NCBI RefSeq assembly: GCF_006345805.1
Contig: NC_043000.1
Location: 86,862,001-86,926,000, forward strand
From: Octopus sinensis
Lineage: Eukaryota
Reading direction: 5' to 3'
DNA: 64,000 nucleotides
A program made the position numbers and the translations under genes. This document shows positions 1 through 64,000 of this stretch, in pieces (the stretch's first letter is position 1; every line of letters begins with the position of its first letter). Under the pieces are notes generated by a model. The model ran no database searches. It was given only the letters and a program-made list of their open reading frames with translations, and was not told the origin of the DNA.

Positions 1-1
1 A

Positions 2-433
2 AGCATCAACAGTGATGGAGACGATGATGATGGTGATGATGAGGATGATGATAATGACGAAGAAGAAGGAAGGGTTGTGGCTGATAATGATAATGTTGAG
101 CATATCACTGCTGTTAATCTTCATCCAGTATCATCTTTTAGAAATATTTCACTGCCGTTAACCAGATCTCAGCCTGTACACAACAACCAAACCGGTCGTT
201 GTCATCAAAACCTTACCAATGCTCAGCCACTTCTAACCAAATTAAAAACATACCGTTTGATGTTACAAAAACAATCATATGAACAGAGCCATCATTACAA
301 TAAAAAGTACTTAAATAGAAACAATAAGTTGGTTGAATATAGCCACCTTGGCAAAAGGCAACGTCATCGTGCTCGCTACCAGTGCCCAAGTGGTCGTATG
401 AATGGTAGAATTGGACAAAGGAGAGCTTTCTAA
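2..433 (+). CDS. Probable terminal coding exon of an unidentified gene (5' part outside window); acidic low-complexity tract
   Basis: Frame 2 is open from base 2 to TAA at 431-433 (SINSDGDDDDGDDEDDDNDEEEGRVVADND...GRIGQRRAF*). It is followed by AT-rich UTR-like sequence. No recognisable domain. Confidence 0.45.
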   Translation, partial: SINSDGDDDDGDDEDDDNDEEEGRVVADNDNVEHITAVNLHPVSSFRNISLPLTRSQPVHNNQTGRCHQNLTNAQPLLTKLKTYRLMLQKQSYEQSHHYNKKYLNRNNKLVEYSHLGKRQRHRARYQCPSGRMNGRIGQRRAF

Positions 434-1068
434 ACATGAATATTTTTTTTAATAATTCTGTCAGTTGAAATGTACGATTGAATTTTTGAGAACTAGATAA
501 ACAAAAATAATGTCTTTATTAATTTAGAGGAGGTAGTGTTTGTACCGTGATGTAGTCTCACTTTGTGAGAGACAGATAAGATAGCATTATTTAGTTTTTA
601 AATATAAATTCATTGATTGATTCTGTGACTTTTTTAAATTTTATTTTTATATCTATACTGCACTGTAACAGAAGGTACAACTGCATAGTTCCTGACACTT
701 TTTTTCTAAAATCTTAATCAAGAGAATTAATCATTATATAGAGAACAATTTAGATAAAGTTTTAGATAAGAAAAATAAAATTATTTAAAAGAAAAAAAAA
801 ATTAAAGAAAAATACTTATTCTGTTTGATTTCTGAGTTCATCAGTAATATATTATATATTATCTTAGTTTTGTAATTACTTTATTATAATGTTTTAAACA
901 AATATAGAAATATTATTCATGGAATAACTAAAACAAAAACAAACAAAAAAATGTTTTAATAAGTAATTATTAACATTCTTTAACAGACATCATTTTAATT
1001 TGAATAACCCAACTGTAAACTTCAAACAGCTTAAATAACAGTATCTTCTTAGAGTCTTTTTCTTTATC

Positions 1069-1070
<2 letters not shown>

Positions 1071-1105
<35 letters not shown>
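1071..1105. repeat. (CT)n microsatellite
   Basis: Direct reading. Confidence 0.95.
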
Positions 1106-1108
<3 letters not shown>

Positions 1109-1409
1109 ACTTCTACTACAACTACTACTACTATAACTCCTAGATGTGTACTTATTTTAATTCATGTGTTTACATGCATGTTTAAAATAACACACATTTC
1201 TGATATGAAAAATTTCATAATTAGAATAAATGTATGTAATTCTTTGAATATTGACACTTCCTGGTATAAGATAAGGAGCCAAAAAAAATCTTTTAACAGA
1301 AGACAGCAGTAAATATAAATAAGAGCCCATTTTGACTGTTAATTTTTTTATTTTCATTTCCTCGCAAACTATATATGTATATATACATACACACACACAT
1401 GTGTAAATA

Positions 1410-1464
<55 letters not shown>

Positions 1465-1499
1465 ATGTGCATATGTATGTAAGTTGTCTAAAAGTCCAT

Positions 1500-1640
1500 A
1501 AGCCAGGAAATAATGGTTACCTCTGATGAGTGCAGGGTTACATAATCGGATTGTTACTTAACACTCCATTGAATCCCTAGCACAAAACCGATTGGTAAGA
1601 TGAGCTGTAATGGATATATAATACTGTACGCTTTGGATAA
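1500..1640 (+). mobile_element. Penelope-like element terminal fragment with degenerate hammerhead motif
   Basis: CTGATGA at 1523-1529, stem GTGC.AGGG/CCCTAGCAC, AAAA in place of GAAA, near-palindromic ACCGATTGGT, then GTA. A second copy lies on the minus strand at 22410-22535. Confidence 0.55.
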
Positions 1641-2639
1641 TATATATATCTATATATAAATTAGGATAAATATTACTTTATATTATTGGTTCCAACATTT
1701 CACCATTCAGGTTGCTTGGAAACTTGCATTGAATGTTTCAAGTGCATGTGGATGCTTAACCAGAACAGATCATCAGGGAACACTTCATTGTATTAAGAAG
1801 ATACATTAGTTCTCTGTAACTTAATGTAATAAAGTGTTTGCTATTGATCTACTCTGGATCACTTGGAATATCCTTATATATACATATATATATATATAAG
1901 GGAAGAGAAAATAGTGCTTGAGTAAAAAAATCAAATTGCAAGTTATAACTAATTTCTTCCTGTTGGTGTTTGAAAATATTCTACTGTTATTTATTGCAAA
2001 TGCATGCAAGCACGCATGCACACACATGAACACACACACATACATATGAAAGAAAGAAAATAAAAAGAAAATAAAAAAAAATTAATAAAAATAATATCTA
2101 AAAAGCCAGAAAAATCAAATAAACAAAAAAAAATTATCTAGATTTTTTTCTCGTTTTTTAAGTTATTACAAATTTTCTAAAAGGTTCTTCTTTTCAATAT
2201 TATAATAATTTTAATGTAAAAGGTACTAGTATAGTTTTAAGCATACTAACACATGAATCTTTGTGCCAAGTATTTGTGAGTTTGTGTTGTTGTTGTTATA
2301 ATTGTCTGACCCTGAATCAGCTCTGATTGAATAGATCAATCATCTAAGCTGTTTCACTTTCGACAGCTCCTGTCATAATATGTCTTGGATTACATTGTCG
2401 AATGTGTCCTTCCTTTTTTAAGATTGTAGTGTTGATTTCAAGGAGATTTAGCTACTGTTTCCAGCAGGTCAAACAACTACATAAATACTCCCTTCTTGGT
2501 GTGTGCATATATGTGTGTGTGTGTGTGTATGTATTTGTCTGTACACGTTGGTGTAAATTAGTAATATTTCTGTCATTAAATGAAAATTACTATGGCATAA
2601 ACATCTCAACACTAACAGTTATCTTAACTATGCAACACT

Positions 2640-2771
2640 TTTATATATATATATACATGTATGTATATATGTATGTATATATATATGTATGTATTTATGT
2701 ATATATAAATATAATGATATATATATAAATATATATAAGTATATATATATGTATGTATATATATGTATATA

Positions 2772-2824
<53 letters not shown>

Positions 2825-2890
2825 TATATATGTATGTATATATATATGTATGTGTATATATGTATATATATATATGTATGTATATATGAT
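2640..2890. repeat. (TA)n/(TATG)n compound microsatellite. Similar tracts at about 1410-1470, 3180-3345, 3495-3580, 9690-9900, 11588-11700, 17800-17992, 18985-19075, 21790-21850, 22320-22380, 24795-24868 and 50115-50172
   Basis: Direct reading. These tracts explain the YIYI-type ORFs in the track. Confidence 0.95.
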
Positions 2891-3513
2891 CATCATCATA
2901 TTCTCCTTGTCTTGACAAGTGCATACTGATTGTAAACAGTCCCAATGATATCATTTGTTTGCAACCCTCCATATAAACATGACCAGGCTGTTTAAAGTTT
3001 GATAGGCTGGAGGATTTATTACCTTGCTTGGAAATAAGTGAGGGTTGCCATCAAGAAGAGAGTCCAGACATAGACAATTCTGCCTCAACGAAGTCTCACG
3101 TGGCCCATGCAAGCATGGAAAAGTAGACATTAAAATGACAACAATGATAATACGCGCACACACACATACATATAAATTTATAAACATATATATACATATA
3201 TCTTCATACATATATGTGTGTATATATATACACACACACATATATATATATATGTATATATATATATGTAGTATATATATATATATATATGTATATATTA
3301 TATATATATATATATTATATATGTGTGTGTGTATATATGTATGTATATGATGACTTAAGTAAGCATTTACTATTTGTTTTTGTTTTTTACCTTTTTATTA
3401 CTTTTTGGTGAGGGATACTTAGGTTGATATATTTACTGATTTAGATAATATTCATGTTTAAAACTTCAGTTCAAAATGAAAATAATAAAACAACAGATAT
3501 ATACATATATATG

Positions 3514-3579
<66 letters not shown>

Positions 3580-5042
3580 GTTTGTGTGTGTATGAATGTA
3601 TATTTTTAAAAATGTATTTTAATACGACTTCATTAATCATTAAAATGTTTTTGTAACATTTTTTTTAGTACATTTTGTTTTAAATTTTGAAAAAAAAAGG
3701 GAAAGAAAATATACTAGAACATGTTCACCTTTCTCCATTTTCTTTGATTATTATTATTTATTTTTTATATATTTTTTATTATTATTGTTAATTTTATATA
3801 TTTAATCATCAGTTGGATGATATTCTAGTTATGTTTATTTAAATTTTTCTAGTTACATTTATTTAAATTTTTCATTTATGTGCATGTATATGTGTGGGTG
3901 TGTAACCATTAACAGATAATTTAAAGCTGAATCTTGAATGAAAAATTTAGAATGAAAATTTAAATTTTCCTTTTGCTCGTATATGTGAGTCAGTGAGTAT
4001 TTGTATGAATAAAGCAGAACCAGAAAATGGATGATGTATAAAAGAAAAAAAAAATTGGAAAAAATTAGCACAAAAACAAATCAAAAAAATTCATTCCTTA
4101 AAAGAAAAACAATAAAAAACAAACTTATGTTGTCATCAATTATTCATTTCGATGATGATGTTTAACAAAATTTCTTTTAAAAAAGTACATCTCATATCAT
4201 ATTTTATAAATATATATAAATATATATATATAAAAACAAAAAATACGACCATTTTTCTTTTGTATTTTTAAGGGAGATTATCCCAGGATTCCTTTTTGTT
4301 CCAATTTTTATTTTTTCTAGTTTATATTTTTTTCTCTAATTCATATTTATTTTTCAAAAACGAAAAAAGTCCATTAAACATAGTAGTTTTCTTAGAAAAA
4401 TAATTATAATTTAGCTAATTATGATTTGCAAAATTTCTTTGATAAATTTGTTCATTATTTTATTTGTATGTATGTTGTTGTTGTTATTATTATTATTATT
4501 ATTATTATCATTATTATTATTATTATTTAATTTTTTCCCCTTTGAATGCATGCATGTCTAAAGTATAAATGTTTCTTTTATTGAATGTCACTGAATGTTG
4601 AAAAAAAATATGAATTATGAACTTCTGAAATGTAATTCAGTAAACAGGTAAAAAAAAAAAAAGATCAAAACAAAACAAATAAAAAAGAGAAATATAAAAT
4701 GAATAAACAAAAAGAAAAAAGAGATAACAAACACAAAAAAAAAGAATGAAAAAAATAGCAAAAATGAAAAATGAACTAAAAATGATATAATTCTTTCTTT
4801 TTTCAATTTCTTGATACATCTTTCATCGAGTTATGTATCATTGTGCCATAATGATTTCAAATTTTAGAACAAGGCTAAGTTGATAACATTGACCCTGGTG
4901 TTTAACTGGTACTTATTTTATCAATCCCAAAAGGATAAAAACAAAGTTAACCTCAGCAGAATTTGAACTCAGAACACAATGAGTCAAAAAAAAAAAAATC
5001 CACTTGTCCAACTCTAATAATTCTGCCAGTTTGCTACCTTAA

Positions 5043-5258
5043 CCCTTTAGTGTTTAAACCGGCCATATCCGGCCAAAGTTTTCTACCTATTTTATGCTCA
5101 AACTGACCATATCAGGGCTCTCACCCTAACCTACATTGACATTCTAAAAATAAAATCATGTCGTTGAAACCTCAAAGCTATAAGATAATGCATGATTAAT
5201 TAAAACAATTTGATTAAAAAAATTATACATTTAACAGAGTAATCTGAACACTAAAGGG
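5043..5258. mobile_element. piggyBac-type MITE (216 bp)
   Basis: TTAA|CCCTTTAGTGTT ... AACACTAAAGGG|TTAA: 12-bp TIR with CCC/GGG ends and TTAA TSD. A degenerate relative lies at about 34010-34255. Confidence 0.8.
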
Positions 5259-7429
5259 TTAATCAATAATAAAAATATTATTTATAATAATAAAATATTA
5301 TTTATACTATAAAATTAATAGTAAAAGTCCAATACCAGCCATTTTGGAGGAAGAAGCAAGTCCAGTGCTTGACTGGTACTTACTCTATTGACCCTGAAAT
5401 GATGAAGAGTTAAGTCAACCTTGGTGTAATTTGAACATAGAACATGAAGGCTGATGAAATACTGCTAAGCATTTTATCCAATTCACAGCCTTAATTAATA
5501 GTTATAATATTAGTTATTGATACTCAATATGAAGGATTATTATAAAGTGGAAAGCTGACAGAATTGTTAGCACACAGAGCAAGGTGCTTAGTGGCATTTT
5601 CTCCATCTTCATGTTCTGAGTTCAAATTCCACCAAGATCTACTTTGTCTTTCATTCTTTCAGGGTCAATAAAATAAGTACCAGTTGAACACTTGGGTTGA
5701 TGCAATTGACTTACCACTCCCCTTACCTTGTGACAAAATTTTAAATCAATATTAAGAATTCTTATTTTTGCAATCTGAGTTTGAATTCTGTCAAGTTTGT
5801 TTTTGCCATTCTTCTTTTCAGGATTGATATAAAAAAAGTACCAGTCAACTTTTGCTGTAAATACAACCAACCACCTCCTCCAAATTTTCTGCTCTTCTGC
5901 CTCAGCAAGTCATTATTATAAGTGTAGTTAATGTAGCAAAGTAGCAGAATAGCTTGAACATCAGAAAAATTGCTTTGGAATATTTCTTCCTGTTCATTGT
6001 ATTCTGAGTTCAAATCCTGCTTCAATCAACATTCCCTTTCATCTCTCCAGGATCAATAAGATATAGTACCAGTCAAATAATGGGGTTGTTGATACCACTC
6101 CTCTCAAAATTACTGGCCTTGTGTCTAAATCAGAAATCATGAATATAGTTAATAACAAAACCAATGAACAACTGGAAAATGCATAATGGTACAGGTATCC
6201 CAAATCCTTGGGATGAAGCATGTTTCAGAATTTAAAATTTTTAGGATTTTGAAAATTGTAGTATAGTATATTCATAAGTAAAATCCTTGATTAAGAGTCA
6301 TGGTTCTAAGGAATAGCCTAGATGGAAACCCCTGACCCCACTACAATTTTGAAAACAAAATTATGATTTGTTAAGAAATTAACTTCTCAACCACATGGTT
6401 ACTAGTTCAGTCCCACTGTGCAGCAATTTCAATAAGTTTCTTCAATTGTAGCCCCAAGCCAACAAAAGCCTGGTGAGTGGATTTAAGAGAGGAAACTATA
6501 AAAAGTCTTTGTATGCATGTGTGTGTGTGTTAGTTTATGCACATTTGTGTCACCTTGTCTTGACATGTAATAGTTATAAATGAGTATCAATGTCATCCAG
6601 TTCCCATATTCTGCAAAATATGAGGAAATATTACTTTATTTCAAAACATGTAAAGGTTGACATTAGGCAGAGCATTTGGCCATAGGAAATCTGCATTCTA
6701 TAAACTCCATCAAGTATGGGAAAGTGGACAGTAAAATAGTGATGATGATGATCTGGATTATGTGACAAAATGTTCTATGACATTTGATATTGCTTTCTTT
6801 GTACATAGGCATTTTAAACTTTGTAATTTTCAAAGTGGAAGAAATTAAAGATGTGTTGTATCTGCCATAATGTTCCTAAATTTTTACAGTCTAAATATGC
6901 AATGTAAATCACTTCAACAGGGAGGATTGGAACTCCACTGTGGCCTTGATGTACAACAATGAATAAAATCAAATATAAATAAATCAATGAGAGAGCCAAT
7001 ACATGGTTCATTACTCTCCTAGAAATATTTACCAAATCTCCTTCAAACCACATCTTTCTGTCTTCAAAAACAAAAGATACATTGGATAATCGTCATTGGT
7101 ATTAACTTGTAATGAGTAGCTAATCTGTAGCAAGTGACTGAGCCTCTTCATCCTGATGGGTGTGAAAGGTGTTGGTGCCTGAGGTGAATGTTCAGGCCAA
7201 GGCAGTATAGAAGAGCTGAGGCATTTATCACAGGAGAGGTTCCGGTGGATGCAGAACCGCTTTGACGTCGCGATAATTGTACTATAGGAATATCCTGTTC
7301 CATGTCTTTTGGAAATAAGTTGTAATGGTTAGTTATAGCTTGAATACTTTTGATCATAATAGGCTGTACTACTCAGGTGATTTTGGGTTAACGACCACAT
7401 ATCTGAGATCAGCAGCAAGAGCTTCGATT

Positions 7430-7660
7430 TACCAAAGACTTAGGAGAATGGAGATTTTGAAAGATAAACAGAGCACCAGAGATATCTTTCGTAGTGTACA
7501 AAAGAAAAGATTATGCTAGTATTAACTATGTGAGAAGTCTGAAAAGTGATGATAATTGGATTAAAAAGTGTTAAATGATGTAAGAGTCTGCAGAAGAGGA
7601 TGGCCAGAAGTAGCTAGTGCTGATCTCAGGAACACGCATATATACATACTTGCTTAAAAG
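7430..7660 (+). mobile_element. Highly degenerate RTE-clade LINE 3' fragment
   Basis: Decayed reading resembling RTE ORF C-terminus (RRL-W-GHV...WIKKC...RGRP...DL). Confidence 0.4.
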
Positions 7661-8479
7661 CTGCCCAATTAGGTGGCTTTTAAGCTAGCTCCTGTGGAGG
7701 GCTCTTCATTAGGCCTTGGGCCCAACAATGACACTTCATGCATTGAGTACATATTAAATTTTATTAAACTTGAACAATATTTTTCAAGCAATGAACAATT
7801 TTCATCAAAACAATGATATAATTTGTCAACTTGGAACTTATTGCAAAGCTGCATGATAAACAACAATACCACTAGCATCGCCACCACATCTACCATACAG
7901 ACACCATTCAGACTTCTGACGCCACCACCATCAATACCTTTGACTTCGCCACCTTGCCCTCCACCACCATCACCACTCTTTCACATTGCTTACTCTCACT
8001 GTCATCCCCAACCACCTTGGCTACCACCACCACTGCCAACATCATCACCACCTCCACTTCTATTACAGCTACAGCTCATACTATTACTATCACCCCATTA
8101 CCATCAGTGTTCAGTATGTTGGTTCGGTCCCTCTTTCTCTTACATACCAACTCTTTCTCTCTTGTTATTACTTCCACTGCCATCATAACACTACTACTTT
8201 TAATAAAACATGGATGACATTGATACTCTGAATTTCTTTGTCTCTCTCTCCCTCTCTTTTTCTTTCCCTCTTTCACTGTCTATCTTCACCACTACCCTCA
8301 CCATCTCTATGTCTACTATTACTCTCATCCCAGCATGAGCAATAGTAGAAGTGTCATTGAACAGTGAGAGATGAGGGTCAAAGTGTGACACACAGAAATT
8401 AGATTTTGCATTTATATTAGATATGCATGCATACATATATCAACTGTAGCAGCAATAGTACCAGTTTTGCTTTCACTTT

Positions 8480-9200
8480 TTCATGATTGCATGGGTTGGA
8501 TAGGTTCTTTCCAACACAGTGTCTCACTATTTGTTGTACTCCTTTGTCATCCATTTGTGAGGTTTGACATCCTGGGATCAGCTTTAATAATTTCTGTCCT
8601 TCTCTTCCTCTTCTACTAGGACTTCCAGGCACTTCTTTGCCCATATGTTATCATCCACATGAATTACATCTCTGTATCAATATTGTCATCTCTCTTGAAC
8701 ACTACAACAGATTCCTCTTATACCCAGTTTATCTCAGCTCATCTTTACCACATCATTCATACATACTAACATTGCACATCCAGAGAAGATTGCTCATTTT
8801 GTTTCTCTCCAACACTTAGGCATTCTCTGCGTTCATTCTCATGTCTCACTACCATACATCTTTGCACTTTGTACACCAGTAACATAAAAATTAAACTTTG
8901 TTTGAAGAAAGAATGCAATTGTTGCCAACAGAAACAAAAACTCATTGAACTTATTCTAATGTCCCTATTTCAGCTACTAGGCTTTCAAGGCATTCTTCTC
9001 CATAGCTAATTAAGATGCCTAGATAAGAGAAGCTATCACCTGCTTCTATTGGAGCCTTTCAAGGATTCAAAGGAATTTATTTTACTACTGCTCTGACTGC
9101 AAACTACTCATGTATATCTGCCACATAAAAAGTGTTTATTCACTGTTAGCCTATCATCCCACTAGGTCCCTTGTGCAACCATGGCTTGCACACTGCATTC
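8480..9200 (-). mobile_element. Highly degenerate RTE-clade LINE 3' fragment
   Basis: Minus-strand remnants resembling IRCSVQERR..WYGHV...WAKKC...GRGRP. Confidence 0.4.
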
Positions 9201-9338
9201 ACTGGAGATATGAGTTGTTTTATATTACTTGAAGAACTATACTTTATATATATATATAAATATATTATATATAAAAAAATTTTCAGAATGAAGTAAAAAA
9301 CCAAGAGTGTGAAGATTTTAAAACCTTTATAAATAGAT

Positions 9339-9469
9339 GGTCTTACAGCTGTTTCCAGGATATTTATTACATCCCTTCATCGGGGACAGTGTGAGAAATA
9401 TTTAAACATTTTCTCACACTGTCTCCGATGAAGGGATATAATAAATATCCTGGAAACAGCTGTAAGACC
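9339..9469. repeat. 60-bp inverted repeat (58/60 identical, 11-nt loop); Penelope-like inverted terminal junction
   Basis: Arms 9339-9398 and 9410-9469 are reverse complements with 2 mismatches. More diverged arms extend to about 9280 and 9530. Confidence 0.9.
9421..9468 (+). ncRNA. Minimal type I hammerhead ribozyme motif (Penelope type), mirrored on the minus strand at about 9340-9387
   Basis: Stem I GTCT/AGAC; core CCGATGA (U4C variant); stem II GGGATAT-aataa-ATATCCT; GAAA; palindromic stem III ACAGCTGT; GUA cleavage triplet at 9462-9464. Confidence 0.65.
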
Positions 9470-9916
9470 TGTTTATAAATGTTCTAAATTCCTCAAAGAT
9501 TTGGTTTTTTATCACATTTTGGAAAAAAATTTTTTTTTATATATACCCATGCTGATATATGATCTATGTTGCACTCCTTATTCGCATAATCACCGAACCT
9601 GGAGCTTAACTATGGTCTATCCATAGCACTTACTCAGCATTACCTGGCACCCTTGGGTCTTACTGACACCATTACCTCTCATAACATCTCTATATTATAT
9701 ATATATATTATATATTTTATATATATATTATATATATTATATATATATTTATATATATACATACATATATATAATATATATACATAAATATATATATATC
9801 TACATATATATATATATTATATAATATGATATATATACATAAATATATATATAAATATAATATATAAGCATATGCATACACATATATAACATATATATAT
9901 ACACACACATAAATAT

Positions 9917-11584
9917 CTAGAAATAACTTAGAAAGGTTTTGGCCATTATTGGCCCAGGCCATGTCTAACTTAATAGCACCACCTGGCGAAGTCTTTCAAT
10001 TCAGGATTTGGGCACCGAGGCCCATTCGAGCAGAGAGTTATTGTTTGCGGAGACATCTGGGTGTGGGTGGTTTGTCCGGGACTGTTTGAAGGAATTTGTC
10101 CAAAGACTTCTTGAATTTTGTGTGGTCAGTTTTTGTTTTGACGTGTCCTGGTGTAATATTGAAGAGAGCGGGTCCAATTGAGGTGAAATAATTGTGCCGT
10201 ATTGTCGTTATGTGATGCGATTTAGATTTTTGTTGTGGACGGATGGCACGTGGTCCAAGCCTTGGATGTTTTTTGGAGGTGATGCCAACATCATTCGGAC
10301 AGTGCTGATGGAATATTTTCCACATCATACAGATAATGTAGTGTTCACGGCGTCGTTGGAGTGAATACAGTTTCAGTTTCTCTAGTCTACCCCAGTAGTC
10401 AAGGTCTGACATGCCATCTATCTTTTTTGTGATTGACATTTGGGGAGCTTCAATTCTCATAATATTTTGTTTTGTGTAGGGAGACCACAGTGGACAGCAG
10501 TATTCAAGGTGGGGTCGGGCAAAAGTGGAGATAATGGTGTGGGAATCTCTCGACTGGAAGGTTCTGAGAATCCAGGAACACATTCTGCGGGCTATATCAA
10601 CTTTGCTGCTTATATGTGTAGCCCAGCTTATGTTGTTGTCCACTGTTACTCCCAAGTCTCTGATGTTGTTAGACGCCATGAGAATTTCTCCAGAAGGAAA
10701 GGAGTATGGGAGTTTCAGAGCATCCTCCCTTCCAAAGTGGATCAGTTTGAATTTGTCTTCGTTTAGCAACATGTTGTTCTTTTCTGCCCATTGGACAACA
10801 GCCAGTAAGTCTGACTGAAGGCTTTTTCGGTCATCCACGCCATTGATGACCTTCTGGAGCTTGGAATCATCAGCAAAGGTTCTGATGTTACTGTGTTTGA
10901 TGGTGTCAGTAATATCATTAATGTAGATGATGAAGAGAAGTGGGCCTAACACAGTGCCTTGTGGGACACCACTGCTGACTTTGGCTGGGCTGGATTTGAC
11001 TCCTTCGACTACAACATGTTGGGTTCTGTTAGACAGGAAGCACTTGATCCACTGCAGCAGCTTTCCAGTGACACCAATATTGGACAGCTTTCTCAAAAGG
11101 ATCTTATGATCAACCCTGTCAAAGGCCTTGCTGAAATCAAGGTAGATGACATCAGTGTTGGAACCCTCTCCCAAGGCTCTCAAAATGTCATCAAAATGAT
11201 GCAGTAGCTGCGTCAGGCAATCTCTTCCATTACGGAATCCATGCTGGTTGGAGTTCAGCATATTAAGACTCTCGAGGAAGTGAGTCATACGCGATCTCAG
11301 CACTCTCTCAAATACCTTAATGATATGTGAGGTGAGTGAGATTGGACAGTAATTCACGGCAAGCGATTTGTTTCCTTTTTTGAAAACTGGGACAACAGAC
11401 TGGGATAGAGTCTTCTGGTATATATCCAGCATCCAGTGAGTTCCGCCACAGATTGGCTAGAGGGGGTGCAAGTTGGTGTTGACACATCTTCAAAACACAA
11501 GCAGGGAACCTATCGGGACCTACTGCTGAATTGTGCTTCATTTCCTTTATTGCTGCTAAGACATCAGGAGCGCCAAAGGTTATA

Positions 11585-11585
<1 letters not shown>
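9917..11585 (-). mobile_element. 5'-truncated CR1-clade LINE with a largely intact reverse transcriptase region
   Basis: ORF 10038-11432 has PVFKKG, PISLTS, QHGFR, YLDFSKAFDRVDH, SGVPQGTVLGPLLF and FADD. Frameshifts near 11415 (upstream KHNSAVGPDRFP frame) and near 10075 (the other frame gives a CR1-like end VSANNNSLLEW). Confidence 0.92.
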
Positions 11586-11641
<56 letters not shown>

Positions 11642-11919
11642 TAAATACATATATAACAATATATATGTATGTGTATATATATATGTATATATACATATAT
11701 TTATATACTCTGTTTTTCTGTTGTAAAAAAATGGTTTGTTCCATGCTTGTTTTTCCGTTTTCATTTCTCGTTGAGTTCTACGTCTAGTTGTGGTGTCCTG
11801 TACTTACATATATATTTATATATGCATGTATATGTACATGTAGATGTAGGTACGTACATATATGTTTGTATGTATGCATATATTTTATTTATTACACGAT
11901 ATATATATATATATGTGGA

Positions 11920-12195
11920 CTGATCTAAGCCATTATTTGGGACCTCCTCTGATATGTGGAATTTGGTAAATGAGGGAGTTTGATGCTGCTGCCCTTATCT
12001 GTGTTTACGGGAGGTAGGCTTGTCTAGAACCCATATCAATTTTGTTTTAAAGACACTTACATCCACACCATTCAGATCTATCAAGCATTTTAGAAGGATA
12101 TTAAAGAGCTGTGGGCTCTTGAAGCCCAAGCTGTTGCTATATCTGGTCCAGTATTTTGATGGTGATGCTGCTACACCCCATGCTTGGAATTGCTT
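11920..12195 (-). mobile_element. CR1-clade LINE extreme 3' fragment (second family)
   Basis: Minus-strand reading resembles FKSPQLFNIL...DLNGVDVSVFKTKL...AAASNSL, a typical CR1 ORF2 end. Confidence 0.6.
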
Positions 12196-12199
12196 TCAA

Positions 12200-12860
12200 C
12201 GTTCCACTGGCACAAGTGCCAATCAGGCGGTACTGTCATCGGCCACGTCAGTGATTTTGATTTTGATTTCCCTTGCCCAATAGGTCTTCACAAGCAAAGT
12301 TTATTGTCCAGTGAATGAGGGACATTCATAAATAGGCTGGTTACACCCACTGGCATAGACCACGGGCTATAGTCTCACTTGGCTTGTTGGGTCTTCACTA
12401 GCACAGCATATCTCCAAAGGTGTTGGTCACTAGTCATTGCTTCAGTAAGGCCCAATGTTCGAAGGTTGTGCATCATCACCTCATCCAGGTCTTCCTGGGT
12501 CTACCTTTTCCACAGGTTCACCTCAACTGCTAGGGTGTGACACTTTTTCACAGTTTCCTCACTCATTCACTACATATGACCATATCAACGCAGTCAACTG
12601 TTTTGCACACCATATCTAATGCTTCTTAAATCCAAATTTTCTCTCAGGGCGCTTACACTCTGTCGGGTATGCACACTGACATTACACATCCAGAGGTGCA
12701 TACTTGTTTCATTCCTTGCAAGCTTATGCATGTCCTCAGCAGTCACGGCCCATGTTTCACTGCTAATTAGCATGGCTGTACGTACATATGCGTCATATAG
12801 TCTACCTTTTACTCTGAGTGAGAGGCCCTTTGTCACCAGCAGTGTTAGGAGCTCTCTGAA
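12200..12860 (-). mobile_element. RTE-clade LINE 3' end (ORF C-terminus plus part of 3' UTR)
   Basis: KGLSLRVKGRLYDAYVRTAML.SSETWA...; later GKGRPRKTWDEV..HDLRTLGLTEAMTSD..LWRYAV..KTQQAK*. The UTR contains the same unit seen in the 32-33 kb array. Confidence 0.85.
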
Positions 12861-12889
12861 CTTTGCCCAGGCTATTTTTATTCAAACAC

Positions 12890-13300
12890 ATAAAAACACA
12901 CATGAAAACACAAACACATGAATATGCAGAATACATACATAGAAATGTACACACATACATATATACATGTGTGCGCACACACATTCATACATGCATACAT
13001 ACATACATACACACGTGTATGTGCACGCACACTAACTCATACACATATGCACAAACAAACAAAAAGAATGCAGCTTGAATAACGGACAGAGTCAATAACT
13101 ATTGGTAAGGTTGCAAAACGCAATGAAAATTTTAGAAAAATAAATAGTTAAATGAGTGGAAATTTTACCAGTGAGCGTGTTAAATTATAAAGCACTAAAA
13201 AAGAATGACTCTCTCCAGACACAATAGAATATGCTTCAACAGACGAACTCACATAAAGAATCTTGCAAGCCAAATCCAAAAACAAAATGTATATATATAT
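12890..13300 (+). mobile_element. Penelope-like terminal repeat fragment, same family as 50500-51200 (-)
   Basis: Aligns by eye to the reverse complement of 50770-51190. Contains the hairpin GTTGC-aaaac-GCAAT followed by GAAA. Confidence 0.5.
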
Positions 13301-14099
13301 ATAAATTGATTTTGTTTTAATCACCTGACAAGTACCATGCATGAAACTCTCAACTCCTGAGTTGCTTTGTAATTTCTGCTGATTAAAGAAAAAATAATAT
13401 TTATACTCATGTACTGAGTTCTATTTATCCCGCTTGTTCTGCTAAACCCACACATACATATAGACATACATATATACATTCACATACACAAAGACAAACA
13501 CACACATGCACAAATGCAAACACACACACAACACACACATATATATATAATTACCATGTACTGTTGTGTATTTGCATGGTTTTCCATATTATTTTCTATA
13601 GACATAAAAACATGACACTAAAAGAAAGAAAAAATATCAAAATTTTTTTTGTTTAATTTTATTAAATAACAATAGTAAGTTGGTAGTACTAGATAAGTAT
13701 AAAAAATTACTATCACTGGTACTACATTTGTCTTAGGCAGACTATAAACCAATAATAAAAAACAATTTGTTTTTATTATTTCACAGCCACTATATGGAAT
13801 GATTTTTCTATAATCTGTAATGAATTAAGTTGAAGATAAGTGAATTTTAAGTAATCCACCTTTAATTACCAAATATCTGTGAACTGTTCATTTCCTATTT
13901 GGTGTTGTGCGCAGAAAATAATGTAAATACAAAGAAGAATATAAACAAAAGAGAGAGTTTATGACCATGTGGTTAAGAAGTTTGTTTTTCAATTGCTGCA
14001 TTCAGGGTTCAATCACACTGTACAGAACTTTGGGAAAGTGTCTCCTACTACAGCTTTATAAGTGAAATTTGATAGATGGAAACTGTGTAGAAGCTCAAT

Positions 14100-14352
14100 G
14101 GATATCTATATCATTGCATATATATATATATATATATCATTACATATATATATATATATCACTGCCAGATCTGACTGGCCTGGTGCAGCCTTCGGGCTCC
14201 CCAGACTCCAGTTGAACCGTCCAACCCATGCTAGCATGGAAAGCGGACGTTAAATGAGGATGATGATGATGATCATCATTGCATATATATATTATATATC
14301 ATTGCATATATATATATATCATTGCATATATATATATATATATATATATCAT

Positions 14353-14383
<31 letters not shown>

Positions 14384-14386
14384 CAT

Positions 14387-14417
<31 letters not shown>

Positions 14418-14484
14418 CATTGCATATATATATATATATATATATATATCATTGCATATATATATATATATATATATATATTGC

Positions 14485-14515
<31 letters not shown>

Positions 14516-14520
14516 GATTG
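14100..14520. repeat. ATCATTGC(AT)n variable-unit minisatellite, interrupted by an RTE-tail retroposon at about 14160-14275
   Basis: About 9 occurrences of (ATC)ATTGCATATATA separated by (AT)n of variable length. Confidence 0.85.
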
Positions 14521-15077
14521 ATATAATTTACTAAAACCCTTGAAAACTGTACACTAAGATGGTCACAGCTCAATGATTAAAACCAGCAAAGGAACATAAA
14601 TTTAAAATGTGTACAAGTTTCTTTGACTGGTGACTGTTTTGATTTGTAATTATTTACACATTTTCCATGGTGCATTATTTAGCTATTCTGGAGTGACATA
14701 TTTTACACACACATATATATATATATACATATACATGCAACAAGTGGTAGAGTGAACCCATAACCTTTTGTTGTAAATAGCACATTTGAAAATCTTTGGC
14801 CATACTTAGTACAGACAGAAATGTGCCTGTTGTAAATACAGGAATGTGTTAATTTTTTTAAATATCAAAATGAAGTTATACATTTATTTTGAAAAAGTGA
14901 ACTTCCTAAAAGTGTTGGAAAACTGAACTCACACAATATTATTTCTGTATTCTGATGAAGGAAAGCAGCAATGCTTTCCTTTTCACTAGTGAAACTATTA
15001 ACAGTATAGAAAGGTACAGAAATAACTGAAATTTAAAAAGTAAACTTTCAATATAAACTTATAAATGCAAAATTTTG

Positions 15078-15164
15078 TCAATTTTTGTCAGCTTTTGATT
15101 TAAGATATTTGGGATAATTTTTGCAAGCTGTGCTCATTTGTGTCAAGAATGCTGGGACAGCCGT
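15078..15164 (-). CDS. PCTP: Phosphatidylcholine transfer protein (START domain), exon 6 (last coding exon)
   Basis: ttttcag|ACG GCT GTC...: TAVPAFLTQMSTACKNYPKYLKSKADKN*, similar to human NGVPNFLKDMARACQNY. Phase 0. Confidence 0.88.
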   Translation of the reverse strand, partial: TAVPAFLTQMSTACKNYPKYLKSKADKN

Positions 15165-15659
15165 CTGAAAAAAAGAATGAAAGAAAATAAATCTAAATAA
15201 CAAACATCTACTAGAGCAAAAAAAAAAATGCAATTTTATAGCAATTTAAGAATTTACCTTGTTTATTTAATTCATCCTTTGTCTAATTAACCTAATTTAT
15301 ACATTTTACATATCTAATTTGCCTGAGATGTTCTTTATTAAGAATAACAAGAAGCTTAATAATGGCAAAATCATTTTGATAAATTCTTCAAGTTTTCCAA
15401 AATTAGTCGAAACAAAAACTAAATTTGAACAGAAATATGACAACACACGGGTTAAGCATTGATGATTTGTTTTACATTTCAGACTCTATCAAAGAATTGT
15501 TGGAAAAATCAAAATAACAGATCACAGTCAAAAGGCTCAAAAGTGGTCACAACAAACACAAAAGTTATAGCTAGTTTTAGAGAACTATCCAGTGGAATCT
15601 TAATAAGTAAGATGAGACTAAGCAAATACACAATTCTATGTAGTCACTGCAAATGATGT

Positions 15660-15850
15660 ATTCACAAAAAGGTCCTTGGAGATTTCTGGAAAGCCATCAA
15701 GGAATCATTCCTGAACCAGGTTTTTAAATGCAGCTGATGAAACTGGAATATCTGGCATTAGATCTTAGTATGTAATGAAGAATATAGCCTGTAGGATATG
15801 GCAAATTTATTTGATCACCTCAGTGACATTAACAAGACAGTTCAAATGAA
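15660..15850 (+). mobile_element. Possible very degenerate hAT (Buster/Charlie-like) transposase remnant
   Basis: Fragments resembling KVLGDFWK and DMANLFDHLSDINKTVQ, reminiscent of the hAT motif L.D...HLN.LN..LQ. Weak. Confidence 0.25.
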
Positions 15851-15978
15851 ATAGAAATAGTGACACAAGTATTAATAATTTAGAAATTCAGTGAAATGTT
15901 ACATACAGTAACAACAGGTTTCTCTCTGAACAAAATCTACATATGAAATATGTGTGTATGTACTGTATATAAAGTGTA

Positions 15979-16025
<47 letters not shown>

Positions 16026-17140
16026 AAATATATATATATGTATGTATATATATATTATATAATATAATAGAATGCACTCTATGTGAAGTATATATATATA
16101 TCATATAATACATAGAATATTTATATGTGGTATATGTATATACAGATTATATAAAGTGTATGTATAGATCGAAAGATGTGAGACAAAATGTTAAAGGAAC
16201 TATTGAGGCTAAAGGAATTTATTTTGAAGGAGGACATTAAAAAAAGCGGTATGAGAATAATAAGAATTCTAAAACACAGTGACATTCATATTGAGAAAGC
16301 ACCTCATATAGAGATGTAGTGCTAAAAAGTCTGAAAAACATTCAGCACCAGTGGTGGAACTGCTAGTTCATATGAGTTCCGCTTGTTTGCACATCATCTG
16401 CAGCTATTGACTATCACTGCATGCTAACCACCTTTTCAAGATGAATACCACCATTTCTTTTAATTTCTTCAATCTTTTGGCTATGTACTGTAGTGAATTA
16501 TTAGAGTTAGTGGTATACATCTATAAAGCCAAGCCTTTTCTCACCAAAATGCTATACTAACTGCATACCATTCCTACTCAATATACCTGCCTTTCCTACT
16601 TTTACCATCCCTATAGTGTTTCACCCCACTAACACTTTATTAATCACTTTTAACAATCTTCCTTTTCAACTATCTTCCTGTCCATATTTCCCTTCTAATC
16701 ATTAATCTGCAGAAAGTTAATAGGAACACCAACTCAATCCTTCTCACAATTCTAAGAAGGCCCTTAAGAACTGTAAGCATTGTCCCTGTTACTAAGACTA
16801 AACTGTAGAAGTTTTAACAAATCAAATAATAAAGCAAATCTGCAAGGAAATGAGCAATAAGATATAAAATCAAATTTCCAGTGCCACACTCTACTTATAA
16901 ACCATGACTAATATAAATTTCCTTCAAAAACAATGGATATTGAAAAGAACATAGATTAAAAGAAAAAGTATTTTATTTTAATGAAACATTTTCAAAAAAT
17001 GTGTGAGTTGGAAATGTTATGAATTATGTCAAAGTCTTTGGTTGCTTCTAGATTAACATTCTAATAAAAAGTGTAACCCAATTTGCTGTAATTTTACTTT
17101 TTATTTTGAAAATAAATTTGTTTTTAGAATGGATACAAAC

Positions 17141-17208
17141 CTTTGCAGCCCAGTTGATTAACCAAGTTGGGATCATGCCTTTCGGATCATCATAATATTG
17201 CATGAAAA
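17141..17208 (-). CDS. PCTP: PCTP exon 5
   Basis: ttttag|TT TTC ATG...GCA AAG|gtttgt; 68 nt; (V)FMQYYDDPKGMIPTWLINWAAK vs human VFMYYFDNPGGQIPSWLINWAAK. Confidence 0.95.
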
Positions 17209-17835
17209 CTAAAATAGAAGAGAGATATTATAATACAGTATTGCATTTATGTATATGTGTGTATCTGTGTGAGACAGTGAGGAGGGAGAAAGCGGGAAAG
17301 AGAGAGAGAAGGACTTTATTGTGCTTTTCAATCAATAATCCTAAATCCTCTGGCCTCTATCCATTCTGTTAATGACTGATTTCATCTATGAACTCAAATT
17401 CAAAATTTACCAAAACTGAGACTTGAAGATTTTGTTGAGGTTATAATGTTTTCCCATCAACAAATGAAAGTTTCAAATATTACGAAAAATTTTTTTAATA
17501 TTTTGTCCAAATCTTACCAATTAGTACCAAAACAAAATAAATAAATAAAAGAGTAAAAGCAATAGGGTTAAGTACAATAAAAAAAAATGTCCCTTTGTTA
17601 TAATAATTAAAAGATTTAGAAACTATTTAAAGGTTTTAAATTCAAAGATTACTGGAGATTTGAACCTAGTGACAGTATTGTTGTCATCACCTTTGTTGTC
17701 AGCATCACCACAAGCACTACCATCCTCCAACCCTCCTCCTCAACATCATATATATATATACATATAAAGGTGACAATTTACCCATCGCACCCTGTATATA
17801 TATGTGTGTGTATATATATATATATACATACATAA

Positions 17836-17871
<36 letters not shown>

Positions 17872-17873
17872 CA

Positions 17874-17994
<121 letters not shown>

Positions 17995-18047
17995 GTTTAA
18001 ATATTTGTTGTGCAAGATCTTTTATGTGAAGTTGTGTGTTGAAACAG

Positions 18048-18982
18048 ATATTATTATATTTCGGAATGGTCATATTGCCAGTTTAGCCAATAAAAACACA
18101 CGCACTATATATTTGGTGTTATATTGCTTCAGTGATATTTATTTTTTACATTAATCTTAATCTTATTTCGGCCAGAGTTCTTTCGTCACACTCCTTTGAC
18201 CGCATCAGTGGTCCTTTGTTTTCTTCTCACTTATTTGTGTCTCTCCTTACTAACCGTCAGCCATTTTGTATTTCTATTGTATGTCTTCATTTGCACATGC
18301 TTATATTTCTATGTGCGTCTATGTTTATTTAGTGTGTGTGTGGGGGGATGCCTGTAATATTTGTATCTTCTGTTTATATACATTCATGTAATTTGTATTT
18401 TGTTTTTGTTGCTTTTGTTCTAATTTTGTTCATGTGTTTACATCCACCCATTATTATCATTACATATGCTTGTATGTATGTATAACAACAATATTAGTAA
18501 TAATAATAATAAATCTAATCGAAAAAAAAAATACTAATATTGTTGTTATACATACATACAAGCATATGTAATGATAATAATGGGTGGATGTAAACACATG
18601 AACAAAATTAGAACAAAAGCAACAACAACAAAAACAAAATACAAATTACATGAATGTATATAAACAGAAGATACAAATATTACAGGCATCCCCCCCACAC
18701 ACACACTAAATAAACATAGACGCACATAGAGATATAAGCATGCGCAAATGAAGACATACAATAGAAATACAAAATGGCTGACGGTTAGTAAGGAGAGACA
18801 CAAATAAGTGAGAAGAAAACAAAGGACCACTGATGCGGTCACAGGAGTGTGACGAAAGAACTCTGGCCGAAATAAGATTAAGATTAATGTAAAAAATAAA
18901 TATCACTGAAGCAATATAACACCAGATATATAGTGCGTGTGTTTTTATTGGCTAAACTGGCAATATGACCATTCTGAAATAT

Positions 18983-18990
<8 letters not shown>
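18048..18990. repeat. About 450-bp near-perfect inverted duplication of a Penelope-like terminal region (32-nt spacer) in PCTP intron 4
   Basis: Arms 18048-18499 and 18532-18990. The ORF track gives near-identical peptides at 18132-18332(+) and 18706-18906(-). Confidence 0.92.
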
Positions 18991-19073
<83 letters not shown>

Positions 19074-19789
19074 ACACTACACACACACACACATACAGAA
19101 AACATAACCGGCTTCTATGTAGTTTCTATCTACAAAATCCATTCACAAGACTCTGTTTGGCCCAGGGCTATAATAGAAGAGACATGCTCAAGATTGCACA
19201 ATTGGATATAAGTATAAAAACTAAATACTTTAAAGCTTTTAGTCTGAGACACCACTGTCTCAGCTGTATCCACTTATATGGAATATCATAGTATTTACAA
19301 AAATCATATGTTATCTCAAATGTAATGCATCCTGCCACAGCTAAGTGTATCTAAAACTCAGTAAAATAGTCTATCCCCTTTTATCCATACTTTTTTAAAA
19401 TCTTGAGTGTAATGCTAGTACCCAATTTTGATTGTGATGTTTTGTATTAAATTTCTAGTATTACACACATTTATAATGAAACCAACAAATTACTATATTT
19501 GAATACTGCTGTCATTCTACTGACAGAAGGTAGTGTCCAATAACCAATAATCAACTGAAATGATGATAGAACTGTAATTTGACAGTTTTCACCAGAATTT
19601 GTGAAACATGAGAACACTTTTAGTATGTCAGAAATCAATTTATGGATCATTTATCTGTCATAAAATAATCATCAAGCTGACAGCTGACACACATAGAATA
19701 AGCAATATTCCAAATGTGTTTTAGTTTGTAAGAGTTGGAATTACCATTTTTCTTTTTTATCTTTTTGTCAGAAGGGAAGCCTGTGTCCA

Positions 19790-20900
19790 TGAATCTTTAT
19801 GAGGCCTCTGAGACAGGTGAAAAGGAGAGAGGGAGAAACCTCTGAATTTTCCAGAGGTATGCAGGGTTGACTGTGTCAGATGCCACCTTGAGGTTGACAA
19901 AGGTGATGTAAAGGTATTGATCTTTGTGGAACTCCCAAGATCTTTCAATAATGAGATGAAGGGCAAAAATATGGTTGGTGGTAGATTGATTTGGCAATAA
20001 TTTGGCTTGTTGTGGGCAGCAACTGCTTCTGATGGTGGAAAGAGCATGGTTGAGGAGGATCCTAGTGAAGAGCTTGCCTGGGATGGAGAAGAGGGTGATA
20101 CCCCTGTGGTTGCTGCTGAGTTTATTGCCATTCTGTTTCCAGAAGAGGAAGCTAATACCCTAGGTACAGTCATTTGGGAGCTGCTCTGACACTCATACAC
20201 AGTTAATGATGCAAGTGAGCCACTAGACCATGTTATCTCTGTCCACCTTCAACATCACCACAGAAAAAGTGCAGGTTCCAGGGGCTTTGCAATCATTGAG
20301 CTTCTTCAGGGCAGCAGTCTTCATTGGGGGTGACAGGATCAAGTCTGCAAGTGTTGTTCGTTGCAGCTGAGTGTGCAGTGATGATAAGGCTGGGATCAAT
20401 TGGAACAGGTGGGTGAAGAAGAAAAAGGCTGAAGTGCTCCTTCCAGAGTTTAAGGTGGGCGGTTTCTGTAGTGATGATGTTGCCATTGGTATCCTTCACC
20501 AGAGCTGTCTTGAACTAAGGACTGGCATGGGCTCTGTGCAGTATGTTGAACACTTGGCTGAGGTTATTTCTCTTTGTCATTGCTTCCAGGTGCTCAGCTT
20601 CTTCCACCCAGAACTTCTCTCAGTTATCTGTAATGGCCTTGTTGCATATTTCATTGAGCCAACAGTACTCAAGTCGCAATGCAGGCAAGCCTTGTTATGA
20701 CAGTTGATTATCTCCAGCATCTGTAGTGAAATCCAGGATCACTTGGGAAGAGGTCTTGAGTTTACTGAGACATCACATGCAAACTCGTTGATGCTCAATT
20801 TGAAGACCTCCCAGTTATCAATCTCATCCTTGACCAGAGTGCTGAAACAATTGATAATAGAGAATGCAAATGCAGAGGCAATATTGGAATTGCAGAAATA
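19790..20900 (-). mobile_element. Degenerate RTE-clade LINE internal fragment (pre-RT/RT N-terminus)
   Basis: WKEHFS, KAPG, RGITLFSIPGKLFTRILLN, STTNHIFALHLIIERSWEF, YITFVNLKVASDTV across frames, with stops. Confidence 0.8.
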
Positions 20901-21230
20901 GGATGAGTCAGGGTGGGGCTGGTACTGGTGGCAGGGTCCACCAATGACTTCAAGTTGTTAGCACTGCATATATTTTCTTAATCACCCTATTTATTCATAC
21001 TGTGATTAGTATGGTTATTTCCAATGTTGAATACATTGAATTTAAAAAGTACATACCACAATCTATCACATGTTAAAATATGGATGACAATTTGTGACAT
21101 AAACTACCATCTTATTCTATGACTTGTAATGTATCTTATCAATAAATTATAATTTCCTATATTTATAGCTGCAAAACAATTATTCCATGTTATTTGATAA
21201 ATAGAAAAAGAAAATAAGAAAATGAATTAC

Positions 21231-21405
21231 CTTTTGTACCTCCTTCTGGTTGTTTACTAATTACCAAACTTTGGTAGTAATCATCTACTCTGACTGTCAT
21301 CCATTTCTCAGGGAAACTGATTGAATCATCAACACTTTGAGCAATGATCACATATACTTTGGCTCCTTTCCAGTCAATAATACGTAGCTCTCTCTTATAC
21401 ACATA
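21231..21405 (-). CDS. PCTP: PCTP exon 4
   Basis: ttcag|TAT GTG TAT...ACA AAA G|gtaatt; 175 nt; YVYKRELRIIDWKGAKVYVIIAQSV...VRVDDYYQSLVIS...GTK vs human YVYLRQRR...IHVILARS...IRVKQYKQSLAIE...GSK. Confidence 0.93.
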
Positions 21406-21528
21406 CTGAATATTGGGTTAAGGTTTTTTTAACTGAGTCATATGATAAAATCTAACCTAAGTGACACAACATATTTATTTCTTTGTTGATGGTTACTATC
21501 TCTCTCTCTTTCTCATATAAATATAAAT

Positions 21529-21559
<31 letters not shown>

Positions 21560-21786
21560 CAGTCAGGCAGAAAGACAGATAGGTAAAGAAGAGAAAGTGG
21601 AGTTAATGAGCTTACATTATTTTATCGACACTGAAAGAATGATAGCTAATTCAACCTTGACAGAACTTGAACTCAGAAAGCAAGAGCTTTAAGAAATGCG
21701 GCTAAGTATGTTTTCTGACATGCTAATGATTCTGCCAGGCTTGCTGCATTCATGTATAATAATAATAACAACAGTAATAATAATAC

Positions 21787-21847
<61 letters not shown>

Positions 21848-22101
21848 TATAAACTGTAATATATTTGAATAAAGAATCTTAATTCCATTTTCTGTTGTTT
21901 TTCTTTTATTTGTTTCAGCAATTTGACTGCAGCCATGCTGGAACATCAGCTTTAGTTGAACAAATTGACCCCAGGACTAATTCTTTGTAAGCTTAGTACT
22001 TATTCTATTAGTCTTTTTTGTCGAACCACTAAGTTATGGGAACATAAACACACCAACATTGGTTGTCAAGCAATGGTGGGGGAACAAACACAGATACACA
22101 A

Positions 22102-22134
<33 letters not shown>

Positions 22135-22312
22135 TATATATGTATACAGCAGGCTTCTTATCACATAGCCACTTTATATAAACTCTACAAATACTATGAA
22201 ATTCCTGAAGTATATCCAGTACCATGTGCATTTCTACTGTATGATTACATCGGGTGGCCAATAACTACGGACAAGCTTTGTACAGCATTCTACAAGGGTT
22301 TTACCTGAATCT

Positions 22313-22381
<69 letters not shown>

Positions 22382-22409
22382 GCATGTGTGTGCATATATA
22401 TATATAAAT

Positions 22410-22535
22410 ATTGTCCAAAACGTATAGTATTATATATCCATCATGGCTGATCTTACCAATTGGTTTTGTGTAAGGGATACAATGGTACGTTAGGTAACAA
22501 TCAATTATATAACCTTATGCTCATTAGAGTTAGAT
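22410..22535 (-). mobile_element. Second copy of the Penelope-like hammerhead-bearing fragment (see 1500-1640)
   Basis: Reverse complement aligns to 1520-1638; perfect palindrome ACCAATTGGT followed by AAGATC. Confidence 0.55.
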
Positions 22536-22633
22536 AGACAATATAATTGGATTGTTACCTAACAGTCTTAGATGACTTACGTATATATGTGTGTGTGTGT
22601 GTGTGTATATGTGTATATGTGCGTATGTGTATG

Positions 22634-22685
<52 letters not shown>

Positions 22686-22999
22686 GGAGCATGGCTTAGT
22701 TATTGGGATATTTGGCTCACGATTATAAAGTCATGAGTTTGATTTCTGGCAATGCATTGTGTCCTTGAGCAAGACAATTTATTTTCACGTTGCTCCAGTC
22801 CACTCAGCTCGCAAAATTAAGTGGTGTCTGTATTTCAAAGAGCCAGCCTTGTTACACAGTGACACACTGAATCTCCCTGACAACTGCATTAAGGGTACAC
22901 ATGTCCATGGAGTGCTCAACCACTTGCATGTTAATTTCACAAGCAGGTTGTCTCGTTGATTGTATCAGCTGGCACCCCCAGTCATAACCGAGTGCTCTT

Positions 23000-23037
<38 letters not shown>

Positions 23038-23334
23038 TAATTTAGAGATAAAACCACTATTAGGCAACTCAAACAGTGATAGACATAAACCAAAACATAA
23101 AAAACAAAAAATAAATATAATTAATATAATATATATATAAAATATAAAATTTTAATAATTAAAATTTAAAATTTTTTAATTTATATTTTTAAATATATAT
23201 GTATATATATATATATAACATCATATCAAAGGGAAATGGAAATTAATAGAAATTTTCACTTCCAGTGGCCTAGTGTGTAAAAATTTAGTCCATAGACTTT
23301 GTATTACAAAATACAGTGTACATTTAAACACATA

Positions 23335-23441
23335 AGGAATCCACTCGTGGGATTCAACATGCTAGAAAGAACAGCTAAGTTCCAAAACCACAAAAGCCTA
23401 GCTGTTTTTTCTAGCGTGATGAATCCCATGAGTGGATTCCT
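23335..23441. mobile_element. About 107-bp hairpin MITE
   Basis: 42-bp arms 23336-23377 and 23399-23440 (about 4 mismatches), 21-nt spacer, CATA on both flanks. Confidence 0.7.
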
Positions 23442-24781
23442 CATATATATATATATATATAATACATAATATATATATATATGGGCCTGACAGTGGCCAA
23501 GTGGCTGAGTTCCTTTCAGGCATTGGGCCTCATGGAGGCATAGTGACTGAGTTCCTTTCGAGTGTTGGGCTTTATGAAGGCAATGACCAAGACTTCTGAC
23601 ATTATGTCACGCTTGAGAAGGCCCATCAAGCTGAGCAAAATTGCAGTCGTGGCAGATACTGATGTCAAGCAAATTGGCACTCTTGGTTTCACGCAAATGG
23701 CACCTGTAAAAGCACCCACTATGCTCTTTGTGTGGTTGGCATTAGAAACGGCATCCAGCCATAGAAAACCATGCCAAATCAGCGTGCTAGCCCAGTTAAA
23801 CCATCCAACCCATGGACAACAGACGTTAAATGATGATGATGCTGATGATGATATATATACATATATATTATTCATCACAATATGCTAAAATACATTCATG
23901 TATCTCTGGATGATTTGCTGGTCTCTGTAAGTGGTCTGGTATGTTTGTGCCTTATTGATACATATCAGCACCGTACAGACCGAGCTGAAGGCCAGCAGGT
24001 CTGCTAGTATATATACGTATGTATGTATGTATGTATGTATGTATACTATTGTAATGCCCATTTTCCTTACAATAAAAGTTGTCTGTCTGTCTTCTGTCTC
24101 TTCCCTGCTCTATCTCACTTGATTTTTCTTCCTAACCCCACTTTCTATCTGTCTCAGGTATTTTTTCTCTAGGGCAAAAAAGAGGTAGAGGTAGTGAGAG
24201 AGACACACATATACAACCAGAGAGAGTGTGACAGGGAGATAGTGAGAAAAATTGACATATAGACACGGAGAAAGAAGAGGTCTGGCATCTCACTTGTGTT
24301 TTTTCTCCATAACCTGCTTTCTCTGAGAGAAAAAGAGGTATAGGCAGGGAGAGAGAGGAACACATATACAACCAGAGAGAGAGAGGGAGATAATGAGAGA
24401 CATAGAGACACAGAGAGGGACATATAGACAGAGAGAAAGCATAGGTCAAGTGGCGACTTCAAAGGAATAAATGTTATGTATTAAGTTGAAGGTGGATTGA
24501 GTGATAGGTGGAGTATTTTTGCATACTGTAAAAAGCACTACAGTGAAATAGACAGTATGTGGATTGCTAGAAATAGGATCCAATAAACTACCAACTTGGC
24601 CCCACCATCATTCTGTTTTCAGAAAATAAGTGCACAATGGTCAAATTAATTGAAACAACACATAAAAGCTACTATATTATCAATTTTATTTAGTGTTTTC
24701 AGCAGTCAACATACAAACAAACAAACAAACACACAAGCAAACTTTGCTTTTTTTAAGTATATAGATAAGATATATATATGC

Positions 24782-24872
<91 letters not shown>

Positions 24873-25289
24873 GGGAAGTCAAAAATTATCCACACTTTCG
24901 CCCGCCATAATATATCTTTATTATTGTCACACTGCCTTCTGCGCATGTGTGCTTATAGTTTGTACTATTGTGGTCACATGATTGAAGTTTGAGCCGGATC
25001 ATGCAGTTTTTCTTTCTGGCTTTACAGTGTAAGCATGGCTGCTCCACTAGCAATGTGCACCAAAGAACAAACATGCCATACACAAGTGCAAACCATAATG
25101 GTAACAGAAAAAATATAGTGAAACATTAACTACACAAAGACGCCTTCCTAACTTGACAAGCACCCCACCAATGGCTGTGTAAAATATAGGAGGTTTTTAT
25201 GCTGCACCTTGTATTACGAACATTAAAACAAATACTAAATAATAGCCTAGTGGTTAGGGTCTTGCACTCATGACTGTGAGATAATCATT

Positions 25290-25655
25290 ATCATCATCGT
25301 TTAGCATCCGCTTTCCATGCTAGCATGGGTTGGACGGTTCAACTGGGGTCTGGGAAGCCAGAAGGCTGCACCAGGCCCAGTCTGATCTGGCAATGTTTCT
25401 ACAGCTGGATGCCCTTCCTAACGCCAACCACTCTGTGAGTGTAGTGGGTGCTTTCTACGTGCCAGACGAGGCTGGCAGACGGCCACGCTCGGATGGTGCT
25501 TTTTACGTGCCACCGGCACGGAGGCCAGGTGAGGCTGGCAATGGCCATGATCAGATGGTGCTTTTTACGTGCCATAGGCACGGAGGCCAGTCGGGGTGGC
25601 ACTGGCAACAGCCACGTTCAGATGGTTCTCTTACATGCCACAGGCACTGGTATCC
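25290..25655 (-). mobile_element. RTE 3'-UTR-derived retroposon with three diverged ~62-bp units, nested inside a tRNA-derived SINE (25245-25870)
   Basis: Tail CCAACCCATGCTAGCATGGAAAGCGGA..(TGA)n on the minus strand. The interrupted SINE head (AGCCTAGTGGTTAGGG) resumes after 25655. Confidence 0.75.
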
Positions 25656-26169
25656 CAATTCCTAGACTGGGTGGTGTGTTGTATTCTTGAGTAAAACACT
25701 TCATTTCATGTTGCTCTGCAATCACTTTGACATCTGACATGTGGTACACCATGCACCTGTTCAGGCAATGTCAATTTGATGGTGGGAGTGAGCTAAGGTA
25801 CAACACATACATTTGTTCACTATAAACAAATTATTTGTGCAGGTCATTCAGCAAAAGCTGAACACTCATACATAGTCCTAGATGGGAGAGACCATCACTA
25901 AATAATTAATCTGCTATTCTCGTGGACCATAGAATACAGTTTTATAATCATCTTGATTGGCATACCAAAATATTTTGATTGAAAATAAGTATTGGTAGAA
26001 CATGTATTTTATTCTTGAATACTTTAACCTATACTAACCTATATTTTCTAACTCAAGTGAATTGGATAATTAGTTTCGGTAATCATGATTCTACAACATT
26101 TAAATCTGATAGTAGTTACAAAAGATACAAAAATATATCATTAATGATAGTTTCATATTTGAAGGATAC

Positions 26170-26249
26170 ATCACGGTAAGACATAGGTTTGGGGAATTTC
26201 ACTCCCCAGTAGATGAGTTTTTTATTATCTGCTTCTTTTTCATACAGCT
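26170..26249 (-). CDS. PCTP: PCTP exon 3
   Basis: tttacag|AG CTG TAT...CGT GAT|gtatcc; 80 nt; (E)LYEKEADNKKLIYWGVKFPKPMSYRD vs human ELYEQECNGETVVYWEVKYPFPMSNRD. Confidence 0.95.
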
Positions 26250-27250
26250 CTGTAAACGACATAAGAAAAAGAAAAGAAAAAACAACTAATATTAACACAT
26301 TTGATGGAACAATTATTTTATTTATTTTTAATTGTTAATATCTTTTATTTTAAGACTAAAAAGTAATTCTGTTCAGTGTTCATAGACTATAGTGTTATAA
26401 AATTGTTAACTCTATCAACTTTACATTATATCATATCATTTATAATGCTCATAAACTGACATGTTATAAAACTTTGAAATTAAAATAATAATATATCCTT
26501 TCATTCTCAATATTTTCTTGAATATGATAAAATACAACAGCAATCAGCATATTCATGTTCGAATCTGTCAAAATGTATTACGAATGAATAGGTATGTTAT
26601 TGTTTGAATGCTTGTTGTCCTGTGTGCACCCCATCAATTAATATCTGTTTGGCAGACATCAGCAAATAATTTCATTGTTGATTTCTATAAACAAGAAACT
26701 CATGCTCTTGTTATATTCATGAGTCTGGCAAAGCAGCTTTGACTGAGGAGACACACAATAAATTGAAAATCTATTGTATCTCAAAGTTCTTTTACAGTGG
26801 TAAATCACATGTATTATGGACACACATCATCAAAAGAGACTAGCTAATCTTCAATGATGAAAAACGACAGCAATCAGATATTCCTATTTGAATTTGCCAG
26901 AACATAAGAATGAACAGATGCAGTATTGTTTTGACTCTGTTTTGACTTTCATGCAGCCCATGAATTAAACAATCAACTTTATATCATATATTTTTTACAC
27001 TTTTCATTATTATAAAACTGTGATGTTAAAACTATCAGTTTTTTATTAGATCTTTTTTTTAACATTATGAGAAATGGTGAATTGGCTAAGAGAAAGTTGA
27101 TGTTCCAAGTTTCAGTGCAGACAACAAAATGAAACTTATTCAAAAGAAATATATTTTTATACAATTTGATTTTTTTTAAAAACGTAACTTCACATTACTT
27201 CCTTAACAATAATAACCTTATTACTGTAATCAAGCAACTGATTCACTCAC

Positions 27251-27365
27251 CATGTACATAGTTGTCCCATGTCTTACGATATTCAAGATCCATGTACACC
27301 TGTGAGCATATTTCAGGATCTAAATCCATTTCTCCAAAGACTTTGTACTTGTATAAACCTGAACT
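27251..27365 (-). CDS. PCTP: PCTP exon 2
   Basis: cttttag|AGT TCA GGT...GTA CAT G|gtgagt; 115 nt; SSGLYKYKVFGEMDLDPEICSQVYMDLEYRKTWDNYVH vs human GLYEYKVFGVLEDCSPTLLADIYMDSDYRKQWDQYVK. Confidence 0.95.
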
Positions 27366-28559
27366 CTAAAAGAAATTAGAAATACTGGTAAGAATTTGAA
27401 TACAAGAGTAGAGTCAAAAACTTCACTGTTAAATGTAAATTTGTCTCTAAACTGATACATATTTATTATTACAATATATATATCATTTTATATATCTATA
27501 TTATGTATTATTATTATTATGATTATTACTATTATATATAAAGATGGTGAGTCTGACAGAATCACTAGCATGTCAGAAAACATATTTAGCGACATTTCTT
27601 ACAATTCAGGGTTGATAAATTATAGCATCATTACTGGCCTTGTGCTAAAATTTATAACCATTATTATTATTCTGCCAAAGTTGATTTATCCTTTCATCCT
27701 TTCGGGGTCAATAAAATAAGTCCCAGCTAAGCGTTCGGGTTCATATAATCAACAAGCCCCTCCACCAAAATTTCAGGTTTTGTGCCTGTAGCAGAAAGAA
27801 TTATCGTTATTATCATTATATATTAAGGTGGCAAGCTGGCAGAATCAATAGAATGTAGGAAAAAATTCTTAGTAGCATTTTTCCCAGCTCTTTATATTCT
27901 GAGTTCAATTACCTGCAAGGTCAACTTTGCATTTCATCCGTTCAGGGTTGATAAATCATAGTATCAGTCAAGTACTGGGGTGGATATGATTAACTAGCCC
28001 TATCCTTCTTGTACTAAAATTTGTACTGGCCCTGTGCTAAAATTTGTAACCATTATTATTATTATTATTATCATTATTATTGTGAAAGCACATGGGTTAA
28101 TGGTTAGGGTGTTTCACTCATGATCATAAGATTGAGGTTTTGATTCCTGGACTGGGTGATGCATTATGTTCTTGGGCAAAACACTTCATTTCATGTTGCC
28201 ACTCAACTAGTAAAAATGAGTAATCCTGTAGCAGACAAGAGTCCCATGCTGGCGGGGACAAAATGTATATGCCGCAGAATCTGGGAAACTGGTTTTATGA
28301 TCTTGCTTGTTTGATTATTATCATTAGGTATGTCAGCACAGTCACATATTTCTAAGCTGATGGCTTAGTCGACTAATGTGGATGAGGCTTCTCTTGATTG
28401 TAATGGTGCAAGTGATGTTATTGTTTTTCTCAGGTGCTTACTGCTGATGTTGTTGTATAATGGATCTTTCCTGCTGCTCTTTCTATTGATGCTGTTGATG
28501 TTTGGGATACTGCTGCTCTTGGCATTGATGTTGTTATTGCTGGTGCTTTTGATACTGTT

Positions 28560-28900
28560 GTTGGGGTTGTGTTAAAGGTGTTTGCAATAGCAGGGTTTTT
28601 CCTTTCTTTGCATGGGACAGGAAGCCTTTAAATGGCTTGTCTTCCCACAAACGTCATCTTGGCTTTCTGCTCTTTACTGCTACAAATAACTGCATTCCAT
28701 TAGGGAGGTTGATCAGGCTAGGTACAGCTTTGATAATGCTCAGATCAGAGTGTATCCACATTTCCATATCTGTGCCTGACCAATTTGGCTTTCCCATTTT
28801 GTTGACTTGCAGAATTTTTGTTTTGCTCTCTATGCCATATAATATAATCAGCAAGATGTCCACTTTTGGTGGCACCTCCACTACCTTTATTTTGAACACC
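28560..28900 (-). mobile_element. Degenerate LINE ORF1-like fragment with zinc-knuckle remnant
   Basis: ...QLFVAVKSRKPR* followed by RL.GKTSHLKASCP (CCHC-like). Interrupted. Confidence 0.4.
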
Positions 28901-29889
28901 CTTTGACCAATGTATGCGGGAATTAGGTAGGGATTAGCCTTAATTAACTTTTTTTGGTTAATTCTTCAGTTGAGAATCTTACCCTAACTGTGCCAAAGAG
29001 TTTTCCATGGGCAACATAAGTTTTTAAACTCCAGACAGGTCTTGGGCATTTTCAATCTGGATCTGAATTGCTCATTCCTGTTGCCTGTTCTTTATTGAAA
29101 TACATTTATATACAATGTTTTTTTTTTCTTATTGTTTACCTGTATCTCCTCTGGCATGTTAAGGAAGACTATTCTCCCATTCTTAAATGCACTTTGGTGT
29201 TGCTCAGTGTTTTTTTCTGTCAACTCAACTTTTTTCATTTTGCAACAAGCTTGTGAGAAACCATTTCCATTCTGCTTTGAAATAAAACAGCCATTATTGT
29301 CATTTTATTAATGCTCCTGTTGGATTTGGTGATGGTGTTGATACTGGAGACAGTGGTGGAGGTTGTGCTTGTGTTATTTTAAAATATATCCTGCTCATCA
29401 CTACTGTTTATGATGCTGCTGCTGTCTGAGCTTTGTTTCTTGACCATAACAGCTGTTCCAACAGCTACCACTTCCCTCCATTTGGGAAGCCATATTGATA
29501 TTTTTTGTTTTAAAATGTTAAATTTTTGATTTTAAATCTCAGAATTTTCCCTTAAAGGGCAAATTCTCACCAGACCAGCACATTTCACTTGCAGTGAGCT
29601 GGTTTATTTAACAAACAGCTAAAAAACAGAATTGGAATACCAGCTAATAAAACAACAAATTTTAAAGAAAACTTATGAACTACAAACAAGTATCCATTCC
29701 TTCCAACAAATTTTGGCACAAGGCCAGTAATTTGGGGGAGGGGTAAGTTGATGAAATCTACCCCAGTAATCAACTGGTACTTATTTTATTGACCCCGAAA
29801 GGATGAAAGGCAGAATTTGAATTCAGAACGTAAAGACGTAAATGCCACTAAACATTTTGCCTGGCGTACTCACAATTCTGCTAGCTCAA

Positions 29890-29894
<5 letters not shown>

Positions 29895-29939
<45 letters not shown>

Positions 29940-30090
29940 TAATAATAATAATAATAATAACAATAATAACAATAATAATAATAACAATAATAATAAAAAT
30001 AATAATAACAATAATAATAAAAATAATAACAATAATAATAAAAATAATAATAACAATAATAATAATAATAATAATAAAAATAATAATAAT
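29895..30090. repeat. (AAT)n/(AAC) trinucleotide microsatellite, about 195 bp
   Basis: Direct reading; source of the poly-N and poly-L ORFs. Confidence 0.95.
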
Positions 30091-31374
30091 AATGATTTCA
30101 AATTTTGGCTCGAGGTCAGCAATTTCAGGGGACAGGGGTAAGTTGATTACATTGACCCTGTACTTAACTGGTACTTATTTTATTGACCCCAAAAGGACAA
30201 AAGGCAAAGTCGACTTTGGCAGAATTTGAACATAGAACATGAAGACAGATAAAATGCCATTAAGCATTTCACCTGGTGTACTAACAATTTTGGCAGCTTG
30301 CCACCTTAGTAACAACAATAACAACAATAGTACAGTAAAAATAAGAGTACCATGACAAACTACAGCACATACCAAAGGCACACAGAGCTGTGCTCAGTAG
30401 TGCAGTGAAAGCATGTCATAAAAATAAGACTGCTAAATATTATAATAATTCTGCTTGTCATTCTGTTACTTAGCCCATCAGTAACACTTTCATGTGATTA
30501 GAGAAAAAAAGGGAAAAAGGAAAGGGGGAGAGAGAAGTGCCCATGATGTGAAGTAGAGGGAATGTACTTGTAATGCTTTCACATGATTAGTTGAAGGGAA
30601 AGTGAGGAAGAAGAAAAAGGAGAAAAAGAGTATAAGGCAAAGAGTGACACAGAAAGAGGGAGAAAGAAAAAGAAAGGATGGAGATAGAAGTGTCCATGGT
30701 GTGAAGTAGGGGGAACATAATATTTATTACATGGTTAAAAAAATTAGATGAAAGTAATGATGATATAGAGGAGGAGAGTTAAAAATATAATTTTAGCAGA
30801 TGGGTGATGTTCTTATGATGAGTTTAAAGAAAGGCAGAGAGAGAGAGAGAGAGTGAGGAGGGAGATAATGATGATGGTGGTGGTGGTAATAGTGGAGATG
30901 GAGGTGGTGGTGGTGATTGGATAGTGAAAAGTGCATTTAAAAAAAAAATTGAAGTAACTTTTTTATATCACATATCACTTAACACATGTGCATAAGTGCA
31001 ATTCCATGAAATATTCATGCTTATTTACATGGCAGATATTTGCAATTTAACTAAAGGTTGTATCATATGTACAGGATATTTTTTTTTATTCATGGGAAAA
31101 ATAGAAAAATAAGAGTGCATATTTATTTCATGAGTGCTGTGTATTAAGTCTATAAAATTGTGCATTAAATATATAAAGTGTATATATAAAATGCATTATG
31201 TAATCATCGTATTCCAATTTATTTCACTTCTCAATGAGTAGCAAATGAGCAACTATCTTTCCATACAGACACAACATAGGCTACACTTTCAGGTTTTTTA
31301 GATAAAGTTTTCAGAAATAACTAGGCAGGTATACCATTAATTCCATGAAATATTCATGGATCCTGCTAGTAATG

Positions 31375-31412
<38 letters not shown>

Positions 31413-31413
<1 letters not shown>

Positions 31414-31815
31414 TCTTTAAGAGGGACAAGCAACAGTGCCTAATAATTGATGTGGCAGTGCCAGGAGATCAACATCTTGTCATGAAGTAAAGAGAAAAGC
31501 TTCACAAATATGGAGACCTGAAAGTTGAGATCACCAAGATGGGGCAACTGTCAGATTCAAATGTAAAAGCTAGTTCCTGTTGTCATGGCAGCATAGAGTT
31601 CAATACCATCTAACTTAAAGAAACATCTGGACACTTAAAAAAGTACACTGGAATCTTGGGTTATTGCTGGAATTGGCTTTACTTGGAACTGCACAGTTAC
31701 TGCATTAAGTGCTGGCTATTTGTGGTCCTTATGACTTGACAGACAGCAAAACTCCCCAGTACACACAATATCTTCAATCTACTATATCCCAATATTGGAT
31801 ACTGTGCAATGTCTT
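31413..31815 (+). mobile_element. R4/Dong-clade non-LTR retrotransposon 3' fragment (restriction-like endonuclease) flanked by (TAA)n
   Basis: FKRDKQQCLIIDVAVPGD...EKLHKYGDLKVEITKM...VPVVM...ALLGTA, with stops and frameshifts. (TAA)n lies at 31370-31412 and (CAA)/(TAA)n at 31816-31873. Confidence 0.7.
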
Positions 31816-31904
31816 CAACAACAACAACAATACTAATAATAACAACAATAATAATAATAATAATAATAATAATAGCTACTTTGATGACAATGATCATCAT
31901 CATC

Positions 31905-33645
31905 ATCATCATCATCATTTAACGTCCGCTTTCCATGCTAGCATGGGTTGGACGGTTCAACTGGGGTCTGGGGAGCCCGAAAGCTGCACCAGTCCAGTCA
32001 GATCTGGCAGTGTTTCTACAGCTGGATGCCCTTCCTAACGCCAACCACTCCGAGAGTGTAGTGGGTGATTTTATGTGCCACCGACACAGGTGCCAGACGA
32101 GGCTGGCAAACGGCCACGCTCGGATGGTATTTTTTATGTGCCACCGACACAGGTGCCAGACGAGGCTGGCAGACGGCCACGCTCAGATGGTATTTTTTAT
32201 GTGCCACCGACACAGGTGCCAGACGAGGCTGGCAGACGGCCACGCTCGGATGGTGTTTTTATGTGCCACCGACACAGGTGCCAGACGAGGCTGGCAGACG
32301 GCCACGCTCGGATGGTGTTTTTATGTGCCACCGACACAGGTGCCAGATGAGGCTGGCGAACGGCCATGATCGGATGGTGTTTGTTACGTGCCCACAGCAC
32401 GGAGGCCAGTCGATGCGGAACTGGCTACGGCCATGTTCGGATGGTTCTCTTGTGTGCCACCGGCACTGGTACCACAAAGATACAGATTCCATTGATGTTC
32501 ATCTATTTTGATTTGTTTTGATTTGATTTTCACTTGCCTCAACAGGTCTTCACAAGTGTCACAAGAAGGAAGGTGTGCACAGGTGGACTGACTACGTCCC
32601 AGGTAGGGGCCATGGGTTATGGCCTGACTAGTCTTGCCGGGTCTTCGGATGGTGTTTTTATGTGCCACCGACACAGGTGCTAGATGAGGCTGGCGAACGG
32701 CCACGATCAGATGGTGTTTGTCATGTGCCCACAGCACAGAGGCCAGTCGATGCGGTACTGGCTACGGCCACTTTCGGATGGTTTTCTCTTGTGTGCCACC
32801 GGCACTGGTACCACAAAGATACAAATTCCATTGATGTTCATCTATTTTGATTTGTTTTGATTTGATTTTGATTTTGATTTTCACTTGCCTCAACAGGCCT
32901 TCACAAGTATCACAAGGAGGAAGGTATGCACAGGTGGACTGACTACGTCCCAGGTAGGGGCCATGGTTTATGGCCTGACTAGTCTTGCCGGGTCTTCGGA
33001 AGGTGTTTTTATGTGCCACCGACACAGGTGCTAGATGAGGCTGGCGAACGGCCACGACCGGATGGCGTTTGTTATGTGCCCACAGCACGATGGCCAGTGA
33101 TGCGGTACTGACTACGGCCATGTTCGGATGGATTCTTGTGTGCCACCGGCACTGGTACCACAAGCAGTACTGACTACTTTTTATGTGCCACCGACACAGG
33201 TGCTAGATGAGGCTGGCGAATGGCCACAACCGGATGGTGTTTGTTATGTGCCCACAGCACGATGGCGAGTGATGCGGTACTGACTACGGCCACGTTCGGA
33301 TGGATTCTTGTGTGCCACCGGCACTGGTACCACAAGGATACAAATTCCATTGGTGTTCATCTATTTTGATTTGTTTTGATTTGATTTGATTTTCACTTGC
33401 CTCAGCAGGTCTTCACAAGTGTCACAAGAAGGAAGGTATGTACAGGTGGACTGACTACGTCCCAGGTAGGGCCCACGGGTTATGACCTGACTAGTCTTGC
33501 CGGGTCTTCGGATGGTGTTTTTATGTGCCACCATGTTCCCACAGCACGGAGGCCAGTCGATGCAGTACTGGCTACGGCCACGTTCGGATGGTTTTCTTGT
33601 GTGCCACAGGCACTGGTACCACAAAGATACAAATTCCAAATGATG
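31905..33645 (-). repeat. Higher-order tandem array derived from an RTE LINE 3' end
   Basis: Five consecutive 62-63 bp units (ATGTGCC at 32073, 32136, 32199, 32261, 32323). Larger blocks are marked by GGTACCACAA at 32468, 32807, 33154, 33326 and 33615. A single (TGA)n tail lies at the low-coordinate end. Confidence 0.9.
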
Positions 33646-35846
33646 ATGTAAATATTTCATAAAACATTAAAGCTTTAAGTAATGTTTGTTTTGGTTTTTG
33701 TTATAAGTAGGAATTGGATCAAAAGAAAGAATTTGCAAACAAAAGCAACAAACTAATTATGTATAATTAAGTAGATAGTCTGACTGCAATACTTTAATAA
33801 CAGTGAATAAGTTCATTTTCATAAATGAAAGAAAAGCACCGAAACTGAGCCAAAAGATTTTAATTAATTATAATTACACCTGTGGGGAGAAAAGAGAAAA
33901 ATGAGGACAGTTTTTGCTTTGGTTCTTTATGTTCCCAGTTCAAATCTTGCCACAGCCAACTTTGCCTTTCATTTTGCTGAGGGCTGATGAAACATATACC
34001 AGTCAAGTCCTAGGACTGACTTAATCCATTAGCATTTAAAATGGCCATGTCCAACCTAAATATTCTTATTTGTTTTATGTTCAAACTGGCCAAACCTTGG
34101 CTCTCACATCTATCTATTCTATAATGTCAATCTAAATACAAAAATATTACATAATGGAAATCTTGAAGGTGTGAGATAATGCATGATTAATTCAAAAGAA
34201 TGTGAATAAGTGAGCATTACGTTCAGCAAAGTAATCTGAATACAAATAGGTTAATCAACTGTTAATTTAAGCAAATGTGCAATGTGCTAAATTGTTACAA
34301 GAGAACTCAAATCTCCACCCACCTACATGTAGGATTCTAAAGACAGATGAAATGACAAATTGGTCTGAGTACATCTCATCACTACTATTATTGTCTTTTT
34401 CTAACTCCAACTAAATCATACCTACCCTTTTCTAAAATGTGAGTAAGTATATAGCTACTCTACAGTAAAAAACCTGTTCTGCTCTGGCCCCATCTCTCAA
34501 TCCCTCATCTCTTAGCATAAAGCTATCTTTCTTAGGGATTTATAGTCTTGCAAGCTGCATGGTAACCTTGCTAGTGACGGTAGCATGAAAAAAGAATCCA
34601 GTACACACAGTAAGGTGGTTTGCATTAGGAAAGGCATCCAGCTATAGAAATCATGGCAAAATAGACAATGGAGCACAATTCACCAGATCCTATCAAACTG
34701 TCCAACCCATGCCAACATAGAGCATGGATATTAAAGTGATGATGATGATGATGAAGACCCTATATTACTGCCAACCCACACACACTATAATCTACCTGTA
34801 CACACATACACTCTTTCAAATAGATCTCTTTAAAAAAGAAACGTGCAAAGGTAAAATAAATAATGACAGAAAAATCATCATCTTAATTATTAATTTTCAT
34901 GAAAGAAAGGTAACAACACTAGAATTAGAATTCATTTTAAAATATGGCATGCAGTCTGAGCTTCAGCAATAATAGACAAAACTCTGGGCATGTTTCACTT
35001 TTATTAGATCTCATCAGTGAAACTAGGTTTAACCCAGTGTTTTCCCCCCAAGTTCCCCAAAACCTTACAATTCCAAAAGGTGTTACAAAGTATTCTGCAA
35101 GAAACTGTCGTAAACAGTCTAATTATATGTAAGTACAATTTTGAAGCAGTTTTTTGTTTTTATGTCTATTTTTGAATTTTACTTTGAAAAGGTAAATTTA
35201 TGAAAATATCACTACCAGTGGAAAATTCATGAGGGATATGAAAATTGCTTAAGGCAAATCCATTCTGAACTTAATAATAACAGATGTATGTATGTATATA
35301 AAATCTAGGCAATGTTTCGGTATTAGTACATGATGTCAGTCATGAGTGAGTATGTGTGTGAGTGTGCGTTTGACAGTTCAACTCTGTAGAGGCAGTGTAA
35401 GACAATGTATCATGCAAACTCTTGACATCATAGACTTTTACCGAAAGAGGGCCAAAATCTGTACATGGACAGTAACTGTTATCTTGTCATTTAGTAAGGC
35501 TGAATAATGCTGAATAACATTATTCAACATTATAAAATGACAAGATAACAGTTTCATGAAATTCAAGGTACCACAGCAGCTAATTGTCTTTGATGTACTA
35601 GTTGTGTGTGTGAGAGAGAGAGAGTGGGGGATTCAATAATATCAAATCAACAAGGTCTGCGTTTCTCCCAATTGTTTATCTCCCAATCTTGAAATACATT
35701 GTTTGAATTTTATTGAAGCTTTCTTTTAATAGCAATGACACCTTTGAGGTGTAAAAATAATTGATATCACACACACATACATACAGTAAAGTCCAAGGCC
35801 AGTCAACCTTTCTCTATAAAATATGTACTTTATACAAAAATTAATT

Positions 35847-36348
35847 TTTCAGAGAAACTACATGAGTAGTGAAAATATTTGTTCGGCAATTTCCGTACAT
35901 TTTTTTAAATTTCTTTAATTTTTCTTTCCAGCTGAATTGTTTATTTTTAAGTATTTTTTACGCATGTGCGTGTATGTATGTATATTTGTATATGTTTGTG
36001 TTTATGTGCATGTATGTATATTGTGTACGTGATCTATTTCTTCAATTTTCCCCAGGTGAATCGCTTATGTTTATGTATTTTTTGTGTACGTATGTGTATT
36101 TATGTGGGTGTATGTATACATATTTGTGTGTGCATGTATGTGTATACACATGTATATTTGTGTATGCACATACATACATACATACATACATGCATATACT
36201 TACATACACAAATATATATAAATACACACATAAACACATCATACACAAAAATACATTAACATAAGCTGAAAACAAAAAGAAATAAATAAAAAATTTTTAC
36301 GGAAATTACCGAACAAATATTTTCACTGCTCATATACCTTCTCCGAAA
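35847..36348. mobile_element. About 500-bp MITE with ~50-bp TIRs and a (TG/CATA)n-rich core
   Basis: 35847-35897 (...GTAGTGAAAATATTTGTTCGGCAATTTCCGTA) is the reverse complement of 36298-36348 with about 6 mismatches. Confidence 0.75.
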
Positions 36349-36574
36349 GATTACCCGATTGCCACAAAAGCAAACATTAATATACAATATATGTCTAGCA
36401 TTATCAGATATTTATGCAGTTTATAGTAACAACAAAAGCAGGAAAATACTGTGAATGTCAAAAAACAGTATAAAATATTGATTAAAAATGACGTATGAAT
36501 TAGTGCAAAGTCTAATTACATTTCAGATTAGATAAAACTCTCACTAGTGGTAAATTTGATATATTATCTCTCAT

Positions 36575-36780
36575 AAGGTGGCATGCTGGCAGAATAGTTA
36601 GCACGCCGAGCAAAATACTTAACGGCACTTCATTCTGAGTTCAAACTACGCCAACATCGATTTTTGCCTTTCATCCGTTCGGGGTCGATAAAATAAATAC
36701 CAGTTGAGCACTGGAGACCGATGTAATCGATATACCCACTCCCCCGAAATGACTGGATTTGCACCAAAATTTGAAAGCAA
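36575..36780 (+). mobile_element. tRNA-derived SINE, family A. Further copies at about 4860-5040, 5340-5740, 5930-6130, 21560-21760, 27540-28060, 29690-29890, 30100-30310, 40130-40340 and 53200-53700
   Basis: A-box-like GGTGGCATGCTGGCAGAATAG, B-box GAGTTCAAAC, and a conserved GGGTCGATAAAATAA.TACCAGT body. Confidence 0.8.
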
Positions 36781-37139
36781 TATATTATCTACTTCAGTTT
36801 GTGAAGGATGTTTGAAGTACAAACGTTAATTTGTTTATAGCAACAAGAATCACCCATTCAAATAAACAAGGACACCGCTAGTAGTTAAATAAGGGCATTC
36901 CTACAGATTAGTACCCCACTAATTTAGTTTCTTCATAACTCTTTAAAAAATGCTTGTTTTTAATAGAAGTTTGCAGATATGTATTTTCGATGATGAAGAT
37001 TACAATTGTATTCAAATCGTTCTTAAGCGCAAATCGCCACGACCAACAATTTCCGCCACAGAAGCATTTACTTTTTTTGGGGGGGTTTTTTTCAGATTTA
37101 TAAGTTTGAAACAACAAATCATCAACATAACGTAGTATA

Positions 37140-37380
37140 CACTCACCAAAAATATTTCTGCAAAATGTCATTTAAAAATATTCATTTTACAGAAAGTTAT
37201 GAGAAAACAAATTCGGAAAGTGTGAAACTGATCCGAAACTTCCTTTTACAAAAATTTCAATTTTGTCAACATAATTGTAATCCACACACTGGAAAATGTA
37301 TCTCTGTAAAGTTTCATTTTTAAAATATACATTTTTCAGAAAGTTATGAGGAAATAGATTCAGTGGGATCCCAAACTGTA
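37140..37380 (+). repeat. Modular dispersed repeat, also at about 38860-39080 (+) and as about 135-bp tandem modules at 59775-60090 (opposite orientation)
   Basis: Shared ATATTTCTGCAAAA...CATTTT..A.AAAGTTATGAG...TTGTCAACATAA..GTAATC motifs. Confidence 0.55.
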
Positions 37381-38090
37381 GTTATACCTATTAGAAAAGG
37401 TTTCTATTCCTCGAAGCCCTCCAAATATTATCACAGATTTATATTTAAAAAATGTACTTGACAGAGTGAAAACAACGATTTATTATTTGAAAAGTATCAT
37501 AAAAATAAGCTTGTGTATGAGAAAGTAGTAAAACTTAATGTTCGATGTAAACAAAACAGAGGAAATGAAACTGTAATACATAAATAAAGGATTTCTATGG
37601 CAATATTCCACACAACGCAGTCAGAAAACGCAGACTTGAATGGTGTATAAATAATTATGTTAAAAGACTACGGAAGCTGTAAGAACAGTAGAGACAAATG
37701 TATATGCTTTTATAGTCATGGCAGTTAGTAATTACATATATATATAAATATATGATTTATTGCAATGTAGATATATATGTTGTCCTAAATGGATTTCCAT
37801 ATCTGGGTAGCATGAGGTGACCACCCCAAATATGTCATTTCTGACATTTGTGTGGAAAAAGTTCGTCTGCCAAAATCTGTTTCTATTTACTTCCTCGAGT
37901 GACACACGATCAGTAAATTAATTACAATAATTTCAGGTTGGGTGAGATCATGATATTTGCTCAACAAAGTGTGAAGCCTCGCCAAAAGGAATTGTTTTTT
38001 GTTGTTTTTTTACCCAACTCATGTGAATCGTGTTTACATATCCAGTAGATTTATTTATATATTTTTGATTTCCTATATAATCATACTCAC

Positions 38091-38216
38091 AGCATTATAT
38101 GATCTGTAGATTTTCATTCCGTGTGATTCGGTAAAAAATTCCCATTCTTCTAATTTCGGTTCGTCTAATTCCTCACACGCTGCCGTAAATTCCGAATCTT
38201 CAAACAATGCCGCCAT
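38091..38216 (-). CDS. PCTP: PCTP exon 1 (start codon)
   Basis: AAAATGGCG...AAT GCT|gtgagt; 126 nt; MAALFEDSEFTAACEELDEPKLEEWEFFTESHGMKIYRSYNA vs human SFSEEQFWEACAELQQP...WQLLVETSGISIYR. The six exons total 651 nt (216 aa plus stop) with compatible phases. Confidence 0.93.
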
Positions 38217-38430
38217 TTTATGATAAAAGATTAATAAACACTATTTTTTTCTGTTTTTATATCATAAAAATATCTAAAAAAGAAGATCGATATTCTGTGT
38301 AAAGCTAAAGAAATTCGCTGTCACGCTGTCAGTAACTTTCACTATCTCGGGTTTCGGTTCAATCCTAGCGCGGCCCCTTCACACACTTCCGCTCTCCAAT
38401 GTCCGCTCCTCGTCCACTGACAATCGATGA
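38205..38430 (-). promoter_or_regulatory. CpG-retaining PCTP promoter/5' region with YY1-like and ETS-like motifs
   Basis: Local CpG enrichment; AAAATGGCGGC overlaps the ATG; CACTTCCGC at about 38384-38392. Confidence 0.45.
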
Positions 38431-41400
38431 TGATTATTTATAATAATTCTTCATTGAAAGTATATAAAAATAAAACAATCTCCGAACCTTTTATTACATT
38501 ATTCATGTTATATGGTTTGTTATTAAATTAATATGTTGCTTAGCGTTTGTGATCAATGTGTTTACCAGACATAGACCCACTGTTCGCATAAGATAATGTA
38601 GGAAAATAGAAAAAAACCATTTCAGTGACATTTCACGTTTTATTGATCAATGAACCTGGAATTGCTATTGTACAGGTAAATTTTTTAAAAGAATTATCTA
38701 TCGTGTGATACTTGGGGAAGTAATAAAACTATTTGGTATCCTATCTTCGCCTTTCATTCCTTGTAACTTCCCGGATAAAAAAAAAGCATATTTTTTAAAT
38801 GAAATTATGGAGAGACGACTTTTCCGAATGTATATGTTACAATTATGTCGATAAAATCAAGATATTTCTGCAAAAATATCATTTAAAAACGCGCATTTTA
38901 AAAAGAGTTATGAGATGACAATGTCAAAAGAGGGAGAATGATATGAAACTTAAAATTTGTTTTCGTAATATTGTCAACATAACCGTAATCTACACCCTCG
39001 AAATCGTGTCTGTAAGATTTCAAAATTATTCATTTTAAATAAAGTTATGTACCAAACTGTTTGGGGTACCAAACTGTACATATTCCATTGTTTATATTAT
39101 TTCTCTTCAATTCGTAATGTGTATTTCATTAACTACTTTTCTTTATATCTCTTTGTTTCACACTTCTACCTTATTTATTTATCTATTTTTAAAGTCTTCA
39201 CTCCATCTTTTATTGAAATAATTCTTTAATAACATTTCTATGAATCTTTAATGTATGCCATTGAAGGCCTTAAGTGTCATCGATTTCTTTAGCGCTTTCA
39301 CATATTTAGTACATGGTGCATAAAAATGTCCCGTATTATATTATTATTTGAAGGTTGTTTCTTTGGGTTAATCAAAAATATATTTTTGTTATGCTTAATT
39401 GCTCACAATTTATACTAGTTTCTTTTTAAATGTTATCCTTTATAAGCAGGTTTAATTTAATGCATTTTACTTAACAGTAATACATTAATTGGAAAACCTG
39501 CTTATGATATCGATTATTTATGAATAACAAACTAGATAATTAGATTCTAAAGCATATATTAGATTGTTGAATAGGAGTGATGGACAACACTGGTTTGATG
39601 CATTCAATCAGAGCATAAAAATATTGGGAAAAAACCTGGAGTAGCACGTTTGTTTAATATTAGTATGACAGATTTTTAAAATCTATAAATCCAATAGCCA
39701 TGTTCATATCAAGGAACAGAAATATAACCTTCTAGTAAAAAGAGAGGCCTTTCCTCTTGTCATTACTCAGTATTTACAGACCAAGCTATCTAATGACTAT
39801 TGATAACACTAATAGCGGTTGTGACGACAGACTACCGTCGTTTCAGGCTGAGGATTAAGTTGTTCGATCAATTTGAATTACTTGCTCCTGGATGTGCGTA
39901 TACAGACATGTGCACTTTTAACGTCTCAGGGAGAATCAACGTGTATCACAAGCACAACCCAGCTGACGAGCTTCTAAAATGTTTCAGTCACGAGATATGA
40001 GTTGACCTGGGGTTACAGAAAATTACATTTGCCCAAAAAGCTATGCTGCAGGACGGCAGCTGGGACCTTGTGGTTACGCAGTGAACTTGTTAACCTTTCG
40101 CTTACTGATGCTAATATAACGGTTTTTAATTTAGACACAAGGCCAGCAACTTTGAGGAGAGAGGATTAGTTTGATACCATCGATTCCAGTAATTGACTGG
40201 TACCGTATTAACTCCAGAGGAGGGGTGGACAAAGGTAAAGTTGACCTCGGCAGGATTTGAACTCGGATCGTAAATAAATCGAATAAATTATTGAAATAAT
40301 TTTCCCGCCACCCAAACGATTTTGCCCGCAGGTCGCCTCAACTAAATCTAATATATTACTTAAAGCTTTCAACTAATGAAGGACTCAAGTTGTTTTGTAA
40401 CAAAATATTTACAATTAGATTGCAGCAGTGATTTTAAAACCTACTCCTGTGTACGCCCGAGTTGTTATTTTTTTTTATAGTAATAGACTTTCATAAACTT
40501 TCAATAATATGCATATACAAATAATAACTAACCGTTTTACAAAATTTAATTAGAAAATTGGACAAAACAGAGAACACAATTGAAAAAATTAAAGAGAAAA
40601 AAACCAAAGCAATTCACCACCTTGGGTTGAATAGTTAGGGGCACTGGGAAACCTATCTAATGGTTATTGAGGCACACCAGCACGCTTGCAGTGTTGCTGT
40701 GGGTGATGGCAAGGCCGATGCACTGGAACAGCCAAGCACCCTCATGAGCCTCACCAGTTGCCTCTGCAAGGCAAGTTGCCAGTGAAGACAGTAATCTCGC
40801 AGTTAGTGGCCTGACCCCACCAAACATCTCGAACGCCACAGGATGGAAAATGTAGTTGGCCAACAGATGACGGTATTTCAGGATTTTGTTCCACTCGGCC
40901 ACAGGAGCTGTGGATCTCACCCTGACCACAGCATTTAGGATGTGAGAAGAAGCAAAGGAGTCGCTAACTGTGACATCCCAGACAAGGCATCTGCCTTGCA
41001 ACTAGATGGTTCCAAAATGGAGGGGGTGTTTGCCTGGGCCAAGCTCCTCTTGAGTATCAGGTTCCCACCTCAGGAGTCCAACAGGGTGACCCACTTGGGC
41101 CTGCTCTGTTCGCACTAGGCATTGATGACATCACCAAGTTGGGGGTTGAGCTAAACCTCAACATCTGGTATCTCGATGATGCTTGTTTGGGGGGACCTCT
41201 GGACAGGGTTTTTGCCATTGCAAACATGATGGTTGGGGAACTTGGTCACTGGGGTCTCTAAGTAAACAGCTCTGAATCCTCAACCACCCAGCTTCTCAAC
41301 ATCAACCAACTATTGACTTTTTTGCAGAGTCCTTCCCTTCCATTGCAGTCCCTCTCCCATCAGCTTGATGCTCTCTAGGAGCCCCAATCACTAACTTTGC

Positions 41401-41601
41401 CTTTGAGTCCATCTTCCAGTTGAAGGTGCCTGCTCTTGAGCAATTGCTGAAAAATATTGAAGCTATTGAATACCATCAAGGCTTTTTCAAAACTAAGAAT
41501 TACCTCTTGATCCCCAAGCTTCTGTACTTACTCAGAATCAGCTCATCTTACTGATTCCCATCGTGCCTCTAATGCTTTGACAACCTAATCTTTGAGAGAC
41601 T

Positions 41602-41880
41602 TGTGGGATGACGTCAGCAGCCGGGTGCGTTGACCGGAAGCTGGGGCAAGCGGAAGGGGTCAGCGGTCAGGCATGCGCAGGGAGCAGAAATTGCCCTCTT
41701 TCCAACGTGGGTCGTGCAGGTGACAAGACGTGTGAGGACGTCGCTAAGGGTTTGGGCTAGCAGCTGCTATCGTTAGTGTTCGGGTCGGGGCTGTGAGGAA
41801 GGACTAGTCATCACTGGAGGGTCTCCATCACTACGAAGAGAAGGTAGGTGCCTCTATATTCAAATCGCGCACTCACCACA
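41602..41880 (+). repeat. 5' LTR
   Basis: 271/279 identical to 45109-45387. Confidence 0.97.
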
Positions 41881-41925
41881 AGCTATTTTGGCCGTTCTTA
41901 AACATTCACATTTTTTTTCAACACG

Positions 41926-42707
41926 ATGTCTGCAAAAATTAGGATCGCCAGTGACGTCGTCAGACCTTTTAATGGCGAAGGCAATGTAGTGGCCTGGATT
42001 CGCAAAATCAGGCTGGTGGCGAGACTGCAGGGCATAAGCGACGTGGCGAGTCTTGTGGCGCTGTATTTGGAAGGGAGCGCGTTGACGCTCTACCTAGAGA
42101 TGGATGAAGAGGAACGGACCATCAGGCGGCGTTCGATGGTCAGAATATAGAGCGACGCTTGCGTGACGCCTACACGGAATGCAAGTACACAGCTTTCGCT
42201 AAGCTAGGTGCAATCAGGTGGACGGGAGGCCAAGTGGACGACTTTGCATCAGAAGCTAGAAGGCTAGCGACTCCGGGTTTGCCGGAGAAGGACTGGAGAG
42301 AGCAGCCCGACTGGCGTTCGTGAATGGGTTCCCCGACGATGTAGGGATTCACCTACAACGACTGCCCGGGGTTAAAAAGATGCCATTGAGCGAACTTGTA
42401 GCTCAGGCTCGCGCGTTGACGAGACACTCTGGGCGGAAGGCGATAGCGATGGCGGTGACGGAGGCGCGTAAAGACGGACGACGTCCCGAGAAAGAGGTAC
42501 AGAAGCTCACCGTGCAGCGAGAGCGGCCATTCTCAGGACGGTGTTTTAAATGCCAGAGCGGACATGGCGCGGGACTGTACGCAGCCGGGGCCCGTTTGCT
42601 ATCGATGCAGGCAGACAGGGCACACTGCCCGTGATTGCGACCAGGGAAACGACCGCGGGGAAGTTGCTGCCTCTCGAACTTTCCCCTCAAACGAGTAGAG
42701 GCGCTAT
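41926..42707 (+). pseudogene. gag with frameshifts; two CCHC zinc knuckles
   Basis: MSAKIRIASDVVRPFNGEG...; knuckles CFKCQSGH(M)ARDC and CYRCRQTGHTARDC after correcting one frameshift; at least 3 frameshifts in total. Confidence 0.8.
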
Positions 42708-45040
42708 TGGAGACGCTGCCATTGATTGACGTGGAGGCCGAGGGGGAGACGTTCAAGGCCCTTGTGGATACGGGCTGTACGACCACCCTGGTGACTTCGA
42801 GGGTGACGAAGGAATGGAACGGGGTGAGTAGTGTCCGGGCGGTCGACGGCAGCGAAATCCGTTGCAGAGGCAGCAGCAAGGTAGAGATAGTGGTGCGCGG
42901 CGCGACGCTAAGGCTGCAGGCAATTGTGACCGAACGCGTGATAGATGGAGTTGATGTGGTGATGGGGATGGACGCCATCAACTGCCTCGGTGGCGTCAGT
43001 GTTGTGGGAAATGAGATCACGTTCGGAAGCGTGAGGGCGTCGTGCACTGCGAGTCAGGATCGCCAGAGAGAGCAGAGCCCCGCGAGGGACTGCGCCGCTT
43101 ACACCATTGAGGACAAAGACTTTCAGGCGGCGTTCGATGGTCAGCGGTGGACGATAGAGTGGCGATGGAAGGACGAGCCCCCGACGCTGGAGAACAGGGT
43201 GAGCTGTTACCAGCATACCCTGAAAGGCCACGCCAGGGTCGAGTTTGAAGACGAGGTGGAGTGGTGGATCGAGGAAGGGGTCCTTGTCCCTTGGAAGGAG
43301 GAGATAGCGGGCGGAGTGCTACCCCTGATGGCGGTGGTGCAGCCTACGAAGGGAAAAGTCAGACCGGTGCTGGACTTCAGGGAGCTAAACCAGCACATAT
43401 CGTGTCACACGGGAGGTGAGGCGACAGACATTTGTGGTGAGGCATTACGTAAGTGGAGACAGTCGACTGAGGCTGCGACGATTGTCGACTTGAGATCGGC
43501 ATACTTGCAGCTCCATGTGAGCGACAAACTATGGCGATATCAGCTGGTGCGGTACAAGGGCTGGACGTACTGTCTAACCAGGCTGGGTTTCGGGCTGAAT
43601 TCCGCTCCGAAGATCATGGCGGCAGTGCTTAGGTCCGTCCTAGGGAAAGACGGCAAGATTAGAAAGGCCACCAGCTCCTACATTGATGACATTTTGGTGG
43701 ACGAAACTGTAGTGCCAGCCGACGAGGTAGTTAGACATCTGGAGAAGTTCGGACTGATTGCTAAGCCACCGGAGTCGATTGAAGGGGGAGCCGCGCTGGG
43801 GCTGAAGCTGCGAAGAGATGGATCAGGTGAATTGGTGTTCCGGAGAGGAAATGAAATCCCAGAGCTGAGTTCCAGCGTCAGCAGGAGAGAGCTGTTCTCG
43901 GTGTGTGGGAAGTTGGTCGGTCACTACCCGATCGCTGGATGGCTGCGCACGGCGTGTAGTTACACCAAGAGACGAGCAGAAGGAGAGAGGTGGGAGAAGG
44001 GACGGTGGCGATGATGCAGGAGATCCTAGAGAAGACAAGAGCGGAAGACCCGGTCAGGGGGAACTGGTACGTGCCCAAGACGAAATGCAGGACCGTCTGG
44101 TGTGATGCTAGCAGTATAGCGATAGGGGTGGTGTTGGCAATCGAAGGCACTGCGGTGGAGGACGCGGCCTGGCTTCGGAAAGCAGATGATTTCAACCACA
44201 TCAATGTCGCCGAATTAGACGCGCTGCTGAAAGGGGTGAACTTGGCCTTGAAATGGGGGCTGCGCACGATTGAAATGCGGACGGATTCGGCCACTGTGCT
44301 TGGCTGGGTAGGATCGCTTATCACTGGTGACAGGAGAGTGCGGACGAAAGGTGCTGCGGAGATGTTAGTGAAGCGCCGTCTAGGAGTTCTAGGTGAATTG
44401 ATCGCTGAATTCGGACTGAAGCTGAACGTGGTTTTCGTGCCTTCGGAGAAAAACAGGGCGGACGTACTGACCAGGGTGAAAAGAGCGTGGTTGGAAGAAC
44501 CGGAGGAGGCCCGGAAAGGGATAGCTGCGGCGTGTCGGTTGGATGAATCTGAACTGAAGAAACTGCATGCTATGCATCACCTGGGTGTGGACAGGACCCT
44601 GTATCTGGCAAAAAAAATTGATGCTGACGTCACTAGGAGAAGCGTCCGGAAGGTGGTCGGGAGCTGCGACAGGTGTCAGTCCATCGACCCTGCTCCGTGT
44701 GGGCATGAACAGGGAAGCCTTTCCGTGGAGCAGAACTGGAAAAGGCTAGCTGTGGATGTGACACACTACCGTCAGCGAATGTACCTCTCCATGGTCGACT
44801 GTGGGCTGGGCCGGCTGGCCATTTGGAGGGAGTTGAGATCGGGCATTGCTGACGAGATCGTGCAGATCCTGAACGGGATATTTTTAGAGAGAGGTCCCGT
44901 GGAAGAACTACTGATGGACAACGGGGCGGCGTTTCGTTCGGAAGCATTGAGGGTTATGCTTGATCAGTGGAATGTGCGACGCTTGTTCAGAGCAGCATAT
45001 AGGCCGAGCGGTAACGGGATCGTGGAGAGGCACCAAGGCG
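42635..45040 (+). pseudogene. pol: aspartic protease, RT, RNase H, integrase (frameshift near 44000; integrase C-terminus deleted near 45035)
   Basis: LVDTGC (PR); RPVLDFRELN, DLRSAYLQL, LGFGL, YIDD (RT); WCDAS (RH); HHLG..CDRC, LAVD, LLMDNG, IVER (IN). Confidence 0.93.
42644..42686 (+). promoter_or_regulatory. Programmed -1 ribosomal frameshift signal (gag-pol)
   Basis: G GGA AAC in the gag frame (42644-42650), 6-nt spacer, stem GGGGAAGTT/AACTTTCCCC (42657-42686). pol is in the -1 frame. Confidence 0.75.
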
Positions 45041-45108
45041 CTCTCCCGGTTGGATGGTGGAGTACAACATGGAGCGGAGAGATTGTGATCTTTAAGATCA
45101 GGGTGGCG

Positions 45109-45387
45109 TGTGGGATGACGTCAGCAGCCGGGTGCATTGACCGGAAGCTGGGGCAAGCGGAAGGGGTCAGCGGTCAGGCGTGCGCAGGGAGCGGAAATTG
45201 CCCTCTTTCCAACGTGGGTCGTGCAGGTGACAAGACGTGTGAGGACGTCGCTAAGGGTTTGGGCTAGCAGCTGCTATAGTTAGTGTTCGAGTCGGGGCTG
45301 TGAGGAAGGACTAGTCATCATTGGAGGGTCTCCGTCACTACGAAGAGAAGGTAGGTGCCTCTATATTCAAATCGCGCACTCACTACA
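45109..45387 (+). repeat. 3' LTR
   Basis: Preceded by purine-rich AGATCAGGGTGGCG and followed by the TSD AGACT. Confidence 0.97.
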
Positions 45388-48300
45388 AGACTCAAATGCT
45401 TAGTTAATGTAAGACTCTCTCCAATGTCCTGCAATTGGGCTGCATTGCCCAAGCGATTTGGAGGTCATTTTCTTTGTAAGTGTTCGTCCCTCTCTCCCCT
45501 GCTTCCTTTCCTCCACCCACACCTACTCCATCCTGGTGATCAACATCTCTCCTCTCCAACATGGACCAGTTCCAACAGGGATTTGGATGAAGCTCTCCAA
45601 CACTGGAGAGAATTGGGCTTGTCTGCTCCTGAGAAGGTGAAGGACTGTCGGACTCAGAGTGCTTGGAACAACATAATTTCGAAGGCCACCTTCAACTCCC
45701 TCTTCATCAAGCTGGACCAGTTTTCAAGGTGTCGCTTACTAGTGCCAAATACTCAGGTGACTGGATTGATGCCATTCTTGTGGCTAATGTTGGTGGCCTA
45801 CTCAGCTTGGACAAACTTTGTGTCTCCATTGCCCTCAGAGTGGAAGCTGACGTATGCACAGGTTTGATCTGTTGTTGTGGCAGGCTCCTCGATTACACAG
45901 GCCTCCATGGCCTTTCTTGCCACCTGAATGCTGGTCGCTTCGCACATTATATGGAGTTGAACCTGATACTCAAGAGTTGTTATTACAATTGTGAACAGTA
46001 AAATTGTTTTTAATGAAGTATCCAAGTATATGAACATTAAGATACCAGGTGAGTTATTGGGATTGACTTATCTGTTACATGCCAAAAAAAAAAAAGAAGT
46101 AACAATCATTTACTACCAATTTAATGTCTATTTTTCCACACTTGCATGGGTCAGATGAAGTTCATTGAAGCACATTTCCTACAGCCAGATGCCCTTTCTG
46201 TCACCAGCCCTCACCTTTTTTCCTTCTCCTCATACTCTTCCTCCAGTATATTTTTTCATGCTGGCATTGTTTTACAGCTGATGTCCTTCTTGTTACTAAT
46301 CCTTACCTGTTTTTCTCATATTTTACATGTCTTCAAAGGCACAAGGCAAAGACATAATTTGTTGACAGTCCCACTGCATGGCACCTTGAGCAAGTATCTT
46401 TTACAAGACCTTTAGTGGTATTGGTAGAGAGAAACTAAAGGAAGCCCATTGTAGATATGTATATCATCATCATCATCATAATTTAGTTTTTGCTTTCCAT
46501 ACTGGCATGGGTTGGATGTTTTGACTGGAACTGGTAAGCCAGAGAACTAAACCAAGTTCCATTCTATGGTCAAATTCCTTTCCTAATACCAACCACTCCA
46601 AGACCATAGTGGGTGCCTTTCATGTGTCATTGGCATGGGTACCTTTTATGTGTCACTGGTACCAGCTATGACTTCAATTTCACTTGACTTGACATGTCTT
46701 CTCAAGCACAGCAAAACACCAAAGATCTTGATCACTTGCCATTGCCTCTATGGGACCCAAAATGCTGGTCAAAACAAAAAGGAGGTTGCTCTTTTTATCT
46801 TCTTGTGTTGTTGTTTACTGTTTTGGTCGTATTTGCAGCAGTAAGTCAAAGAGAAAGATAGAGTAACAGTGAATAGAAGAGGGAGACAATGGTGGTATCA
46901 TTCTGCCTGTCATTTTAGCAGCAGTGGAGAAAGACAAAATGACATTTGCCATTGAAATGTGAGCCAGCGAAAGCTGTATCATAGTTGTCTTCTTTTCACC
47001 AACTCCTTTCAGCAACTAACTTGTCCTTGCAGGATCTTAGTATTTATAATTATCGCAGAACAGCAAGAAAGAGAGATTCATATCTCCGAGGACAATGGGG
47101 AAAACTGCTTTTGGTGGCATAGAAGAAGTCAAAAAGGTTAAGTGGTAAAGACATAAATTGACTTGGTAAGGCTATGTGTTCAATGTAATTGGTGTCAAGC
47201 ATTGTTCCTCCATGAGAAAATGCTGTTGTAATTTAAAGGGGAAGTGTATAGATTCAATTTCGAATCTATAAGCCCAAATGAAATCCACTCATATATTCAT
47301 ATACACACACACACATATCACTTGATAGCTGTGAGCAAGTGTCACATCATTCAAGTAGTGTCTTTTGTTTTTAATCTTTTGTGTAAACTTGCTTGGGTTT
47401 TCTACTTACTAAAGTCATTTATGAGGCTTTGGTCAGCTGTAGTAGAAAATACTGGCCCAAGGTGCTGCGTAATGAGACTGGACCTGAAACTATGTGGTTG
47501 GGAAGCAAGCTTCTTAACTACACAGTCATACCTGTGCCTGCTTCTCTCAGAGAAATGGAAGAAAGGAATACCATCTGGACAGTGGATATCTTGTGAAATC
47601 ATCATCATCAATGTCTGTTTTCCATACTGGCATGGATTGGATGGCTTGACAGGAACTGGTAAGGCCAGGGGCCACTCCAAATTCCATAGTTTGTTTGTCT
47701 TGGTTTCTACAGCTGGATGCCCTTCCTAACACCAACTTTCCCACAGAGTGTACTGGGTTCTTTTTATGTGGCACTAGCGCAGTTGCTTTTTAAGTGGCAC
47801 CAGCATCAGTGCTTTTTAGGTGGCACCAGCACCCATATCAATGCTTTTTATGTGACACTTTTGTCTTAGGATCTCAATTCCATTATGGTGGGTGGGATTT
47901 CTCAAGTACAGCAATACACCACATATCTTATCCCTCTGTCATCTCCTTTGTAAGGTTCAGCATTTTGAGATCAACCTTCAAAAATGATAAAGAAAATTAA
48001 AATGAATTTATTTACTAAATGCCAACAATATCTCTGAGTAGGGTTAATAAGTGTACATATAGACCAGATGTCTATAAACAACTAACTTTAAAAATTCTCT
48101 CGAGGCAATTGTAAAACTACAACACTTTATCTGTTACACTCAGAAGACTAGTTAATTTCCCAAGTGAATCTAATTTGGTTTTTAGATTATTTCATTTCAC
48201 ACCATCCACACTGAATTTTAAGTATTTCTGAAAATATGTCAGACTGCTTCAACTTTAAATAGGACGTGCTGTTATTTATTTATTTATTTATTCTGACTGA

Positions 48301-48942
48301 AATTATTTCTGCTGCTGTAAGAAAACTCCCATGATACAAAAATTGAATAAATATTTACAAATGTAAACATAAACTTCACTTATCCTTTCTGCCTATTCTA
48401 TGTGGTGGTGGTGGTGGTGGTGGTAGGTCAGGGACGTGAACATAGCCTTCTCTTTCACATTAACAAATAGAATTAAAACAAAAACAAAATGTATTAAACC
48501 AGATTCAAAAGAAATGCAGAAGCTTAAGCTTAAAACTGCAAACTTTTAATTATATAGAGTTGATTTACAATTAACAAAAACAAATATTTACACTCAAACT
48601 ACTCATTGACTGCAGTTCAATATCATAAACAACAATAATGATTTGTTTATCAATGATAGAAAGAAGAAAACTATGTCACATATTGATATTCCTAATAATC
48701 TTTGCAATCTCTTAGATTGGAACAAATGCTTCACACACACACATACTTGCCCCTATATACATATGTCTAAACAAATTTCATATATATATATATTTATTTT
48801 TAGTGGAAGCATGTGGCTTAGTGGTTAGGGTGTTGGACTCATGATTGTAAGAGTTTGGTTTCAATTCCTGGACCAGGTGATGCATTGTGTTCTTGAGCAA
48901 AACACTTCATTTCACATTGCTCCAGTCCTGTCCAGGTGGGGA

Positions 48943-48947
<5 letters not shown>

Positions 48948-48977
<30 letters not shown>

Positions 48978-49590
48978 TGTGCACAGTGCTCAGGTGCACT
49001 ACAACTCATCTAAAGTGTATATATAATCAGGTGTAGTTTCGGCGGATTTCGGAAAGCATGAGGGCCTTAAAGGATGCAGTGTCATGGCAGTCAACAACTG
49101 ACGCAGGCAGTTTATTCCATGCTTCAGCAACTCTGAGCGTGAAAAAATGTTTCCGAAAGTCATGGGAGCTGTGTTGTTTTCTGACTTTGTAGGCATGTCC
49201 ACGTGTGTTAGACACATGGAGATCAAAAAGGTGTTCAGTGTTGTTGTTGGTGAGGTGGTTGATAACCTTGTGGGTGTTTACCAAGTCCGTCGCCAGACGC
49301 CGGAGCTTCAGTGAATCCATGCCCAGGGAAACAAGGCGCTCAGAGTATGGTAGGTGTCTGATGGAGGGTATGCGTTTGGTTGCACGTCTCTGGACAGATT
49401 CCAGGAGGTCAATGTTCTGAGCAAGATAGGGATTCCAAACTGATGATGCGAATTCCAAGTGTGGTCGTACCATAGCTGTATACAGTTTTAAATAGATGGC
49501 TGGAGAGCGGCTAACAAAAGTCTTGCTGAGTGATGCCAAGACACCCTCGGCCTTCTTGACAATTTTAGAGATATGCTTTTCCATATATAC
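48948..49590 (-). mobile_element. 5'-truncated CR1-clade LINE 3' end with (TTA)n tail, inserted in or next to a SINE (48805-48945)
   Basis: About 190 open codons: LYTAMVRPHLEFASSVWNPY...ESVQRRATK...YSERL...TRGH...FFTLRVAEAWNKLP. Confidence 0.9.
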
Positions 49591-49730
49591 TATGGAAACC
49601 AGCCCTATGAGTTTATATGACTCAAGAAGGATCTTTATCTTTTTTATATTTATTTCTAGCTGTCTGTCCCCCCACCTCTCTCTCTCTATATATATATATA
49701 CACACACACACATAAATATATTTAACAAGG

Positions 49731-49885
49731 GGTGCAGGCATGGCTGTGTGGTAAGAAGTTTGGTTCCAAACCACATGGTTCTGGGTTCAGTCCCACTGCA
49801 TGCCACCTGGGCAAGTATCTTCTACAATAGTCTTGGGTTGACCAAAGCCTTATGAATAAATCTGCCAGATGGAAATGCCTTATGA
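49731..49885 (+). mobile_element. tRNA-derived CORE-like SINE, family B. Other copies at about 6380-6520, 13965-14100, 19100-19190, 47380-47535, 50175-50270, 63290-63420, 63605-63770 and 63800-63950
   Basis: GGCTGTGTGGTAAGAAG...GGTTCAGTCCCACTG...CACCT.GGGCAAGT body. This copy has an internal 30-bp tandem duplication. Confidence 0.75.
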
Positions 49886-50110
49886 ATAAATCTGCCAGAT
49901 GTATATAAACATATACATAACTATGTGTTTGTCTCTCACCAACACTTGACAACTTAGTGGTTCGGCATGAGACTGATGGAATAAGTGTCAGGTTTTACAA
50001 AAATTATAAATACTGGGGTCAATTTAATCCACTAAAATTCTTCAAGGCAGTGCCCCAGCATGGCTGCAGTCTATCAACTGAAACAAGTAACAGATAAAAG
50101 CTAAAAGATG

Positions 50111-50175
<65 letters not shown>

Positions 50176-50499
50176 GCAACTTGGGCAAGAGTCTTCTCCT
50201 GTAGCCTCGGGCCGACCCAAGTCTTGTGAGTGGATTTGGTAGACGGAAACTGAAAGAAGCCCGTCGTTTATATGTGTGTGTGTGTGTATGTGTGCGCACG
50301 TGTGTATATATTTGTGTGTGTTTGTTCCCCCACCATTGCTTGACAACCAATACTGGTGTGTTTATGCCCCCGTAACTTAGCGGTTTGGCAAAAGTGACTG
50401 ATGGAATAAGTACTAGTCCTGGGGTTGATTTCTTCGACTAAAACCCTTTAATGCAGTGCTCCAGCATGGCCGCAGTCAAATGACTAACAAGTAAAAGAA

Positions 50500-51200
50500 T
50501 AAGTAGTATTGAAAGTTTCCATAGAATATCAGAAGTGAAAGAATAAATACTGTTATTAATATAGTCTACTGGTCCAGTTAGGGGTACCTTAGGATTTGAA
50601 ATCCATATCATAGACAATTATTTAATTGCATACGTTTCTTATGGATCGCTTATCATTCCTAAATAAGACAGCGATGGTAACCTGAAATCATACTATTAAA
50701 AGGGACACAATTGGTCAGGGGACATAACTCTTGTTATATTTAGGTTAAAATTTCTTAATTATTTCGTTTTTAGATTTGGTTTGCAAGATTCTTTATGTGA
50801 GGTTGTGTGTTGAAGCATATTCTGTTGTGTCTCAGGAGAGTCATTCTCTTTTAGTGCCTTATAACTTAACACACTCACCGGTAAAATTTCCACTCATTTC
50901 CTTTATTTTTCTAAAACTTTCGTTGCGTTATGCAACCTTTTCAATAGTTTTGACTGTCCCTTATTCACACTGCGTTCTTTTTGTTTGTACACGTGTGTGT
51001 GTGTGCATACACATGTATGTACGCATGCCTGTGTGTGCATGCATGTATGTATGTGCATATGTATATATGTGTGTACATTTGCATGTATGTATTCTGCATA
51101 TTCATGTGTTTGCGTTTTTATGTGTACGCGCGCGTGTATGTACCTGTCTCCTTGTGTGTGCATGTCTGAGTGTATGAATTTTTGCAACTATGTACTGTAT
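50500..51200 (-). mobile_element. Penelope-like terminal fragment
   Basis: Minus strand ends in KNEIIKKF*PKYNK (resembles a PLE ORF end); hairpin GTTGC-ataac-GCAAC plus GAAA; same family as 12890-13300. Confidence 0.5.
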
Positions 51201-51499
51201 GTATGTGTATCTCCATATGTGTCCCTGTGTGAAGTAAAGTGTGTATATATATGGTCAAATGTTTCAGTCTTCATTTGTGTATATGTGCTTGTCTGTTCAT
51301 ATAACCTATATATCCAGCCGTCTGTATATTTATGTTTACCTTCATATCCATATGCTTATATACATATATACATACACCCCCACACACACATCTATCTACA
51401 TAGCAGCCGACTAACTATTCTTCTCTACCTGTATAGTCTGTGGGTATGATATCTACTATGTATTTAGTATTGGATAAGTTTCATTTATGATGACATACT

Positions 51500-51740
51500 C
51501 CTGTATTTGTCTGAGTGTTGGTTCCTTTGGGTGCTTGGATAAGATACAGATGTCAAGTTGACCCAGGTTGCCTCCATGTTGGTAGAGTATGGAGGACTGT
51601 TTTTTGTTGTCATATTGTCTCAAATGTTCATTTAGTCGTTCTGCAATGCTCCTAGATGTCTCCCCTATGTGTCATGTTCATGTCTTTACAAGCACCTTCT
51701 ATGCATCTTATGCTGTATACTACATTTCTAGTTCTACAGT
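51500..51740 (-). mobile_element. Penelope-like GIY-YIG endonuclease remnant
   Basis: RNVVYSIRCIEGACKD...(Y)IGETSRSIAERLNEHLRQ read across one frameshift. Further PLE-like decay continues to about 52480. Confidence 0.6.
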
Positions 51741-52577
51741 TAATGCTTATTAAAATTTTAGTAATTTGTAGATGTGTGATTGGTGTATTGGCTAGTTGTA
51801 CTTGTTTGTGTATGCTGCATATATATGCTTGTGCAGTTAGTGTGCATGCTTTGTATGTATGTGTGTCAGACTATTATCGTTGTTACATATTATTTGTAGA
51901 TTGTTAAGACGTGTGTGTAGAAATAATTAATGTAGCTGATTCAGATGGGTATATATTGGTTTGGTGTTGAAATTGTGCGGTTATTCTTCTATATTTTCCT
52001 GCAAGAGGTGGGACTTGATGTAGAAGCATCCTCTGAAGATCTCACTTATTATTCAAGTATATTTTATTGGATTTTAATCCCTGTAATATGCAGAACTTTT
52101 CAGTTAGGCAAAGATCACATTTGTTTGTTTATCTGATATATAGCTTGGACCTATCCTAAATTTACCACTTGATGTTATATAGTATTCCTTTTACTTTCAA
52201 TTCCCAGACTCTGCATCATAAAGGCCACTGATGTCCTCTTTTCTGAATGTTTACCGTACACAATATGTGAACAGTACCTGTTGCTTAAAAACTGTCTTGT
52301 ACCATATTCACATATTTTTCTTCACTCTGGTTGATTTCAAGTGGTGTAAAGTGGTTTCATACAGTATAGATTTCACTTTACATTTTTATTGTAGCAGGTA
52401 GTCATCATTTATTCTGAAGAAACATCTTGGCTTTTCTTCAGATTTGACTTTGTGTGTGATTTTTGACCTCATGGAAAGTCCACAGGAATAGCTGATTTTT
52501 ACTGATTGGCTACTAAATATCTTACTATACTTATGGTGAGGGAGGAAATGCTAATCTATTAGGTTTAAGAAGTTTCT

Positions 52578-52807
52578 TATTTCTTTATTGCCCCACAAGG
52601 GGCTAAACATAGAGGGGACAAACAAGGACAGACGAAGGGAATCGATTACATCGACTCCAGTGCGTAACTGGTACTTAATTTAACGACCCTGAGAGGATGA
52701 AAGGCAAAGTCGACCTTGGCGGAATTTGAACTCAGAACGTAAGGGCAGACGAAATACTGCTAAGCATTTCGCCCGGCGTGCTAACGTTTCTGCCAGCTCA
52801 CCGTCTT
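52578..52807 (-). mobile_element. Young full-length tRNA-derived SINE (family A) with 19-bp TSD
   Basis: TTAGGTTTAAGAAGTTTCT at 52559-52577 and 52808-52826; intact A/B boxes and retained CpGs. Confidence 0.9.
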
Positions 52808-54804
52808 TTAGGTTTAAGAAGTTTCTACTAGTGTTACTCTTAAGAAACAGTGCACTCAAGCACCCAGTTGTTTTGCACAGTGTCCTTCCTCCTTTGACTA
52901 AAACAAAAGAATATATATTTAAGGTATACAGAACAATAGAATGATGCTCAGAGTGAAAGGTAATTTATTTTGAAATGAGCCAATGACAAAAGTAGAGTAC
53001 TCTATTTATTCATATATGATACTCACTGATTGGTGATGAAATCCTGAAAAAAAATCTCTTGTATATAATATGCATTGACTTTTCTTTGGCAATTCAATGT
53101 ATATAAAACAAAACAAAGAAAAAACAAAAGTTTGAAGGCCTGATTAAATATAATTTTATAACAATTCTTCTCATCAGCACAAGGCTGCTAAATTGGAGGG
53201 AAAAGATATTATTTTAGAATGTATTATAACAATTTAAATTGACTGCAATACTTGACTGATACTTTATTTTATTGACTCCCAGATGGATGAAGACCACATC
53301 AACCTTCAGCAGGATTTGAGCTCATAAGGTAAAGGCCAGCTATTTGGGGGCAGGGTAAATTGATCAGGTCAACCCTGGTACTCAACTAGTACTTATTATA
53401 ATCAATCCTGAAAAAGGATGAGTAGCAAAGATGACCTAAGTGGAATTTGAACTGAGAATGTGAAAATAGATGAAATGCCACTAAGCATTTTGGCTGGCAT
53501 GCTAATGATTCTGCTGGCTTGCCACTTTCCTGTAACTAAATATTGTTTCAAGTTTTGACGCAAGGATAGCAATTTTGGGGAAGTGGGTAATTCAGTTACA
53601 TTGACCCCAGTGCTCAACTGGTACTTATTTTATCAACCGTGAAAGGACGAAAGGCAAAGCTGACCTTGCTAACTAAATATTGCAAGGCATTTTGGCCCAA
53701 CTCACTAACAATTTTATCAGTTGATCCAATAACATACTTGCTACCTGACACTTTCTTGTTTTTTTGTTTTTTTATCTGGATTATTATTAGTAGTTAGGTT
53801 TAAATAGGCTTGCATTCTATATGTTCACACTAATTGTTTCTTATGTGGAAAGCATATTTGGGATACCTATTAGCAAAAATGATTAGTTTTAGAATTTGTA
53901 TTGATGTGAACATTTTTTTATAGAGTACAAAATGACAGGGAAATAATTTCACTCTAGAGTAAAAAGTCTAGAGTGTAGTCTCTTTGTATTTCAGAGAACT
54001 TACTTCAACGGAAAACATTAACTTTTTTTCGTAGCTAGGAAAAAATTAGAGCCAAAATTAAATGAATACAATTAAAGACCATGTGAATGAAGTATAAGGT
54101 AGAGAAGAAAAACAATTCAATCCCTTAAAAATCCATTATTAACATTGATGTCCCTTTAATATTCGTTTCAAGTATTTTTTCATATGAATTGAATTAAGAA
54201 ATTATTTGAAACCCAGTCGAGGTGGATTGATGAATTGATTGAGAGTCGGATAAAATAACTTAAGGTATTAAGTTACGTCCATTTATAAACTGAATTTAAA
54301 TGCAGCTGAAGTCAAGTTTGCCTTTCGTTCCCATCCAGGGTTGGTAAAGATAAAGTGTTACTCAAATAGAGAAAATTCGACTGATATTCATATAAAGCAA
54401 CTTTATAAAGCATATGAACGAAATATTAAAAGTGTTCGGCGATTTTTAAAGATATGAAACGGCTTTTTTTCTCCCTACACATTTAAAATAGTGTCTGCAA
54501 ATAGCATAAAAATAACAACTTTATAACATTACGTTGCATTGTTTTTAATATTCATTAAAAACGATTTTATTCAGAACAAGTGACTTCAGTACAGACTGGA
54601 AGGCAAATTTAAAATATCAATTATTTCCCTTAGTTCACCTTTTTTAAAATAGGTAATTATTTAGTGTGGACCGCTTTGAAATTTATCTGGTTCCGTTTGT
54701 ATATTTACATGTTTAATATTTTGTTTATAGTATTTGGTTTACAATATTCTGTCAACTAATTAGCTCTTACAATGAAACTTTAAAACAATTTTAACATAAG
54801 AAAC

Positions 54805-55149
54805 ATGTCTGAACGTGGCGTTGGCAGCTCATCGTTTTGGGAGAGTCAAAATTACTACGGTCGATCGGGTGTTCCTTGTGGTCATCCTCGTCGCTACGAT
54901 AGCGGTAATGTTGTACGTTTACCCTCTGACTCTCGGACCAAACTCACCAACAAATACGATCAAAATACAGAGACAGAAGAAGAACAACAGATTAAATACT
55001 TAGCACAAAAGCAACTTGATACTAAACTGACAAAGGAGCAGTACATGTCTCATCAGCGAACTTTCGTTGAAAAGGTCCTTTATAAACCAAAAACAGCTGA
55101 ATTGAAAGGAATCTGCTCTTTGGACTCTTTTAATAAAATTCAGAAGCAG
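54805..55149 (+). CDS. RBM41: RNA-binding motif protein 41, exon 1
   Basis: ETEEEQQIKYLAQKQLDTKLTKEQYMSHQRTFVEKVLYKP...GICSLDSF vs human ETEGERQLKSLLQHQLDTSVSIEECMSKKESFAPGTMYKP...GTMTLSQF. Donor CAG|GTAATA, phase 0. Confidence 0.82.
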
Positions 55150-55646
55150 GTAATACATTTAGATATTACAATTACTAAAATATTGTGTTGCACAATTACT
55201 CATGTATACAAAAATTGTGACCGTAAAAGGGGTGCATTCATTCGGCCAGATCAAAATGGTCCCAATACTCTTGAAACACTGTATTAACAGAGTATGTATT
55301 TTATCGAATTTAAAGTAACGAAAACGAAGAAGAAAACATTACTTCATAAATTTGATCAGTATTTAGGTCGTTTTTCTCTGACTAATTTAAAGCATTTCAG
55401 TGTTTGGAAAGCCTTAATCCAGATACTCTGCTACCAAAGAAAACAAAGAACGGTCAAATGCATACCATCTGCAACAGTGTTCAATGTTGATAGGTTGTAT
55501 TGTGATTGGAGTTCGATGTGGCTACTATTTTCTGCAGGTTATGCAACTTCCGTAGAGCTGGGGTTGAGAACTTTTTTGCATCTACAGGACTCATCGCCCT
55601 TTTTTTAATTGAGTGGATAGTGGGCCGGGTACTACTTAAGAAAAGT

Positions 55647-57484
55647 GGTTAATATAGGGCGTAACAAATATCAGAAAATCAAAAAAAAAATGTGTGTAAT
55701 AGGTGTAAAACAACTTCCTATGAACGAATATGAAAAAAAAAATTCGCGCACGCGAAAGGGGGGTGGGGGAGAGGCCTCGGAAAATTCACATCGGGAAGTT
55801 CCGAAAGCGTCTGAGGGGCTGACCCGGACACCAAAACAAAAAAAAAAATAGTGTAATATGTGTAAAACAACTTGCTCTAAACGAATATGAAAAAAAAATG
55901 CGCTCTCGAGAAAGAGGGGTGGGGGAGAGGCCTCGGAATATTTATATCGGGAATTTCCGAAAGCGTCTGAACCGGGCACAAAAACAAAAACAAAAACAGC
56001 GTAATAGGTGTAAAACAACTTGCTCTAAACGACTATCATGAAAAAAATGCGCGCTCGCGAAAGGGGGGTGGGGGAGAGGCTTCGGAAATTTCACATCTTC
56101 AGTCCACGGCCTTTAAACTAAGAAAAAATAGTGTAATTGGTGTAAAACTACTTGTTCTAAACGAGTATCAAGAACACACACTCACACATGAATCATAAAC
56201 TCCGTATTTCGCAAAAAAAAAAAATAAAGAGAAGAAATTCTGGAAAAAGTGAAGAAATGTTGGATCTCCGCCATGTGAATCAAAATACGTGTCAGAAACA
56301 TCTTGAAATACTACAGAAATTATGTTACGAAAATGATAATGTATACATACCTCTTTGAGTGGTCCATCGATAATGATGATAAAGAAATGAGTTGGATTTG
56401 AACTCAGAATATTGACTAACACAACTACATACTACAAGACTCAAAATATTCAGCCAAGTCACCACCCTTTAACTAGCAATAATAATAACATCAATAACAT
56501 AACAGCCAAAAGATTTATTTGTTCTGAAAATAACAATCATAGTAAATAAATATGTTCTTTAATATTCACATTCATGTGCACAGTTAAACACACTTACATA
56601 CAAACAGTCACGCATGCATAATACAGAACGGAACACATAAATGAAGGATGCATTACTTAGTATATATTACATCTAGAGAATTTTGATTAATAAGTCAAAT
56701 ATGCAAATTATAAAGATAATTAATTGCTTTACTAAACAGTGTTGTAAAGGTGAAAAAATAAATTTGGGAAAAAAATACACGCCAAAACTAATTAATAAAG
56801 GATAATTAGGGAAGGATTGACACAAAATAATAATTTTTTCTGTCTCTTTTTTTCTGATAAATGCATCTTAATAAGTGAGAAGAATTGCATATATCTGAAC
56901 TATTTCAAAGAAAAGCATAAATTTAATGTTTAAAATAGCTTTAACCAAGGAATGAGATCCAACATTTCTTCACTTTTTCCAGAATTTCTTCTCTTTATTT
57001 TTTTTTTTTGCGAAATACGGAGTTTATGATTCATGTGTGAGTGTGTGTTCTTGATACTCGTTTAGAACAAGTAGTTTTACACCAATTACACTATTTTTTC
57101 TTAGTTTAAAGGCCGTGGACTGAAGATGTGAAATTTCCGAAGCCTCTCCCCCACCCCCCTTTCGCGAGCGCGCATTTTTTTCATGATAGTCGTTTAGAGC
57201 AAGTTGTTTTACACCTATTACGCTGTTTTTGTTTTTGTTTTTGTGCCCGGTTCAGACGCTTTCGGAAATTCCCGATATAAATATTCCGAGGCCTCTCCCC
57301 CACCCCTCTTTCGCGAGAGCGCATTTTTTTTTGTCATATTCGTTTAGAGCAAGTTGTTTTACACATATTACACTATTTTTTTTTTGTTTTGGTGCCCGGG
57401 TCAGCTCCTCAGACGCTTTCGGAACTTCCCGATGTGAATTTTCCGAGGCCTCTCCCCCACCCCCCTTTCGCGTGTATATTAACC
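55647..57484. mobile_element. Foldback-like non-autonomous DNA transposon (1838 bp) with about 520-bp internally repetitive inverted arms and 8-bp TSD
   Basis: AGAAAAGT|GGTTAATATA ... TATATTAACC|AGAAAAGT (TSD 55639-55646 and 57485-57492). Arms 55749-56268 and 56954-57474 are nearly identical and built of about 150-bp G-rich subunits. Confidence 0.85.
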
Positions 57485-58170
57485 AGAAAAGTGAACCCGA
57501 CGCGCACCCACGCCAGTAAGTAGACGGACGCGCGTACATGCGCAAGTCAGTGGCACCCCCAATAAAAAAAATCGCCTCCACATGTATAAATGTATAAACA
57601 GTAAATCGGGGGTAGGGGGAATTTGTGTACTCCCATCATACTCTTGAATCGGCGTTTTGCATTTTTCCAGTAACATTCAACTGAATTTCTTTGGAGGGAA
57701 AAATGTGTGGAAAATGGGGATGAATGTTTTCAGAACATTCTAAGACAACTTTCAGAATAGTTCACTTTTGAATAACGTTTTATCTCATTATTTTCACTTT
57801 CCTTTATGACTACTTTTGAGTAAGATTCTATTTCAAAATTTGTTTTATTTTCACTTTTATTTGTAATTATTGGATCTTTACCTTTTGACCGACAGATTTA
57901 AAAAATAATTTTTTGTAACTAAACACTTTCAAACTTCGGACACTGGTAGAATGTGTCATATAAAACATCTTCTACTCTTAGCATTTTTGAGAAAAAACTT
58001 ATATTTACGAAGTTAAAGTTGTCCTATTTTGGTAATTTCAACCAATCAATGACGTGTATTCAGCTGAATAAAATTACTGTTGTTTACCAAGTGTGTGTTT
58101 TGTTATATTATTTTACACCAACTATTAATGTACACTTTTAAACTGATGTCTAATATTTCTCTCTTTTAAG

Positions 58171-59079
58171 GATGAGGAACTTGAATTTCTTCGGCAATGT
58201 GGTTTGTCTGAAGATGAGATCTGTCTCAAGAAAGAACATGATTCTGCTGCAGAAGAAATACCAGCCCAGAAACGGAGCAGATATGGTATGAACCCTAGTG
58301 TACAAAAAGAAATTATACAGAATATAAATGAAAAAATAAATGAGAAAAAAGCTAATTCTAAAATTCCTAATTCATTTAATGGGGCACGCAATATAAGCCG
58401 ACTTCGGATGGAATTGGAGAATGCTGTTAGAACTAACAAAACCTCTCTAATGAACTGTTTAATTACCACAAAGACCAAAGACACTGATGTATGTGAAGAA
58501 CACCCTATTAATCAGTTAAAAGATATTTCTGATAGTTTGTTGACTAAAAAACGCAAAATCCATTCTCCAGTAAAGAATGGCACTTTCGACAAAACAGAGA
58601 CTGATGACACAGAAATAAAGTCAGAAAATATCTCCAAGGGTGTCGAAACATTACCAGAAGAAAATCACACAGTCAATCAGGTTTCATCTGATGAAAATTC
58701 CAAAAGCTTAGGTCTTACACATATCGAAGATGAAGTGCAACCTATTTCAAAAGAATTGATTTCCAAAAACTGTATTTCAACAGAAGAAATTCTTTTAATC
58801 AGTAGATTCAAAGAATATCATCCTGGCGAAAAAAATAATACTTTATATTTGAAAAATCTTTCTAAAAAAGTGACTGAATATGATCTGATGAAACTTTTTC
58901 TTCACTTTCAAACAGAAAAATTTCCCATTCAGTATAAATTGCTCTCTGGTAAAATGCGAGGACAAGCATTTATAACTTTTGAAACTGCACACATTGCAGA
59001 AGAAGCATTAGAACTGGTTAACGGTTATGTCTTGAAAGGTAAACCTATTATCATACAATATGGGAAAAGGCAATTTTAA
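58171..59079 (+). CDS. RBM41: RBM41 exon 2 (C-terminal RRM)
   Basis: ttttaag|GAT GAG GAA...; DEELEFLRQCGLSEDEI vs human DQETASLRELGLNETEI. RRM PGEKNNTLYLKNLSKKVTEYDL..LF..FQ...GKMRGQAFITF...ALELVNGYVLKGKPIIIQYGK is closer to RBM41 than to RNPC3. Confidence 0.92.
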   Translation, partial: DEELEFLRQCGLSEDEICLKKEHDSAAEEIPAQKRSRYGMNPSVQKEIIQNINEKINEKKANSKIPNSFNGARNISRLRMELENAVRTNKTSLMNCLITTKTKDTDVCEEHPINQLKDISDSLLTKKRKIHSPVKNGTFDKTETDDTEIKSENISKGVETLPEENHTVNQVSSDENSKSLGLTHIEDEVQPISKELISKNCISTEEILLISRFKEYHPGEKNNTLYLKNLSKKVTEYDLMKLFLHFQTEKFPIQYKLLSGKMRGQAFITFETAHIAEEALELVNGYVLKGKPIIIQYGKRQF

Positions 59080-60559
59080 TTTATTTTCCTAAAAGACAAA
59101 TATACTTAATTTATTTTGTAAAATATTAAAATAAAAATAAATAAATCTAATATATTTTAAAGGCTTGTTATACATCAACATCATGTCATATAACCCTGGT
59201 AGTAATGGAGGTGCTTGTTGTGGTGGTAGTGAGGGCAGCAGCAGGTGGTTTCTACTATAGTGCTGGACCAGCTAAAGCCTTGTGAGCAGATTTGGTATGA
59301 AAGAAGTGTGTGTGTGTGTCTCCTTGTTTTTTTATTGCATTAAAATTGTGAAGAAGCATCACCGTCATACAATTTCCAATATTCTGCAAAAACATGTCTG
59401 GCCATGGGGATATATATTACCTTGTTTGGAAACACATGAGGATTTGCAACTGGAATGTCATCCAGTTGTAGAAAATCTGCCTCACAGAATTCAGTCTGAC
59501 CCATGCAAGTATGGGAATATGGATGTTAAAATGATGATAATGTTGTTTCAAGCCAAAGAGGAATTCTGCATAGTTGCCACTTTAACATGCTGTAGGCCTT
59601 ACCATTTACACTTTAGCATGCAAACTAACTCCAAACCTTAATCCTAATGTAGATCAGGTCATTTCACAATGTAGAATACAGATAGAGTGGTAGACCATAT
59701 ACTGAAGTAGCACCCCTGTAATTCTGAACTCTTTTGCTTTCATCTATCTCCACTCAGCTTGATGAGCAAACGAACTGGGGGTGAGGAGAGGACTTTTGGA
59801 AAATTCACATGATCTGATTTTTTTCCCTCATAACTTTCAGAAAAATGGATATCTTTTAATGAAATTTTATTTAAGTACCTTTCAAACAGCATAGATTACA
59901 ATTAAAGGGGCAGGAAGAGGATTTTTGGAAAATTCACACAATCTGATTTTTTCCCTCATAACTTTCAGGAAAATGGGTATCTTTTAATAAAAGTTTATAC
60001 AAATACTTTTCAAATGGCTTAGATTACAATTATAAAGAAATTTGTGGGGAAAAAATTTTCTGAGGGGGTGGGGAGAGGAATTTCAGATCAAAAAGACCAC
60101 ATAAGTTGGAAGTTCTTTGTTTTGACGGGGATTTTTCCAATTGTTTTTCACCACAGCTTCGAAATGATGGGGAGCATCTTTTTATGAGAAAACAGTTTCG
60201 GAAATTTATGATTTTTTTTTTTACTCTCCTAATTTTAATAGCATACTTTTCTGTTAGAAAAAAAAATCTTATTGCATTAATTCCATTACGCAAGAAGAAA
60301 GAATAGAAAAAAATTTGTGAAAATTCTTAAAAATAAAAAAAAAATTACGGGTGGTCTTAGTGCGTGCTTACATTAGAACTCCACCAGCTTGTGTGAGTTG
60401 AACTATGGAAAATGTCAACAATGATGTTTGTTGTGGTTCGTTATGGTAGGATGGTTTAATTAAAGCCAGGTAGATTGGGTCTTCTTTAGGTAAATCCATG
60501 ATCAGAAAGGATGATTAGGTAGTACAGCATGATGAAAGGAAAAGAATGGTTATGCAATA

Positions 60560-60957
60560 CTCCATATTGCAGGAAAATGGATGCTAGCAGTTCCAAAGTT
60601 GTGCAAATACTGAGAGGAGGAATAAATAATACATTCTGGTGAGAGAAAAGATAGATAGGTAAGGGGTTTGTATCAAATATAGATATATACTGTTTAGTAT
60701 ATTGAGGGGTATTCACTCCAGAGAGAAAATGAATGCTAGCAGTTCCAGAGTTGTGCAAATACCAAGAGGAGGAGTAAGTAATACATTCTGGTAGGAGAAA
60801 AGATAGGTAGGTAAGAGCATTGTATTAGATATACACTGTTCAGTATATTGAGGGTATCCAGTCCAGAGAGAAGGGGGAGGAATAAATAAATAATACACTC
60901 TAGTATGAGAAAGACACGTAGATAACTAGATAAGGGCATTACAGTAGATATATACTG
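60560..60957. repeat. About 152-bp diverged tandem repeat (about 2.6 copies)
   Basis: ATGCTAGCAGTTCC at 60581 and 60733, then a partial third unit. Confidence 0.7.
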
Positions 60958-61148
60958 GCCCCCGTGCCGGTGGCATGTAAAAAGCACCCACTACACTCTC
61001 GGAGTGGTTGGCATTAGGAAGGGCATCAAGCTGTAGAAACTCTGCCAAATCAAGATTGGAGCCTGGTGCAACCATCTGGTTTGCCAGCCCTCAGTCAAAA
61101 TCGTCCAACCCATGCTAGCATGGAAAGCGGATGTTAAACGATGATGAT
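60958..61148 (+). mobile_element. RTE 3'-UTR-derived retroposon with 11-bp TSD. Other copies of this tail at about 14160, 23700, 34560, 46470 and 47610
   Basis: GATATATACTG at 60947-60957 and 61149-61159; (TGA)n tail. Confidence 0.85.
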
Positions 61149-61694
61149 GATATATACTGTTGAGGGGTATTATTGTCTAGGAAAATTAGAGGAAGTGAGT
61201 GCAAGGGCAGGTAAAGTGGCATTCCCATCCAAAGAAATTAGGATGGGGGCAAATTAGGACAGACAAATAAGGGCAGAAATAACATAAGGCAGATGCCAGA
61301 CCTATAGGGCTGGGTATCAATGTAGGTAATAAAGTGGACATAAAGATAATAGACAAGTCTATAGTGGGTGGAAATATTTTACTAGAGGGGGTATGTAGGG
61401 TTGACTTGCCACTAAGAAAAGCTAGAAATAGATGTCAACTAGTAAAGAAAAGATTAAAAATAAAAAAACTAAGGTTAAGACAATGTTATAAAAGTAAAAT
61501 AAAATAAATAAAAAATAATTAATGTTAAAATAAAGTTGATGCTTAAAATTAAAAGTAAGAAATGAGCATCTATAGTGCTAATGAAGATATATTGTTAATG
61601 AGGCCTACAGAAGAACTATGGGCCTAAGGAATCTATGTATATATGGAGAGAAGGTTTAGTGCTGTTCATTTCCTTGTACTTATTCTTAGTGCAA

Positions 61695-62165
61695 GTTTTG
61701 AAAAGTGCAGTTCGATTTTAACAGCTAATTTTTCAAAGCTATAATGAGTGACAAAGGAGCATATTCAGCATATTTTGTTTTATGAATTCAATAAAGGCAA
61801 CAATGCAACGGAAAGTGTGAGGAATATTAATGCAGTATATGGGGATTGGACAATAAGCATAAACCAGTGTCAACAGTAGTTCCAGAAACTACAGCCTAGA
61901 AGACAAGCCTTGTCCTGGAAGATCTGTAGAGCTTAAAGAGGGCATTCTGCAAACCCTGTTGGAACAAAATCCTATCATAATTGTTGAGGAACTAGCAGAG
62001 AAGCTTGAATTTGGTCATTCAATCATTCATCAATACCTACATTAGAAGAGCATTGTAGAAAATGAAGGAGAGTATATTTTAGATTAAAAAAGAACTTTGT
62101 TTATCTTAATTTTGAAAAATAAAAGTAGTATAAAAAAACTGTATTATTTATGGGTTTACCCAATA
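61695..62165 (+). mobile_element. Internally deleted mariner element (N-terminal HTH region plus right end)
   Basis: EHIQHILFYEFNKGNNATESVRNINAVYG...SLEDKPCPGRS...EELAEKL...HS.IH.YL, then VENEGEYILD* and the terminal ...TTACCCAATA|TA. Confidence 0.8.
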
Positions 62166-62489
62166 TATAAATATATATATATACATTAGGCTTGGGTATA
62201 CACCTGATGCTATGCCATTCCAAACTACAAAACCCTGTTTTCAATCAGCTACAGGCAAATAACAAAATGCATTATAATTGAACCAAGTGAAACCAAGTTT
62301 ATTGAGCGAGGTACCTTTTGAAAAGTCACCTGATGAGACCCGTCTGCTCCGAAGGATGCACCACAGCTAATTGTCCAGAATCTCACCTGTGAGAGACTGA
62401 TGTACGATTGGTTGAAATGATCATTGTGATTAATAAAGAATCTCATGAATTCCATTTTCTCTTCCTCTCATTTGTTATGTATATATATA

Positions 62490-62730
62490 GAGGTGCGTGG
62501 CTTAGTGGTTAGGGTGTCAGCATCATGATCGTAAGATTGTGGTTTCGATTCCTGGACCGGGCGACGTGTTGTGTTCTTGAGCAAAACACTTCATTTCACG
62601 TTGCTCTAGTCCACTCAGCTGGCAAAAATGAGTAATGCTGCAATGGACTGGCGTCCTGTCCAGCTGGGGAACACATACGCCATAGAAACCGGGCCCATGA
62701 GCCTGGCTTGGCTTTAAAAAGGGCACATTT
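62490..62730 (+). mobile_element. tRNA-derived SINE, family D. Other copies at about 22685-22830, 25245-25870, 28085-28300 and 48805-48945
   Basis: GCGTGGCTTAGTGGTTAGGG A-box, GGTTTCGATTCC B-box, and GAGCAAAACACTTCATTTCACGTTGCT body. Confidence 0.8.
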
Positions 62731-64000
62731 ATTTTATTATTTTATATATGTATGTATATGTATTTGTATATCCTGCAGTCAACAAAGCACATTTGCCCAA
62801 TCTCAAGCAAAATCAAAATCATCAGTGTCAATAATGTGACTTCATAGTAGAATCCATACCTGGAACTCAAATTACATTCATGCAGCCATTGCAAATATAT
62901 GCAGCTTTTTTTTTTAGACTTATTTTTTAAAACAAATCCTTTCCTTCAAACATACATTTAAACTGACAGAAGTGACCATCATGTGTGTGTGTGTATGTAT
63001 GCATGAATGTACGTGTGTGTGTGGGTACCATCATCTTTTATAAAAATCCACTTTTTCATGCTTGTATGGGCAGATGGAATTTATTGCAACAGATTTTCTA
63101 TGCCTGTATCTCCTGCCAAGCAGGATATTTTCCCATGACCAGACATGTTTTTGCAAAATACTGGAAATGAATGGCTTTCATTTACAGCAATCATGCCATG
63201 TCAAGAAAAATAAACACAAATATACACCCCCTTCTCACACTCACACATATACACATACATGCACATGTATGTATACACAGTGAGCATCTTTCAGTTTCTG
63301 TCTACTAACTCCACTCACAAAGCTTGGTCAGCCTGCAGCTACTGTAGAAGACACCCAAGGTGTTATGCAGTGAGATTGAACTTGAAACCATGAGGTTGGG
63401 AAGTAGACTTAACTACATATTATGCCTCTACTGCAACTCTTCAATGAAAGATTTAGTTCAAGAAGTCTAACTGGATCTGACAGCTTTACTATTTTAAGTA
63501 CATAATCTTAGCAGCTTAAGACTTAATACGATAAGATCAAGGATCAAAGTAAAGTGGTGGTGGTCTGCACTGGCAAAAATTGATCCAAAACAGATAGACA
63601 GAGGCATAGCTGTGTGGTTGAGAAGTTTGCTTTTCAGCCATGTGATATTGGGTTCTGTCCTACTGTGTGGCACCTTGGGCAAATGTCCTCTTTTATAGCC
63701 CTCGGTTGACCAAAGCCTTGGTAGTGGATTTGGTAAATGGAAACTGAAAGAAACCCATCGTGTGTGTGTGTGAGTATATATATATATATATATATATAGG
63801 TACAGGTGTGGCAAGAAGCTTGCTTCCCAACCACATGGTTCCAGGTTCAGTCCCACTGAGTGGAACCTTGTGTAAGTCTCTTCTACTGTAGCCTTGTGCT
63901 GACCAAAGCATGAGTGAATTAGGTAGATGGAAACTGAAAGAAGCCTATTGTATATATATATATACACACATATATATGTGTATATGTCTGTGTTTGTCTC

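Follow-up and report, generated by a model that had tools for sequence, protein, structure and literature searches.

A 5'-Inverted Copy of an R2-Like, RLE-Encoding LINE Probably Formed by Twin Priming

Structure of the Composite Insertion

We analyzed a 64-kb stretch of DNA (the window) in which there is a dead, 1.7-kb copy of an R2-like non-LTR retrotransposon whose front part is flipped relative to its tail. The outer ends of this composite are both flanked by the 11-bp direct repeat GAGTTGTTATT (positions 40459–40469 and 45974–45984). The original observation of this repeat pair, read as a target-site duplication (TSD), was confirmed and compared with shuffled sequence: GAGTTGTTATT occurs exactly twice in the 64 kb, whereas the shuffle expectation is 0.10 and at least two occurrences were seen in 0 of 100 shuffles. 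Adjoining the left TSD on the minus strand is a tail of seven A residues (40470–40476, T7 in the plus-strand reading), which is continuous with the TT that closes the TSD, resulting in a 2-nt ambiguity (microhomology). Upstream of the tail on the same strand, the sequence and its ORF reading place the 3' UTR of the element, about 180 nt in length (40477–40656), and beyond it, based on translation and alignment, is the C-terminal part of the restriction-like endonuclease (RLE; 40657–41064), which reads RSLAQANTPSILEP ... LVWDVTV ... KILKY and ends with a stop codon at 40657–40659. One frameshift interrupts this direct 3' segment, which has also lost 17 residues, among them the (R)PDG motif. The location that had been proposed for the tail and the RLE-coding 3' segment (40470–41064, minus strand) was correct, and the length of the tail was corrected to A7, and not longer.

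The remainder of the element is on the plus strand, where it is split in two by a nested LTR retrotransposon. Translation and alignment revealed that its first part (41065–41601) encodes the RT palm motifs QQGDPLGP and YLDD and the thumb, with stops and frameshifts, and that its second part (45393–45976) encodes a linker, a CCHC knuckle CCCGRLLDYTGLHGLSC and the start of the RLE, GRFAHYMELNLILK, as expected from the earlier claim that the segment from the RT to the zinc knuckle is inverted. The inverted part has no 3' end, UTR or tail, and terminates at 45976 against the right TSD. The several stops and frameshifts, together with the loss of the (R)PDG motif, show that the copy is dead.

The nested LTR retrotransposon (41602–45387, plus strand) was delimited by its LTR pair, TSD and ORF content. 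Its LTRs (41602–41880 and 45109–45387) are each 279 bp with TG..CA ends and differ by 8 mismatches, its 5-bp TSD is AGACT (41597–41601 and 45388–45392), and its ORFs encode a CCHC gag-like part, an aspartic protease, an RT (YIDD), an RNase H and an integrase. The domain order (PR-RT-RH-IN), LTR termini and short TSD are all features of LTR retrotransposons, and the reading frame of the host element is regained once the insert is taken out (CFDNLIFERLKCLVNV). Since the LTR element has a clean 5-bp TSD of its own, it is not the cause of the rearrangement; it arrived after the inversion event, into the inverted part.

The direct and inverted segments overlap by 18 bp (GAACCTGATACTCAAGAG), with one copy forming the 5' end of the direct segment (41047–41064, minus strand) and the other the end of the inverted segment (45959–45976, plus strand). 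A repeat search found this 18-mer once per strand, relative to a shuffle expectation of 0, and the protein read across the inversion joint (...YMELNLILK/RSLAQANTPSILEP) aligns within a conserved block, RHxAxNDVIRRALxSAGxPSVLEP, of intact relatives, in agreement with the predicted overlap and continuity of the protein. We also confirmed the predicted 3-nt microhomology at the internal priming point, in that the GAG at 45974–45976 closes the overlap and also opens the right TSD, the element sequence after CTCAAGAG running into GAGCTTGG (GAGCTT). On its own, this microhomology is weak evidence of twin priming. Both junctions are deep inside the 64-kb contig and comparisons within the window indicated that their flanks are unique and non-genic. 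Neither a second copy of the retrotransposon family nor an empty or paralogous site was found in the 64-kb window or in a metagenome scan.

Identity of the Element and Its Relatives

The element is a LINE of the R2 group that encodes an RLE of the PD-(D/E)XK type, with its domains in the order RT-CCHC-RLE. This assignment, which the original prediction had made in part, is evident from the family profile, which matches the R2 structures 9nl3_A and 9dou_A (E about 1e-22) from the RT through the CCHC and RLE, and has the motifs C..CG..H....C, RH..N, EP, PD, DVT and K..KY all in register with 9nl3_A. The copy in the window retains the CCHC and RLE motifs aligned to 9nl3_A, save for the deleted PD stretch. 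For the RT, with its QQGDPLGP and YLDD motifs, the relatives match Pfam RVT_1 and the profile matches the RTs of both R2 and L1. No N-terminal APE was identified in the Pfam hits of the full-length relatives (950–1100 aa), the window copy itself being truncated. The stitched (A+B+C) protein is collinear with intact relatives of 785–865 aa over 100% of its length at ~35% identity and with no rearrangement, as anticipated for two halves of one element, and the breakpoint of the inversion falls inside a conserved protein block.

The full-length relatives encode one protein of about 1000 aa in a single ORF, and a PHD finger is present at its N terminus; a Pfam scan and precomputed Pfam hits identified PHD, or UCH, OTU or SAP, plus RVT_1 in these proteins. 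The family includes tardigrade members, and all of its named matches are annotated as "uncharacterized protein". The relatives are inserted at unrelated sites, some being situated in (TAA)n or (TA)n microsatellites, with TSDs of ~10–17 bp and tails that range from A8 to A32. For instance, the full-length, 3.16-kb relative L004 has an A8 tail and a 10–11-bp TSD (AGTTAACACTC) in unrelated DNA, and L006 has an AATAAA and a tail of A27, its TSD being (TA)n of about 14–17 bp, while the tails of L003, L005, L011, L012, L019 and L023 are A8–A10. As short A tails and TSDs of ~10–17 bp at non-specific sites recur in the relatives, the cut geometry looks native to this RLE family. The earlier proposal that the 11-nt staggered cut was made by the element's own enzyme gained support from L004 and from the ~14–17 bp TSDs of relatives, with the RLE as the presumed enzyme. 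One further relative, L045, has antisense and sense parts with a 34-bp overlap at a contig end and 317 bp of filler between them, an arrangement most readily explained by an assembly-graph effect.

Origin of the Inversion

We consider it probable that the composite arose by twin priming, which is the best explanation for its structure at this one locus. The predictions of twin priming that could be assessed in the window all agree with what was found there, including a single TSD pair, an A tail that adjoins one TSD, an inverted part whose 3'-most base adjoins the other TSD, microhomology for internal priming, and halves that are collinear and share a short duplicated stretch at the breakpoints. 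In addition, the TSD of 11 bp is within the range of 10–20 bp reported for the TSDs that accompany 5' inversions, a length at which the overhang is long enough to prime (PMC4245944).

Under twin priming, a polyadenylated RNA from an R2-like LINE that encodes an RLE and has no site specificity would have undergone target-primed reverse transcription (TPRT) where a staggered break left 3' overhangs of 11 nt. Both overhangs would have acted as primers on what may have been a single RNA molecule, and both nicks could have been made by the element's own RLE. The plus-strand end, ...GAGTTGTTATT-3' (..TTATT), would have paired with the A tail and been extended by copying the last ~590 nt of the RNA, producing the sequence at 40470–41064, which is antisense on the plus strand; this first cDNA would have stopped at 41064. 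The minus-strand end, ...AATAACAACTC-3' (..AACTC), would have paired via CTC:GAG at an internal RNA site 18 nt downstream of the stop of the first cDNA. Synthesis of the second cDNA would then have covered about 1.1 kb in the direction of the 5' end of the RNA before halting inside the RT domain, corresponding to 45976 back to 41065, after which the 3' ends of the two cDNAs would have been joined at 41064/41065. The expected outcome of these steps, whose order is our reconstruction, is a 5'-inverted, 5'-truncated copy in which 18 bp (or 15+3) are duplicated and one TSD of 11 bp (or 8+3) is present. Twin priming further predicts an empty site of ...GTACGCCC GAGTTGTTATT ACAATTG..., in which the repeat is present once.

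There are features of the locus and of R2 biology that this sequence of events has to accommodate. Counting against this reading, the A tail is only 7 nt, the nick site, TTATT/A, is similar to the preference of APE-type LINEs, and the window contains at least one RT that is nearest to L1 ORF2p among solved structures. In current R2 models, second-strand cleavage follows first-strand synthesis (PMC6895275), so that an early role for the second nick would not be expected of RLE-type enzymes.

Possibly, a resident APE-type, poly(A)-dependent LINE mobilized the RLE element's polyadenylated transcript in trans and copied it by twin priming, in the manner of a processed pseudogene, and the cut and inversion would then be uninformative on the RLE enzyme. 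The end of the primed strand in TTATT, followed by A, is a T-rich nick site like that of L1-type endonucleases, the A tail and TSD of ~11 bp are hallmarks of L1-like insertion, and an intact RT of 464 aa in the window matches L1 ORF2p best among solved structures (E 1e-11). Nevertheless, we judge trans mobilization to be unlikely. LINE proteins generally favor their own RNA in cis, and distant relatives from unrelated samples carry comparable A tails and TSDs of 10–17 bp around full-length copies, therefore the tail and TSD look native to the family. In addition, a (TA)-rich simple repeat is downstream of the APE-type-like RT in the window, which hints that the 3' end of that LINE is other than a plain A tail.

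Three other origins fit worse than twin priming. A collinear, 5'-truncated insertion on the minus strand whose 5' part was flipped later by staggered chromosomal breaks, with duplication of 18 bp, would have an identical final structure, and staggered-break inversions do leave short inverted duplications at their breakpoints, as in Drosophila. Such a history requires one staggered break within the element and the other exactly at its 5' junction, yet a breakpoint within 0–3 bp of the element–TSD boundary is a coincidence of ~1 in several hundred or worse, which twin priming predicts with no extra assumption, and the other breakpoint has no duplication; we find a later inversion quite improbable. 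Head-to-head truncated copies do occur, and the antisense and sense parts of L045 could be cited in favor of two independent same-family insertions or a contig misjoin at our locus, were L045 not itself likely an assembly effect. LINE copies are, however, rarely 3'-truncated, and the plus-strand part here has neither 3' end, UTR nor tail, ends 18 bp beyond where the other part starts, and adjoins a repeat whose match is at the far flank of that other part. The junctions are also deep in the 64-kb contig, in unique flanks, and we regard both two insertions and a misjoin as very unlikely. The least probable origin, to which we give hardly any credence, is a snap-back in which the 3' end of the first cDNA folds back and primes on the cDNA itself. 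Transgene insertions mediated by R2 protein in human cells show that an RLE enzyme can leave snap-back junctions, with antisense sequence (PMC11371274). As snap-back copies the existing cDNA, the inverted part should duplicate the direct part, but it is instead the upstream 1.1 kb and has only 18 bp in common with the direct part, so snap-back is already contradicted by the content of the segments.

We lean, by a small measure, towards twin priming being a general property of TPRT that is not peculiar to APE-type L1 in mammalian cells. It would mean that an RLE LINE can nick the second strand, and let its 11-bp staggered target melt, before the first strand reaches 600 nt. The RT of such an element could then initiate from the second nick, with only 3 nt paired to an internal stretch of the RNA. 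Such behavior would be at odds with the R2 model of strictly ordered steps, where the second strand is cleaved after the first cDNA is complete.

Comparison with Known Systems

To our knowledge, the twin-priming pattern has so far been documented almost only for mammalian L1. Twin-priming 5' inversions of mammalian L1 were described by Ostertag and Kazazian in 2001 (as cited in PMC4245944 and PMC2837659), and in retrotransposition assays 5' inversions were reported only for human L1 in human cells and a single Nimb-2_DR insert (PMC4245944). The composite resembles twin-primed copies of mammalian L1 in having one TSD pair around it, a direct 3' part with an A tail, an inverted 5' part whose 3'-most base adjoins the upstream TSD, a short breakpoint duplication, microhomology for internal priming, and a TSD in the 10–20-bp range. 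It differs in that the endonuclease is a C-terminal PD-(D/E)XK RLE, whereas that of L1 is an N-terminal APE, in that the single ORF of its full-length relatives (~1000 aa) has a PHD finger at its N terminus, and in its host having a non-mammalian, AT-rich genome.

The order of RT, linker, CCHC knuckle and RLE and the integration by TPRT are shared with R2 (9nl3, 9dou and 8gh6). In contrast to R2, the copy is outside of rDNA (Rfam finds no RNA gene in the window, and the flanks are unique), and the full-length relatives have a PHD finger and no N-terminal zinc-finger or Myb domain. In addition, our copy has an A tail and a TSD of ~11 bp, whereas most R2 typically have small deletions (PMC3636483).

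Set beside HERO, CRE-classified and R4/Dong-like animal elements by their descriptions only, the family is similar in its single ORF, with an RT and then an RLE, and in its non-specific insertion. Classical CRE elements target spliced-leader (mini-exon) genes, which is typical of them without strictly defining them; an Rfam search of the whole window gave no family that would indicate such a site, and the relatives are at unrelated sites. Non-specific RLE insertion is typical of HERO rather than CRE (PMC4640811). TSDs on insertion have been reported for CRE and R4 (PMC3636483), and as R4 and some R2-superclade elements also form them, a TSD does not discriminate CRE. Dong and some HERO families sit in microsatellites (PMC4640811), and the location of some of our relatives in (TAA)n or (TA)n is compatible with both the HERO and R4/Dong clades. 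As tardigrade LINEs have been annotated as CRE, R2 and R2-NeSL (PMC11071193), the tardigrade members of the family would be compatible with a CRE assignment. BLAG of Blattella germanica (PMC7650587) has N-terminal CCHH zinc fingers and a BLAG-specific motif, whereas our relatives have PHD, or UCH, OTU or SAP; it is otherwise comparable to the family in its length of ~3.2–3.7 kb, its single ORF of ~1000 aa with RT, CCHC and RLE, its random genomic sites and its 3' UTR of 130–240 nt.

Structure of the inverted copy

Within the 64-kb window, the 11-mer GAGTTGTTATT has exactly two copies, at 40459-69 and 45974-84, where shuffled sequences lead one to expect 0.10, and these form the 11-bp target-site duplication (TSD) that had been proposed to enclose the composite element. 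Directly to the right of the left copy is a T7 run on the plus strand, which is the A7 tail of a retroelement 3' end on the minus strand (41064 to 40470), the tail being followed by a 180-nt UTR in antisense and the end of the ORF. The original prediction had placed a polyA and a 3' segment encoding the restriction-like endonuclease (RLE) on this strand; the segment is present, and the tail, at 7 nt, is less than had been implied. From 41065 the RT motifs QQGDPLGP and YLDD are in sense on the plus strand, which is broken at 41601/41602 and resumes from 45393 to 45976 with a linker, a CCHC knuckle (CCCGRLLDYTGLHGLSC) and the ending ...YMELNLILK, as expected of an RT-to-zinc-knuckle segment in this orientation. 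The right TSD copy begins where the plus-strand part ends. The 18 nt that close the plus-strand part (GAACCTGATACTCAAGAG, 45959-76) have a single further copy in the window, with zero expected from shuffles, and that copy, the reverse complement at 41047-64, is the opening 18 nt of the minus-strand part, confirming the claimed overlap of the two segments. The copy is dead, having several stops and frameshifts, and its PDG stretch was lost through a 17-residue deletion.

The break in the plus-strand part is occupied by a compact 3.8-kb LTR retrotransposon (41602-45387), whose two LTRs of 279 bp each (41602-41880 and 45109-45387) have TG..CA ends and are 97% identical, with 8 mismatches. Its ORFs (gag-like, PR-RT and RH-IN) are largely open and match aspartic protease, RNase H and integrase models as well as the Pfam family DUF7047, with no Pfam match to RVT_1 at E<0.01. 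Removal of this element and of one copy of its 5-bp TSD, AGACT (41597-41601 and 45388-45392), leaves the host frame uninterrupted as ...CFDNLIFER|LKCLVNV..., in agreement with the relatives' consensus FDxxLxxALxxVTNV. Its own TSD and the restored frame identify the LTR element as a later, independent insertion and rule it out as the origin of the rearrangement. The LTR element is GC-rich (about 55-58%) versus a surrounding region of about 31-38% GC. It may be of the Ty3/Gypsy type given in the original prediction or of the BEL/Pao type.

Several other features were noted in the window. On the minus strand, 10038-11432 is an intact ORF of 464 aa that includes an RVT_1 domain. Among solved structures it is closest to L1 ORF2p (E 1e-11), and the window thus has a second, APE-type-like LINE family; the region 3' of this ORF is a (TA)-rich simple repeat. 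A 291-aa ORF with an RRM_1 domain on the plus strand (58204-59079) may represent either ORF1 of a LINE or an exon of the host. A SINE- or MITE-like interspersed repeat of about 80-190 bp (68-79% identity) is present at 46463-46640 and in about six other places, with examples at 31899-32080, 47598-47687, 60961-61151, 14192-14273, 25281-25362 and 23690-23858, one copy being 0.5 kb to the right of the LINE insertion.

A single RLE-encoding element

The three coding pieces, joined across frameshifts into 504 residues, were searched against a collection of 5.8 billion proteins and returned 80 relatives. The best of these (785-865 aa, 33-36% identity) matched the stitched protein in a single collinear alignment with 99-100% query coverage, giving the collinearity to be expected if the two halves belong together. 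Moreover, the join LNLILK|RSLAQANTPSILEP sits within the conserved block RHxAxNDVIRRALxSAGxPSVLEP, which makes the halves neighbouring stretches of the same coding sequence; their derivation from different elements is ruled out by the collinear alignment and the position of the join. The alignment profile matches the solved R2 proteins 9nl3_A and 9dou_A at E about 1e-22 over profile positions 56-741 of 788. This alignment covers the RT, the CCHC knuckle and the PD-(D/E)XK endonuclease, with the motifs RH..N, EP, PD, DVT and K..KY in register, and so upholds the assignment of the element to the RLE type. A Pfam scan of the stitched protein gave no match, as this copy is truncated and decayed. 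Full-length relatives (950-1100 aa) have an N-terminal PHD finger, in some UCH, OTU or SAP, and RVT_1 in precomputed Pfam matches, among which there was no APE domain. The domains that precede the RT in these relatives are varied (PHD, UCH, OTU protease and SAP in proteins P0081-P0091, P0104, P0112, P0120, P0122 and P0123), and perhaps have a role in chromatin targeting.

All matches that bear a name are entered as "uncharacterized"; they come from Lepidoptera, Octopus, tardigrades, a horsehair worm and a green alga. Literature searches on PHD-bearing RLE LINEs and on names of CRE sub-clades yielded nothing usable. CRE, R2, R4 and NeSL elements are mostly target-specific and HERO elements mostly non-specific (PMC4640811), CRE and R4 produce TSDs (PMC3636483), and tardigrade LINEs have been annotated as CRE, R2 and R2-NeSL (PMC11071193). 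The evidence, including the tardigrade annotation, is compatible with the CRE membership originally predicted, without establishing it. BLAG elements are ruled out as the same family, since their N-terminal domains differ from those of the relatives identified here. It is safe to describe the element as an RLE-encoding, R2-group LINE with non-specific insertion.

Tails, duplications and targets of the relatives

Further copies in the window were found neither by tblastn with the stitched protein nor by blastn with the UTR and segments, blastn with the flanks revealed no paralogous empty site there, and a metagenome scan did not find a close relative of the window protein. Because the window and the scan gave no family copy, insertion hallmarks were taken from the contigs encoding the relatives. 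One of these, L004, has a complete 3.16-kb element (1160-4317) with an A8 tail and an exact 10-11-bp TSD, AGTTAACACTC, at 1149-59 and 4318-28 within unrelated DNA, and another, L006, combines an AATAAA with an A27 tail and has a TSD of about 14-17 bp made of (TA)n. The 3' ends of seven others (L003, L005, L007, L011, L012, L019 and L023) are A8-A32. In one sub-lineage (L029, L051, L053, L063, L084 and L087) A7-10 is directly followed by (TAA)n, and other relatives (L006 and L083) are bordered by (TA)n, which suggests that there are microsatellite-targeting branches in the superfamily, as for Dong and some HERO families. These relatives thus show that a short A tail, a TSD of 10-17 bp and a non-specific or microsatellite target are native to the superfamily, and the window copy, with its 11-bp TSD and A7 tail, agrees with this. 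As Rfam found no RNA gene in the window, rDNA, snRNA and spliced-leader genes are excluded as the target of the insertion.

Read in element sense, the TSDs of L004 (AGTTAACACTC) and of the window copy (AATAACAACTC) are both 10-11 bp and both end in ACTC, which falls in both at the inferred second-strand nick; with two cases, this may be chance or a weak RLE cleavage preference. The 3' ends of L004, L005, L011 and L019 have a G+C-rich, hairpin-like stretch, TTT/ATT and then exactly A8 (e.g., gggccctgcggggcccattAAAAAAAA), and may be conserved as a 3' RNA structure that the RT recognises. No such stretch is present in the window copy.

Among 88 related loci searched for matches on both strands, L045 was the sole one to have them (JGI metagenome contig Ga0210059_1036287, 1-2545). 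Its RT part at 1-715 is in antisense and is separated by 317 bp of non-element DNA from a part in sense orientation that starts at 1033. It was not counted as a second case of twin priming based on its 34-bp inverted overlap (1-34 with 1033-1066), which ends exactly at the contig end, on the unexpected 317-bp filler and on the lack of a visible TSD. Most likely, L045 represents two truncated copies, arranged head to head, that the assembly graph has cut.

Origin of the inversion

The predicted empty site, ...GTACGCCC GAGTTGTTATT ACAATTG..., or with its flanks ...CTCCTGTGTACGCCC GAGTTGTTATT ACAATTGTGAACAG..., would have one copy of the 11-mer, and nicks after it on the plus strand and before it on the minus strand would produce a pair of 3' overhangs, each of 11 nt. 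At the plus-strand end, ..TTATT-3', the T7 run follows and after it the element's 3' end in antisense, as would result from ordinary target-primed reverse transcription with the A tail as template, where 2 nt could have paired. From the minus-strand end, ..AACTC-3', the sequence continues as the antisense of ...CTCAAGAG and of what lies upstream, indicating that the second cDNA started at an internal RNA GAG, where the element reads on as GAGCTTGG; the microhomology proposed for the internal priming point is indeed present. The second cDNA would have begun 18 nt downstream of the end point of the first, extended for ~1.1 kb and halted in the RT domain, after which the cDNA 3' ends would have been joined at 41064|41065. 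Twin priming in this form explains, without extra assumptions, the single TSD, the tailless inverted part and its exact abutment on the TSD, the short duplication and the microhomology. Furthermore, 5' inversions accompany TSDs of 10-20 bp, shorter overhangs being unable to prime (PMC4245944).

Most other routes to this structure fit it less well. Snap-back synthesis is documented for the R2 protein in human cells (PMC11371274), but is rejected here because the inverted part would then repeat the direct part, and the two have only 18 bp in common. Similarly, two independent head-to-head insertions cannot explain why a 3'-truncated copy should overlap the start of the other by 18 bp, end there and be followed by the TSD of that other copy. 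A later inversion through staggered breaks would give the same end product, although one break would have to coincide, to within 0-3 bp, with the element-TSD boundary. Misassembly would be another possible source of the composite. Mobilisation in trans by an APE-type LINE is possible, given the T-rich nick site (TTATT/A) and the intact RT nearest to L1 ORF2p in the same window, but is less economical when the relatives have tails and TSDs of their own. Overall, we consider it probable that the copy arose by twin priming driven by the element's own machinery.

Comparison with known twin priming

Twin priming is accepted to leave a 5' inversion as its footprint. Such inversions have been obtained in assays almost exclusively with human L1 in human cells, the one addition being a Nimb-2_DR insert (PMC4245944). 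The literature searched contained no report of a twin-primed RLE LINE, and a single paper tied twin priming to RLE elements, as speculation. The octopus copy is a single fossil locus, albeit a clean one, and represents a lead rather than a demonstration. A clean inversion in an RLE-type LINE would mean that second-strand nicking and target melting can, in this older enzyme class, precede completion of the first strand, and that a TSD of about 11 bp suffices for priming from the second overhang. It is thus relevant to how the steps of R2-like integration are ordered and to the origin of truncated or rearranged insertions. R2-like integration is now being engineered for gene insertion. The mechanism itself is already known, the defining geometry of L1 twin priming being equal to that of the window copy; the novelty lies in the enzyme class and the host.
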